A DNA stretch of 64,000 bases from Octopus sinensis (Eukaryota): NCBI RefSeq assembly GCF_006345805.1, contig NC_043016.1, positions 31,682,001-31,746,000 of the forward strand, written 5' to 3'. The notes beneath the pieces are model-generated. The model made no database searches, had not been told where the DNA came from, and saw nothing but the letters and a program-made list of their open reading frames with translations. Shown here in pieces: positions 1 to 64,000 of this stretch (its first letter is position 1; each line of letters starts with the position of its first letter). Made by a program: the position numbers and the translations under genes.

Positions 1-2707
1 GAGGCTACAACTTTGGTTACAAAAGGAGGAGCGAACAAAGCTGCTGGAGTTTGTGAAGCAAATGCCTTAATAGCTTGCAGTACCAACTTCAGGAAACCTG
101 TCGGCCATCTGATCACTTATCAATTTGTTGGGCACACCAGCCAGGTGGACTACATCCTCACCAGAAACAGGGACAGGGACTTGTGAATGCAAAGTCTTTC
201 CCAGGTGAAGAATCTACAGCTCATCAGAGGTGAGTGGTTAGCGACTTTGGACTTAAGCCTAGAAGGATCCTGATGGAAAAGGAGATTATGGAAGCTCAAG
301 GATCTTTCAAATGGGCAGAGATTTAGAGATGTTCTTTATGAAGTCTTTGATGAAAAGGAGGAAGAGATGGAGACATACAACATAGAAGACAACTAGAAGT
401 TATTATGGGACAGTCAACTGAGGATGTCAGACTAAATCTGGTTGGAGCAAAGCTTCCCCCTGACCAAGGGTGACATGGTGGTGGAAGAGTGAGATCAACA
501 GGGCTATAAAAGAGAAGAAACGGGCTTGGAAAGAGTGAGAGTATAAAGAACCATATCAGATTGCTAAAAAAGAAGCTAGGCACTAGGTGTATCTAATAAA
601 GGGCAGAAGTAGAAAGGAAAAAGTTTGCTTATGTCTTACAGCATGAAAGTCAGAGACTTGAGATGTTCTGGATTTCCAGACAGTGTGTTAGACAGAATCA
701 AGATCTTATGGAAGAGAAGAGTGTACAGACAATTAATGGTACACTTGCTCTTAGTGATCCTGAAAAGAAAGAAGCATGGAAGAGCTAATATGAAGGGCTA
801 TTAAATGTGGAGAACGAATGGAAGCAAGGGAGTCTCCCTCATGTGAATCCAACAGAGGGACCAGCTTTTCTAGTTGACAGCAAAATGATAGATAAGGCAA
901 TTAAAGATATGATGATAGGGAAGGCTCCTGATCCATCAGGAGTTACCTTTGAGATGCTTACAATATCTTGTAGAGTTAGATACTGTGTAATCACCTATAT
1001 AGTTAATTAATCAGGTTATTCAGAAAGGCATAATCCTTTGTGATCAGTGTAGCAGTAATGTAGTCAACTCCTACAAGGGCAAGGGAGATGCATTAGATAG
1101 ATGTAATTAAAGAGGCAGGTGATGAAAGTTGTGGAGAGTTGTTGCCCAATTAACAGAATTAGACTTGATGAAATGCAGTTTGGCTGATGCTAAGTTCATA
1201 GTCAGGCAACTTCAAAACAAGTACTTAGATAAGAACACGCTGTTATACTTCACATTTGTTGATCTAGATAAAGCATTTGACAGGGTACCTCTTTCTGTGA
1301 TATGGTGGCCTCTGAGGACGCTAGAGATAGACGAATGGCTTGTGAAAGCAGTACAAGCTATGTACAGGGGTGCTATTAGTAAGGAAATATTTAGCCATGG
1401 GTACAATAATGAATTTAGTATACAGGTAGGTGTTCACCAAGGCTTGGTCCTCATCTCCCTCCTAGTCATCATCGTCCTCCAAGCCAAAACAGAGGAATTT
1501 AAGACTGGAAGACAATGGGAATAACTGATGATCTGGCTCTCATAGCAGAATCTATAACCGAATTAGAAAAGAAATTCCATGGGTGGAAATAGAATGTGGA
1601 ATCAAAGGGTCTTAAAGTTAACTTAGCAAAGACCAATATTCTATTAAGAAAGAATTCAGACAGGACCTTTCACTCTTCAGGTAAATGGCCCTGCTTGACA
1701 TGTAGGAAGGGTGTAGGCAGAAATTCCATTTGGTGTACTCAGTATAAGCTATAGACACACAAGGTGGATTGGAATAATAGGATGGGTTGGCAAAGATAGT
1801 GTTTGCATGAGGAAAATGTATATGAGCCATGAAGACTATAGATACATGGGAAACTGATTTCCTCAAATGTACCTGAGTAGGATGAAGAAAGTTCAGAGAG
1901 CTTTTACCCCTGTTGGCAACCAGAGTTCTCTCTCTCTCTCTCCAAGTGAAAGGAAGATTGTATGAGAGGAAGAATGTATGATGCAAAAGAATGTGAACTG
2001 CAATGCTACATGATAGAGGGATTTGGGCCTTGAATGCAGAGGGTGTGTAAAGAGTAGAGAGGAATGAAGCTGGTATGCTCCACCAGATGTGCAATGTCAG
2101 TGTACATGTGCAACAGAGCACAAGTTTATTGGGAAAAAAGTTGGGCATAAGAGAAATTATATGCAGTGTGCAAAAGGAGACTACACTGGTTTGGTCATGT
2201 GATGTGGATAGATGAGGACAGCTGCATAAAGAGGTGTCCATCACTTCTTTATGGAATTTGTGGAAAAGGGAAACATAGGAAGACATGGGATGAAGTATTA
2301 AAGGCCGATCTAAAAATGCTGAACCTCATGAAAGAGTTGACAGAAGATCAAGATAGGTGACACATTGCTTACTGAAGAGGACCCATTCACCAAAACAGAT
2401 TCATATCCTGAAACCAAAGTGACACATAAAAATCATTGGTGTTTGTGTTGGTGCTACAAAAAAAAAAAGAACAGGTACTGGTACCATGTAAAAAAGCACT
2501 GGTGATTGTGCCATACTAAAAATACTGGTGATGATACCACATAAAAACCACCCAGTACACTCTGTAAAGTTGTTGGTGTTAGGAAGGGTATCCAGCCATA
2601 AAAACCAACCCAAAACAGACTATGGAACCGGTATGGTTCCTGGCCTTGCCAGTTCCTGTTAAGCCATCCAACTCCTACCAGCATGGAAAACAGATTTTAG
2701 ATGATGA

Positions 2708-2710
<3 letters not shown>
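1..2710 (+). mobile_element. Degenerate RTE-clade LINE (endonuclease end, RT, 3' UTR, (GAT)n tail)
   Basis: Fragments ...SQVDYILTRNRD, FVDLDKAFDRVP, VGVHQGLVLISLL and RRLHWFGHVMWIDED...KTWDEVLKADL with many stops and frameshifts. The 3' UTR and gatgatga tail end near 2710. Confidence 0.9.
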
Positions 2711-2748
<38 letters not shown>

Positions 2749-2899
2749 CGTATATACATACGCAAAGTGTGTAGAGTGTGGTCATCTCACCACGTCCCAG
2801 AAGCTCCATCAGCGACCATGGCAGAGAATACACACTGTGTGGGTATGTCGGTGTGAGCATGGAAAGAGACATGTCTTGAAGCTTTTTCACAGCTAAGAA

Positions 2900-3153
2900 T
2901 GTTTCCAGAAATCAAATCCCACAAAGGAACAATGTTTCAATATGTCAAAGAATTCCAAGAGAATGCAATGAGACAGCTGCCCGCTTTCCCAAGATAGGAG
3001 TTCCAGGAATGCTTCCATCAATGGAAACAATACTGAGTAAAGTGCGTGGCTTCAGAAGGGAAGTGTTATAAAGGAGATTAAATGCCAAGTTGATATGTGT
3101 TGTAGTTTTCTTTTTATAGCACCAGTTCTGATACTTTTTGATCCAACTTTGTA
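2900..3153 (+). mobile_element. Tc1/mariner transposase C-terminal fragment plus right TIR
   Basis: Frameshifted FPEIKSH.KG.MFQ..KEFQENAMRQL...FQECFHQWKQY..KCVASEG..YKGD, typical of a mariner C-terminus. Ends atactttttgatccaactttg|TA. Confidence 0.75.
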
Positions 3154-3605
3154 CATATATGATATGCATGTTTGAGACTGATAATTTCGAGACCCAATGC
3201 ATGTTTCACATACTTATTTTGAGTGTGAAAGATGCAGAAGTCATATCCTTTTAGTTTTAGTACTGACAGGCATAGCCTACAATTTGCCATATAAAACAGG
3301 TCTGTGAAATAGATGGTCATGTGAAATGAGCCAGTGAGAAAATTGACATTTGCTGTGTATGTCATGTGGGATAACAATGAAAAGTATGGAAGCAAAATCA
3401 TATTTTTTAAAAAAATAATAATTAAAAATGGCAGTTTTTCAAAATAAAATGGGGGAAAAAATTAAAAACATAAAAAATATAAAATATTAAAACATACAGC
3501 AAATAGAACACATAAACAATATTTAAACAGCCATGTTTTCTTCTCTTTTCAAAATGAAAATCATAGTAATTTGAGTTTTTTCTTCTGTTTAAATGCTGAA
3601 AGTGG

Positions 3606-3712
3606 TTAAGTATCTTTTAACTTGTCATCATCATGAGTTTCGTCTTCAGAATCGGTGTAGTCTATTGGTTGTTGTCCAGGCTGTAATAATCTACCGACTA
3701 ATGTATATTCAT
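3606..3712 (-). CDS. PGRMC1: PGRMC coding exon 3 (terminal)
   Basis: Acceptor ttttgtag| at 3713. Reads (D)EYTLVGRLLQPGQQPIDYTDSEDETHDDDKLKDT-stop (TAA 3608-3606). Joined CDS 310+150+107=567 nt, 188 aa, in frame. Confidence 0.93.
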
Positions 3713-3858
3713 CTACAAAAATAAAAAAATTAAAATTAAAAGTTAGCAGATGCTTAAATTTCTGCATAATAAAAAGAAAACTTCCAAATTTATTAATAAA
3801 ATATATAAACTAATTATATAAATCAATCACTGCTTTAATTAAATCAAGCTAAATATTA

Positions 3859-4066
3859 CAAGAGAGTGCTGAAAAGTTCCTGGTTTTAAGAGTATTGCAA
3901 AATGTCTGGTTGAAGGCCCAATCTCCTGAGTTCTTTTACAGGGCTTAGAAAGCCTGAAGGATAAGTGTGTGAATCTGAAAAGGGAAGATATTGAATAAAA
4001 TCATAATTAACTGATCCTCCTGTGTTTTCTCTTACCTAAAGCCAGGAACTTTTCAGTACCCCCTTG
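3859..4066. mobile_element. Mariner-type MITE
   Basis: TIRs gagagtgctgaaaagttcctgg / ccaggaacttttcagtacccc, flanked by TA. Second copy at 58559-58775. Confidence 0.85.
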
Positions 4067-4507
4067 TATAATTATAATTCTTGAAAAATATTATAAATAT
4101 TAAGAATTTATAAACTTAAGCAAATTTGAAATAATTTTTTGGACAGAACATAAAGCTATAAATAATAACATGGAACTATTGGACTGAAACACTCTTTTGG
4201 ATAGAAAGAGTCAAAGGCTGCCCTTGGAATATCAACTTTCAACTCTTGTAGAAACCTTGTCATGTCTAGATGTGTGGAATCAGGTCTAATGGACAGCCTT
4301 TGGTTTTTTTTTCTATCCAGATGAGTTTTTTTTTTCAACCCAATATTTACATGCTATTATTTATAGCTTTTTTTTGCTTCGAGATCCAGTTCCAAAAAAG
4401 AATTATTGTAGATAATATTTACATATAAATTAGAGAAATTCTTTGGATTCATTAATGTGACTTTTTCTTAAAAAGAATTTTTATATTGAAGGCCATATCA
4501 TGCTGAA

Positions 4508-4625
4508 GCTTAAAACCATGTTATATTGAATGCACGAGTTCTTGCCTGATCACCAAAGTTAAGCAATGTCAAGCCTAGTTACTACTCAGATGGGTGACCG
4601 CTTGGAAAACCTAGGCGCTATAAGT
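4508..4625 (+). pseudogene. 5S rRNA pseudogene (near full length)
   Basis: 118 nt colinear with invertebrate 5S: gcttaaaacc...gttcttgcctgatcaccaaagttaagcaatg (A box)...agatgggtgaccg (C box)...gctataagt. Internal gcctag/ctaggc helix retained. Several CpG-decay-type changes; no immediate T-run terminator. Confidence 0.8.
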
Positions 4626-4641
4626 ATCTCACATTTTATAG

Positions 4642-4990
4642 GCACAAGCATGGTGTGGCTGTGTGGTAAGAAGTTTGCGTCTCAGTCACATGGTTCCAGG
4701 TTCAGATCAACTACATGGCACCTTGGGCAAGTGCCTTCTACTACAACCTCAGGCTAACCAAAGTCTTGAGTTGATTTGGAAGATAGAAACTGAAAGAAAG
4801 CCATCATATATGTGCATGTGATAATTGGTGTTTATGTATTTACATCCCCATAACTGAGTGGTTCAGCAAAAGAAACCAATAGAATAAGTTACCAGGCTTA
4901 AAAGCATAAGTACTAGGGTTGATTTGTTTGGCTGTGATGCCACAGCATGGCCATAGTCCAATGACTGAAGCAAGTAAAAGATAAAATAAG
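4642..4990 (+). mobile_element. tRNA-derived SINE, family A (degenerate)
   Basis: Head tggctgtgtggtaagaag (A box) and ggttcagatc (B box); 3' end cagcatggcc.cagtccaatgactgaa. Similar copy at 5243-5612. Confidence 0.8.
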
Positions 4991-5712
4991 TTAATTTTTC
5001 TTAATTTTTACCTATGATTATTTAATATAAAAATAAGATAATTGAATCATAATTTTGTTATTTTCTAATTTGAAACTTTCATACGTAATCTTAATGTTCA
5101 ATTGAATATAAGGTAATCCAAGTTTGATTACTGAGCAAAAAAGAACATCTGAGGATGGAGAAATGAAGAACTGGTTTTCAACATTGCAACTCATATTTCT
5201 TTCTCTCTTGAAAATTAAGCAACTGACATGATGTTCTATCTATGCGCAGGTATGACTTTGTGGTTAAGAATCTTGTTTTACAACCACATGATTTGGGGTT
5301 CAGTCCTGGACAAGTGTCTTATATTATAGTTCCTGACTAACCAATGTCTTGTGAACGAATTTGGCACATAGAGAGTGTATGGAAGCTCATCATACATAAG
5401 TGTATGTGGGAGGGTGCATGTGTCCATCCGTTACCACCCAATCACTGACAACTGGTATTGGTTTGGTAATGTCCCTGTGATTTAGTTATTCAGCAAAAGA
5501 ATCAAATAGAGGTAGAATAAGTACCAGACTTTAAACAAAAAAAGTATGGGGACTGATTTGTAGGTGTTGCCCCAGCATGGCTACAGTCCAATGACTGAAA
5601 CCAGTAAAAGATCTGTCTATTAAAGTGAGGTTTAAAAATAAAAAAAAAAAACAAAGAGGTCTTATAGAAGCTCAGTAAAATAAAAATAAATTAATCAATT
5701 GAAAACCATTAC

Positions 5713-5862
5713 CGGTCAATTGCATATCCCATTCATGTATTTGGTTCATTTGACTAGATGTTAAGTCACTGAGATCATCATAGCCATCTTTGATAGCAGA
5801 CACAGAGAAACATGCCAATGCTCTGGAAGCATCACGACCAGCGAATACAGAATATGGACCAC
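5713..5862 (-). CDS. PGRMC1: PGRMC coding exon 2
   Basis: Not in the ORF track. Acceptor attttcag| at 5863, donor |gtaatg at 5712, 150 nt, phase 1-1. Reads (G)GPYSVFAGRDASRALACFSVSAIKDGYDDLSDLTSSQMNQIHEWDMQLT, the MAPR heme-domain signature. Confidence 0.95.
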
Positions 5863-6105
5863 CTGAAAATTAATAAATAACTAAAAGAATTCAGGGACAA
5901 TATATAAACTTTTATGAAATATGTTTAAGAAGTGATTAATTATAAAAGATGATTTCTGATGAAACAACTGCAAAGAAATTTTTGGCAGTTGTTTTTAGTA
6001 ATTTCTTTTTAACTCCAGGCTAAATACCATTTTTTTAAAAATAAAATAGATTAATAATTTTTTTTTATATATTAAAGGGTCTACAAAGGAGTTCTTTGTC
6101 TTCAT

Positions 6106-6431
6106 CAGTGGTTCTCAACCATTTTTTTTTGCCTGTGAACTGCTTTGACTCCTATTTTACTCAGATGTACCCTCAATGCTTAAAATATTTTTTTAAATGT
6201 TTAAAAAAAATTTATTAAATTTTTGAACTTAAATATTATTAGGAATTGTATAAAAAATTTGTTAAAATATTTTGGGCATTGTGAAAGTAAAACTAATTTA
6301 TTGCACATAAACTTTAACAACAAAATCTTATATAGATCCTTAAGGGCTATATTGAGTCCAAAGGGCTATACTGAGCCCAAAGAGTTATATGGACTCCTAA
6401 GGACTATATGGACCCCAGTTAAGAACCACTG
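6106..6431. mobile_element. hAT (Charlie-like) MITE
   Basis: TIRs cagtggttctcaac / ttaagaaccactg. 8-bp TSD gtcttcat / gtctacat. Confidence 0.85.
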
Positions 6432-7447
6432 GTCTACATGCTCTGCAACTGTGAGTGAAAACAGACTTAAGATTCATTACAAGAGGTTAAAAGGTTGGTA
6501 GCTTAGAGAGAGCTTACTATCAGACAAAGGTAAGAAACTGGGCAATGTGTAAGGCAATAATGAAAATATGATTTGAAAAGCCATAGAAACTATAAAGTAT
6601 AATGAAAACAAATGTGGGTTACATTCAGATGATGCCTAGTAATAAAAGAAAGCTAATGCAGAATAACAATACAGGATAATGAAGTTTCTATTTGATGATA
6701 CTTTGTTCTGTAGACTGGAAGTCATTAACTGAGATATGGATATTTGCTTTCTGGTGTGCAGTCTTTAAACCTTTTGATACCAATCCATCCAAGATAGCCC
6801 AAGACTGCTCTTGGTTCTATGATTCAAGTTTCTTGTTTAAATTGATCTATATTAAAATCTTCCTTCAAAATTTCATGTCATTTATATCCTAATTACCAGT
6901 TAAATAATTACAGTTATTTCTTCATTATTTTCAAAATTAATTGAAATATAGACAGTTCATTTCAACAGAAATATGGTAGCAAAAGGGTTAAAACATATGC
7001 TGGAACATTTTAAAAGCTCAAAGATTAAATTCCTGTCAAAAAGCTCATACATTAAATAATGATACAACTTCTTGTTAATGATATGAGCTTCTAAAGGAAA
7101 CATGGAAGAAAACAGTGATAATAGAATATCTAAAGTATTTTTTCTTAGCACACATCCTTCCCTGATCAAGCAGACTGATGATAAAAGACATTCCAGCCAT
7201 GATCATTCCACTTTGTTTGCAAGTGTGGCACAGTAGCCCAGATGACCCTTTCCCAAATGTGTTTTTTTTTTTAAATAGTAGGTGTTGTCTGAAGGAGTAG
7301 ATTTGGCTGCTATTCCAAGTTGTTGAATAACTGTGTTAAGGCCCTCTTGCCTCAACTATTATGGGTAAACAATGAAGGCATACGCTTAGGCAAGTACTAT
7401 GATTTAGGAATAAAAGTGTAAAGAAATTTTATCCTTATATAAAGAAT

Positions 7448-7674
7448 CAGAGCCGGATTAAGTCTCACAGAGGCCCTGTGCACTTAAAAGATTTTGGTGC
7501 CCCCATATATATGGAATTTAAAATAAAGTATTCTCCCACTTTTTTAATTGCAGTTTTTGATCAGCTCCTGAAAATTTTTTTAATACTGTAAACCATTTAC
7601 CATTTCTGTGGCGCCCCACTTCTCTTACTGTCCTCAGCATGTGCTTATTTTGTTTAATGGTTAATCCAGTACTG
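7448..7674. mobile_element. hAT MITE
   Basis: TIRs cagagccggatta / taatccagtactg. Perfect 8-bp TSD taaagaat. Confidence 0.85.
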
Positions 7675-7683
7675 TAAAGAATG

Positions 7684-7718
<35 letters not shown>

Positions 7719-9589
7719 TGTATGTGTAAACCTACAAACATTTCAAATTTACCTATTTCTGTGTAGACTGAAAAAATTATGAAGAGCTTTAATTGGTTTC
7801 CAACCCTTATTGGGTTTTTGTCTGGTGTCTACATCACTTGGCTAATCCCAGAAAAACAAGTACTCACTCCATTATATACACATCGAATCTAGCAGCTCCA
7901 GAAAACTGGAGCTGCTAATCTGTATACTTATAAGTGTTTAGCACTTTATCTAATAACAGCTGCCTGTCAACAGGGAAAATCCACTCCACATAGTATCAAG
8001 GTCTCATTAGAAGTGTTTACATCACTTGACCAATCCCAGAGAAGTGTGTGTGAATGTGTGTACATGCATGTATATGTATGTATGCATGTTATCATCTTTC
8101 TTTTTACTGTTTACTTTTTCCTACATGCATGGGTTAGACAAAACTATACTGGAGAATGGAGGCCCTTCCTGATGCCAACCTTCACCTGTTTCCAACCAAA
8201 GTAATAATAATCCTCCAGCCTATCAAACAATGAAAAGCCTGGACATAATCATGCACAGAACTAGAAATAATTTCACAACTAAACTACTGGTTGACTCATG
8301 ACTAAGAAAAGGACAGCAGCCAACAGCATCCATGCAGTGGAGCACTGAATCTCTATTCACTTGGTTCTGTAGGAGACAAGTGACAATACGTAGAGAAATA
8401 AATCGGCTGAATAAAAAAACTTGACAGACAGAATGAAACAGAAAAAAAATTATGATTATTGTATTCGAAGGAGACGATTGCAGTGACATGGACATTTGGT
8501 TAACATTGCTAGATGAGTGAAGTAGTGTTTTGACACAGAGATTAAGTTGACAGAACAGGATCTGTTTTAATGCTTTCAGAGTACAAAAATTCATAGTAGA
8601 ATGATAGACATAGCAACCAAACGATAGACATAGCAATCAAATGGTAGAAATAGCAACCAACTTGCCTCAAATAACACCTTTACTGTCTTAAGAAAAAGAG
8701 CATATTAGACATTGCCCTAGAAATATTCTTGATTATATCAGGTCTAACTTGGGACCAAACAACAGCATACAAAAGAGAATAAAAAAACAACTTCCATTTC
8801 AATTAAAATACTGAGTCATATGAGAGAGAGAGAGGGAGAGATGGAGGGAGGGAGAGAGAGAGAATAATTTGTTGTTTTCCTGCTTCTAGACCTGTTTTCA
8901 CTTCCCATCTCTCCTCACTCAGTCTTTCTTTTCTGAGAGATTCTGTGATATAATCAAAAGTATCTCTTAAGACAGTAAAGATGTCATTTGAGGCAATTTG
9001 GTTGCCATTTCTTGTACTTGAAGAATCTGCGAAGAGACTCTTTTGTATCCAGTATAAGTGAAGTCGACACTATAGATTGTGTCCCCCTTTCATAATGATT
9101 CAAAATTGGCATAACAATAATTTCCTTAAATTGCAATGGTTTTAGCTAAGTGATTAACGAACTCACTTTGCAATGATTTCACATGTGATCCAACTGCACA
9201 GCCTATTGACAAAGTATCCTTTTACTATAGCTGTGACTTGATCAAAGATTCTAATTGAAACATGCCTTTGCATTAGAATTGCAATGTTGCATGATAGTAA
9301 GATAAGCCTTGAGTGTAGAAGATTTGCAAAAACTAGAAAGAAGCAAAGCAAACATGCTCTGATGAATGTGTAATGTTAGTGTGCATGAATGCCAGAATAC
9401 TACTATTTCAAGGAGACTGTGCTGGTATGGACATGTGAAGCATATAGAGGATGACCACTGCATACAAAAGTATTACTCTTTTACTCTTTTACTTTTACTC
9501 TTTTGCCATTTTTGGCACTGTGCATTTCTCCCACAGTCCACTCCCATATACTTCACATCGTCTTTGCTACCACCTATTACCTGTATGTG

Positions 9590-9810
9590 GAGCTGTATGG
9601 CTTGGTAGTTAGGGTGCTGGACTCATGATTGTAAGATTGTAGTTTTGATTCCTGGACCAGGTGACATGTTGTGTCCTTGAGCAAGATACTTTATTTCATG
9701 TTGCTCCAGTTCACTCAGCTGGTAAAAGTGAGTAATCCTGTGATAGACTGGCATCCCATCCAGTGGGGGAATATACACACCACAGAAACCCGGAAACTGG
9801 GCCTACGAGA
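9590..9810 (+). mobile_element. tRNA-head SINE, family C (CORE-like centre)
   Basis: tRNA-like head followed by gtgtccttgagcaagatactttatttcatgttgctccagttcactcagctg. Related copies near 16125-16320 (+), 19025-19155 (+), 20372-20540 (-) and 52450-52780 (-). Confidence 0.6.
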
Positions 9811-10001
9811 CGTTACAACACAAAAAGGATCTATTATCTCTGTGACCCATATTTTCTTCCTCCTCTCAAATTGATATTCACAAGAGACCACATCTCTACC
9901 CATCTCCACAGTTCACTGCATTTCCCTCTATCTCTATCTCTTTCCATCTATCACTCTCCTTTCACACTCTGGTAACTTACCCAACCATACCACTTCTCTT
10001 A

Positions 10002-10191
10002 TACTCTTTTACTTGTTTCAGTCATTTGACTGCGGTCATGCTGGAGCACTGCCTTTTTAATCGAGCAACTCGACCCCGGGACTTATTCTTTGTAAGCCCA
10101 GTACTTATTCTATCGGTCTCTTTGCCGAACCGCTAAGTAACAGGGACATAAACACACCAGCATCGGTTGTCAATCAATGCTAGGGGGACAA

Positions 10192-10256
<65 letters not shown>

Positions 10257-10420
10257 ACGACAGGCTTCTTTCAGTTTCCGTCTACCAAATCCACTCACAA
10301 GGCATTGGTCGGCCCGGGGCTATAGCAGAAGACACTTGCCCAAGATGTCACACAGTGGGACTGAACCCGGAACCATGAGGTTGGTTAGCAAGCTACTTAC
10401 CGCACAGCGACTCCTGCGCC
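10002..10420 (-). mobile_element. tRNA-derived SINE, family A, full length
   Basis: Reverse complement of ggcgcaggagt.gctgtg.ggtaagtagcttgct...ccagcatg.ccgcagtcaaatgactgaaacaagtaaaagagta with a central (TA)n. Other copies: 13737-14100 (+), 15270-15670 (-), 17730-17930 (-), 24008-24446 (-), 41610-42005 (-), 43500-43925 (+), 47870-48548 (-, interrupted), 48720-49060 (+), 58143-58555 (+), 60180-60330 (+). Confidence 0.9.
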
Positions 10421-11125
10421 TATATTCATCTTCCTGATACATTTTCACCAATGTTTCCTCTCTTTCTCAATTGTGGTAACCATGTACCTCCCTCTATCAT
10501 GCTTTGACATCTCATCACTAGACATAAGGCATATGCTGCTCATCACTAGGCATAAGGCCATCTCTCTCAATACTACTCCCAATCACTTAAGTTGAAGAAT
10601 CTTGTCTTGCAAATTACTAACTGACCCCAAAGGCATTGGTGTCACAAAAAAAAGAACTCGGTGCACTTAAGTTAAATGGTTGGTGTTAGGAAGAGTATCT
10701 AGCTGTAGAAATCATGCCAAAGCAGACGCTGGAATTTGGTGCAGTTCTTTGGCTCTCTGTCTCCTGTTGAACCATCCAACCCATGCCAGCAGTTCATTTC
10801 TGGCTCTTATAGGAATGCTCAGAGAAGTATATCTCAGGCAAGGAAAGTGACCCTAAGAAGTGCTCTCACAAAATTTCATCACCGTATTTGTAATATTTTT
10901 CTAAAAAAAAAAACTATAAAAATAATTATATATATAATTATATATATATATATATATGAACTTACTGTTAATGAAAGTTGGGATGTTTGGCATTCAGTTA
11001 TTCCGTAAATGAAAAATGCATTAAATACTACAAAACATATACGAAGGATAGACACCAGGACCCTAATTTTTCATCAGTTATTGACCCAAAATACTAATAC
11101 CCAGTTTCATGAAACTGGGTATTAG

Positions 11126-11174
<49 letters not shown>

Positions 11175-11247
11175 GTGTTTATATATACATATGTACATCC
11201 ATCTGCCTATCTATCTATCTATTTATCTATCTATATATATATATATA

Positions 11248-12060
11248 CAGGCCTCACCGAGGCAATGATAGCGACCGAGACCTTTGGAAATATGCTGTGT
11301 GTGAGAAGACCCGGCAGGACAAGTGAGTCCACCCCAGCCAACCCACTTATGCATGCCTTTCCTTCCCTTGAACACACGAAGACCTGTTGAGGCAAGTGAA
11401 GTCGAAATCGAACCTCATCCGACGACAGGCACCCATGCCAACCTCCCTTCATTGGACACTAAACTCTGCTTGCGAAGACCTGTTGGGGCAAGTAAAATCG
11501 GAATCGAAATTGAACCAATCCTATGACTAGCACCCGGCAGTTGCCAGGGCTGCAGGACTGACTCGTGTGCAGGTGGCAAGTAAAGAAACACTGTTTCGAC
11601 CCAGTGCTTGAGGAGATCCGTTGAGTCAAGTACACCAACATCAAAAATCAATGGAAACTGCAGTTGTGATCCCTGTGCCGGTGGCATGTAAAAAGCACCA
11701 TCTGAACGTGGTCAATGCCAGCGCCGCCTAAACTGGCTTCCGTGCCGGTGGTACGTAAAAAGCGCCATCCGAACGTGGGCGATGCCAGCTCCACCTTGAC
11801 TGGCTTCTGTGCTGGTGGCATGTAAAAAGCACCAATCCGATCGTGGCCGCTGCCGGCCTCGCCTGGCACCTGTGCCGGTAGCACATAAAAAGCACCCACT
11901 ACACTCACGGAGTGGTTGGCGTTAGGAAGGGCATCCAGCTGTAGAAACACTGCCAGATCAGACTGGAGCCTGGTGCAGCCTTCTGGCTTCCCAGATCTCC
12001 GGTCGAACCGTCCAACCCATGCTAGCATGGAGAACGGATGTTAAACGATGATGATGATGA
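11248..12060 (+). mobile_element. 5'-truncated RTE LINE (ORF end, long 3' UTR, (GAT)n tail)
   Basis: GLTEAMIATETFGNMLC-type ORF end, then the 3' UTR (cacccactacactc...gaagggcatccagctgtagaaac...ccatgctagcatgga) and gatgatgat tail. Confidence 0.85.
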
Positions 12061-12930
12061 TATATATATATATATAGTTAAGATGGCTATTTTAGACTAA
12101 TACTGCTTCTATTGCATATACAAGATTTTTATCCAGCCAGGCAGCTACTTGCAACATCAGTGAATGTTTATTCACTGTTTTCCAAGATATTAGTGGCAAC
12201 AAATTTAATCTAAATATGTGGTTGGCTCTAAGTGCACACTATTCACACTGCACAATGAGACAGAAATGCATCTAATATTTTCATTAATTGCTGATAGGAT
12301 GATTTTTGCACCCCCTTCAATATGAATGCAGTTTTTAAACAGCATATCAATAAGAAGTATTATCTATGGATAAATACTACAGTAAATTTTCCACTAAGTA
12401 TAATACATAGATGGCTATTTTAATCTAATACTGTCTATCATACTTAATGTTAATATATCATGCACTTTTATTCAATATATTGCTTTTATTGTCATCACCA
12501 AAATCATTATCATTATTATTATTTGAGTTCAAATTCCACCACAGTCGACTTTACCTTTCATCTTTTCGGAGTTGATAAGACATGTACCAGATGAGTACTG
12601 GAGTTGATGTAATCAACTTAACGTTGCCCTGAAATTGCTGGCCTTGTGTCAAAAGTTGAAGTCATCATTATTATTAATACGGTTGTTGTGTAGGCTGAGT
12701 CTATGTCTATTGGAGATGACAATTATGGACACTATGTTGGATGTAATAAAGATGGGAATTTAATAGTTGACATATAAAATATCGAGTGATATTAAATACA
12801 TCAACTATTAAACTCTCCTACTCTACCTCATTTCACATAATGTCCATTATTGTAACCTCCACTAGATGTAAGCTTGGCCCATACAATTTACATAGTTATA
12901 ACCATGATAGTGATAGTAGTCGTAATAATA

Positions 12931-13152
12931 AGGCGGCAAGCTGGCAGAATCATTAGCACGCCGGGTGAAATGCTTAGCGGTATTTCGTCTGCTGTTTCGT
13001 TCTGAGTTCAAATTCCGCCAAGGTCGACTTTGCTTTTCATCCTTTCGGGGTTGATAAATTAAGTACCAGTTACGCACTGGGGTCAATGTAATCGACTTAA
13101 TCCACTTGTCTGTCCCCTCTGTGTTTAGCCCCTTGTGGGCAATAAAGAAATA
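12931..13152 (+). mobile_element. tRNA-derived SINE, family B, full length with TSD
   Basis: aggcggcaagctggcagaa...gagttcaaattccgcc...gtcgactttgcttttcatcctttcgggg...ggcaataaagaaata. 16-bp TSD agtagtcgtaataata / agtaatcgtaataata. Other copies at 48130-48360 and 55779-56010; fragments at 12525-12660, 13230-13420 (-), 45930-46070, 50060-50280 and 63465-63665. Confidence 0.9.
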
Positions 13153-13419
13153 AGTAATCGTAATAATATCACTAGTAACAACTATACTAATAGTAGTTAA
13201 AATAACAGCAGTAGTGGTGGTGATGTATTGCCATACGGACTGAAATTTAGGAGGAAGGATTACAATTGACCCAAGTGCTCACCTGGTACTTATTTCATAG
13301 ACCCTGAAATGATGAAAGGCAAAGCCAACCTCTTTGAATTTGAATTCAGAATGCAAGACAGACGAAATGCCCCTAAGCATTTCAGTCACTGTGCTAATGA
13401 TTATGTCAGGTCACTGACT

Positions 13420-13490
<71 letters not shown>

Positions 13491-13894
13491 GGAAAAAGAA
13501 AATTAACTATGGATCTCACAGTGATAATAGGATTAGGAAAAAACATTAATTGTAATTACAATAATGACTAATTCAGGAAGTAAGTATAACCTGGATAGCA
13601 AGATGGAAAACAAAGGTTGTAATACTAGTGTGAGGAAAAGCATGTGGATTATTAGTAACATAAACCATCAATGATGCAACCCCATTAAATCAGGTATTAA
13701 ATTTATGAGTAGAAATTATAATAATATACATGTACTAGGAGTGGCTGTGTGGTAAGTAGCTTGCTTACCAACCACATGGTTGTGGGTTCAGTCTCACTGC
13801 GTGGCACCTTGGACAAGTGTTTTCTACCATAGCCTCGGGCCGACAAAAGCCTTGTGAGTGGATTTGGTAGACGGAAATTGAAAAGAAGTCCATC

Positions 13895-13986
<92 letters not shown>

Positions 13987-16719
13987 ATGTATATACATTT
14001 GTGTGTCTGTGTTTGTCCCCCCAACATTGCTTGACAACTGATGCTGGTGTGTTGATGTCCCCGTAATTTGGCGGCTCGGCAAAAGAGACCAATAGAATAA
14101 TACAGAGTAGCAGCTGTGTTAGTTATATTAATTAGAGCAATGAAAAGAAGGATGTTACTGGGCCCATTCTTTTAGATTGTACTGTTAGCTATATTCACAT
14201 TAGTATTACTTGTAGTTTCAGTAGTTTTATCATAAAAGCAGCATATTGGGTGCTAATATTTGTTCATGTAATATAAATACTAATTTAACTATCAACATGA
14301 ATGACAACAATAAGAAAATGATAATTGCAATTTCATACAGTCTAAAAAGATATGTAACTTTAGAATACCTGATAAATGCCTTTTAAACAGTTATTGCTTG
14401 TGGTATAATGTAGATTGTGAATGCACCATACATAGCAGACAGAGTTTAACTAAAATTTGAATAGGGTCTCCTGTCGACTTTAAGGTACAATTTCTATCTC
14501 ACATTAGTTCATTTTCTTTTACTAAAAGCAAAACTTCTACTTCATTGGCTAATCATATACACTGTCATAAGAACAGTAATATCACTGGCAATGTTAGTTA
14601 CTTCGTCCATTATTAAAGTGGGAAAGCTATATCAAGATGGCTGAACTCCATGTGATTTCAGTAGCAAATATACTGAGATTTTAAGAGGAAATTACTGCTG
14701 TTTTTCCACCTTTAGCAAGCATTGCTTTTTTAAATGTTTCTATTTTACCATCATATCAAAGTGGTACTCCAGCATGGCCAAAGTCAAATGACTGGAACAA
14801 GCAAAAGAGTAAAAGAATACCAATATGTTCCACCTGAGTTGAATAATTATTCACTTCTACTACTTCTTTTGTATCCACCTGCCTTAGCAAGGTCTTCCAA
14901 ATTCTCCAACTTTATCCTTAGCATAATCTGATATTGGACCTTATAACTATATTTGTTTACATCATTTAGACTTTATTTACATGATTATTCATGTGATTAT
15001 ATTCCTGTTAATTTGATATATCCCGACTTTACCACCCTAACTCGATCATCTTTCAGCTATCATCTGTATTTACATTTTTTTTATTCAATCTTTACTGGAG
15101 CTGCCACACTTTTGCACACTTGGCTGATTTTTAACATCTTTGCAACTAGACATTCAGGCAGACTGGCACTTAGCAGGAGACATGTCGGCCTTTTCTATTT
15201 TTTCTCCAAATTGCTTTTTATTTTTATTTGATATTTCACTCTATCACAGAGTCCTCTGCTGGGTCACCTTTTACTCTTTCCCTTGTTTCAGTCACTTGAC
15301 AGTGGCCATGCTGGAGCACTGCCTTTTAGCTGAAGCAATTGACCCTAGGATTTATTCTTTGTAAGCCTAACACTTATTCTATCAGTATCTTTTGCTGAAC
15401 CACTAAGAAACAGGGACATAAGCACACCAGCATTAGTTGTCAAGCGATGGTGGAGGAACAAAAACACATACATACATTCATACACACACACACACACATA
15501 CATATATATGACAGGCTTCCTTCAGTGTCCACCTACCAAATCCACTCACAAGGCTTTGGTTGGCTGAAGGCTATAGTTGAAGACACTTGCCCAAGGTGAC
15601 ATACAGTGGGAATGAACCCAGAACTATGTGGTTGGGAAGCAAGCTTGTTACCACACAGCCATTCCTGCATCTTGCTGCCTTTTGAATGACTGACCATTAT
15701 ATTACTGCTACAGCTACTCTCTCATCTTTCCCATCTATGCAGTTTGTATTCTTTTGCCTCCTTTTCTTATTTTATAAATATCCCTCACTCTCTTAATATT
15801 ATTTTGATCTCACTATCCTTTATTCTATTACGCTCTCACCTTCTACCATGAGAGGACTTTACAGATCACTAAACCCCCAGAAACAGCTGTAAAGGATTGT
15901 TTGAACTCTCATATTAGAGTATGAACACAGCATATTGCCAACTTTTGCCTGGATTTGCCTCCCACCATTTGACAAGGAACTTTAAGTATTTGATCCAGTG
16001 TGAACATGCACCTGTCTGTATATATTTTATATATCTTTTGACTTACTTTTACCCATTATGCATACATTATATTTACACACACACACACACAACACACTTA
16101 TATATATTGGTTTGGGTGTTGCACTCATGATTGTTATATCATAAGTTTGATTTCTGGAGTGGGAAGCACATTGTGCTCTTGAGCAAAACACTTCATTTCA
16201 CATTGCTCAGTCCACTCACCAATAAATGGGTAACCCTGTGACAGACTAGCTTTCTGATCAGGGGAAATGCTGACCTGCTCACCTAGCCAGTAGGATAACA
16301 TAACAGAAAAGCCGAAACCAATGCAACATGTATTGTGACCAATGATGTATAACAACATCTGATATTATGATCAATCATATGATCATGAAATATATATATA
16401 TATACCTTTGAAACACGCATTGAGTCGAACCAGGGGCAGCTGATGAAGGGGAATTTTCCTTGTATTGTTTGTCCTGTACTCTGTTTTTTCGTTGTTTAAA
16501 AAAAGTCCGTTTCCTTGTTCGATTTTATGTTTTCGTTTCTCGTTGTGTTCTATGTTTATTTGTGGTGTCCTGTATGCATATATATATATGCTTGTATATA
16601 TACATGTAGATGTAAGTATGTACATATATGTATGTATATATATGCATATATTTTATTTATTTATTATATTGTTATTATATGACCGAACGCACGCGTCGTT
16701 TCTCTTCTCCAAGTAAGTT

Positions 16720-16729
<10 letters not shown>

Positions 16730-16765
<36 letters not shown>

Positions 16766-17310
16766 CATACATATATACATACATGAATACACACACACAC
16801 ACACACACACACAATATGCTTACATACAAACATATGGATATGGATTTGAAAATAAACAGATCAACATACAAACGGATAGGTACATAGGTTATAAGAACAG
16901 TCAAGCAAACATACGCAAATGGAGACTGAAACACATGACCATATATACACACACACTTTACTTCACACAAGGACACATATGGAGACACAGGTCCACACAT
17001 TTAGAGATGCACATCCATACATACATACAAACATGGTACATAGTTGCAAAACACACACACACACACACACACACAGATATGCACATACAAGGAGATAGAG
17101 GTGCATACATATACAAACACACACTCACACATAGAAAATACACAAATATGGACAGGCAAGCACATGAATATACAGAATACATATATACAGATGGACACAC
17201 ATACATACATACATATGCATACACACACATATATACATACACACACGTGCATACATACACACACACATACGCACATGCATGCATGCATAGGCACACACAC
17301 ACAAACAAAC
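16730..17310. repeat. TA/CA/CATA low-complexity tract
   Basis: Mixed dinucleotide and tetranucleotide repeats. Confidence 0.9.
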
Positions 17311-17954
17311 AAAAAGGAACGCAGTGTAAATAACAGACAGAGTCAAGACTATTGAAAAGGTTGCAAGACGCAAAATAAAAATAAGAAATAAGTGTAAATT
17401 TTACTGGTGAGTGTGTTAAATAATAAGGCAATAAAAAGAAAATGACTCTCCCCAGACACAACAGAATATGCTTCAACACACGAACTCACATAAAGAATCT
17501 TGCAATCCAAATCCCAAAACAAAATATATATATAATTATGTAGGTAGTTAGGGTAAATCCTAGCTGTTTCCTCTTGAAACACATCTGTAACTCTTATTAG
17601 CAAATGAAAGATGTGTAAAGGTGAATAAATAATACCAAAAAATATCCAATTTCCTGTTTGTCTGTTTGATATATATATGTATGTATGTGTCTGTGTGTAA
17701 ACACACCTATGTATATTCTATTACCCTTTTCCTTTTACTTGTTTCAGTCATTTTGTACCGCCTTTAGTTGAGCAAATCGACCCAAGGACTTATTCTTTGT
17801 AAGCCTAGTACTTATTCTATCAGTCTCTTTGCCAAACTGCTAGGTTACGGGGATGTAAATGCACCATTAGCAGTTGTTAAGTTATGTGGTAGGGAGACAA
17901 CAAACACAGATGCATAAACATATACACCCACAAAAGACAGACAGTATGACACGT

Positions 17955-18620
17955 GTGTGAACAGCCATGCTACATGGCAGTGAAACATGGGCCATGAATC
18001 CTGAGGACATTTGTAAGCTTGCAAGGAATGAAGCCAGTGTGCTCCACTGGATGTGTAATGCCAGTGTGCATACATGACAGAGTGTAAGCACCCTGAGAGA
18101 AAAGTTGGACTTAAGAAGCATCAGATGTGGTGTGCAAGAGAGACAACTGCGCTGGTATGGTCATGTGTTGCGTATGGATGAGGACAGCTGTGGGAAAAAG
18201 TGTCACACCCTAGCAGTAGAGGCAACCTATGGAAGAGGTAGACCTAGGAAGACCTGGGATGAGATGATGAAGCACGACCTTCGAACACTGGGCCTCGCCA
18301 AGGCAATGACAAGTGACCGAGACCTTTGGAGATATGCTGTGCTCGAGAAAACCTAGCAAGCTAGGTGAGACAGTAACCATGCCTATGCCAGTGCAGCCTG
18401 ACTGGCTCCTGTGCCAGTGGCATGTAAGAAGCACCCACTACACTTTCGGAGTGGTTGGTGTTAAGAAGGGCATCCAGCTGTAGAAACTTTGCCAGATTGG
18501 ATTGGAGCCTGGTACAGCCTTCTGGCTTGCTAGCCCCCCATTCAAACTGTCCAACCCATGCCAGCATGGAAAGCAGACAGTAAGCAATGATGACAATAAT
18601 GATGATGATGATGATGATGA
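17955..18620 (+). mobile_element. 5'-truncated RTE LINE
   Basis: LRSIRCGVQERQLRWYGHVLRMDEDSCGKKCHTLAVEATYGRGRPRKTWDEMMKHDL, then the RTE 3' UTR and tail. Same-family copies: 29527-29995 (+), 30995-31517 (+), 46530-46800 (+), 56202-56694 (+), 18745-18900 (-), 26208-26447 (-), 42390-42495 (-), 45367-45765 (-), 54227-54480 (-), 58810-58995 (-). Confidence 0.9.
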
Positions 18621-19439
18621 TATATATATATATATATGACAGGCTTCTTACAGTTTCCATCAATTAAATCCACCCACAAGGCTTTGGTCAGCCCGAGGCT
18701 ACAGTAGAAGACACATGTCCAAGGTGCCACGCATATAGATTTACATATCATCATCGCTCAACATCTGTTTTCCATGCTGGCATGGGTTGGGTGGTTCGAC
18801 TGGGGTTTAGGAAGCCAGGAGGCTGCACCAGGCTCCAGTCTGATCTGGCAGTGTTTCTACAGCTGGATGCCCTTCCTAATGCCAACCACTCCGAGAGTGG
18901 TTGGCGTTGATTTCAATGCTATTACATCCATGGCTCCATTGAAACTAACAAATGCTGAGTTTCAATCCGCTCTCTATGAGTGTGTTATGACATGTTCAAC
19001 ATGAGCGACAATGTGCAAGTTGTCTGTTCTTGAGCATAACACTTCATTTCACATTGTTCTGCAACCACTTTAACCTTTGACATGTGGAACAGGAAATGTT
19101 GATTTGATGGTGGGAACGAGTTAATGTGAGGCACAAAAATTTGATCACTATAAACCAATGGTTCCCAAAGTGGGAATTCTAAGGGTGAATGAGCTTTATT
19201 TGTACTCTAATATGTTCTTAATGGAATACACCTCAACTCTCTCTCTTTCTGTATATATAAGGACAGAAATGTGTCATGGCCGACAGGAAGCATTCCTAGA
19301 ATTCTTATATGTTTACAAGAGCTAGATAGGCATCTACAACTAGCAGGCCATGCTACTCCAGACTGATGATGGGCAAAAACTCAGAAACTTAGCTGGATGG
19401 AGGTGCTTATCTCCTCCTTGTAAAGATAAGGACACAGGA

Positions 19440-19760
19440 GATGTGTCAAGGACGACAGGAAGCGTTGCTGCTTTCTAGGGCTAAATAGCAGTAGTATGAT
19501 TCTCTTCATGGGACTGTCAACATTAAGTTGACAGTATACAACTACTCTATCATACCACGTGTGTATCGTTGGCAATTATTTTCCCCTCCGTCTTCCCTTC
19601 CTTGGATCTTTCTTTTCCTATGTTTCTGACGAAGAGCTCCACTCGAAACGTTAAATCCTCCTTCTTTCTTTCCTTTCCTGAGTGTCCAATAACACTATAC
19701 TTGTTCCACATCCTCACATTGTTGTGTTTTCTCTTTGTGTTTTAATGTTTGGATTAACTA
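19440..19760 (+). mobile_element. Probable Penelope-like element terminal fragment
   Basis: Contains ctgacgaagagctccactcgaaacgttaa, resembling the CTGA.GAAG...CGAAACGT end motif of Penelope-like elements. An inverted copy of the same family lies at 47480-47700. Confidence 0.45.
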
Positions 19761-20059
19761 TATATATATATATAGGTAGATAAATGGACAGATAGATCAT
19801 AAAATATATTTATTTAACCATTTGATGTCCACAGGATGATGGCTGTTTCACAGCCCTCATCATGTAATTATAATTTCAGTGTTTAATAAATTATTTTGCA
19901 TGTTTGCACTAATGTGCATGCTACACATTGCACAGTACTATTGTGCATTTACAAATCAATGCAGATATAGAAAGGGAGCTCTTCAGATGAACAGAACATC
20001 ATGATTTTACCAATGCTTCAGCTCTTGCTGAACAACCTGCATTGGTGATTCGTTTATAG

Positions 20060-20371
20060 TAGTGGTTCCCAAGCTTTTTGGGGCTGCCAGCCCCTTTGAC
20101 ACCCAGGCCACATTCCTAGTGCCCCCACCTCAACTAATCATCATAAGCATAGACCTCTTTCTCAAGCAAATTCAAAGCATCTGTATTTCACAAATAAAAC
20201 TTAACCTAATAAACCCATTATTTTGTTGTTTTTACATGAATCACTGCCCTATTATCACCTCAGTTTTTACATGAATCACTACCCCATTATTACCCCACTT
20301 TTCTTCAACGCCCCCTTGGAATTTTCCACCACTCCCAAGGGGAGCAATACTATCCACTTTGGGAATCATTA
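20060..20371. mobile_element. hAT MITE inserted at the end of a family C SINE
   Basis: TIRs tagtggttcccaa / ttgggaatcatta. Perfect 8-bp TSD gtttatag (20052-20059 and 20372-20379). Confidence 0.85.
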
Positions 20372-20689
20372 GTTTATAGTGATCAAAGTTTTGTGCCGCA
20401 CATTAACTCTTACCCACCACCAAATCAACATTTCCTGTACCACATGTCACTATAAGTGATTGCAGAACAATGTGAAATGAAGTGTTAAGCTCAAGAACAT
20501 AACACACCATTCCGTCCAGGAATCGAAACCACAGTTGTATGATCCGTCCAACATTTGGAATGATACTAACTGTTAAAATCAGATGTTGCTTATGAATAAA
20601 TGGGTGTTATGTGACAGTGTGTTTTTGATATGAGTAGCATTTGTGCTTTTTTTTTCTAGTTGTTGAAAAGATTAGATTGACATATCCCT

Positions 20690-21520
20690 ATTGGAGGATG
20701 TTTTTGAGGGGGTCTTTGTTCATGGATTCAGCGTTGGTGTTGTGTGTGTTGTTTAGGTTTGAAGTGAATAATGCATGATCAGGGAATGTTAGGGAGATAT
20801 AAAGGGTAGTCTCATCTGCGTAAGAGTTGACATGGTTTGATGTGGCAGCAATGCGATTGACAGATTTGTTGATACTGAGGGTAGCAATATTGGCTTTCAC
20901 TTAATTCCTTGGTGAGAGCCTACTGATGGATGACAGAGGAGTGTAGGTCACTAGTGAATCTATCATTACTAGAGCTATACCGGTATTCTTGAAGGAGATA
21001 AATTCAAGGTGTAGAATGTTGTTAGTGGCTATATCTATTACATTACAGATGCTAGAGATGAATGCAAAAAGGGGCAATAGTTGGCAGGGTTGGAGAGGAG
21101 ACCATGTTTGCAAAGAATAGGACAAATTCCTGTAGAGAGGGAGGGATTGGAGAATTTGGTGAATATAGGCATTAACTGGGTGCTAGATGGTTGAGGAAGT
21201 GAGGCAGTCAGGACCAGAAGTCTTGTTGGTTAGAAGTGACAGAAAGTACTTTTATGTTTGGTGTAAGTGCATGCAGGGTGGAGGAAATAAAATTGGAGAA
21301 GACTTGCTTAGTGTGTCGAGTGTAGAATTGACTGAAACATGAACAGTAAAGATATAGGCTTTCTCTGCTGGGGTACTACTCACAGTACCATAGTTGATGT
21401 AAAGTGGAGGGAAAAGAATTCCGCAAAGTTGGTAGATATCTTTTTGGCAAGGGACCAAAAGGGTTGGCTGTAGTTTGGAAGGCAAGATAGCTTGAGAGAT
21501 ATACGATAATGTCATCTTTC
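20690..21520 (-). mobile_element. Degenerate CR1/L2-group LINE RT fragment
   Basis: Broken ORFs include HVNSYADETTLYISL (YADD-like) and YGTVSSTPAEKAYIF. A related 3' fragment at about 57260-57600 (+) reads ...FFPHTSKLWNSL. Confidence 0.7.
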
Positions 21521-21963
21521 ACTTTTCGAATAATAATGGTCTTGCAGATGTGGCGTTATATATAAAAATACAACATAAAATATACATATATAACAAAATA
21601 TACAAAATGCATAATATATAACATAAGTAAATATACAGAAAATATACAATATACATAAACATATAAATAAATAAATAATATTCAATTATGCACAAAGCAT
21701 ATATTAAAGCTGCTTAGCACGAAAGATCGTAAGAAAAAAAATATATACAATAGTACATAAATATATATATATATATATAATGTGTGTGCGTGCGTGTGTG
21801 TAAGAAAAGGAGAGAAAGACCATGTGAAAATTTTATATCATGTTTGTTTATTTTAGCCATTTTCCCCCGTTGTTTATTTTTTTTTCTTTTCTAACACTAA
21901 TTTGAAATAATTCTGCATCGTAAATGCCCAAATATAAAAGTACTTCCACTTAGATACAGATAT

Positions 21964-22003
<40 letters not shown>

Positions 22004-22066
22004 AACATATATATACACTTACATACACATACACACACACACACACACAGATACGTCTATGTCTTA

Positions 22067-22170
22067 GATAGATAGATAGATAGATAGATGATAGATAGAT
22101 AGATAGATAGATGATAGATAGATAGATGATAGATAGATAGATAGATAGATTGATAGATAGATAGATAGAT

Positions 22171-22203
<33 letters not shown>
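22067..22203. repeat. (GATA)n microsatellite
   Basis: gatagata with occasional gat units. Confidence 0.95.
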
Positions 22204-22834
22204 GTACATGAATGATTTTGTCCCTGTAAATATTTACGCGTGATAAGATAAGACAGATTAATATAATAAATACTTGAAACTCAAGTGTGACCGACCGAAA
22301 TGTAAAAAAAGCACAAAAGCTGTTTGATTGTCAATAATTGAATAATATAATAACATAAACAAACTATATTTTGCAAAAGGTGAACATCTTTAAAACGAGG
22401 AAAAGATGAAAATTTTGTTACATAGGTAAACAAGACTTCAAGTTTCACATTTGTTAAAGGAAGAAGGGAATGTGTGATGTTCATGCTGTTTATTATTCAA
22501 GAACATTATGTAGTCTTTAAAATGAAGCGAACTTGTTATCAACCGGAAATTGAAACCGGGCTGCAGATTCGGCTAATTTTTTAATGTGAATATAAATACG
22601 ATTGTTTTAGTTAGTATTTGAACTTAATATTTACAGAAGGGCCGAATGTGACTGAGTAAATAGTCATGCATTTTATTTTATTTTTAATTTTATTTCATCA
22701 AGGACCATAACAATGTACAATGAAATAAGATAACTGGAAACTGAAACCGGGTGGAGAACATGTTCGTCGTGAACCCGAATAATTTTAATGACGATAATGA
22801 TGTTTGATATTGATATAAAAATGACAGCACTTAC

Positions 22835-23144
22835 CGGGTCCATAATACTTCCTTCCTCGGGTAACGTCAAAGATTTTTCTGTTTACAGCGATACATATAC
22901 GGCCGTCCTCACCGGTTCCATCGTATTTCTTTAGTTCGGCTATTGTCATGTCTTTTTTCTTCATCCGCGGCAAATGCACTTCTGGCTGTTGATGGTATCT
23001 GAGATGCTTCAGAGAAGCGAAGAGAATAACAGCCAGGATGGCCATACCGAAAATAACTACATAGAGCGGTTGTAAGACCTCACCGATTAATGTTTTTGTT
23101 GAAGAAACAGTACTTGCAGCAGAAGAAGAACTCGCCACCTCCAT
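22835..23144 (-). CDS. PGRMC1: PGRMC (membrane-associated progesterone receptor component, MAPR/cytochrome b5-like) coding exon 1
   Basis: ATG at 23144 (the track's TTG start at 23156 is upstream). Encodes MEVASSS..., a hydrophobic TM segment (LYVVIFGMAILAVILFASL) and MTIAELKKYDGTGEDGRICIAVNRKIFDVTRGRKYYGP. Ends at donor G|gtaag (22834), phase 1. 310 nt. PGRMC1 vs PGRMC2 orthology cannot be resolved here. Confidence 0.95.
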
Positions 23145-23440
23145 ATTGGAAGGCAAAAATAAATAAAAAATATATAATAAACAAAAGACACGAGATCCTA
23201 TAATTGATGTTTATCACGAAACGGTCAAGGTCTGGGGGACAACTAAACACGTTGAAGCCTCTCCGATTTTTTTTTTTTTTTTTTTTTTTTTTCGAATTAC
23301 CTTCTTTTCATAACATCTAATGAAAAGAAGTTCACCGGACTTTTGAATTTATATGTAAATGAAAAATGTGAGGCGTAAGATGGGGTTCTGTGCATGAACA
23401 CACACGCACGCGCGGGCGCACAGACACACATACACACACA
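22850..23440 (-). promoter_or_regulatory. CpG-enriched PGRMC 5' end / promoter region
   Basis: Visibly more CpG dinucleotides than the bulk window, including gcacgcgcgggcgcac at about 23406-23421. Surrounds the first coding exon. Confidence 0.4.
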
Positions 23441-23598
23441 CGTATGTTTCTATGTATGTATGTATATGTTCATATGTATCATGTATGTATATCTACATGT
23501 ATATGTGTGTGTGTGTATAATATCTATATATGTATATCTAAATATATAAGTATGTATTTATTGTATGAGTGTATACACACACACATATACATATGTAC

Positions 23599-23636
<38 letters not shown>

Positions 23637-23790
23637 TGTGTATGTGTATATATATATATATATATGTACACACACACACATATATGTATGTATATATATA
23701 TGTATTTGTATATATTTTCATATATATGTATATCTATATTTATGTATATCATACACACACACACACATGCGAATGTACATGTATCTATCT
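23400..23790. repeat. TA/TG/CA low-complexity tract upstream of PGRMC
   Basis: Mixed dinucleotide repeats. Confidence 0.9.
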
Positions 23791-24230
23791 AAGGGGGATT
23801 CCGATAATCCAGGTGAATACCTCCAGTCAGCATTCCTAGCAAAATACCGGTTAACGGGGTTTCATAGAGTAGAAAAAAATGTCATCTAAGACATCTGAGA
23901 TCCAAAGTACTCTACACAAACTGAAAATTCATAAGATGTACCCATTATAAGAATAATATATCAATTGCGGGATATAAAATTAAAATAATCAAAGCAATTA
24001 AGATACTGGTATTCTTTTATTCTTTTACTTGTTTCAATCGTTTGACTGTGCCCATGCTGGAGCACCACCTTTGGTCGAATAAATCGACCCCAGCACTTAT
24101 TCTTTGCAAGCCTAGCACTTATTCTATCAGTCTCTTTTTGCCAAACCGCTGACAGGGACGTAAACACATCAACATCGGTTGTCATGTAATAGTGTGGGAC
24201 AGACACAAACAACAAACACATATATATAAG

Positions 24231-24296
<66 letters not shown>

Positions 24297-24634
24297 TATA
24301 TGTATACAACAGGCTTCTTTCAGTTTCCGTCAACCAAATCCACTCACAGCACTTTGATTGACCCAAGGCTATAGCAAAAGACATTTGCCCAAGGTACCAT
24401 GCAATGAGACTGAACTCAGAACCATCTGGTTGGGATGCAAGCTTCTTTATTTCAATATTTTGCCATAAAGGCACAACATAGAGGTGACACTACAAAACAT
24501 GTGGAGACATATGACAATTAAAAATATGTAAGAATAAAATATGATACTGTAAGTGTCATGAAAATGGACATGAAAAAATGAATTAAGGTTATGACAACAT
24601 GCATGATATCTGAAAATGAAAATATCAAGAGTGT

Positions 24635-25850
24635 GCTTCTAACCCCACACGGAGTAACACCACTCACCGCCTCTGAGTCCTAATTCTTCTTTAGTCTCTG
24701 GTCTAGCCCTTCTATTTCCGCTCTTGCTATTGCTCCATCGACAACACCCTTTTGTAACCTTTTTCACTGGCAGGAGGGGGGGTCTTCTAAATTCTGTGGT
24801 GTCTGCTCTTTTTTCTTTTTCTTTTTTCCTGTGGGGAAATGAGGTAGGTCTGGTATCTGTATAGGGCAGGTGGGTCTGAATGGTCTTGGGTGAGACAGAG
24901 TTGGACTGGGGTATCGCATCACACCCAATGTTCTTTCTTTTCTTCCTCTTCTTCCTTCTACTCTCTGTTACTATCCATTCTTCCTCCTTTCCTCCGTCTT
25001 TCTTTTCTTCTCCGACTCCACAACTGGCTTATCTGTTGTTTCATCTTTTGTTTTCTTCTGTAGAGGGCAGTTGCTCTAATGCAACCCTTTTGGCCACATT
25101 TAAAACAATGTGGGACTCTGCCTTCCACCCACGTTCTTCACACAATTTCTCCCAACGTCACCGTCTCCGCCAGCTCTCTAGCTGCTTCTCTGCCTGCAGG
25201 ATGAGATCCAGTGATTTCCCTCTCCATCCTACTTCTTCCATTTCCGTGGCTAGGAGGACAGCCACCTCCTCACTTCCAACGAGTACGGATGCCAAGACCC
25301 AAGCCAGGTGGGATTGCTTCCACCCTTAACTTGGAAGTCTTTCTTCCAAGATATGTGGGCAGAAGCACCACCTCTTCTTTCCTCACCACCACAATCGCCA
25401 GCCTCCTACCTCTTCCACTGTCCTAAACTGGACGACCGCTATCCCGTATTTACATCCTTCGGTTATATACATTATTTGGTTCAACTGTTTCCTTAGCGCC
25501 TTTTCTATTATTTCTGCTTCCACCTGTTCAGCTTTTTTGTTCTTCAGCGAGTGCACCCTATAGGTGATAGTTTTCCTCTTCATTTGCCACATGATTCTTT
25601 TAGGTAGCAACAACTTCACGTCACCACCCACCTTCTGTGCCATTTTCCCATATTCCTTTAGTCCAGCCAGGTCTACATCCTTTCTCTTCACCTCTGCCGC
25701 CTCAGAAAAACTTCTTGTTCTCTCCAATATTCCATCCATTCTCCTCACCACCTTCACCAGCTCCTACTCCGCTGAAGACAATTCAGATCCGCTAAAGTCT
25801 GAATACATTTTCTCTAATCTGCTGCCAAGCAACACAAAAATCCTGTCCGA
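24635..25850 (-). mobile_element. LINE ORF1 (gag-like) relic with zinc knuckle, L1/Tx1-like; no ORF2 seen
   Basis: ATG at 25808 (MYSDFSGSELSSAE*ELVKVVRR...) is in frame with track ORF 25383-25757. After a frameshift: VVRKEEVVLLPTYLGRKTSKLRVEAIPP, and later VEGRVPHCFKCGQKGCIRA(frameshift)CP, a degenerate CX2CX4HX4C. Confidence 0.6.
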
Positions 25851-26498
25851 CTCTCAAAAAAAAAAAACCCAGCAACTGAATCAATGCATGCGCAGTAACC
25901 AGAAGCAAGCTTCTTACCACACAGCCACGCCTGGTATGGTATAAATCAGTTACGATCGTTTTGATAGCCAGTGGAAGTGTTACATCATTGAACATACTAA
26001 ATTGGATATAGAAAATTATATGAAATATATGAATTGTTTTAAGTCCATGGAATTTTAAAAGAAAAAACTACTGGTTATATCATCATGACTGTTTAAGTCA
26101 CCATAGTGAAGGTGTCTGATGTTGAAAGACTCAAACAACAAATGATTCCAGGAAACATCACTCATGATGTGTCCAGGTGCTTCACTGAATGATGCATGGA
26201 ATCCAATATCATCATCATCATCATCGTTTAGCGTCCGCTTTCCATGCTAGCATGGGTTGGACGGTTCGACCGGGAATCTGGGAAGCCAGAAGGCTGCACC
26301 AGGCTCCAGTCTTATCTGGCAATGTTTCTACAGCTGGATGCCCTTCCTAACGCCAACCACTCCGTGAGTGTAGTGGGTGCTTTTTGCGTGCCACCTGCAC
26401 AAGTGCCAGGCGAGGCTGGCAACGGCCATGGTCGGATTGGTGTATATATATAGAAAATAGAAAAGAGTGAAAAAACTACAGAAGGCTTAAGAATTTTA

Positions 26499-26550
<52 letters not shown>

Positions 26551-27049
26551 GCGTGTGTGTGTGTGTATATATATATATCCCATGCTTTATAGAAATGATA
26601 GGAAACAAGAGAAGTAACTCAGAGTGGCTAGTTGAATGCATTTGAACAACATAGACAAATAGAAGCATGTTAAAAACCATACAATATAAATTCTTGAATT
26701 TTAATAATTATTCCCTGCCTTTACAGGATGTATCATAGTTACCAGATGGTGTTCGAGACCGGCTCCATATGGGAAAGGGAGATAATCTGAAGAACTAAAA
26801 ACTCTAGAAAGTTGACTTGCCATTAAGGGCGAAAAAAAGGGACAGGCTTATTATCTGGAGATAAGAGGACATTTGTGGACAGCTGTTTCTGCTTCAATAG
26901 GCATTATCAGCATAGCAACTCTGCAACCTTATCTCCAACAGCCAAGGGACATAGCCGTATATTGAAAGAGTAGAAAACATTTATCACCTTGACAATATCA
27001 TCATCATCATCATTAACTCTCCGGCAAAAGTTAGCCAGTTTCACAGGAG

Positions 27050-28450
27050 CTGGTAGGCCAGAAGTTACACCAGGTTCCATTGTCTGATTTGGCTTGGTTT
27101 CTACAGCTGGATGCCCTTCCTAGTGCCAACCACTTTATAGTGTCTGCTGAGTGCTAGACGTGGCAAGCTGGAGAGCTGCACCAGGTTCCAATCTGATTTG
27201 GCTTGGTTTCTACAGCTGGATGCCCTTCCTAGTGCCAACCACTTTATAGTGTGTGCTGAGTGCTAGAGCTGGTAAGCTGGAGAGCTGCACAAGGTTCCAG
27301 TCTGATTTGGCTTGGTTTCTACAGCTGGATGCCCTTCCTAGTGCCAACCACTTTATAGTGTTTGCTGAGTGCTAGAGCTGGCAAGCTGGAGAGCTGCACA
27401 AGGTTCCAGTCTGATTTGGCTTGGTTTCTACAGCTGGATGCCCTTCCTAGTGCCAACCACTTTATAGTGTGTACTGAGTGCTAGAGCTGGCAAGCTGGAG
27501 AGTTGCACCAGGTTCCAATCTGATTTGGCTTGGTTTCTACAGCTGGATGCCCTTCCTAGTGCCAACCACTTTATAGTGTGTGCTGAGTGCTAGAGGTGGC
27601 AAGCTGGAGAGCTGCACAAGGTTCCAGTCTGATTTGGCTTGGTTTCTACAGCTGGATGCCCTTCCTAGTGCCAACCACTTTATAGTGTGTACTGAGTGCT
27701 AGAGATGGCAAGCTGGAGAGCTGCACCAGGTTCCAGTCTGATTTGGCTTGGTTTCTACAGCTGGATGCCCTTCCTAGTGCCAACCAATCTATAGTGTGTG
27801 CTGAGTGCTAGAGGTGGCAAGCTGGAGAGCTGCACAAGGTTCCAGTCTGATTTGGCTTGGTTTCTACAGCTGGATACCCTTCCTAGTGCCAACCACTCTA
27901 TAGTGTGTGCTGAGTGCTAGAGGTGGCAAGCTGGAGAGCTGCACAAGGTTCCAGTCTGATTTGGCTTGGTTTCTACAGCTGGGTGCCCTTCCTAGTGCCA
28001 ACCACTTTATAGTGTGTGCTGAGTGCTAGAGGTGGCAAGCTGGAGAGCTGCCCAAGGTTCCAGTCTGATTTGGCTTGGTTTCTACAGCTGGATGCCCTTC
28101 CTAGTGCCAACCACTTTATAGTGTGTGCTGAGTGCTAGAGGTGGCATGATGGAGAGCTGCACAAGGTTCCAGTCTGATTTGGCTTGGTTTCTACAGCTGG
28201 ATGCCCTTCCTAGTGCCAACCACTTTATAGTGTCTGCTGAGTGCTAGAGGTGGCAAGCTGGAGAGCTGCACAAGGTTCCAGTCTGATTTGGCTTGGTTTC
28301 TACAGCTGGATGCCCTTCCTAGTGCCAACCACTTTATAGTGTGTACTGAGTGCTAGAGCTGGCAAGCTGGAGAGTTGCACCAGGTTCCAATCTGATTTGG
28401 CTTGGTTTCTACAGCTGGATGCCCTTCCTAATGCCAACCACTTTACAGAG
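27050..28450 (-). repeat. Tandem array, 13 x 109 bp, derived from an RTE 3' UTR segment
   Basis: Anchor ctacagctgg recurs at 27101, 27210, 27319, 27428, 27537, 27646, 27755, 27864, 27973, 28082, 28191, 28300 and 28409 (exact 109-bp period). Preceded by the (ATC)n RTE tail at about 27000 and followed by ordinary RTE UTR. Confidence 0.97.
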
Positions 28451-30897
28451 TATACTGGTTGCTTTTTATGTGACACCAGCACAGGCAGGCTCACCAAGTA
28501 TCTTACGGGGACAAAACTCACTCAACAGGGAGCGGAGGTGTAGTATTGGGGTGGGGGATATGACATAATGCCAGTTGAGAGATTTAAGGTACAGAGGAGA
28601 CAGATATAGGTGTTGTGTTGAGTTGATAAACAAAGGAAAGTAAATTGGAGTGTAAGATAAAGAGAGCAATAGTGAGAGAGAGATAATGACAGAGATGTGT
28701 CAAGACATGCCCTCAAGGGACATGGAAGGTGGTGAGAATAGGTGAGGTAATATAGAAGTTGGGGCTGAATGAGTGAACAGGATGAAGTGACTACAGCGAA
28801 TGATGGAGAAAAATATAGGAGTGGGGCTCAGGGGCCCAGTAGACATTGAGGGTAATAGCAGGTAAGTGAGGAGTTGATGACAGAGAGCAGCATAAGGAAG
28901 AAGAGAGAGAAGACACAGAAAGAAAATGATTGATGGAGTCAGTAAGCAGAGGTGGTAGAAGAAGATAACTTATGGGAGGGGTGTGAAGGTAACTGAGAAA
29001 TCAGAGAGATGTAACATGTGCCTATTCTGCTCTCAGGTGATAAAAGTAATTGGTGTTAGAGAATGAAAAGTGGATGGGGGATAAAATATGGCTGGCGGGA
29101 GATGCTTGAAGGGTCAAGCCTCTCATAGACAAGCATCAATAAATTAAAGAAAAATGAGTTGAGAAACAACTCAGAATGGCTATTTCCATATTTAAGAGCA
29201 GCATAAACAAAAACAGGCTTATCAATGCCCATACAACATAAATTCTTGATTTATTACCTATAACTATCCTCTTAATCTCCACACAATAAATCATTTCCTT
29301 AATGGTACGTCAGCATTTGGATAATTTTGATTCTTGAGACTATCTCTTCTTTTCTCAGAATCTTTTTTGTAAATGAATTAAGTGTTTTAAGAATACATAT
29401 TCATTGCAAAATTCTCCTGTGACAAACACAACAGTGAATAATATATTCCTGTTTTAATCTATCAGATTTGATTTGTTTTGGTTTTTGCTGTTCACTATAC
29501 ATTTGTTAATTTATTATTGGTTAACAGACACTAAACTCTGCTTGCAAAGACCTGTTGAGGCAAATGAAATCAAAATCGAAATCATATTCAATGACTGGCA
29601 TCCGTGTTAGTGGAGCGCTAAGAGCACCAGCTGAGCGTGATCGTTGCCAGAACAGCAAACTGGCTTCTGTGCCGGTGGCATGTGAAAAACATTTGAGTGA
29701 GGTCGTTGCCAGTACCACTGGACTGGCTCCTGGGCAGGTGACACATAAAGAGCACCATTTGAGCGTGGCTGTTGCCAGTACCGCCTGACTGGCCCTCATG
29801 CTGGGGGCATGTAAAAAGCACCCACTACACTCTTGGAGTGGTTGGCATTAGGAAGGGCATCTAGCTGTAGAAACTCTGCCAGATCAGATTGGAGCCTGGT
29901 GCAACCATCTGGCTCGCCAGTCCTCAGTCAAATCGTCCAACTCATGCTAGCATGGAAAGCAGATGTGAAACGATGGTGATGATGATGATGATGAGATAGC
30001 ACAGATCAGTAAACAGATTGTTCTCAAATAAGCATGAAATGGTGTGCTCTGTCATGGTGCCAGTACCAGAGAGGAGTGCCTTGTATACAGTAAATGTAAA
30101 TGCTGATGATATTTAGTAAACTAAGGTGTGTAGACCAAAGAGGGGAATAACAGTAGGAGTAATGACAGCAGGAATGATAGCAATAGCTGGCAAGAATGTA
30201 AGTATGGGGCTTTTGCTCAGATAACCGAGGAGGGGAAAAGGAGAGACGGGAAAATGACAGTAGAAAGACCAGAAATGGTGATTAAAGGAGAAAGAATATG
30301 ATAGAGAAGGCAAGATTATTTGTGGTGGGAGCAGAGTTATTAACAACAGTTGAGCTGGACAAAAGTAAGGTAGGTAATAGTTGGCAATACAGGTGGCCCA
30401 TATGACAGAGTGATGACTAGAAAAATAGAAAACGTGAAGTATATATGTATGTATATATATATGTAAATAAAAAAGTATTATTGCTGTTATTAATAGTATT
30501 AATAAGGTAACAATAAATTGACTAGCAAGTTCACTCCATTACAGGCACAATATAAAGTAAATTTAGATTCAGTAGGGTATATGATACCACTTGCAATGCT
30601 CCAAAAACCACCATAAACTCATGATAAAGATACACACGAGCAATGCAATGAACATATGAGAAATAGGCTTACATTCACGTTGAATACATCAATAAGTAAT
30701 GTATATTTCAATATCAATTGATTTCATGCTTTGCATAACAAACATACTCTGCAATCTTTAGTTGAAAATAACATTTTAACATCTATTTCTAAAATATTCA
30801 CTGCATTAACTCATGTGCATTCCTTACTTAAACATCCTACTCTGTTTAAAAGAAAACTATTGTGAGCAAGAAAAATTTACCTGTATATATATATGCA

Positions 30898-30933
<36 letters not shown>

Positions 30934-31751
30934 TGTATGTATGTATGTATGTATGTATGTATGTATGTATGTATTTATGTATGTATGTATATATAGACCC
31001 AGGAAGGCCTGGGATGAGGTGGTGAAGCATGACCTCCAAACGTTGGGCCTCATGGAGGCAATGAGAAGTGATCAAGACCTTTGGAGATATGCTGTGCTTG
31101 AGAAGACTTGGCAAGCCAAGTAGGACCAGAATCATGGCCTATGCCAGTGCAGCATAACTGGCCCATTTAAGAGTACTCTTCAATCATTGGGCAATAAACT
31201 GCACTTGTGAAGACCTGTTGAGTCAAGTGAAGTCATTGCTGTGGTCAATGACAGTGCCACCTGACTGGTTCCTGTGCTGGTGGCATGTAAGAAGCACCAT
31301 TCAAGTGTGGTCCATGCCAGTACTGTCTGAGTGGCACATAAAAAGCACCCACTACACTCTCAGAGTGGGTGGCATTAGGACGGGCATCCAGCTATAGCAA
31401 ATTTACCAGGTCAGATTGGAGCCTGGTGCAGCCTTCTGGCTTGCCAGCCTTCAGTCAAGCTGTCCAACCCATGCCAGCATGGAAAGCGGACATTTAACGA
31501 CGACAACGATGATGATGATATATTTAATGAGTTTCTTTCAGTTTCTGTCTAACAAATCTACACACAATGCTTTTGTCAGCCCAAAGGCTATAGTAAAAGA
31601 CACTTGCCAAAGGTGTCACACAATGGGACTGAACCAAGAACCATGTGGTTGGGAAGAATAATAACCTCACAAATGCACGTGCAACAACGACTGTTCCAAT
31701 CTCATGTTTTCCCTTTCATCAAATAACATTCTTCAAGAAAGCATGTTGTTG

Positions 31752-32640
31752 TTTAACTCTTAGTTTGAAATATATTCTTGTTGTATGTTCAAACTGGCAT
31801 GGTCTGGCCTTTCACACCTAACCAACCATGTCATTCTGAAAATAAACAATCACATCATTGAAATCTTGAAGCAATGAGAGAAGATGTTATTAATTTGAAG
31901 CAATGTGAATAAATAAGCATTACGTTTGACAGAGAAATCTAAACACGAAAGGGTTAAACCAGACGTATACATATATATCTTTTTAGTATTTAAATTGGCC
32001 ATATCTGGACCAAATATTCTACCTGTTTTACGTTTAAACATAAAAGATCCAACCTCATACACCTATCCTACAATGTCATTCTAAAACTAAACAATCACAC
32101 CATTGGAATCTCAAAGCTACGAGATAAGTCATGATTTATTCAAAACAATGTGAATAAATAAACATTACATTTGGTAGAGTAATCTGAATGCTAAAGGGTT
32201 TTACACATGCCTATATATAAATATATATTCATTTAGTATTTAAACTGGCCATGTCTGGCCTAAATATTTTATCTGTTTTATGTTCAAACGTAAAAAATCT
32301 GGCTCCTTTCACCTGCTCTACAATGTCATTCTAAAATTTATCATAAATTTTGTCATAAATTTATGAAAGTCTTCAGAAATCATTGAAATCTCAAAGCTAT
32401 GCGATAATGCGTGATTAATTCAAAACAATGTGAATAAATAAGCATTACATTTGACAGAGTAATCTGAATGCTAAAGGCTTAAAACAGCCATATCTGGTCC
32501 ATTCTACTTGTTTTATGTTTTATGTTCAAAGTAGCTAGATCCAATCTTTCACACCTACCCTACAATGTCATTCTAAAAATGTACAATCATATCATTGAAA
32601 TCTCAAAGCTATTAGATAATGCATGATTGATTCAAAACAA
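31752..32640. mobile_element. Cluster of four same-orientation piggyBac-like (TTAA) MITE copies
   Basis: Units start at about 31752, 31982, 32232 and 32480 and end ...tttgacagagtaatctgaatgctaaagggttaa. Solo copies at 57668-57884 and 62516-62750 show ttaaccctttagca / tgctaaaaggttaa termini. Confidence 0.75.
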
Positions 32641-32659
32641 TATTAAGAAATAAATATTA

Positions 32660-33800
32660 ATAATAATAATAATAATAATAATAATGAAATTATTGTATAC
32701 AGTGCTCAGGTGCACCACAACTTGTCAAAAATGCGTATAAAGCATATGCAGTAATGTACAAATGTCTGGAAAGTGAACAGTGTATGAGTCAGATACATGC
32801 TTGTATGTGTATGGAGGGGAGAAAATCAGGTGTAGTGTTGGTGAATCTCAGGAAGCATGGAAGTTTTGAAGGATGCAGTGCTCCGACAACTAACAACTGA
32901 TGCCGGCAGTTTGTTCCATGCTTCAGCAATTCTTAGTGTGAAAAAATGTTTCCTGAAGTCATGGGAGCTGTGCTGTTTTCTGACTTTGTAAATATGTCCA
33001 CAGGTGTTAGACAGGTGGAGTTTGAAAAGGTGCTCAGAGTTATTGTTAGTAAGATGGTTAATAATTTATGGGTGTCTGCCAAGTCAGCTGCCAGACATCG
33101 GAGTTTCAATGTATCCATACCCAGGGAAGTAAGGCATTCAGAATATGGCAAATGCCAGATGGAGGGTATTTTCTTGGTTGCACGTCACTGAACAGTTTCC
33201 TGATGGTTAATATCCTGGGCAAGAAAAGGGTTCCAGACTGGTGATGCAAATTCAAGGTGAGGTCGTACCATAGCTATATAAAGCCGCAGATAGATAGCTG
33301 GAGAGTGGCTCACAAAGGACTTGGTGAGTGATGCCAAGACACCCTCAGTCTTCTTGGCAATTTTAGTAATGTGTTTTGTCCAATGCAAATCGCTGTTGAC
33401 AATAATGTCCAGGTCACGTTCACAAGAAGACTTTTTGAGATTAGTGTTGTGGAGGGAGTAAGTAGACTCTGGGTTTTTCCTCCCAAAATGCATGGTGGTA
33501 CATTTGTCCACAGCCAGTTTAAGTTGCCAGTCCATGATCCACTGCTGCATTATGTCCAGGTCTGATTGCAATAAAGATCTATAGTGTACAGGATCTGTCA
33601 TTAACATATGCAACAAATAAAAGGGGGCCAAGAACAGATCCCTGTGGTACACTAGATGTCATCTCATATGGTGAAGAGCGCTGTCCTAGAACTGTGACAA
33701 CCTCTTTTCGGCCGATAATGAAGGACTTCAACCAGTTATAGAGATCATCTCTTACACCCATTGCTGAGAGTTTCACCATAAGTCTTTTGACAGAGTTACC
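32660..33800 (-). mobile_element. 5'-truncated CR1-clade LINE (RT C-half, 3' end, (ATT)n tail)
   Basis: SSVPQGSVLGPLLFVAYVND, QSDLDIMQQWIMDWQLKLAVDKC, ERDLDIIVNSDLHW and YIAMVRPHLEFASPVWNP, with few disablements. (TAA)n tail at 32660-32685. Confidence 0.92.
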
Positions 33801-33868
33801 TGAATGCCAAAGGGTTAAGGCTGCAATGTTTAGCGTCTGTTCTCAGCATGTTAAGAGACCACATAGAG

Positions 33869-34224
33869 CACAGTATCCCAACCTTTTCTGCCTCAAGGCT
33901 TTCAGAAATCCATGGCACCCCTATTTGAAAATATAATATAACAGATGTTTTTTGATTCAACATCAATATAACAAAACTTTGTTCCTGGATAATAACATCT
34001 GTTTCAGAAAACTATGTCCTTTGATATAATAAACATAAAATAGATGACAATACAAAAAATGTAACAGACAACATTACAAAATATAAGGTGACAATAATAT
34101 CTATTGTTAAAATATTATCAAAATGTATTTTTGACTCTAAATGATCAATCATAATACCACATATGTATGTATATTTCACAACACCCCTCGGTTGATCTCG
34201 CAGCACACCTGTTGGGAACCTGTG
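33869..34224. mobile_element. hAT MITE
   Basis: TIRs cacagtatcccaac / gttgggaacctgtg. TSD acatagag / acttagag. Confidence 0.8.
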
Positions 34225-34636
34225 ACTTAGAGGCTTATTTTGTTGCTTCCAACATTCTAACCATTGGGTTCTTACCTATTGACATTTCCTATTTCATTTC
34301 ACAAATATCTTCTTTGTTTCCTGTTTACCTTTCACCAGTAACTTTACCTTGCGTAATTCCCAAATAAATAAATAAATAAATAAAAATACTTCCTCACTGC
34401 CCCCACAAACCAAAACAAAACAAGACGAAACAAAACAAAACAAAACATTGATTTGCATGACATTCTATTGTGTTAACCCCTCTCTGTTTTTTCTTTTTTT
34501 GTTCTAATGTGTGCATTGAGTGTCCCTTTCAATATTTTCTTATTTGTGAAGCAACAGAAGGGCAGTTGGCTGGTTAACTGGCTGGCTGGCCAGCTGGTTG
34601 ACAGGTTGGATGAACATGTGCTGCAGTGGTTGGTGG

Positions 34637-34688
<52 letters not shown>

Positions 34689-34976
34689 GGTGGTGGTGGC
34701 GTAATCATTTTTCCATTGTTTATCAAATATATTTACATTGTTCCTATTCCCTTGCCATTATTTTATTAAGAACCACCACCATATCCCCAATATACACCAC
34801 CACCATCACAACCACTATATCCACCGCTGCCATTACCTCACTGGTCTGTGAGAGAGGTCTGGACATGGTCCCATCCTTGAAATTTCTTTGGTCACCCATT
34901 ATTTTTTTTCCTTTACATTTTTTTTACTCCTGTTTCACCAGAAGGAATTGTCATGTCAATATCCCTATCTCTCAAC

Positions 34977-35018
<42 letters not shown>

Positions 35019-35178
35019 TTTCATTTTGTTTTTACAAGTAGTCAGAAATTTGGCTTTTTTTTAATCTTTTCTAGTATCTGATTATTTTCTTTTTTTTCAT
35101 ATTGTTTGACATTGTTCTCAAACTAGACTTATCTTGCTATTGGATGCATTTTTGTTGTAAATCTCTATAATCACCTGA

Positions 35179-35362
35179 ATGTATGTACATATTTATGTAT
35201 ACATACATGTGTATGTATATATATCTATGTGTGTATATATGTATGTATATGTGTATATAAGTATGTATGTATATGTGTATATAAGTATGTATGTATATGT
35301 GTGTATGTGTATGTATGTGTATGTATGCATGTGTGTTTTATGTGTGTGTATGTGTGTGTATA

Positions 35363-35398
<36 letters not shown>

Positions 35399-36001
35399 TG
35401 TATGTATGTATGTGTGTATGTATGTATGTATGTATGCATGCATGTATGCATGCATGCGTGTATGTATGTATGTGTGTATGTATGTATGTATGTATGCATG
35501 TATGTATATATGTATGTATGTATGCATGCATGCATGCTCGTATGTATGTATGTGTGTGTGTGTATGATGTATACATGCATGTGTGTATGTATGTGTATGT
35601 ATGTATGTGTATGTATGTATGTGCAAGTTTATGACTATGTGTGTGATTTTTACATATGAAAGCAAATACATAAGTATGTATGTATATGCATGCGTGTGTG
35701 TGTGCATTTATGTATGTATATATGAATGTGTGATTCTATGTACGAGAATGTAGATAGTAGCAATGTGCCTTCAGGTAAAACCTTAGAGATGGGTCAGGTG
35801 ACAAACACTGTACGCTGGCATACAGGTAGGGAAACCACCAATGGAAGAACATAAATGAAACAAAATAGAAATCTAAAGGAAATATATAAATAACAAAAAA
35901 AAACACTACATTTACTTTACTATTCACAGTGGTGTATACAACGATGTATAGAAACTTTTCACACTAATTTCTATGATCACGCAACCTGTCTTTTAAGGTC
36001 T

Positions 36002-36062
<61 letters not shown>

Positions 36063-36141
36063 GTGTGAGTGAGTGTGTGTGGATGTATGCAACTATATAT
36101 ATATATATATATATATACACCCACGCACAAACATTCATATA

Positions 36142-36172
<31 letters not shown>

Positions 36173-36480
36173 GGGTGTGTATGTGTGTGTATATATATAT
36201 GTATATGTACATGTATGTATATATATATACATATACACACATATATATATATACACATACATATATATGCATATGCATATATATAAATATATATATATAT
36301 GTATATATATATGTGTGTCTATGTACATACACACATGCACATGTACACGTATACATGTGTGTATAATGTTTGTGCATATGTGTATGTTGGTGTGTCCGTG
36401 TATGTGTGTGCATGTGTGAATATGTGTGTGTATGCATGTGTGTGTGTGTGTGTGTGTGTATGTGTTATTATATACATCCA
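35179..36480. repeat. Compound TATG/TG/TA microsatellite field
   Basis: Mixed (TATG)n, (TG)n and (TA)n tracts; source of many spurious ORFs. Confidence 0.95.
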
Positions 36481-37197
36481 CAAGCTATAAATACTTTGAT
36501 GGATGACAGCATGCATTGAAAAACAAATTTTAGAAAATAACAAAAGTAATAAAAGAACAATAAAAAAATAGATAAAAAAAAAAGTAGCATGATGGTTTGT
36601 TTTAACATAAGCATTACGCTAAAGAACTTTCTACCGGTGAATGTATAATGGTTCTATGAAGGTATTCAACTTTTCTCTTTGATTTCTCGGTTTTGTATCA
36701 CCATCTTAGAAAAGTTTGTCATTCTTGTTGCTTTAGTTGTTTTTTATCCCAGCTCAACTCTTATCGAGCAGACCCGATGATCAAAGGCATTCCGGCCATG
36801 GATATCCAGTCCCTTTAAGATTATATAAGACTCAAATGTACTCTTCCAACCCCACATTTTCTTTCTTCTTTGATTTTGCTTTAAAATAGTAGAATGTTAC
36901 CTAAGGGAATTTTAGCTGACGTTTCTAGCAATTGAAGCAGCCACATAGTGGTTCCTTCATTAGCATTGGGCATGTATGTAAAATATACTTTCATTCACAT
37001 TCTAAACTAATTTAAACTCAAGTCTTACAAAATCTTCCTATGACAATTTAGTAATGCTTTCTACTAAAGCCACAAGGCCTGAAATTTGGAGACTGCTTAT
37101 ATTCTTTTTATATCATTCTACCTTTCTTTCATTTTTATATCCAGCTCTATCTTTTCCTTCTTTTCAACTTTTACCGCCTTTTTACTTTCATCTACAC

Positions 37198-37500
37198 GTG
37201 GGGTCCTCAAACAGGGTTCACATGGACCCTGGAGGCCCATATAAGATTGGGGGGTGGGGTGCATGGCAATTTTTCAGGGGCCATGAAAGATTGTTTCAGA
37301 CCAGTAGAGTTTATGTACAATAAATTCGTTATACTTCTACAAGACACAAAATATTTTAACAATTTTTTACAGTTCTTAATAATATTTAATTATAAAAATG
37401 CAATAGGATTTTTTAAACATCAAATGGCTATGGGGCTCCATCCAAGGAAAATAGGAATTAAAGGGGTCCATAGATAAAAAAAAAAGGCTGAGAACCCCTA
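37198..37500. mobile_element. hAT (Charlie-like) MITE
   Basis: TIRs gtggggtcctcaa / ctgagaaccccta. Perfect 8-bp TSD atctacac. Confidence 0.85.
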
Positions 37501-37749
37501 ATCTACACCTTCTCCAATCTCTTTTTTTTCTCTTTCTAACTTTCTGTTTTACTTTCTTTCCATCTTTCTTTCTTTTTGTTTTTATTTCTTTTTTTTTTTA
37601 AATTTTATTCTCTGTAGGTTTTAAAAAAAAAAAATTAAATTCTATATTGTGTTATTAATCATTCTTGTGTTTTATTCATCATTCTCATTTTCATCATCTT
37701 CACCGTTTATCGTTATTTCTATGATGAACTCTTCTCTCAGCATAATCAA

Positions 37750-37975
37750 AATGATGACGACAATGACGATGATGACGATGACGACAATGATGATGATGAT
37801 GTTGATGATGATGATGATGATGATGATTGTCATCATCATAGTTGTCATCATTGAAATCACTACCACCACCTGCTTTCATTGCCAACACAGCCTTCACCTC
37901 CCCCTCCACCTCTCCCCCAACTCCGCCTCCTCCACCGCCAATACCACTTTTGACACTAACACCACCACCACCATC

Positions 37976-38008
<33 letters not shown>

Positions 38009-38010
38009 GA
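37750..38010. repeat. Compound trinucleotide tract (GAT/CAT/CAC/AAC)
   Basis: Visible directly. Confidence 0.9.
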
Positions 38011-38299
38011 CACCATGGTATGTCATCCCTTTCCAGTTCAATCAAAATTTCTATCTATAGCTTGCCTGCTTGGAAAGTTGAAACTTCTAATGTCAATATT
38101 TGTTTGCTTGTCTTCCAATCCAGGCCCAAGGATTTATCTCGGTCTTAGTCTATGACAATCAATATTTTGTTTATTAGCTTTTGTTTTTGTAAGAGAAGTC
38201 TTATGTTTTTATTTGTTTTGTTTTTCCTATTCTCTCTCTCTCCCACCCCCTCTCTCTTTCTTTCTTTCTTTCTTTCTTTCTTGATCTTATTGTCATTCT

Positions 38300-38328
38300 T
38301 GTCACTTACTACCTTTGTCTCTTTCAGA
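38300..38328 (+). promoter_or_regulatory. Candidate splice acceptor for a 5'-UTR-containing GRXCR exon
   Basis: Pyrimidine tract ending ctttgtctctttcag| (38327), followed by purine-rich sequence leading to the ATG at 38810. An alternative acceptor tttgtgtag| lies at 38759. Sequence pattern only. Confidence 0.3.
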
Positions 38329-38809
38329 ATCGAGAGAAATAATTTCCAGCCTTGATGAAAGCAAAAATAAGAATTACGGGCAACAGACAAAGAAAAACAA
38401 TGAAATCCTATACACATAAACTGAATCAGATTTTAATGAAAGTACCATTTAAATGAAGAGACATTTTGAAAGAAAGAATTTTGAGGAATTTTGGGGTGAA
38501 AAAAAAGCAAAAAACAAAAAACAGCTGCGGGATTTAATCAAACAGAACAACAAAAAGAACAGCTCAAGAACATAAGTGAAAAATAACGAAAGCAATGATT
38601 GAATACCATACAAAAACTTAAGATATTCACAAAGCATTTTGTAAAACAGCAGTGTCCATGACTTTTATATAGATTTAAGACATCTTTGAAATCATCTGAC
38701 CTTTCATATCATTAAGTTAATAAAAACTACAACAATAAAGGCTGTATATGTTTGTGTAGGAGAAGAAAAATTTATATTCAACTCAATAATAAAATTTATA
38801 GTATTTGAA

Positions 38810-39172
38810 ATGGATAACTCCCGAAATTTGAATATGTACTCCACGAAACATGTTAATAATAAGAATACAGATCAAGAAACCAAAAGTAAAGACAAGTCAA
38901 TAGCCGAGAAGAACTATTCCAAACTTAACAGTAACAATTTGTACAAACAAAAGAATTTGATTCCGCAGAAACCTGCAAACACTTGGTTCAATATGAATGC
39001 CGTGAAGACCCTGCCCCTTACAGAAAGTAATTTCGTTGGTCGAAGAGATGTGTCTGATCCAAACACTCTACAAGAAATTCGGATTACTAGTGCCAAAGGA
39101 ACTGTTCGGGGCTATAAGAATAGAGTCCGTGCCGGTATAGTGACATTTCTCAAAGAACAAAGTGATGGAGAG
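38810..39172 (+). CDS. GRXCR1: GRXCR-family (glutaredoxin domain-containing cysteine-rich) protein, first identified coding exon
   Basis: ORF contains IRITSAKGTVRGYKNRVRAGIVTFL, matching the SAKGTVRGVKNRVR motif I recall from invertebrate GRXCR (Drosophila CG31559-like). Donor GAG|gtatag at 39173, phase 0. The true start may lie upstream because the frame is open before the ATG. Confidence 0.85.
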
Positions 39173-39371
39173 GTATAGTATATTCTTTCATTCTTTCATT
39201 CTTTTATTCTTTTATTCTTTTATACATTTTAGTCAGTGGAATGTGGCCATATACGGGCCTTACATTCAAGGGTCTTAGTCAATAATAATGACTCTGGTAG
39301 TTATTTTAGCCTGGCACCTATTTTGAAGTTTAGTAGATAGAGACTGTTCAGGGGCTCTCAAATATTTAAAT

Positions 39372-39417
39372 ATGTATATATGTATGTATGTATGTGTGTT
39401 TGTATGTATGTATGTAC

Positions 39418-39448
<31 letters not shown>

Positions 39449-39822
39449 TGTATGTATGTATGTATGTATGTATGTATGTACGTACGTACGTACGTACGTA
39501 TGTATGTATGTATGAATGTTTGTATGTATGTATGTATGTATGTATGTACGTATGTATGTATGTATATATTTATATATGTATGTACGTATGTATGTATGTG
39601 TGTATGTATGTATGTATGTATGAATGTATGTATGTATGTATGAATGCATGTATGTATGAATGTATGTATGTATGTATGTATGTATTTATGTATGTATGCA
39701 TGAATATATGAATGTATGTATGTATGAATGTATGTGTATGTATGTATGTATGTATGCATGTATGTAGGAATTATGTATGTATGTATGTATGTACGTACAT
39801 ACATGTGTATGTACGTACATAC

Positions 39823-39853
<31 letters not shown>

Positions 39854-39945
39854 TGCATGCATGCATGCACGTATGTATGTATGTATGTATGTATGTATGT
39901 ATGTATGTATGAATGCATGTATGTAAATATGTAAGTATGTATGCA
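39372..39945. repeat. Degenerate (TATG)n microsatellite
   Basis: tatg/tacg/aatg variants. Confidence 0.95.
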
Positions 39946-39959
39946 TATCTCTTCTGTAT

Positions 39960-40217
39960 TTAACCATTTAAATTCTTCCTCTGAAGAAAGAGCTGGTTTC
40001 TAACAAAGATACAAAGCTCCTTCGTTGGAATGTAGATAATGGAAACAATGTAACATTTTAATCCTGAGAAAAGTCTCGCATAGTTCTACTGTTCCACTTA
40101 CAAATTGTATTTCTAATCCATGATACAGTTGGTTGATTTCATTTTCTGAAAATCCAAGCTTATCCAGACTGACACTTAGGTATTTACTTGCAAAACTAAG
40201 TTTACCAATTATTATTG
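39960..40217 (-). mobile_element. 3' stub of a probable RLE-type (R4/Dong-like) non-LTR retrotransposon
   Basis: Minus strand reads IPIIIGKLSFASKYLSVSLDKLGFSENEINQLYHGLEIQFVSGTVELCETFLRI, resembling the C-terminal PIIIGALG...LGF...SGTVKICKTFL pattern of RLE-encoding LINEs (from memory). Confidence 0.55.
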
Positions 40218-41480
40218 GTATGTATGTATGTATGTATGTATGTATGTATGTATGTATGTATGTATGTATGTATGTATGTATGTATGTATGTATGTATGTA
40301 TGTATGTATGTATGTATGTATGTATGTATGTATGTATGTATGTATGTATGTATGTATGTATGTATGTATGTATGTATGTATGTATGTATGTATGTATGTA
40401 TGTATGTATGTATGTATGTATGTATGTATGTATGTATGTATGTATGTATGTATGTATGTATGTATGTATGTATGTATGTATGTATGTATGTATGTATGTA
40501 TGTATGTATGTATGTATGTATGTATGTATGTATGTATGTATGTATGTATGTATGTATGTATGTATGTATGTATGTATGTATGTATGTATGTATGTATGTA
40601 TGTATGTATGTATGTATGTATGTATGTATGTATGTATGTATGTATGTATGTATGTATGTATGTATGTATGTATGTATGTATGTATGTATGTATGTATGTA
40701 TGTATGTATGTATGTATGTATGTATGTATGTATGTATGTATGTATGTATGTATGTATGTATGTATGTATGTATGTATGTATGTATGTATGTATGTATGTA
40801 TGTATGTATGTATGTATGTATGTATGTATGTATGTATGTATGTATGTATGTATGTATGTATGTATGTATGTATGTATGTATGTATGTATGTATGTATGTA
40901 TGTATGTATGTATGTATGTATGTATGTATGTATGTATGTATGTATGTATGTATGTATGTATGTATGTATGTATGTATGTATGTATGTATGTATGTATGTA
41001 TGTATGTATGTATGTATGTATGTATGTATGTATGTATGTATGTATGTATGTATGTATGTATGTATGTATGTATGTATGTATGTATGTATGTATGTATGTA
41101 TGTATGTATGTATGTATGTATGTATGTATGTATGTATGTATGTATGTATGTATGTATGTATGTATGTATGTATGTATGTATGTATGTATGTATGTATGTA
41201 TGTATGTATGTATGTATGTATGTATGTATGTATGTATGTATGTATGTATGTATGTATGTATGTATGTATGTATGTATGTATGTATGTATGTATGTATGTA
41301 TGTATGTATGTATGTATGTATGTATGTATGTATGTATGTATGTATGTATGTATGTATGTATGTATGTATGTATGTATGTATGTATGTATGTATGTATGTA
41401 TGTATGTATGTATGTATGTATGTATGTATGTATGTATGTATGTATGTATGTATGTATGTATGTATGTATGTATGTATGTA
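40218..41480. repeat. Perfect (TATG)n microsatellite, about 1.26 kb (about 315 units)
   Basis: Uninterrupted tatg repeat across 21 lines. Degenerate continuation to about 41600. Confidence 0.98.
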
Positions 41481-42566
41481 CATGTGCATGCATGCATGTA
41501 TGTATGTATGTATGTATGTATGTATGTATGTATGTGTGTATGTATGTGTGTACATGTATGTATGTATGTATGAATGTGTGTATGTGTGTATGTGTGTGTG
41601 CGTGTGTATTTCTCTTCTTTTATTCTTTCATTCGTTTCAGTCATTTGATTGCGGTCATGCTAGAGCACTGCCTTTAGTTAAACAAATTGACCCCAGGACT
41701 AATTCTTTGTAAGCCTAGTACTTATTCTATCAGTCTCTTTTACTGATCTGCTAAGTTATGGGGACATAAACACACTAGCATCAGTTGTCAAGTGGTGGTG
41801 GGGGGGATAAACACACACACACATATATAAATTTATATATACAACGGGCATCTTTCAGTTTTCATCATCCAAATCCACTCACAAGGCTTTGGTTGGCCTG
41901 AGGCTATAGTAGAAGACACTTGCCTGAGGTGTCACGCAGGGGGACTGAACCCGGAACTATGTGGTTGGTAAGCAAGCTACTTACCGCACAGCCACTCCTG
42001 CACCTATATGTATGTATTTATGTATGTGTGTATGAATGTCTGTATATATTGTATGTGTGTATGTTTTCCTTCTCTCTTTTTTCATTTAGCATTAATTTTG
42101 TCTGGCCACCTACTTGGTAGCAAGGTTGTGAAGGGAAGTTTTGTTTTGTTCAACATCCTTTAAATCTTAAGAAGCTTTTGCAAATTTTTAGTATCGTATG
42201 AATTATGGAGTAGCATTCTTTCCCCAACGACCCAAGTTCAGTCATACTTTGCTCCTGGCAGCTTGGTACATACCCTGTTGCTCCAATAATAATAGGTATA
42301 AAACTATGTGCGTCTGTGTCATGTCCATTTTTCGGTGGTGCTTCTTTGTGCTTGGTAACTTAGTTCAACAAGTTCCTAATCTTGATCTAGCAGAGTTTCT
42401 ACAGCTGGATGCCCTTCCTAATGCCAACCACTCCGAGAGTGTAGTGGGTGCTTTTTACGTGCCCAGTCAGGCAGTACTGGCAATGACCTCGCTCTTTGCT
42501 TTGTGTTGTGGATATTGCTGTTTAGCCTCAGAGTTAGCCCTGAGTGAGCACACTGATCATCAAGAG

Positions 42567-42796
42567 TAATGGTTCTCAACTATTCTTTGGCTGTGGATGG
42601 ACCCTCATAGCCATTCCATGTTTAAAAAATTCATATTATATTTTTATAAATAAATATTATTAGGAATTGTATGGAAAAAATTGTTAAAATATTTTGTGTA
42701 TTGTAGAAATATAACCAACTTATTGCTCATAAAGTTTAACAGCAGATTCTTATATGGACTCCCAAGGGCCATATGGATCTTGGTTGAGAACCACTG
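42567..42796. mobile_element. hAT (Charlie-like) MITE
   Basis: TIRs taatggttctcaac / gttgagaaccactg. TSD atcaagag / atcaagtt. Interior resembles 6106-6431. Confidence 0.8.
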
Positions 42797-44779
42797 ATCA
42801 AGTTTATGCTTGTCATAAGAACCCCTATTTTTTCATGGTATTATGCAGCGAAACTGACCTTTTCTCTGACATCCCTGGGACCTAAGGGTTGTTGAATTAT
42901 TGAATTTTCCAGACATCTGATCATTACTTAAATTACCACAGCACTTGACAGAACTCATTAAAACTCTATACATTCATCAGTATTATCATTAACATTCTGA
43001 ATATATGGTAGAAATAGGAAGAAATAACAGTATAAAATTTAAGAACATGTTTTATTTACCTAATAGAATGTTTGTACTGTAAATGCAGCAAAATAAAATA
43101 CTGAACCTGTGCTTCGAGAAGCAACAGTCCATTTTAGATACAACGGTAATTTCCTTTTCTAATGATAATTAACACAAATTAATACAAATTCTCTCAACTT
43201 CAATCAGCCACACTTGATGTTTTGCTTTACTCTGGGTGTCCATTGTTTGAGAATTCTGTTTATATGAGTACCAGATAACAGGTTGTTTATTGTACTATCT
43301 AATGTATCTGCTCCTTTCTTAAGTTAACAGAATGTGATTTCAAGGTTGCTTGAACAGCTATTTTTAGTAAGTTGAGCAACCATGTAGATACTCCCTCAAT
43401 GGGTCTTGCTGATGTTGTATATAAGATATGCATACATACATACATACATACATACAGACATACATACATACATACATACATACATATGTATATATATAAG
43501 CACAGCTGTGGCTGTGTAGTAAGAAGCTTGCTTCCCAACCACATGGTTCCGGGTTCAGTCCCACTGTGTGGCACCTTGGGGAAGTATCTTCTACTATAGT
43601 TTTGGGCTGACCAAAACCTTGTGAGTGGATTTGGTAGACGGAAACCGAAACAAGTCTGTTGTATATGTGTGTGTGTGTGTGTGTTTGTGTGTTTGTGTCT
43701 GTATTCCACCCACCTCCACCACCACCATTTGACAACTGATGTTGGTGTGTTCACATCCCTGTAACTTAGTGGTTAGGCAAGAGAGATCAAGAGAAAAATT
43801 ACTGAGCTTAAAAACACAAAAGTAGTGTGGTTGGTTCATTCGACTAAAAATTCTAAAAATTCTTCAAGGCGTTGCTCCAGCATGGCTTCAGTCAAATGAC
43901 TGAAACAAATAGAAAATAGAATATAAAAGATATAATGCATGTGTATGACAGTATATATTTATATAGTTTAGTTGCACCCCACCCTATCTCCACCCCCAAC
44001 CAGGTCAAGCACAATTAAGAAAACCTATGACCAGCTACATTCCAGTCTTTTATTCAGGACTATACTATCCAAAAATAGTCCTTTTTTTAAAGACAATTTG
44101 GTGTGATATAAAGGAGATCTGACTGTTATTTCCAACAAGTCAAACGACCTTGGCCATGTTTTAGTTGCTTGAGGAGCTTGTGTCCATTGCTTTTCTCAAC
44201 AGAGTGAATAAAGGCTGTTCTTATTTTTCCTGATTTCTTGCAATTAACCCGTTATCTATTGGTTTAGTGCTTTTTTTATAATTGGCACCATTTTATAGCA
44301 TATTTTTTATTACACTTTGTTATATTTGTGTTACTTCTTTTACTGCTGATTTTTTATTGTTTTCTTTTTTTCCATTTTTCATTATTATTACCATTTGCTT
44401 GAGAAAATAGAAGTACGTGGAAATATTAATATTTTTTAATACCAACTTTGCTACAGTCAACTTTGCTTTTCATCTTTCCAGATCAATAAGATGAAAGTAC
44501 TACTCTAGTTCTGGGGTTGAAATTATTGCCTAACATTCATCTCAAAATTTCTGGCCGTGTGCCTACATTAGAAACAGTTATTATAATTTGTTTTGACTCA
44601 GGTTTGATCTTATTCCTGATGGAATTTACATAGGTATCAAATTACTTCCTATAACCTTAGATATCCACAAGCTTTCAATTGCTCAAAACCCTTTTCTGTT
44701 CTTAAGAAGCAAAATTTCTATAGATGCTCTTTAGGACATTCTAGTCTAATGACCTTCAATCATTTGTCTATATCATTAC

Positions 44780-45362
44780 TCATTATCATTATAATTATTA
44801 TTTGATGAAATATCTCAGCTTATTTTGCTAGGTATGGAGGAAAGTGTCAGCTGTTCACAGCCAGCAGACTAAGGTGACACTTGTTTACTGATCATGCATC
44901 AAGAACCCTGTGAAGAACTCTTTCAGTTCCAAGCAATGACGATTTTTGTAGGTGTTCTATCTTTACATTTGTACCAGTCTTTTTTGAACCATGTTGGTAG
45001 ATGAGTGCTGGTACTTCTAAGCATGCCAATCATTATTGGTATTATGTCTAACTCTCTTCATTGCTTTCAACCTGCATATTTCCCTCTTCAATTCATCACA
45101 GTTAACTTTTACTTTTTTCTTTGATCCTGTTATCACCAGGACATGCTTTGTCAATTATCAGGTCAGACATGTTTTTTTTTTTCCCTCTCCATCACAACAA
45201 TGTCAGGTTTCCAATATCTAATCTGATGGTCATTGCATTCCATTGGATTTTTGCAATCTTCATTCTCAATAACTCTTTCTGGGATTTGGTCATGCCACAT
45301 CTTCAATCTTTCTTGACTAAAATTTCCACAGACCTCCCAATCGATCATTCTTACCACATTGT
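44780..45362 (-). mobile_element. R4/Dong-like non-LTR retrotransposon 3' fragment (RLE domain)
   Basis: Broken ORF: WHDQIPERVIENEDCK...KPDIVVMER...LIIDKACPGDNRI...DIIPIMIGML...KIEHLQKSSLLGTERVLHRVLDA-stop (TGA 44894-44892). Short UTR, then a TAA-rich tail near 44780-44800. Confidence 0.8.
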
Positions 45363-45367
45363 CATTA

Positions 45368-45405
<38 letters not shown>

Positions 45406-45767
45406 TTAACGTCCGCTTTCCATGCTAGCATGGGTTGGACGGTTTGACTGAGGACTGGCGAACCAGATGGCTGTACCAGGCTCCAATCTGATCTGGCAGA
45501 ATTTCTACAGCTGGATGCCCTTCCTAACGCCAACCACTCCAAGAGTGTAGTGGGTGCTTTTACATGCCACCAGCACGAGGGCCAGTCAGGCAGTACTGGC
45601 AATGGCCACACTCAAATGGTGCTTTTTATGTGCCACCTGCACAGAATCCAGTTCAGCTGCACTAGCAACGACCTTGCTTGAATGTTTTTTCACATGCCAC
45701 CAGCACAAGTGCCTGTAAGGCGATTCAGGTAACGATCACGCTTGAATGGTGCATGGAGGCCAGCTTG

Positions 45768-45769
<2 letters not shown>

Positions 45770-45862
<93 letters not shown>

Positions 45863-46071
45863 TATTATTATTACCAAAGCAGTGCACCAGACAAAACTCC
45901 ATTCAGCATTTTGTCCATTTTTACATTTTGAATTCAAATTCCCCTGAGGTCGACTTTGTCTTTCATCCTTTCGGAGTTAATAAAATAGGTACCAGTTGAG
46001 TACTGGGCTTGATGTAATAAACTAGCCCCCACCTCCACAAAATTTCAGGCCTTGTGCCAATAGTAAAAAGG

Positions 46072-46167
<96 letters not shown>
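45770..46167. repeat. (TTA)n and (CTA)n microsatellites flanking a SINE B fragment
   Basis: (TTA)n at 45770-45873 and (CTA)n at 46073-46167. Confidence 0.95.
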
Positions 46168-47437
46168 GTGGATCTTGGGTAGATAAAAAATGTTCTGCTA
46201 AGCATTGGTTTGAAGAGCAGTGCCTAGAAACCTTATTTTTTGTATGTTGTAGATATAAGCAAGTCCTTGGGTTTTGGTTATGTATTTGTCAATTGTCTTT
46301 GTAATCAATTCTATTATTACATAGAATGCCTCTTTTATAGTAGCTACATCCTGGTTACTTCCAGATCTTTATATTTAGATAATTTCTCCATTTCTTTACT
46401 CATTACTTTATCATCTCTCAGGACTAATATTTAAAACAAAGGACATTTATTTCCCTGGTGATCCTTGGCAACTGTATCCAGACGATTTGCCTTGGCTTCC
46501 TTGTCTCAATGAATTGGTTTTATCTCAACCTGTGGAAGAGGTAGACCCAGAAAAACATGGGACAAGGTGGTGTAACATGATCTTCAAATGTTGATCCTCA
46601 CAGAGGTGATGACAAGTGACCAAGATCTTTGGTGATATGCAGTGCTTGAGAAGTCCCATCAAGCCAGTGGAACCAAAAGAACCCCTATTACACTCTTGGA
46701 GCAGTTGGCTTTAGGAAGGGCATCCAGCCATAGAAATCAAACCAAATCAAACTGGTATCTGGTGCAGCTCTCTCTCTCTCTCTCTGGCTTACCAGTTCCA
46801 TAATATTAGCCTAAATTTTAGTGGAATAATTATTTCAGAGCTGAAACTAAAGGACTGAGACTTTCAGCAGAGGGTAGAATGGCCAACTGTTACACTTGTG
46901 GCAATAAAATCCACTCAAGGGATTTTTGCTCTGAGGAACTTAAAAGGCAGAGAAAGAGAAAGAGAGATAGTTGCAGACAGCTGTAGAATGAACAACAACA
47001 ATTTCAGGTCCATGAAGCAGCTGTCCCAGCACCATAGGCAACTGCTTCACCAGGTGCAGCTAAATATAGTTCCACTTCAGGTGCCTCCAGATGCAGCTCC
47101 AAGGACTCAAAAAATTGCCATCAATTTGTTTGCCTAAACCTTTCTGGGCAGTGCCCCAGTATGGCCACAGTCTGTTGACAAAAACAAGTAAAAGATAAAC
47201 AATAGAAGATTTATTTATGCCCCCAGCATGGCCGCGGCCTTCGGGCTAAAACATTTTTAAGGATTTTAAGGATTTATATATGTGCAGGTTGGCTGTGTGG
47301 TAAGAAACTTGCTTCCCAACCACATGGTTCTGGGTTCAGTCCCATTGCATGGAAATTTGGGAAAGTGTCTTGTGAGTGGATTTGGTGGATATAAACTGAA
47401 AGAAGTCCATCACATGCGTATGTGTGTGTGTGTGTGC

Positions 47438-47480
<43 letters not shown>

Positions 47481-50420
47481 TAATCCAAACATGAAAACAC
47501 AAAGAGTAAACACAACAACGCAAGGACGTGGAACAAGTATAGTATTATTGGACACTCAGGAAAGAAGGAAAGAAGGAGGGTTTAACGTTTCGAGCGGAGC
47601 TCTTCATCAGAAACATAGGAAAAGGAAAGATCCAAAGAAGGGAAGATGGAGGAAAAAAATCACCAACGGTACACACGCAGTCACATTTTGAATGGATATA
47701 TATATATATATATAATATATATACCGGAGTAAGCACATAAATGTGAAACAAGGTGGAAAAAAGAGTACTCAAATACCAGACGTAGAGTAATATGCTTTAT
47801 TTAAAAGCAGCAGATATATAACAAAACCTGTTACTCAGAGTTTCATGTTCCCATTTGTTGGACAGTAGATTTATTCTTTTATTTGTTTCAGTCACTTGAC
47901 TGCAGTCATGCTGGAGCACTGCCTTTAGTCGAACAAATTGACCCCAGGACTTATTCTTTGTAAGCCTAGTACTTATTCTATCAATCGCTTTTGCCAAACC
48001 GCTAAGTTACAGGTACGTAAACACACTAACATTGGTTGTCAAGTGATGGTAGGGGTACAAACACAAACACACAAACATACATGCATACACACACTCACAC
48101 ACACATACACACATTCACATATATATATAAGGCGGCAAGCTGGCGGAAACGTTAGCACGCCGGGCGAAATGCGTAGCCGTATTTCGTCTGTCGTTGCGTT
48201 CCAAGTTCAAATTCCGCCGAGGTCGACTTTGCCTTTCATCCTTTCGGGGTCGATAAATTAAGTACCAGTTACGCACTGGGATCGATGTAATCGACTTAAT
48301 CCTTTTGTCTGTCCTTGTTTGTCCCCTCTGTGTTTAGCCCCTTGTGGGTAGTAAAGAAATATATATATATATATATATATATACGACGGGTTTCTTTCAA
48401 TTTCCATCTACCAAATCCACTCACAAGGCTTTGGTTGGCCCGAGGCTATAGTAGAAGACACTTGTCCAAGATGCCACCTAGTGGGACTGAATCCAGAACC
48501 ATGTGGTTGGTAAGCAAGCTACATGCTACAAAGCCACACCTGCGCCTATATAACCACATGAATAAACCACATAGAATGAATAAATAAATAGAATAAATAG
48601 ATAAATAAAAACATGTGAAAGTGTTTTCCAGAACAAAGAGTGAGAATATATTCTTGGGAAAAATGTGCAAGTTGTTTTATTGGTGTTGTTGTTACATTAC
48701 TGATGTCTTTATGCTTATATAACCACATGGTTCCAAATTCAGTCCCACTGTGAGACACCTTGCGAAAGTGACTTCTGCTATAGTCTCAGACCGACCAAAG
48801 CTTTGTGAATGGATTTGGTAGACAGAAACTGAAAGTAGCTCGTCATATGTGTGTGTGTGTTTGTGTGTGTGTCTTTGTTTGTCCCCACAACATCGCTTGA
48901 CAACCGATGCTGGTGTGTAACTTAGTGGTTCAGCAAAAGAGACTGATAGAATAAGTACTAGTCTTACAAAGAATAAGTCCTGGGATCGATTTGCTTGACT
49001 AAAGATGGTACTCCAGCATGGCCACAGTCAAATGACTGAAACAAATAAAAGAAGAATATAAGAAGAAAAAGAAAATGGAGATTGGGAATTATGGAGATGT
49101 ACTTGCATAGCAAGTGATTTGATCTGAGATCGTGTGCTGGAACGAAAACAATTGCAGCGTGGAAGGTGTTTATAAGCCATTTAAGAAACACACAAAAACC
49201 GTTAGATTCACTTCAACATTTAAATTTAATTTGCCAAAATATTTTCGTCACTTTCAGACCGCGACCTGTTCACTGATAAAATTCTGTGCTGCATCTCAAT
49301 TTAATAATTGTCTGTTATTAACAGCAGAGTAATCATCTTCACTTACAGTTGTTTCAGTTAGTACTCAGAGGGGAAAAATATAGCTTTGAATGTTTTATAT
49401 GTGTTTATGGATTCATAATAGCAGGTATTGAACCAGTAATTCCTTGGATGAAACCATTTCTTCATGTAGTTAATACAACCGCTAACTGAAGTATATATAT
49501 ATGTATGTATGTATGTATGTTTGTTTGTATGTATGTATGTATGTATGTATGCATGTGTGTGTGTGTGTGTGTGAGTATGTGTATGCATGCATGTATATAT
49601 ATTTATGTGTGTGTCTTTGTATCTGTATTTGTTCCCCCTATCACCGCTTGACAACCGGTGTTGGTGTGTTTACATTCATTCCCATAATTTTGTGCTTCGG
49701 CACTGGCTTAAAAAAAACATATCTGGAATGATTTGTTTGACTAAAATTCTTCAATGCAGAGCTCCAGCATGTCTACAGTCAATTGGCTGAAACAAATAAG
49801 AAAAGAATAAAAGAATGTGTTCAGTTTACAGAAATATTTTCACATGTCATGTATATTGTATAATGTTTTTGTCTCTCCCCTTGGTTTATATAGCTTTGTT
49901 TTATCCATTCACACATATTCTGTAACTCGTATATAGGAATTTATTACTGTATAAAGAAACAGCAGAACCATTAGAACACAGGACAATAATATGTCTTGTA
50001 GGAGAGTATTTAATTAAGACCCTTTATTTTCTGATATTTTTAATTACCCCATAAAGTGGTGAGCTGTCAGAATCATTACCATGCTGGAAAAAAATGCTTG
50101 AAAGCATTTTTTCTGATTTTTATGCTCTGAGTTCAAATGCTGTTGGGGTTGACTCTGCTTTTCATCTTTTCAGGGTTGACAAAATAATTACCAGTTGAGC
50201 ACTGGGGTTAATGTAATCAACTTACTCACCACCCCGAAAATTGCTAGCCTTGTGCCAAAATTTGAAACCAAGATTTCAAATCTCTCCAAGACCAACATTG
50301 TCTTTCATCCTTGCAAAGTCAGAAAAAGTGAAAAAAAAAAAAATTACTTCACCAATCCCTCCCCATAATTTCTGTCTTTGTGAGAAATCATTTCTACTTA
50401 CTATAATATATATTCTAATG

Positions 50421-50767
50421 CAGTGGTCCTCAACCAGGATCCATATGGCCCCTGAAGGTCCATATAAGGATTTTGAGGGGTCCACATGACAAAATAATAA
50501 ATTGAGGACACAACATAGTATTTTAAATACCCTGAAAAATGTAGCTTCAGATGTATATATTAATATATATTGCAACAAGGACCTAGGTTTCTTTCTCTAA
50601 TTTTCTATAGTTCAACCAACGTAAGTCAATATGTAGAAAATAAAATGAGAATTTTGAAAGAAGTTTCTATAAAACTAGTTTTTAAGCATCAAATAGGTAT
50701 GGGGGATCCATCAGAATAAAATAGTAATCAAAGGAGTCCATAGATTAGAAATAGTTGAGAACCACTG
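50421..50767. mobile_element. hAT (Charlie-like) MITE
   Basis: TIRs cagtggtcctcaacc / agttgagaaccactg. TSD ttctaatg / ttctgatg. Interior resembles 37198-37500. Confidence 0.85.
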
Positions 50768-50865
50768 TTCTGATGTAACACTTTAAAGGGGGCAAAATGT
50801 TGCTAGTCCATAGCAGATTAAAATCTGAAAATATTTTTTCCCTTGCAAAATAGCATAAATAAATA

Positions 50866-51220
50866 AACCAGAGCATTCAGAGAGCACAAACTTCCACCAA
50901 GACAATATCATCGTCCTCTCAACGATTAGCCAGTGTTGATTTTTAAAATGAGAATATATGAAATAAACTTGACTGCTCTCACAAATGAGAATGCTTAAAA
51001 TGAACTGGACCGCAATCAAAAACTAAGTAAAAAAACAGGAAAAATAATCCTGAATCCTTGTCCGGTACTGGATCACTCCCAAAATCTAATCAGTTTGTGC
51101 CAATCATGAGACCAAACATCTCTGAAAGTTTCATCCAAATCCATTCAGCGGTTCTTGAGAACAAGCATGACTGAAAACAATACCCCCCCCCCTCCCGACT
51201 TCTTTAAAGCGGAGGTAATA
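50866..51220 (-). mobile_element. HINE-like (Helentron-associated) non-autonomous element
   Basis: On the minus strand it starts ttattacctccgc, contains gaaccgctgaatggatttggatgaaactt and ends cttggtggaagtttgtgctctctgaatgctctggtt. These are the sub-terminal inverted motifs I recall for HINEs. Both ends abut T-rich (AAAT)n sequence. Confidence 0.6.
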
Positions 51221-51419
51221 AATAAATAATAAATAAATAATAAATAAATAAATGAATTGATAAATAAATAAATAGATAAATAAAAACATGTGAAAGTGTT
51301 TTCCAGAACAAAGAGTGAGAACATATTCTTGGGAAAAATGTGCAAGTTGTTTTATTGGTGTTGTTGCTACTGATGTTTTTGCTTGTTTCATGTTTTTGTT
51401 ACTATTACTGTTGAGGACT

Positions 51420-51503
51420 TTGCAGTTGAAGTTGCTGTTGTTGTTGTTGTTGTTGTTGCTTTTGTTGCTGTTGTTGTTGTTGTTGTTGTTGCTGCTGCTG
51501 CTG

Positions 51504-51546
<43 letters not shown>

Positions 51547-51627
51547 CACCACTACCACCACCACCACCACCACCACCACCACCACCACCACCACTACTAC
51601 TGTTACTGCTACTGCTATTGCTGCTGC

Positions 51628-51668
<41 letters not shown>

Positions 51669-51710
51669 ATGATGACAACGACAACGACGATGATGATGAT
51701 GATGATCTTT
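51420..51710. repeat. Compound trinucleotide tract GTT-GCT-ACT-ACC-ACT-GCT-GAT
   Basis: Visible directly. Confidence 0.95.
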
Positions 51711-53864
51711 AGCCCCAGATAAACCCTGATTGAACAGACCTACAGCCCAAAATCAGGAAGTAATCTATTATTAACTCTTGCATAACCAGAAGTAACGGGT
51801 TCTGTGATTATGACTGACATCAACCACATTTAAGAGTTTGGTCAAGAGATCTGTGCTTACAGCTGTGATTGTTGTTGCTGCTGCTACTCCTCCTCCTCCT
51901 CCTCTCCTCCCTGCCTCCCTCCTCCTCCTCCTCCTCCTCCTTCTCCTACTACTCTACTACTACTACTACTACTACTACTACTAAAATACCAGTAACAATG
52001 TTTTTTTTTATTTACCAAAGCCTATTCCCCATAGGAGGGGTTAGCCACAACAAGACACACACCAGGCTTTCCATTCGTTTCCCATCTTAAAGAGGTGAGC
52101 CCCATACTATACTCGGGTCAAAGCATAGAAAACAAATCCCTGATATCAGCAGCAGAGCCCAACAGCATATGCTAGTTTACCCCTGCTACATCATGCTGGT
52201 TCCATACCCCTTTGCATAGCATCACTTCATTCATCAGTCCACAAACACTCTCCAAGCTTTCATATCATTAATAAACTCTTGCTTCTCTCACTCCAACACC
52301 TCTAACAACTAAAGCTTTCCTCACAGTAACAATGTAATATAATTTATTTATAACTATTTGTATGATTTCTCTAATAACCAACATTTTGTAAAGTTCATTC
52401 AATCTACTAGTGTATTTTAGTAATTCTTACTTACCTTCCACTCCTTATAACAATAGACTGGCACTTAATCAGTTACAATGACAAGGGTTTTAGTTGATTC
52501 AATCAATGGAACAGCTTGCTCATGAAATATACAAGTGGCCGAGTACTCCATAGAGACACATACCTTTAATGTAGTTCACTGAGAGATTCAGCATGACACA
52601 GAATGTGACAAGGCTGGCCCTTTGAAATACAGGTACGAATCGTTTTTGCCAACTGAGTGAACTGGAGAACCATCAAAATAAGGTGTCTTGCTCAAGTACA
52701 CAACACACAAACAAGTATTGAACTCACGGCCTTAAAATTGTGAGCCAAATAACCTTAACCACTTAGCCATGTGCCTTTATGCTAATAATCATAGAACTGC
52801 ACTAGCCACTATGCAGTTACTTGATCTTTTTAATGAATTAATCAGAAGAAGGTCAGCACACAAAACCATCTTTTAAAGTCTCCAAGAATGGTGAAACAAA
52901 GGGAGGAAGTTACTTAAAACTGAAGACTGAGTAAACTTTGCTAAAAGTACTTAAGATCTGTGTGGTGCCGTTGAACTAGGCAATTAATTAAGTTTACCAA
53001 GAGCAGGAAGGGACTCTCTCTGAATGAATTTCATGTTGTTTCCAACTACCAAATTTCACTGACATGACTAGTAGAAAAAAGCAGCCAAATTTTCCTCAGG
53101 TCAAATTTTCATATCTAACAAAATTTTCATATCTAACAAAAAGAAAAAAAAAAGGAAGATAAATGGATGGTCAAGGCCAGAAGGCCTTAAATCATAGACT
53201 TGGTCAAACAAGGTTTGACTCAAGAGCTAAACAACAATGACAAAAACAAATGTAACACCAGGACAAAGGCATCAGTTTATAAAAGAAAAGAAACCAAATA
53301 CTGTGTTATGAGTTTACCTCTTGAAGGTGTCAACAAAATAGATTTTAAAATAAAAACTGAACCATGTCTTCTATAATTTCATCACAAGCTCTTTTGCATT
53401 CACATCATCATCATCGTTGTCATCATCACCACCACCACCACCATCACCAACACCATCACCATTAACATCATCATCATCATCATCATTTTAATATCTACTT
53501 TTCCATACTTATATGAGTCAGACAAAGTTTATTGAGGCGGGTTTTCTATAACCAGATGCCCTTCCTGTTGCTAACCTTCAATTGGTTCCAAACAAGGTAA
53601 TATTTCCCCATAGCCAGATATGTGTCCCTTTTCTATTTTTTTTTTATTATTTTCTTTTGCAGACTATTAAAAATGAATGACGCTGCTTGTATGACAGTGA
53701 CACTCATTTACTACTAACATGCAATATCAAGACAAGACTCAAACAAACACACACCTACAGACATATATAAACCCATACCACATATATATACATAAATGTA
53801 ATCTATATATTATATATATATAATATATACACACACACATACACATGCATTATAATAAATATAT

Positions 53865-53901
<37 letters not shown>

Positions 53902-53953
53902 TATATGCTTATTATGTATATGTGTGTGTGTATGTGTTGTGTGTGTATAATAT

Positions 53954-53984
<31 letters not shown>

Positions 53985-54326
53985 TATAAACTTACTTGGA
54001 AATGGATGCATTGTGTTCAATTAAATAATAAATGATGAAGGGTCCTTTCTCTATGTTTACTTGTCCTGTTTTCCATTTTTTTCTCATTGCTTACGTATTT
54101 CACTTGTTTTTGCCTCATCTGTTTTATTTATTTACTGTATTTGCACACGTTGGTGAAGTCCCTTACCCATATATGGATATGTATATATATTATATGTTAT
54201 TTATTATATATACATACATACATACATATCATCATCATCATCATCATCATCGTTTAACGTCCACTTTCCATGCTAGCATGGGTTGGACGGTTCAACTGGG
54301 GTCTGGGAAGCCAGAAGGCTGCACCA

Positions 54327-55025
54327 GGCCCAGTCTGATCTGGCAATGTTTCTATGGCTGGATGCCCTTCCTAACGCCAACCACTCCGAGAGTGTAGTGG
54401 GTGATTTTTACGTGCCAGACGAGGCTGGCAAACGGCCACGATCGGATGCCAGCCTCATCTGGCACCTGTGCCGGTGGACGTAAAAAAAAAAAATATATAT
54501 ATACAACATACACACTTATACATACATACATATACATACATACACATACACACACACAACACATGCACACCATACGTGCATGTGCACATACACAAACACA
54601 CACACAATGGGCCACTTTCAGTTTCCATCTACCAAATTACCAAATCTACATATATACATGCATACATACACAACACACAGGCCCAGTTGATTGGCATGGT
54701 TCTATGGCTGGATGCCCCTTCCTACGCCAACAACTCCGAGAGTGTAGTGGGTGATTTTTAGTGCCAGACGAGGCTGGCAAACGGCCACGATCGGATGCCA
54801 GCCTCATCTGGCACCTGTGCCGGTGGCACGTAAAAAAAAAAAAATATATATATACATACATACACACATATATACATACATACATATACAGACATACACA
54901 TACACACACACACACATGCACACACATACGTGCATGTGCACATACACAAACACACACACAATGGGCCACTTTCAGTTTCCATCTACCAAATTACCAAATC
55001 TACATATATACATGCATACATACAC
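54327..55025. repeat. Direct tandem duplication, period about 350 bp
   Basis: ctatggctgg at 54352 and 54702. Each copy has RTE UTR, an A-run, (CA/TA)n and atgggccactttcagtttccatctaccaaattaccaaatctac. Confidence 0.9.
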
Positions 55026-56707
55026 ATACACACATGCACGTACACACTAACACACATGCACATGCAATGGACCACTTTCAGTTTCCAAATTATGAAATTA
55101 CCAAAATCCACACGCAAGGCTTTGCTCAACCCAGAGCTATAGTAGAAGTTACTCACCCAAAGAATGATGCCGTTCAGCACTGGGCACTGAACCCACCAAA
55201 ACCACATGTTTGAAAAGCTAACCTCTTAACCACACAGCTGGACTTGTGCCCTCCACATCCATTTAGAAAATGTAATATTTTCAAATACTGATTGCTAGCC
55301 CTGTTTTTGAATTAAGAAACAAAAACGTTGTTTAGCATGAAATTAAAACATTGTCATAAAAAATTCAGTTGACACACTTCAAATGATTTGGAGGGTAAAT
55401 AAGTGGATTAGCAGCTGTTGAAATAATAACATCATTATGGCTCACAATAGGATAGACTTATAAGCATGTCAAGTTTAATATCAAACTTATTTTTATCCAT
55501 GAAAACATTGTGGGAATTATCAAGAAACAAGTTCAACAAGAAAAACTTGTTAAACTACACTAGAAGTTATCATATTTATCGACAATTATATTGTTATATC
55601 TAAACTTGTTTTGTATATATTTCTCCTTGTTAATAATTATGGTGACAGAAATATATATTTAATTAGCTTAGTAGGATTAATTTTTCAGAAGCATTCAGGG
55701 GATGATTTTTTTGTAGTTGTGATAGGTGCAGGCAAGGCTGTGTGGTAAGAAGCTTGCTTCTTACCATACAGCCCGCCAGGTGGCGAGCTGGCAGAAACAT
55801 TAGCACACTGGGTGAAATGCTTAGTGGTATTTCATCTGCAGTTACGTTATGAGTTCAAATTCTGCCGAGGTCGACTTTGCCTTCCATCCTTTTGGGGTCG
55901 ATAAATTAAGTACCAGTTATGCACTGGGGTCAATGTAATTTATTTAACCCCTTTGTCTGTCCTTGTTTGTCCCCTCTATGTTTAGCCCTTTGTGGGAAAT
56001 AAGGAAATAAGAAGCTTGCATCCCAACCACATGGTTCCAGGTTCAGTCCCATTGTATGGCACGTTGGGCAAGTGTTTTCTATTATAGCCTCAGGCCAACC
56101 AAAGCCTTGTGAGTGAATTTAGTAGATGGAAACTGGAAGAATCCCATCATATATATAAATATATAGGGGGAAGTAAGAAGATAAAAAAGCAAAAATGCAC
56201 ATTGGATGCACGATGGATGTGTAATATCAGTACTCATACTCGACAGAGTGTAAGTACCTTGAGAGAAAAGCTGGACCTAAGAAGCATCAGACGTGGTGTG
56301 CAAGAGAGACGTTTGCGCTGGTATGGGCATGTGGTGAGAATGGATGAAGATAGTTGTGTGAAAAAGTGCCACACCCTAGCAGTTGAGGGAACCTGTGGAA
56401 GAGGTAGACCCAGGAAAACCTGGGACGAGGTGGTGAAGCACGACCTTCAAACTTTAGGTCTGACTGAGGAAATGACTAGAGACCGAGACCGATGGCACCT
56501 GTGCGGGTGGCACGTAAAAAGCACCCACTACACTCATAGAGTGGTTGGCGTTTGGAAGGGCATCCAGCCGTAGAAACACTGCCAGATCAGACTGGGCCTG
56601 ATGCAGCCTTCTGGCTTCACAGATCCCAGTTGAACCATCCAACCCATGCTAGCATGGAAAGCGGACGCTAAATGATGATGATGAGGATGATGATATATAT
56701 ATACATA

Positions 56708-56802
56708 GCACTGGTTCTCGTCTGATCACCAAAGTAAAGCAACGTCGAGCTTAGTCAGTACTTAGATGGGTGACCACTTGGGAAACCTAGGTGCAGTAAG
56801 CA
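56708..56802 (+). pseudogene. 5'-truncated 5S rRNA-derived copy
   Basis: gcactggttctcgtctgatcaccaaagtaaagcaacgtcgagcttagtcagtacttagatgggtgaccacttgggaaacctaggtgcagtaagca corresponds to about nt 24-120 of invertebrate 5S. Confidence 0.8.
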
Positions 56803-58558
56803 TAGCACATTGTTTTTTGAATGGCGGTGCCCCAGCTTGGCCACAGCTCGTGAGCTGAAACCAGATAAAATATAAGATATAAAGATATATATATACATAG
56901 GTATTATATGAGGCTGACACACAGAAGAAATAAGCACTATGAACACATGGGAAATATATTCTTTCAAGTGCCTGGAAGATTCCGTTGAAGCAGTTGATAT
57001 CTTCTGTTACTCAAGTCAGTGGTTGCCAAACAGAACAACATCGTTCCCCACCACATCCCACTCCCCCAAAATATAAATTCTGAGGTCACCCTCTCTGAAT
57101 TAATTGTAGTGGTACTTGTATTTTAAAGACCACTCCAGCAGTCACAGTATTCTTGTGACGAGCTGTGACTGATGCAGTTATTATTAATTAGCCTTTAATA
57201 CTTTAGCATTCAATGCCATATATGTAATGCTATTGATCCTGTTGTATCTTCTAAATTAGATTTACCCTCTCATCATCATCGTGTGGCTTCCTTGTCTCTT
57301 TTCTCTAAGTATTTTCATGGACATTGTTCAGCTGAGCTCTTTTCTCTGGTTTCTCCTTTAGGAACTTATCATCGATCAACATGACTTGCATCCAGTTCTC
57401 ATCAGTATACTGTGCAACCTCCTAAGTGTTGCGAAGCAATTTACAGTACCAGTTTCTTCCCTCACACCTCTAAACTTTGGAATTCCCTTCCACAGTCTTG
57501 TTTTCCTCTTCAATATGACCTCCTGTCTTTTAAGTTTAATGTACATCATCACCTATTGTCTTCTGTCTGACATTCATTTTATTCTAGTAGCTTTTATGTT
57601 TTCTGTGGTCTAAGGACCTTGTAACCATTGAATGCTTCTAAAAAAAAAAAAAAAAGAAAGAAAAGAAAGATTTAAATTGGTCATATCTGGCCAAAATATT
57701 CTACTTGTTTCATCTCCAAGTTGTTGATATTTGGCCTCTAACAGCTACCCTATAATGTCATTCTCAAAATATAAAACCACATCATTGAAATCTGAAAGCT
57801 GCGAGATAGTGCATAACTGATTCAAAATAATGTAAATAAATAAACATTACATTTGACAGAATAATCTGAATGCTAAAAGGTTAAATACTTATATATTCAT
57901 CACAAATATAAAATGTTTACACTGACAATGTTTTGTCATGTCTTGTCCTGTATTAAACATGCATTGAACTTGCAACTGCTGATGATGAACAACAGCAAGT
58001 ATTGAACCACTGTGAAGAAACTTAGCCATGAATGTAAGCTTCCCATGCCTGTATCACTAAATAAATTTAGTCCTCTATTTGCAATGATATTCAGGGCTAT
58101 TTCTTTTGTCATTTCATTGTTACATAAGTGGTTTGTTGATGCAGGAGGCGCAGGAGTGGCTGTGTGGTAAGTAGCTTGCTAACCAACCACATGGTTCCGG
58201 GTTCAGTCCCACTTCATGGCATCTTGGGCAAGTGTCTTCTGCTATAGCCCCGGGCTGACCAATGCCTTGTGAGTGGATTTGGTAGACAGAAACTGAAAGA
58301 AGCCTGTCGTATATATGTATGTATGCGTATGTGTTTGTGTGTCTGTGTTTGTACCCCTAGCATTGCTTGACAACTGATGCTGGTGTGTTTATGTCCCCGT
58401 TACTTAGCGGTTCGGCAAAAAGAGACCGATAGAATAAGTACTGGGCTTACAAAAAAAATAAGTCCCGGAGTCGAGTTGCTCGATTAAAGGTGGTGCTCCA
58501 GCATGGCCACAGTCAAATGACTGAAACAAGAAAAAGAGTAAAAGAGTAAAAGAGTATA

Positions 58559-58775
58559 TTAGGGAATGCTGAAAAGTTCCTGGCTTTGAGGATATTGCAA
58601 ATGGCATGGTGGGAGGCCCAACCTTCTGAGTTCTTTTAAAGGGCTTAGAAAAACTGAGGGAATGCTGCAGTAAGTGTATGAATGTGAGAAGGGAATTTGT
58701 TGGATAAAACCATAATTAACTGATCCTCCTGTATTTTCTTTTACCCAAAGCCAGGAACTTTTCAGCACCCCATCA
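58559..58775. mobile_element. Mariner-type MITE (same family as 3859-4066)
   Basis: Same TIRs (gctgaaaagttcctggcttt / aaagccaggaacttttcagc) and same internal sequence. Confidence 0.85.
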
Positions 58776-58779
58776 TATA

Positions 58780-58810
<31 letters not shown>

Positions 58811-59185
58811 CTGCCACCGCCATGGGTATCACAACTACAATTCCATTTGATTTTTATTTTGATGTTGATGTACTTGACTCAATAGTTCTCCTCAAGCACA
58901 GAAGGTGAACCCATGATCCAAGGTAAGCACCGCAGGCCGTCTTGCAAACCAAGATGCTTTGAATGGGCTGGGGCTGGTTATGTGAAGCTAGTGTACATAC
59001 ACACACACACACATATATGAGTTAGTAAGAATGTATTTATATTTCAATATTCCTACAATTAACTTATTAATTCATAAGTTAGAGATGTCTGAAATTTAAC
59101 TGATGTATTTTTGTTATTTCATAATTTTCTTTGTATTGAAATTTGTATTGAAAGGAAAATGTCATGTTTGAATACATCATCTAAA

Positions 59186-59227
<42 letters not shown>

Positions 59228-59516
59228 TCAACAATTGAGGGTAAAATTAATTAATCAATTTCACCAAGTGTTCAGTATGTAAAAGGACCATTTAAGGCGA
59301 ATTCAAAATATTACATTATATAATTAGGGCTTAGTAAAATAAATTACTTTGCCACATACTGAACTTAGTAGAAATAGCAGCCAAAAAAAAATTTTTTTAG
59401 CCGTTTCTACTACTTAAAGAAAATTTCTCTCAGATAATGTTTACTCCAGACAGCTCATATATATATATATATCCTTTAGACATTACTCATCACTTTTCTC
59501 TGTGATTTCATTTCAG

Positions 59517-59753
59517 TGGAACTACCTTAAGTGTGAAAAGGGTAAAATCATTGTCTACATGACAAGCATGAGAGTTGTGAGACAAACATACGACCGCTGC
59601 CAGATTGTACAGAAAATTCTACAGACCCATTTAGTGAAATATGAAGAGAGAGATCTATTTATGAGCAGAGAAAATCAAAGAGAGCTACGTGAAAGACTTG
59701 GCAAGAGTGATGTAACAATTCCACAAGTCTTTGCTGATGGCCTAAATTTAGGG
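59517..59753 (+). CDS. GRXCR1: GRXCR-family glutaredoxin-domain exon
   Basis: Acceptor tttcatttcag| at 59516, donor GGG|gtatgt at 59754, 237 nt, phase 0-0. WNYLKCEKGKIIVYMTSMRVVRQTYDRCQIVQKILQTHLVKYEERDLFMSRENQRELRERLGKSDVTIPQVFADGLNLG is a GRXCR-type Grx domain in frame with the exon ending at 39172. Confidence 0.92.
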
Positions 59754-60384
59754 GTATGTATCCATTTCAACTTCTAGGAATTTTCCAAAATTGTTTTCCT
59801 TTTACTAATTTAAAGGGAGATGAAAAGAAACACAAAAGGTGTTAAGAAGAATATTTAATAATTTTTTGTTTTTAATTACTCTAATTAATATTATAATATC
59901 CATTTGATGTATAATTGATGTCCAATTAGCGAAAATAAGAGATGTCTGAGAGATTATGATGTTGGACTAATATTTGAATCACAGAATCAAATCTACAGAC
60001 ACTTATCTATAGATAAGAGCCTGTAGAGAAGATGTCTGCTTTTTCAGCTGACAAGTTAATGATTCATATTTCATCACTGAGGATAAAGAAAAACACTGAA
60101 TACTTCTTACTCCAGTTAATTCATAGCACTAAAGTAGGTATATTCTGGTCGAAGTATTCTGATGGTATACTATAGAGGCACAGTTGTGGCTGTGTGTAGG
60201 AAGCTTGCTTCCAAACAATACGGTTCCAGGTTCAGTCCCACAGCTTGGCACCAAGTGTCTTCTACTACATCCTCAGGATGATCAAAGCCTTGTGAGTGGA
60301 TTTGGTAGACGAAAACTGAAAGAATCCCATCAGAAGTTAGTTTTTGCATTTATTATATTAGGTATTTGTATATCTATATTTATA

Positions 60385-61188
60385 TATAAGCGAGAAAGAA
60401 GCAACAAGAATGGATAAGTTTTTAGTACAATCGTTTCATACAAAGACAGGCTTTATTAAAAGTTGCAAAAATTGCAGCATATAAACGTGTCCCGTACTCA
60501 TCAGCTAAAATACATGTGAGTTCTCTAGACATCTTAGTGGTTGAGGCTATACTCATGAAGTAATGTAGATAATTAAGTAACATAAACAGATTTCCAAAGT
60601 TCATTAAAGTTCTTTAAGGATGATGCACAGTCTTATCACAGATTTTTAAAAAAGTTTTAATAGCATCACAGAGAAGGTGACTTAATCCATAGTGTACATA
60701 TGAATTTCCAGAGATATGAGGAGGGATTACATACTCACAGACGACAAATTTATCCATGGCTAATCACAATGAGGTGGGTATCAATTCCTGCTTATTAGCA
60801 TTACAGAGAGGGTGAATTAATCCTTTGTATAGGTGCACAATTTCCAGTGGTGCAGATGTAAATTTCCAGAGAAATGAAGAGGAATTTCATATTCACAGAC
60901 GATAAATTTATCAATGGTTGAACACAATGGGGTAGGTATCAATTCTTGCTATATGATTAGGTATTTGCCACATTAATCACATTACTGCTATGTTACTTAA
61001 TTATCTACATTACTTCATGAGTATAGCCTCAACCACTAAGATGTCTAGAGAACTCACATGTATTTTAGCTGATGAGTACGGGACATGTTTATATGCTGCA
61101 ATTTTTGCAACTTTTAATAAAGCCTGTCTTTGTATGAAACGATTGTACTAAAAACTTATCCATTCTTGTTGCTTCTTTCTCGCTTATA
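60385..61188. repeat. Long inverted repeat: two 200-bp arms (60385-60584, 60989-61188) around a 404-bp spacer
   Basis: Hand alignment of arm 1 reverse complement to arm 2 gives 199/200 identity. The one mismatch is G60487 opposite T61086. Confidence 0.95.
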
Positions 61189-61308
61189 ATCACCCCACAT
61201 TACTGTATGGTTAAAACCGTATAGTTTTTTGGTGCATCTAAGTTAGGTACCATATTCAAGTAAATTCATTAAAATTGACTTGAATCTTTATTGCTTTTTT
61301 AATATATT

Positions 61309-61343
<35 letters not shown>

Positions 61344-61678
61344 ACATACACACATACATATATATATGTAGATCCACCAACATCAGCAAAACTGAGTTCT
61401 AGAAGTGCTGTGTGTCCCACCCACACTTAACAAGAAAACTTCTCACACACTCTACCACAACAAACCAAACTATGTCTCTACATCTCTTCTCTTCCTTCAA
61501 TATTTCTGCTTCATGTACTCTGCTTTCCTCCTACTCCCCAATCCTGTCCTTTGGGCCCTGTGTCACTGTATCATTGCTTTCCACTAGCCGGCTGACCTGT
61601 GCATTCTACCCACATGCCCTGTCTCTCTCTATTATTGCTGTCTACTACCCTCCAACCTGTGTGTTCCACGCACGCATG

Positions 61679-61719
<41 letters not shown>

Positions 61720-64000
61720 AACAAGAAAACTTTTCACTCACCCTACCCCAACAAACCAATCTACATCTCCACAACTCTTCTCTTTTTCTCACATTTCTTC
61801 CTTCATTCACTATGCCTAGCTCTCACTCCCCAATCCTGTCCTCACAGCCCTGTTCCTCTATATCGTCACTATCTGGTAGAGCCCCAACTCTATATATATA
61901 CCCCACCCCATTTTTCACCACTCACTCCTCTCTCCACACTCTTTAATACCTACCACTTATATTATGGCATTTTGGACCTCAGAAATATGCCCTGGCACTT
62001 GCCACCACCTATATTTCTCTCTTCCTTTACTCAACCATCCCATTTATATCCTGATCCCTGTCCCTTTTAAGTGTGCCTGGCATTTTGCCACTATCTCTAT
62101 CCTGCTGTCTCCCACTCTCTCTCCCTCCTTCTCCTGCACTTCCCTCAGGTTGAGTAACCATGTATTTCCTTTGCAGCCCACCTGTTTCTGCCACCATTCT
62201 CTCTCTCTCTCTCCCACTCCCATCCACCCCTGCTGGGTAATCTTGAAATTCTTCTACAGCAAGACACCTGTTTCTATCTCTCTGTCTCACTATAACCTTT
62301 CATAATCTGACAAAAGATCACCTCCTCCAATGCCCCTTCCCCTCTTGAAGGTTTTTTTTTTTTTATGTCTTGCAAGTACTTGTGGTGCCACTTAATGTCT
62401 TTATGTCTTGCAAGTACTTGCAGGTGCCGCTTAAAAGGATCCAGTCCACATTGTAAATTGGTTATTGTTCAGAAGGGCATTCAGCTGTAAAAACCATATT
62501 ACAAATAATTGATGTTTAACCCTTTAGCATTTAAACCAGCCATATCTGGTCTAAATATTCTAAGTGTTTTATGTTCAAACCAGACAATACCAGTTTTTCA
62601 CATCTGCCCTGTAATGTCAGTCTAAAAATAAACAATCACACTTTTAAAAGCTTAAAGCTACAAGATAATACATGATTATTTTTTTTTCTTCTTTTAATGT
62701 GAATAAATAAGCTTTACATTTGACAGAGTAATCTGAATGCTAAAAGGTTAAATAAAGTTAACAGACTTTCTGTATTTCTGAATGGATAGCATATGTACCT
62801 ACCATGTTGTAAATACTTCTCTTTTTTTCTTTTTTTTAAGTCTCTTTCAAAAACAATATTTGTGGTTGTAGATAATTGAGATATTGTCTCCTGTTTTTTC
62901 ATCCCTGCAGTTTGACATAATTAAAACATCTCACATTGTTAAAAGTATTAACTTTAGGTCATAAAATGACCTTCATAAATTTTTGAATTGACGTTAAGGC
63001 TATTTTAGAGAGGATGGGGTTCTACCAGTTCATTTGCATTCATAAAAGACAATATGAATATCAGAAATTAAAAAACACTTTTGTAATTTAAGGCTTATTG
63101 TTTCTTTTATAATACCAATTTTTTTCCACACCTATCAGTCTCAATAGAGGTAAGCAAATGATTCTTTCTCTTTATCACTAAGGCTGTTATATTACTTTAT
63201 TAAAATTTGGTGGGCTTATTGCATTAAGTATGTAAGCACTAATCTAACTATTTGAATAGTTCTGGGTTATTTGTTTAAGTAAAGCTTAAAACCTTTGTGT
63301 TATCATTTGTGTTTGTGGTTATTGGTGCTGAGTAAACAGCACTTTCATACCTAGCCATAGCAAAAGTTTAAGTACAGATCATGAACATATAGTTCAGTCT
63401 TAGGCAAAGATAGGAGAAACTTTTTAGTTCGGGAGCAAAACGTGTTATATATTTCTCAGTGTACATAAGCTGCAGAATTGTTAGCACACCTGACAAAATG
63501 CTTTTTGTTTGTCTTTACATCCTGAGTTCAAATTCCACCAAGGTCAACTTGGTCTTTTATCCTTTCAGGGTCAATAAAATAAATAACATTTGAGCACCGA
63601 GATCGATGTAATTGACTTACCCACTCCCTCAAAATTGCTGGCCTTGTGCCAAAATTTGAAACCAATATTTCACAGTATACATCATCTATATTAAGAAAAA
63701 TGATGAATCTTTAAGTTTCTTCAAATTCACAATTGTGTAACTTTTAATTAAATTACTATTTTGGTCTTAAGACTTAACATTTTTTTTTTCATATCAGTAG
63801 ATCGTTTCAAATTTGAATGGGAAGGGCTTTTCATTCTTTGGTTTTGAATCATATTTCAGATTCCAGCATAGTTATTGATTTTTCTAGAGTTTCAGTGTCT
63901 CTGCGGCCAGGACTGTCACTCACATGTAGATCTCTATAGTAACAGCAAACATTGCTCCATCAACAAAACTAAGACAAGGCTTCCTAGGCATACATTCATA

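What the first reader, a model, noticed from the sequence alone, without database searches (positions are those of the whole stretch)
60385..61188. 200-bp near-perfect inverted repeat in the GRXCR intron that would fold into fully paired dsRNA on the sense strand
Seen: two 200-bp arms matching at 199/200 around a 404-bp spacer, 632 bp downstream of the GRXCR donor at 59753. The single mismatch (G60487/T61086) is a G-U wobble on the plus strand, but a C-A mismatch on the minus strand. The arms match no SINE, LINE or MITE elsewhere in the window, and the dispersed repeat copies here are generally more diverged. The ends can be read as TA|taagc...gctta|TA, a possible TA TSD. Known: long perfect hairpins are ADAR and Dicer substrates, coleoids edit RNA very heavily, and about 200-bp TIRs occur in IR-DR Tc1 and Foldback elements. 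Inference: a young uncharacterised long-TIR element, a template-switch inversion, or a hairpin-RNA/editing locus. With only one mismatch, the G-U could be chance.
Basis: partly seen in the sequence, partly recalled or inferred. Interest (0 to 1): 0.72.

Follow-up and report, generated by a model that had tools for sequence, protein, structure and literature searches.

The report
Young insertion-made inverted repeat in intron
The near-perfect 200-bp inverted repeat is real, but it looks like a recent by-product of DNA insertion or copying in an intron, not a purpose-built hairpin-RNA gene; at most its transcript would be a passive target for RNA editing.

Summary
Arms 60385-60584 and 60989-61188 match at 199/200, with a 404-bp spacer, 632 bp after a conserved splice donor of a glutaredoxin (GRXCR-like) exon. 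Nothing else in the 64-kb window resembles the arms or spacer.

- **The mismatch:** it is a CpG-to-TpG transition. It gives G-U on the sense strand with 50% chance, so it says nothing about selection.
- **The TA "TSD":** TA is its own reverse complement, so it cannot be told apart from two more bases of repeat.
- **New finding:** the 36 bp just before the right arm (60952-60987) reproduce the left outer flank (12-15 nt) and then the right outer flank (10 nt). The right arm is therefore bracketed by CACATTACTG, and the left arm plus spacer by ATTAGGTATTTG. Among 62,900 same-geometry placements in the window, this pairing occurs only at this locus.

A simple long-TIR transposon does not predict this. 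Two models fit:

- **Retroelement model:** two head-to-head, duplication-making insertions of one young retroelement-like unit, the right one 5'-truncated. I favour this slightly (about 0.4).
- **Copying model:** a local template-switch copy of the left arm (about 0.33).

No coding capacity, ribozyme or Rfam family was found. Published work reports no dedicated siRNA pathway in molluscs. Passive ADAR editing of the transcript is plausible but untested. Genome-wide copy number could not be measured with these collections.

The parts
59517..59753 (+). Exon of a glutaredoxin-domain (GRXCR-like) gene. Acceptor ...TTTCAG|TGG, donor GGG|GTATGT at 59753/59754.
   Evidence: Translation GKIIVYMTSMRVV...ADGLNLG. 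Pfam Glutaredoxin PF00462, E = 1.1e-10. A homologous exon on ENA contig L001 ends at the same codon with GT. No downstream exon motif was found up to the window end, so 'intronic' is an inference.
60167..60331 (+). Old tRNA-like SINE copy just upstream. It is followed by a decayed TA-rich tract (60332-60384) that reaches the left arm.
   Evidence: It matches more than 10 other copies in the window at 73-80% (alignments). The family's second half is not detectable after the repeat.
60354..60368 (+). F1, outer copy of direct repeat TAT-ATTAGGTATTTG (12 nt exact, 15 with one gap). Proposed target duplication of the left block.
   Evidence: Exact 12-mer shared with 60956-60967. The rate of such a match at the same geometry elsewhere in the window is about 0.05%.
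60369..60384 (+). 16-nt TA-rich linker TATATCTATATTTATA between F1 and the left arm. It is either a possible element tail or resident TA tract.
   Evidence: Sequence. Its role is inferred.
60385..60584 (-). Left arm. In the favoured model it is the 3'-terminal 200 bp of a 587-bp minus-strand copy (60369-60955).
   Evidence: 199/200 complementary to 60989-61188. 4 CpGs. No internal sub-repeats beyond one weak 21-nt pair.
60585..60951 (-). Unique part of the spacer, including two diverged tandem units of about 158 bp (60657-60803 and 60792-60959).
   Evidence: 83% over 101 nt, 74% gapped. No match elsewhere in the window. Short ORFs have no significant Pfam hit.
60952..60987 (+). Empty-site-like segment TATGATTAGGTATTTG-CCACATTAAT-CACATTACTG. 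It joins a copy of the left outer flank (F1') and a copy of the right outer flank (F2') through 10 nt.
   Evidence: Both matches occur together only at this locus among 62,900 same-geometry placements.
60989..61188 (+). Right arm, the derived and inserted copy. It is preceded by 1 extra nt (C60988) and followed by 7 nt (ATCACCC, 61189-61195). It carries the CpG-to-TpG change at 61086.
   Evidence: It is bracketed by CACATTACTG at 60978-60987 and 61196-61205. Its first bases, TATGTTA, resemble the target after F2, TATGGTTA.
61196..61205 (+). F2, outer copy of the 10-nt direct repeat CACATTACTG that flanks the right arm.
   Evidence: The empirical rate for random 200-bp segments in the window is about 0.13% outside one tandem array.

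Best explanation
This is a young, non-coding inverted duplication made by insertion, not a gene.

**Structure (shown).** The region reads, left to right:
- left flank ending in F1
- a 16-nt TA-rich linker
- the left arm plus spacer
- F1', then 10 nt, then F2'
- 1 extra nt, then the right arm, then 7 nt
- F2 and the right flank

The 36 bp between the spacer and the right arm therefore reproduce the two outer flanks in order, like an uninterrupted copy of the original target.

**Origin (inferred).** The original sequence was ...TATATTAGGTATTTG-CCACATTAAT-CACATTACTG-TATGG.... It received two duplication-making, target-primed integrations of the same young retroelement-like unit, head to head and 10 bp apart.
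- One is a 587-bp copy on the minus strand (60369-60955), bracketed by a 12-15-bp duplication.
- The other is a copy 5'-truncated to 200 bp on the plus strand (60988-61195), bracketed by a 10-bp duplication.

Both copies end at the same 3' terminus (...CTCGCTTATA). That is why the outer ends look like terminal inverted repeats. The inner end of the repeat is simply the truncation point of the short copy. The two integrations may have been independent, or one compound event of the kind described for Penelope-like elements.

**Consequence (inferred, not shown).** Transcribed within the GRXCR-like pre-mRNA, the arms would form a 200-bp perfect duplex looping out 404 nt. That duplex would be promiscuously edited by ADAR. 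Nothing indicates that this is selected for.
For: - The arms are 199/200 identical, while the spacer's internal tandem units are only 74-83% alike and every other repeat family in the window is 72-92%. The event is therefore recent, and the unit carried older internal structure.
- The right arm is bracketed by an exact 10-mer lying 1 nt and 7 nt from its ends. The left arm plus spacer is bracketed by an exact 12-mer (15 with one gap).
- Empirical background rates at the same geometry are about 0.13% and about 0.05%. The two occur together only at this locus among 62,900 placements.
- Duplications of 10-15 bp, 5' truncation, extra bases and microhomology at the 5' junction (TATGTTA against TATGGTTA) are standard features of target-primed reverse transcription (established knowledge of LINE/SINE integration).
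- Head-to-head inverted 5'-truncated copies are described as frequent outcomes of Penelope-like element integration. So are terminal repeats of about 180-220 bp, 8-10-bp TSDs, capture of unrelated sequence between repeats, and a (TA)n insertion bias (PMC8557442; PMC3846280).
- The single arm difference is a CpG transition, as expected for real post-insertion decay and not for assembly error.
Against: - No second copy exists in the window, and no reverse transcriptase, endonuclease or hammerhead ribozyme signal was found. No retroelement family is therefore identified.
- Two integrations of one family 10 bp apart would be a striking coincidence unless they were coupled or site-preferring.
- The sequence after the right copy's 3' end (ATCACCC) does not look like the TA-rich stretch after the left copy.
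- The 12-mer is not adjacent to an arm boundary. Taken alone it is only marginal: region-wide expectation about 0.05, and the gapped alignment has z = 0.8.
- The flanking repeats were found post hoc.
- Genome-wide copy number, the decisive datum, could not be obtained. The collections lack even the window's most abundant SINE.
Confidence: 0.4

Rival explanations
1. Local inverted duplication by template switching or fold-back priming during replication or break repair. The left arm and spacer were resident sequence. A nascent strand left the template near 60987, copied the left arm backwards from 60584 to 60385, and returned about 10 bp upstream of where it left. This created the right arm bracketed by CACATTACTG.
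For: - It explains why source and copy lie only 404 bp apart without invoking coincidence.
- It fits the single locus seen in the window.
- The short fillers at both junctions (C; ATCACCC) and the imperfect microhomologies are typical of such events: CTG/CAG and TATG at the inner junction, TA at the outer.
- The 10-bp flanking duplication follows if the return point lies upstream of the departure point.
Against: - It does not explain the 12-15-nt F1/F1' repeat, which lies next to F2' in flank order. An extra templated insertion or an older TSD would be needed.
- In the older-TSD case, both the copy's end point and its insertion point fall within about 20 bp of the ends of that older insertion.
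- A 200-bp copied tract is long for described short-range template-switch mutations (my own knowledge, not tested).
- The microhomologies are imperfect.
Confidence: 0.33
2. A single young non-autonomous DNA transposon of about 800 bp (60387-61186), with 198-200-bp terminal inverted repeats, inserted at a TA (Tc1/mariner-like, or another long-TIR or Foldback-like family).
For: - Near-identical arms end sharply, and there is no coding capacity.
- TA lies on both sides, at the edge of a TA-rich tract.
- Size and layout are MITE-like.
- Palindromic MITEs are known to be major dsRNA sources in other animals (PMC5625713).
Against: - The TA is palindromic, so it is indistinguishable from more repeat.
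- No longer TSD exists at any trimming (and direct reading of the sequence).
- The termini TAAGCG... do not resemble the CAGT/CAGG-type Tc1/mariner ends (my own knowledge).
- There are no IR-DR direct repeats or tandem sub-repeats in the arms.
- Most importantly, a cut-and-paste insertion gives no reason for the element's interior to contain an ordered copy of its own two outer flanks next to one arm.
Confidence: 0.12
3. A selected hairpin-RNA locus: a source of small RNAs, or a cis-acting dsRNA that recruits ADAR or regulates GRXCR-like splicing.
For: The plus strand folds into an uninterrupted 200-bp duplex within the transcription unit. Octopus shows extreme hyper-editing associated with long dsRNA (PMC5625713).
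Against: - The G-U is a CpG transition with even odds of landing on either strand.
- The minus strand folds almost equally well.
- There is no Rfam hit.
- The arms match no gene or protein.
- Molluscs appear to lack a dedicated siRNA pathway (PMC12479628).
- The repeat is too young (0.5% divergence) for conservation to be assessed.
- Inverted repeat pairs are common in this window.
Confidence: 0.03
4. Assembly artefact, such as a fold-back chimeric read or a mis-join.
For: Perfect palindromic structures are a known failure mode of long-read and amplified libraries (my own knowledge). Complex inverted retroelement insertions are said to trouble assemblies (PMC8557442).
Against: - Fold-back chimeras are symmetric about a point with little or no unique spacer. 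Here a 404-bp asymmetric spacer with its own old tandem structure separates the arms.
- The arms differ at a CpG.
- The right arm has clean flanking duplications.
- There are no Ns in the window.
Confidence: 0.03

Closest known systems
Head-to-head inverted 5'-truncated insertions of Penelope-like elements (pseudo-LTRs in inverted orientation)
   Same: - Two copies with their 3' ends outward form terminal inverted repeats of about 200 bp.
- The repeats are near-identical because they were made at or around one integration.
- TSDs of 8-10 bp are reported for these elements, and unrelated or non-coding sequence can lie between the repeats.
- They insert preferentially near (TA)n tracts (PMC8557442, PMC3846280).
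   Different: - No hammerhead ribozyme, reverse transcriptase or GIY-YIG remnant was found.
- No TSD flanks the whole unit.
- Here a target-derived 36-bp segment separates the two copies. The described PLE 'tail' is element-derived, and PLE junctions are direct or palindromic.
- Naiad-type PLEs are reported as long-inactive remnants in cephalopods.
Adjacent inverted SINE/LINE copies (as with inverted Alu pairs) that form intronic dsRNA edited by ADAR
   Same: Two inverted retroposed copies sit in one pre-mRNA, each with its own TSD, and form a long duplex. Other such pairs occur in this same window.
   Different: Typical pairs are independent old copies at 72-92% identity, hundreds to thousands of bp apart. 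This pair is 99.5% identical, its target sites are 10 bp apart, and its family is otherwise unseen in 64 kb.
Short-range template-switch or fold-back inverted duplications (the proposed birth route of plant proto-miRNA genes and Drosophila hpRNAs)
   Same: A local inverted copy with a spacer, short fillers and microhomology at the junctions, a new perfect hairpin, and a single locus.
   Different: The second (F1/F1') flank duplication is not predicted. The arms have no detectable homology to a gene that could be a target.
Long-TIR non-autonomous DNA transposons (IR-DR Tc1 derivatives, Foldback, palindromic MITEs)
   Same: About 800 bp, arms about 200 bp, non-coding, a possible TA at both ends.
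   Different: There are no DR motifs or tandem sub-repeats in the arms. The termini are unlike Tc1/mariner. An internal copy of the insertion site is present.

Membership tests
Tc1/mariner-type long-TIR (IR-DR) element or MITE | TA target-site duplication that can be told apart from the TIR | tested here: inconclusive
   The repeat begins and ends TATA. TA is self-complementary and the left flank is a TA-rich tract.
Tc1/mariner-type long-TIR (IR-DR) element or MITE | Paired direct repeats (transposase-binding sites) at the outer and inner ends of each about-200-bp IR | tested here: not met
   The only internal repeat is one 21-nt pair at 71% identity, 55 nt apart, in the inner half of the arm.
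Tc1/mariner-type long-TIR (IR-DR) element or MITE | Multiple genomic copies sharing both termini | not testable with these tools
   No other copy in the window. The public collections lack this organism; the SINE control was negative.
Foldback elements | Long arms built from short tandem sub-repeats | tested here: not met
   TRF finds only a 9-nt x 2.1 motif in each arm. The repeat finder shows no arrays.
Non-LTR retroelement copies integrated by target-primed reverse transcription | Each copy flanked by its own variable-length (about 7-20 bp) target-site duplication | tested here: met
   A 10-nt exact repeat brackets the right arm. A 12-nt exact repeat (15 with a gap) brackets the left arm plus spacer. 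Jointly they are unique to this locus.
Non-LTR retroelement copies integrated by target-primed reverse transcription | Common 3' terminus with variable 5' truncation | tested here: inconclusive
   Both copies end at ...CTCGCTTATA, and one is 200 bp while the other is 587 bp, which is consistent. Two copies cannot establish a family.
Non-LTR retroelement copies integrated by target-primed reverse transcription | 3' tail (poly-A or simple repeat), and a related autonomous element or other family members | tested here: inconclusive
   The left copy is followed by 16 TA-rich nt, the right copy by ATCACCC. No relatives in the window. The genome is not available.
Penelope-like elements | Hammerhead ribozyme in the pseudo-LTR (canonical EN+ clades) | tested here: not met
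   An Rfam scan of 59400-62200 at E <= 1 gives no ribozyme hit. The only hits are microsatellite-driven miRNA-like matches outside the repeat.
Penelope-like elements | RT and GIY-YIG endonuclease ORF, or 3'-end similarity to an autonomous PLE | tested here: not met
   ORFs within the repeat and spacer are at most 60 aa. There is no Pfam hit above cut-off and no protein homologue.
Penelope-like elements | Inverted 5'-truncated copy head-to-head with the main copy, giving terminal inverted repeats | tested here: met
   The geometry matches the description in PMC8557442 and PMC3846280. Here, however, 36 bp of target-like DNA lie between the copies.
hpRNA / endo-siRNA hairpin locus | A host siRNA pathway (siRNA Dicer and Ago) and small RNAs from the arms | not testable with these tools
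   There are no small-RNA data here. The literature reports no dedicated siRNA machinery or endo-siRNA signal in 32 molluscs, including O. bimaculoides (PMC12479628).
hpRNA / endo-siRNA hairpin locus | Arms derived from, and complementary to, a target gene | tested here: not met
   The arm ORF has no homologue among 5.8 billion proteins. There is no Pfam hit above cut-off and no match in the window.
ADAR hyper-editing substrate (intronic long dsRNA) | Long, nearly perfect intramolecular duplex within a transcribed region | tested here: met
   A 200-bp uninterrupted stem on the plus strand, -430.8 kcal/mol. It lies 632 nt downstream of a conserved donor. Transcription itself is inferred.
ADAR hyper-editing substrate (intronic long dsRNA) | Clustered A-to-G differences in RNA | not testable with these tools
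   No RNA-seq is available.
Template-switch / fold-back inverted duplication | Microhomology at both junctions, and a local, single-copy source | tested here: inconclusive
   The microhomologies are imperfect: CTG and TATG at the inner junction, TA at the outer, with 1-nt and 7-nt fillers. The source is single-copy in the window, but the genome is not available.

The most novel reading that the evidence does not exclude
The locus records an undescribed, currently active retroelement family (or integration mode) in this cephalopod. In one compound event it would lay down two head-to-head copies on either side of an intact copy of the target site. Such a family would create perfect 200-bp hairpins inside genes and continually feed new ADAR substrates into the transcriptome. 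A smaller possibility is that this hairpin has already been co-opted to modulate the GRXCR-like transcript.
Probability: 0.07. Interest if true: 0.6.

Novelty: new member of a known kind. Interest (0 to 1): 0.27.

Why it matters
As it stands, this is one more young inverted repeat in a genome that is reported to be unusually rich in dsRNA-forming loci. Its main value is as a clean, datable example.

Because the arms differ by a single CpG transition and the flanking duplications are intact, the junctions still record how the hairpin was made. If the genome shows many copies with the same 3' end, the locus points to a recently active, unclassified retroelement that manufactures perfect intronic hairpins. 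That would be relevant to where cephalopod ADAR substrates come from. If the locus is unique, it is a rare, well-preserved 200-bp template-switch duplication.

Either way it offers a natural test substrate for hyper-editing of a perfect duplex in a neural or sensory gene. Any claim of function would need RNA data.

Tried and rejected
- **Tandem array extending into the flanks.** By eye the spacer's tandem array seemed to continue into both flanks, which would have made the arms insertions into a satellite. Local alignments against shuffles gave z of about 0, so I dropped it.
- **Right flank as the missing half of the upstream SINE.** This would have provided a paralogous empty site. A profile built from 8 window copies gave only E > 1 hits on the wrong strand, so I dropped it.
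- **SINE (TA)n run as a 3' tail.** I first read it as a tail supporting a TA-tailed retroposition machinery. The family alignment shows that in many copies the microsatellite is internal to a longer composite. I do not rely on it.
- **Paralogous empty sites from other SINE copies.** The apparent extension of two copies to the left arm's edge is only TA low complexity.
- **External copy-number searches.**
  - An arm 25-mer in metagenome, GTDB genome and viral contigs gave 0 hits.
  - The positive control, the core of the window's most abundant SINE, also gave 0 hits. These negatives are therefore uninformative.
- **Protein route to other copies or orthologous introns.** The arm ORF has no homologue. 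The GRXCR-like exon finds only 62-74% identical relatives, so the window's species and its close relatives are not in the collection. The one locus fetched (L001) shares no DNA similarity.
- **Rfam at E <= 1** found nothing in the repeat. **Pfam on the internal ORFs** gave only a sub-threshold DUF223 hit.
- **Literal search of papers** for the SINE core string gave 0 hits.
- **Inversion with staggered breaks.** I considered this as a source of the inverted duplication. It predicts inverted, not direct, relations between the inner and outer flank copies, so I rejected it.
- **Old palindrome homogenised by gene conversion.** This is unlikely, because the 22 flank-repeat bases are all intact while the old tandem units have diverged about 20%.
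Full report
**1. The observation.**

The sequence contains two 200-nt arms, 60385-60584 and 60989-61188, that are reverse complements at 199 of 200 positions. They are separated by 404 nt. The only difference is G60487 against T61086. The repeat cannot be extended in either direction without gaps.

The left arm begins 632 nt after a splice donor (GGG|GTATGT, 59753/59754). That donor closes an exon (about 59517-59753) encoding a glutaredoxin fold (Pfam PF00462, E = 1.1e-10). A homologous exon on an unrelated ENA contig ends at the same codon followed by GT, so the donor is conserved. No downstream exon is visible before the window ends. 'Intronic' is therefore a well-founded inference, not a demonstration.

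Folded as RNA, the plus strand gives an unbroken 200-bp stem (-430.8 kcal/mol, z = -35). The minus strand gives the same stem with one C-A bulge (-414.3 kcal/mol).

Nothing else in the 64-kb window resembles the arms or the spacer, even with nhmmer --max or word-7 blastn. The other inverted pairs in the window are copies of two abundant SINE families at 72-92% identity.

**2.

The mismatch lies in a CpG. The left arm reads AACGTGT, and the right arm reads ACATGTT, the complement of AACATGT. It is therefore a C-to-T transition at a CpG on the plus strand of the right arm, the commonest mutation where CpGs are methylated. Of the four cytosines at this paired CpG site, deamination of two gives G-U on the plus strand and of the other two gives C-A. 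The 'sense-strand wobble' is a 50:50 outcome.

The proposed TA target-site duplication cannot be told apart from two more bases of repeat, because TA is self-complementary. The repeat actually starts and ends TATA, next to a TA-rich tract. No longer duplication appears at any trimming of the ends (and direct reading of the sequence).

**3. Anatomy of the repeat.**

The arms contain no IR-DR type direct repeats and no tandem sub-repeats. The spacer contains two diverged tandem units of about 158 bp, 60657-60803 and 60792-60959. They are 83% identical over the best 101 nt and 74% gapped. The spacer's internal structure is therefore much older than the arm duplication.

ORFs are at most 60 aa. 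They have no homologue among 5.8 billion proteins and no Pfam hit above cut-off. An Rfam scan at E <= 1 finds nothing in the repeat, and in particular no hammerhead ribozyme or miRNA family. The only hits are microsatellite-driven matches at 61300-61740 and a weak one at 59760-59827.

**4. The new observation.**

I listed all exact direct matches of 10 nt or more in 60250-61330. Apart from microsatellite and tandem-unit matches, two remained.

- CACATTACTG occurs at 60978-60987, 1 nt before the right arm, and at 61196-61205, 7 nt after it.
- ATTAGGTATTTG occurs at 60357-60368, 16 nt before the left arm, and at 60956-60967. It extends to TAT(G)ATTAGGTATTTG with one gap.

The 36 nt just before the right arm (60952-60987) read TATGATTAGGTATTTG-CCACATTAAT-CACATTACTG. 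They therefore consist of a copy of the left outer flank, then 10 nt, then a copy of the right outer flank, in that order.

To gauge chance, I slid the same 200/404/200 geometry along the whole window.

- A flanking 10-mer occurs at about 0.13% of placements outside one tandem array.
- The 12-mer relation occurs at about 0.05% of placements.
- Both together occur only at the real locus, out of 62,900 placements.

The discovery was post hoc, and the 12-mer alone is marginal: its gapped alignment has z = 0.8 against shuffles over the whole spacer. The ordered, boundary-adjacent pairing is nevertheless hard to ascribe to chance. In addition, the first bases of the right arm (TATGTTA) resemble the target sequence that follows the outer 10-mer (TATGGTTA). 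That is microhomology at the inner junction.

**5. What this implies.**

The region reads, left to right:

- left flank ending in F1
- a 16-nt TA-rich linker
- the left arm plus spacer
- F1', then 10 nt, then F2'
- C, then the right arm, then ATCACCC
- F2 and the right flank

The robust inference (I put it at about 0.75) is that the right arm is a secondary, inserted copy bracketed by a short duplication of its target. A one-step cut-and-paste insertion of an 804-bp long-TIR transposon gives no reason for the element's interior to hold an ordered copy of its own outer flanks. Together with the missing IR-DR and Foldback features, this moves that reading to about 0.12.

**6. Mechanism.**

*Favoured model (about 0.4).* Two target-primed, duplication-making integrations of one young retroelement-like unit, head to head.

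- One is a 587-bp minus-strand copy with a 12-15-bp duplication.
- The other is a plus-strand copy 5'-truncated to 200 bp, with a 10-bp duplication.
- Both end at ...CTCGCTTATA.

This accounts for every flank feature. It explains the sharp inner boundary as the truncation point, the identical outer ends, the extra bases and the junction microhomology. It also explains the contrast between young arms and old internal tandem units, which would have been carried in the master copy.

The weakness is the proximity: two hits 10 bp apart need either site preference or a compound event. Compound tandem and inverted insertions are described as common for Penelope-like elements.

- An inverted 5'-truncated copy adjacent to the main copy, with terminal repeats of about 180-220 bp.
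- TSDs of 8-10 bp, or none.
- Capture of unrelated DNA between repeats.
- A bias toward (TA)n targets.

These features come from PMC8557442 and PMC3846280. I use this as a 'works like' comparison only, because membership fails on several counts.

- There is no ribozyme, RT or endonuclease.
- There is no TSD around the whole unit.
- The PLE 'tail' is element-derived, whereas this segment is target-derived.

*Main rival (about 0.33).* A local template-switch or fold-back-priming copy of the left arm. It explains the 404-bp proximity for free, and it explains the junction fillers and the 10-bp duplication. It does not explain the second flank repeat without further assumptions.

Both models predict a passive structural mutation. 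They are separated cleanly by genome-wide copy number and by intermediate alleles, neither of which these tools can supply. The metagenome, prokaryote-genome and viral collections contain neither the arm nor the window's commonest SINE core. The protein collection lacks the window's species: the best exon hits are 62-74% identical.

**7. Function.**

No evidence supports a dedicated hairpin-RNA gene. A survey of 32 molluscs, including O. bimaculoides, found no siRNA-class Dicer or Argonaute and no Dicer-type small-RNA signal (PMC12479628). An endo-siRNA role is therefore unlikely.

A 200-bp perfect duplex inside a pre-mRNA is a textbook ADAR substrate. Octopus shows the strongest hyper-editing signal among the animals surveyed, together with an exceptionally high genomic density of near-perfect dsRNA-forming loci, mostly inverted repeat pairs (PMC5625713). 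Editing here is plausible but generic, and it is untested.

At the DNA level, long perfect inverted repeats with short spacers are prone to hairpin or cruciform-mediated deletion (established knowledge). That would also favour a short lifespan for this structure.

An assembly artefact is unlikely (about 0.03). The spacer is asymmetric and structured, the arms differ at a CpG, and the junctions carry clean duplications.

**8. Novelty and score.**

This is a new, unclassified instance of a known kind of thing: a young insertion- or copy-derived intronic inverted repeat. It would become interesting only if the genome shows a family that repeatedly makes such pairs, or if RNA data show a specific effect. 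Interest is 0.27.

It could not be verified here.

Noticed in passing
window 27068-28445: Tandem array of a 109-bp unit, 12.6 copies, 96% matches. The unit resembles the internal part of the second abundant SINE family (CAGTCTGATTTGGC...GGATGCCCTTCC...), so a SINE fragment appears to have been amplified into a young satellite-like array.
   Followed up: partly
window 54222-54417 and 56508-56702: Inverted pair of copies of the second SINE family, about 195 nt, 91% complementary, 2.1 kb apart. It is the next-best dsRNA-forming pair in the window and a natural comparison for editing of imperfect against perfect duplexes.
   Followed up: partly
window 54325-54682 and 54678-55037: Direct tandem duplication of about 355 bp at 95% identity, partly overlapping the SINE copy above. 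It is a second young local duplication within 6 kb of the finding.
   Followed up: no
window 61418-61581 and 61709-61873: Direct repeat with a period of about 291 bp, 73-81% identical, separated by a (CA)n/(CACG)n microsatellite, 230 bp downstream of the right arm. It is unrelated to the arms.
   Followed up: no
window about 40218-41468: Very long simple-sequence tract (>1.2 kb). It matches the TG/TA-rich internal microsatellite of the tRNA-like SINE at regular 8-nt offsets.
   Followed up: no
window: SINE copies at 13715, 58152, 10415(-), 41999(-), 43508, 15666(-) and others: The tRNA-like SINE is often a composite: a tRNA-like half, an internal (TA)n/(TG)n microsatellite, then a second half of about 200 bp (CCCC..GCTTGACAACTGATGCTGG...). 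Some copies, including the one at 60167-60331 beside the finding, lack the second half. Whether these are two elements that co-occur or one element that gets truncated is unresolved.
   Followed up: partly
window 36098-36345: Zero-spacer palindrome-like region with 124-nt arms, 73% complementary, within a low-complexity area.
   Followed up: no
L001 3001-3207 (ENA ERZ26168041, contig of 50,690 bp): A GRXCR-like glutaredoxin exon, 74% identical in protein, sits in a 'metagenome' assembly. It has the same exon end and GT donor as the window's exon, so this is evidently eukaryotic (animal) DNA within a metagenome record.
   Followed up: partly
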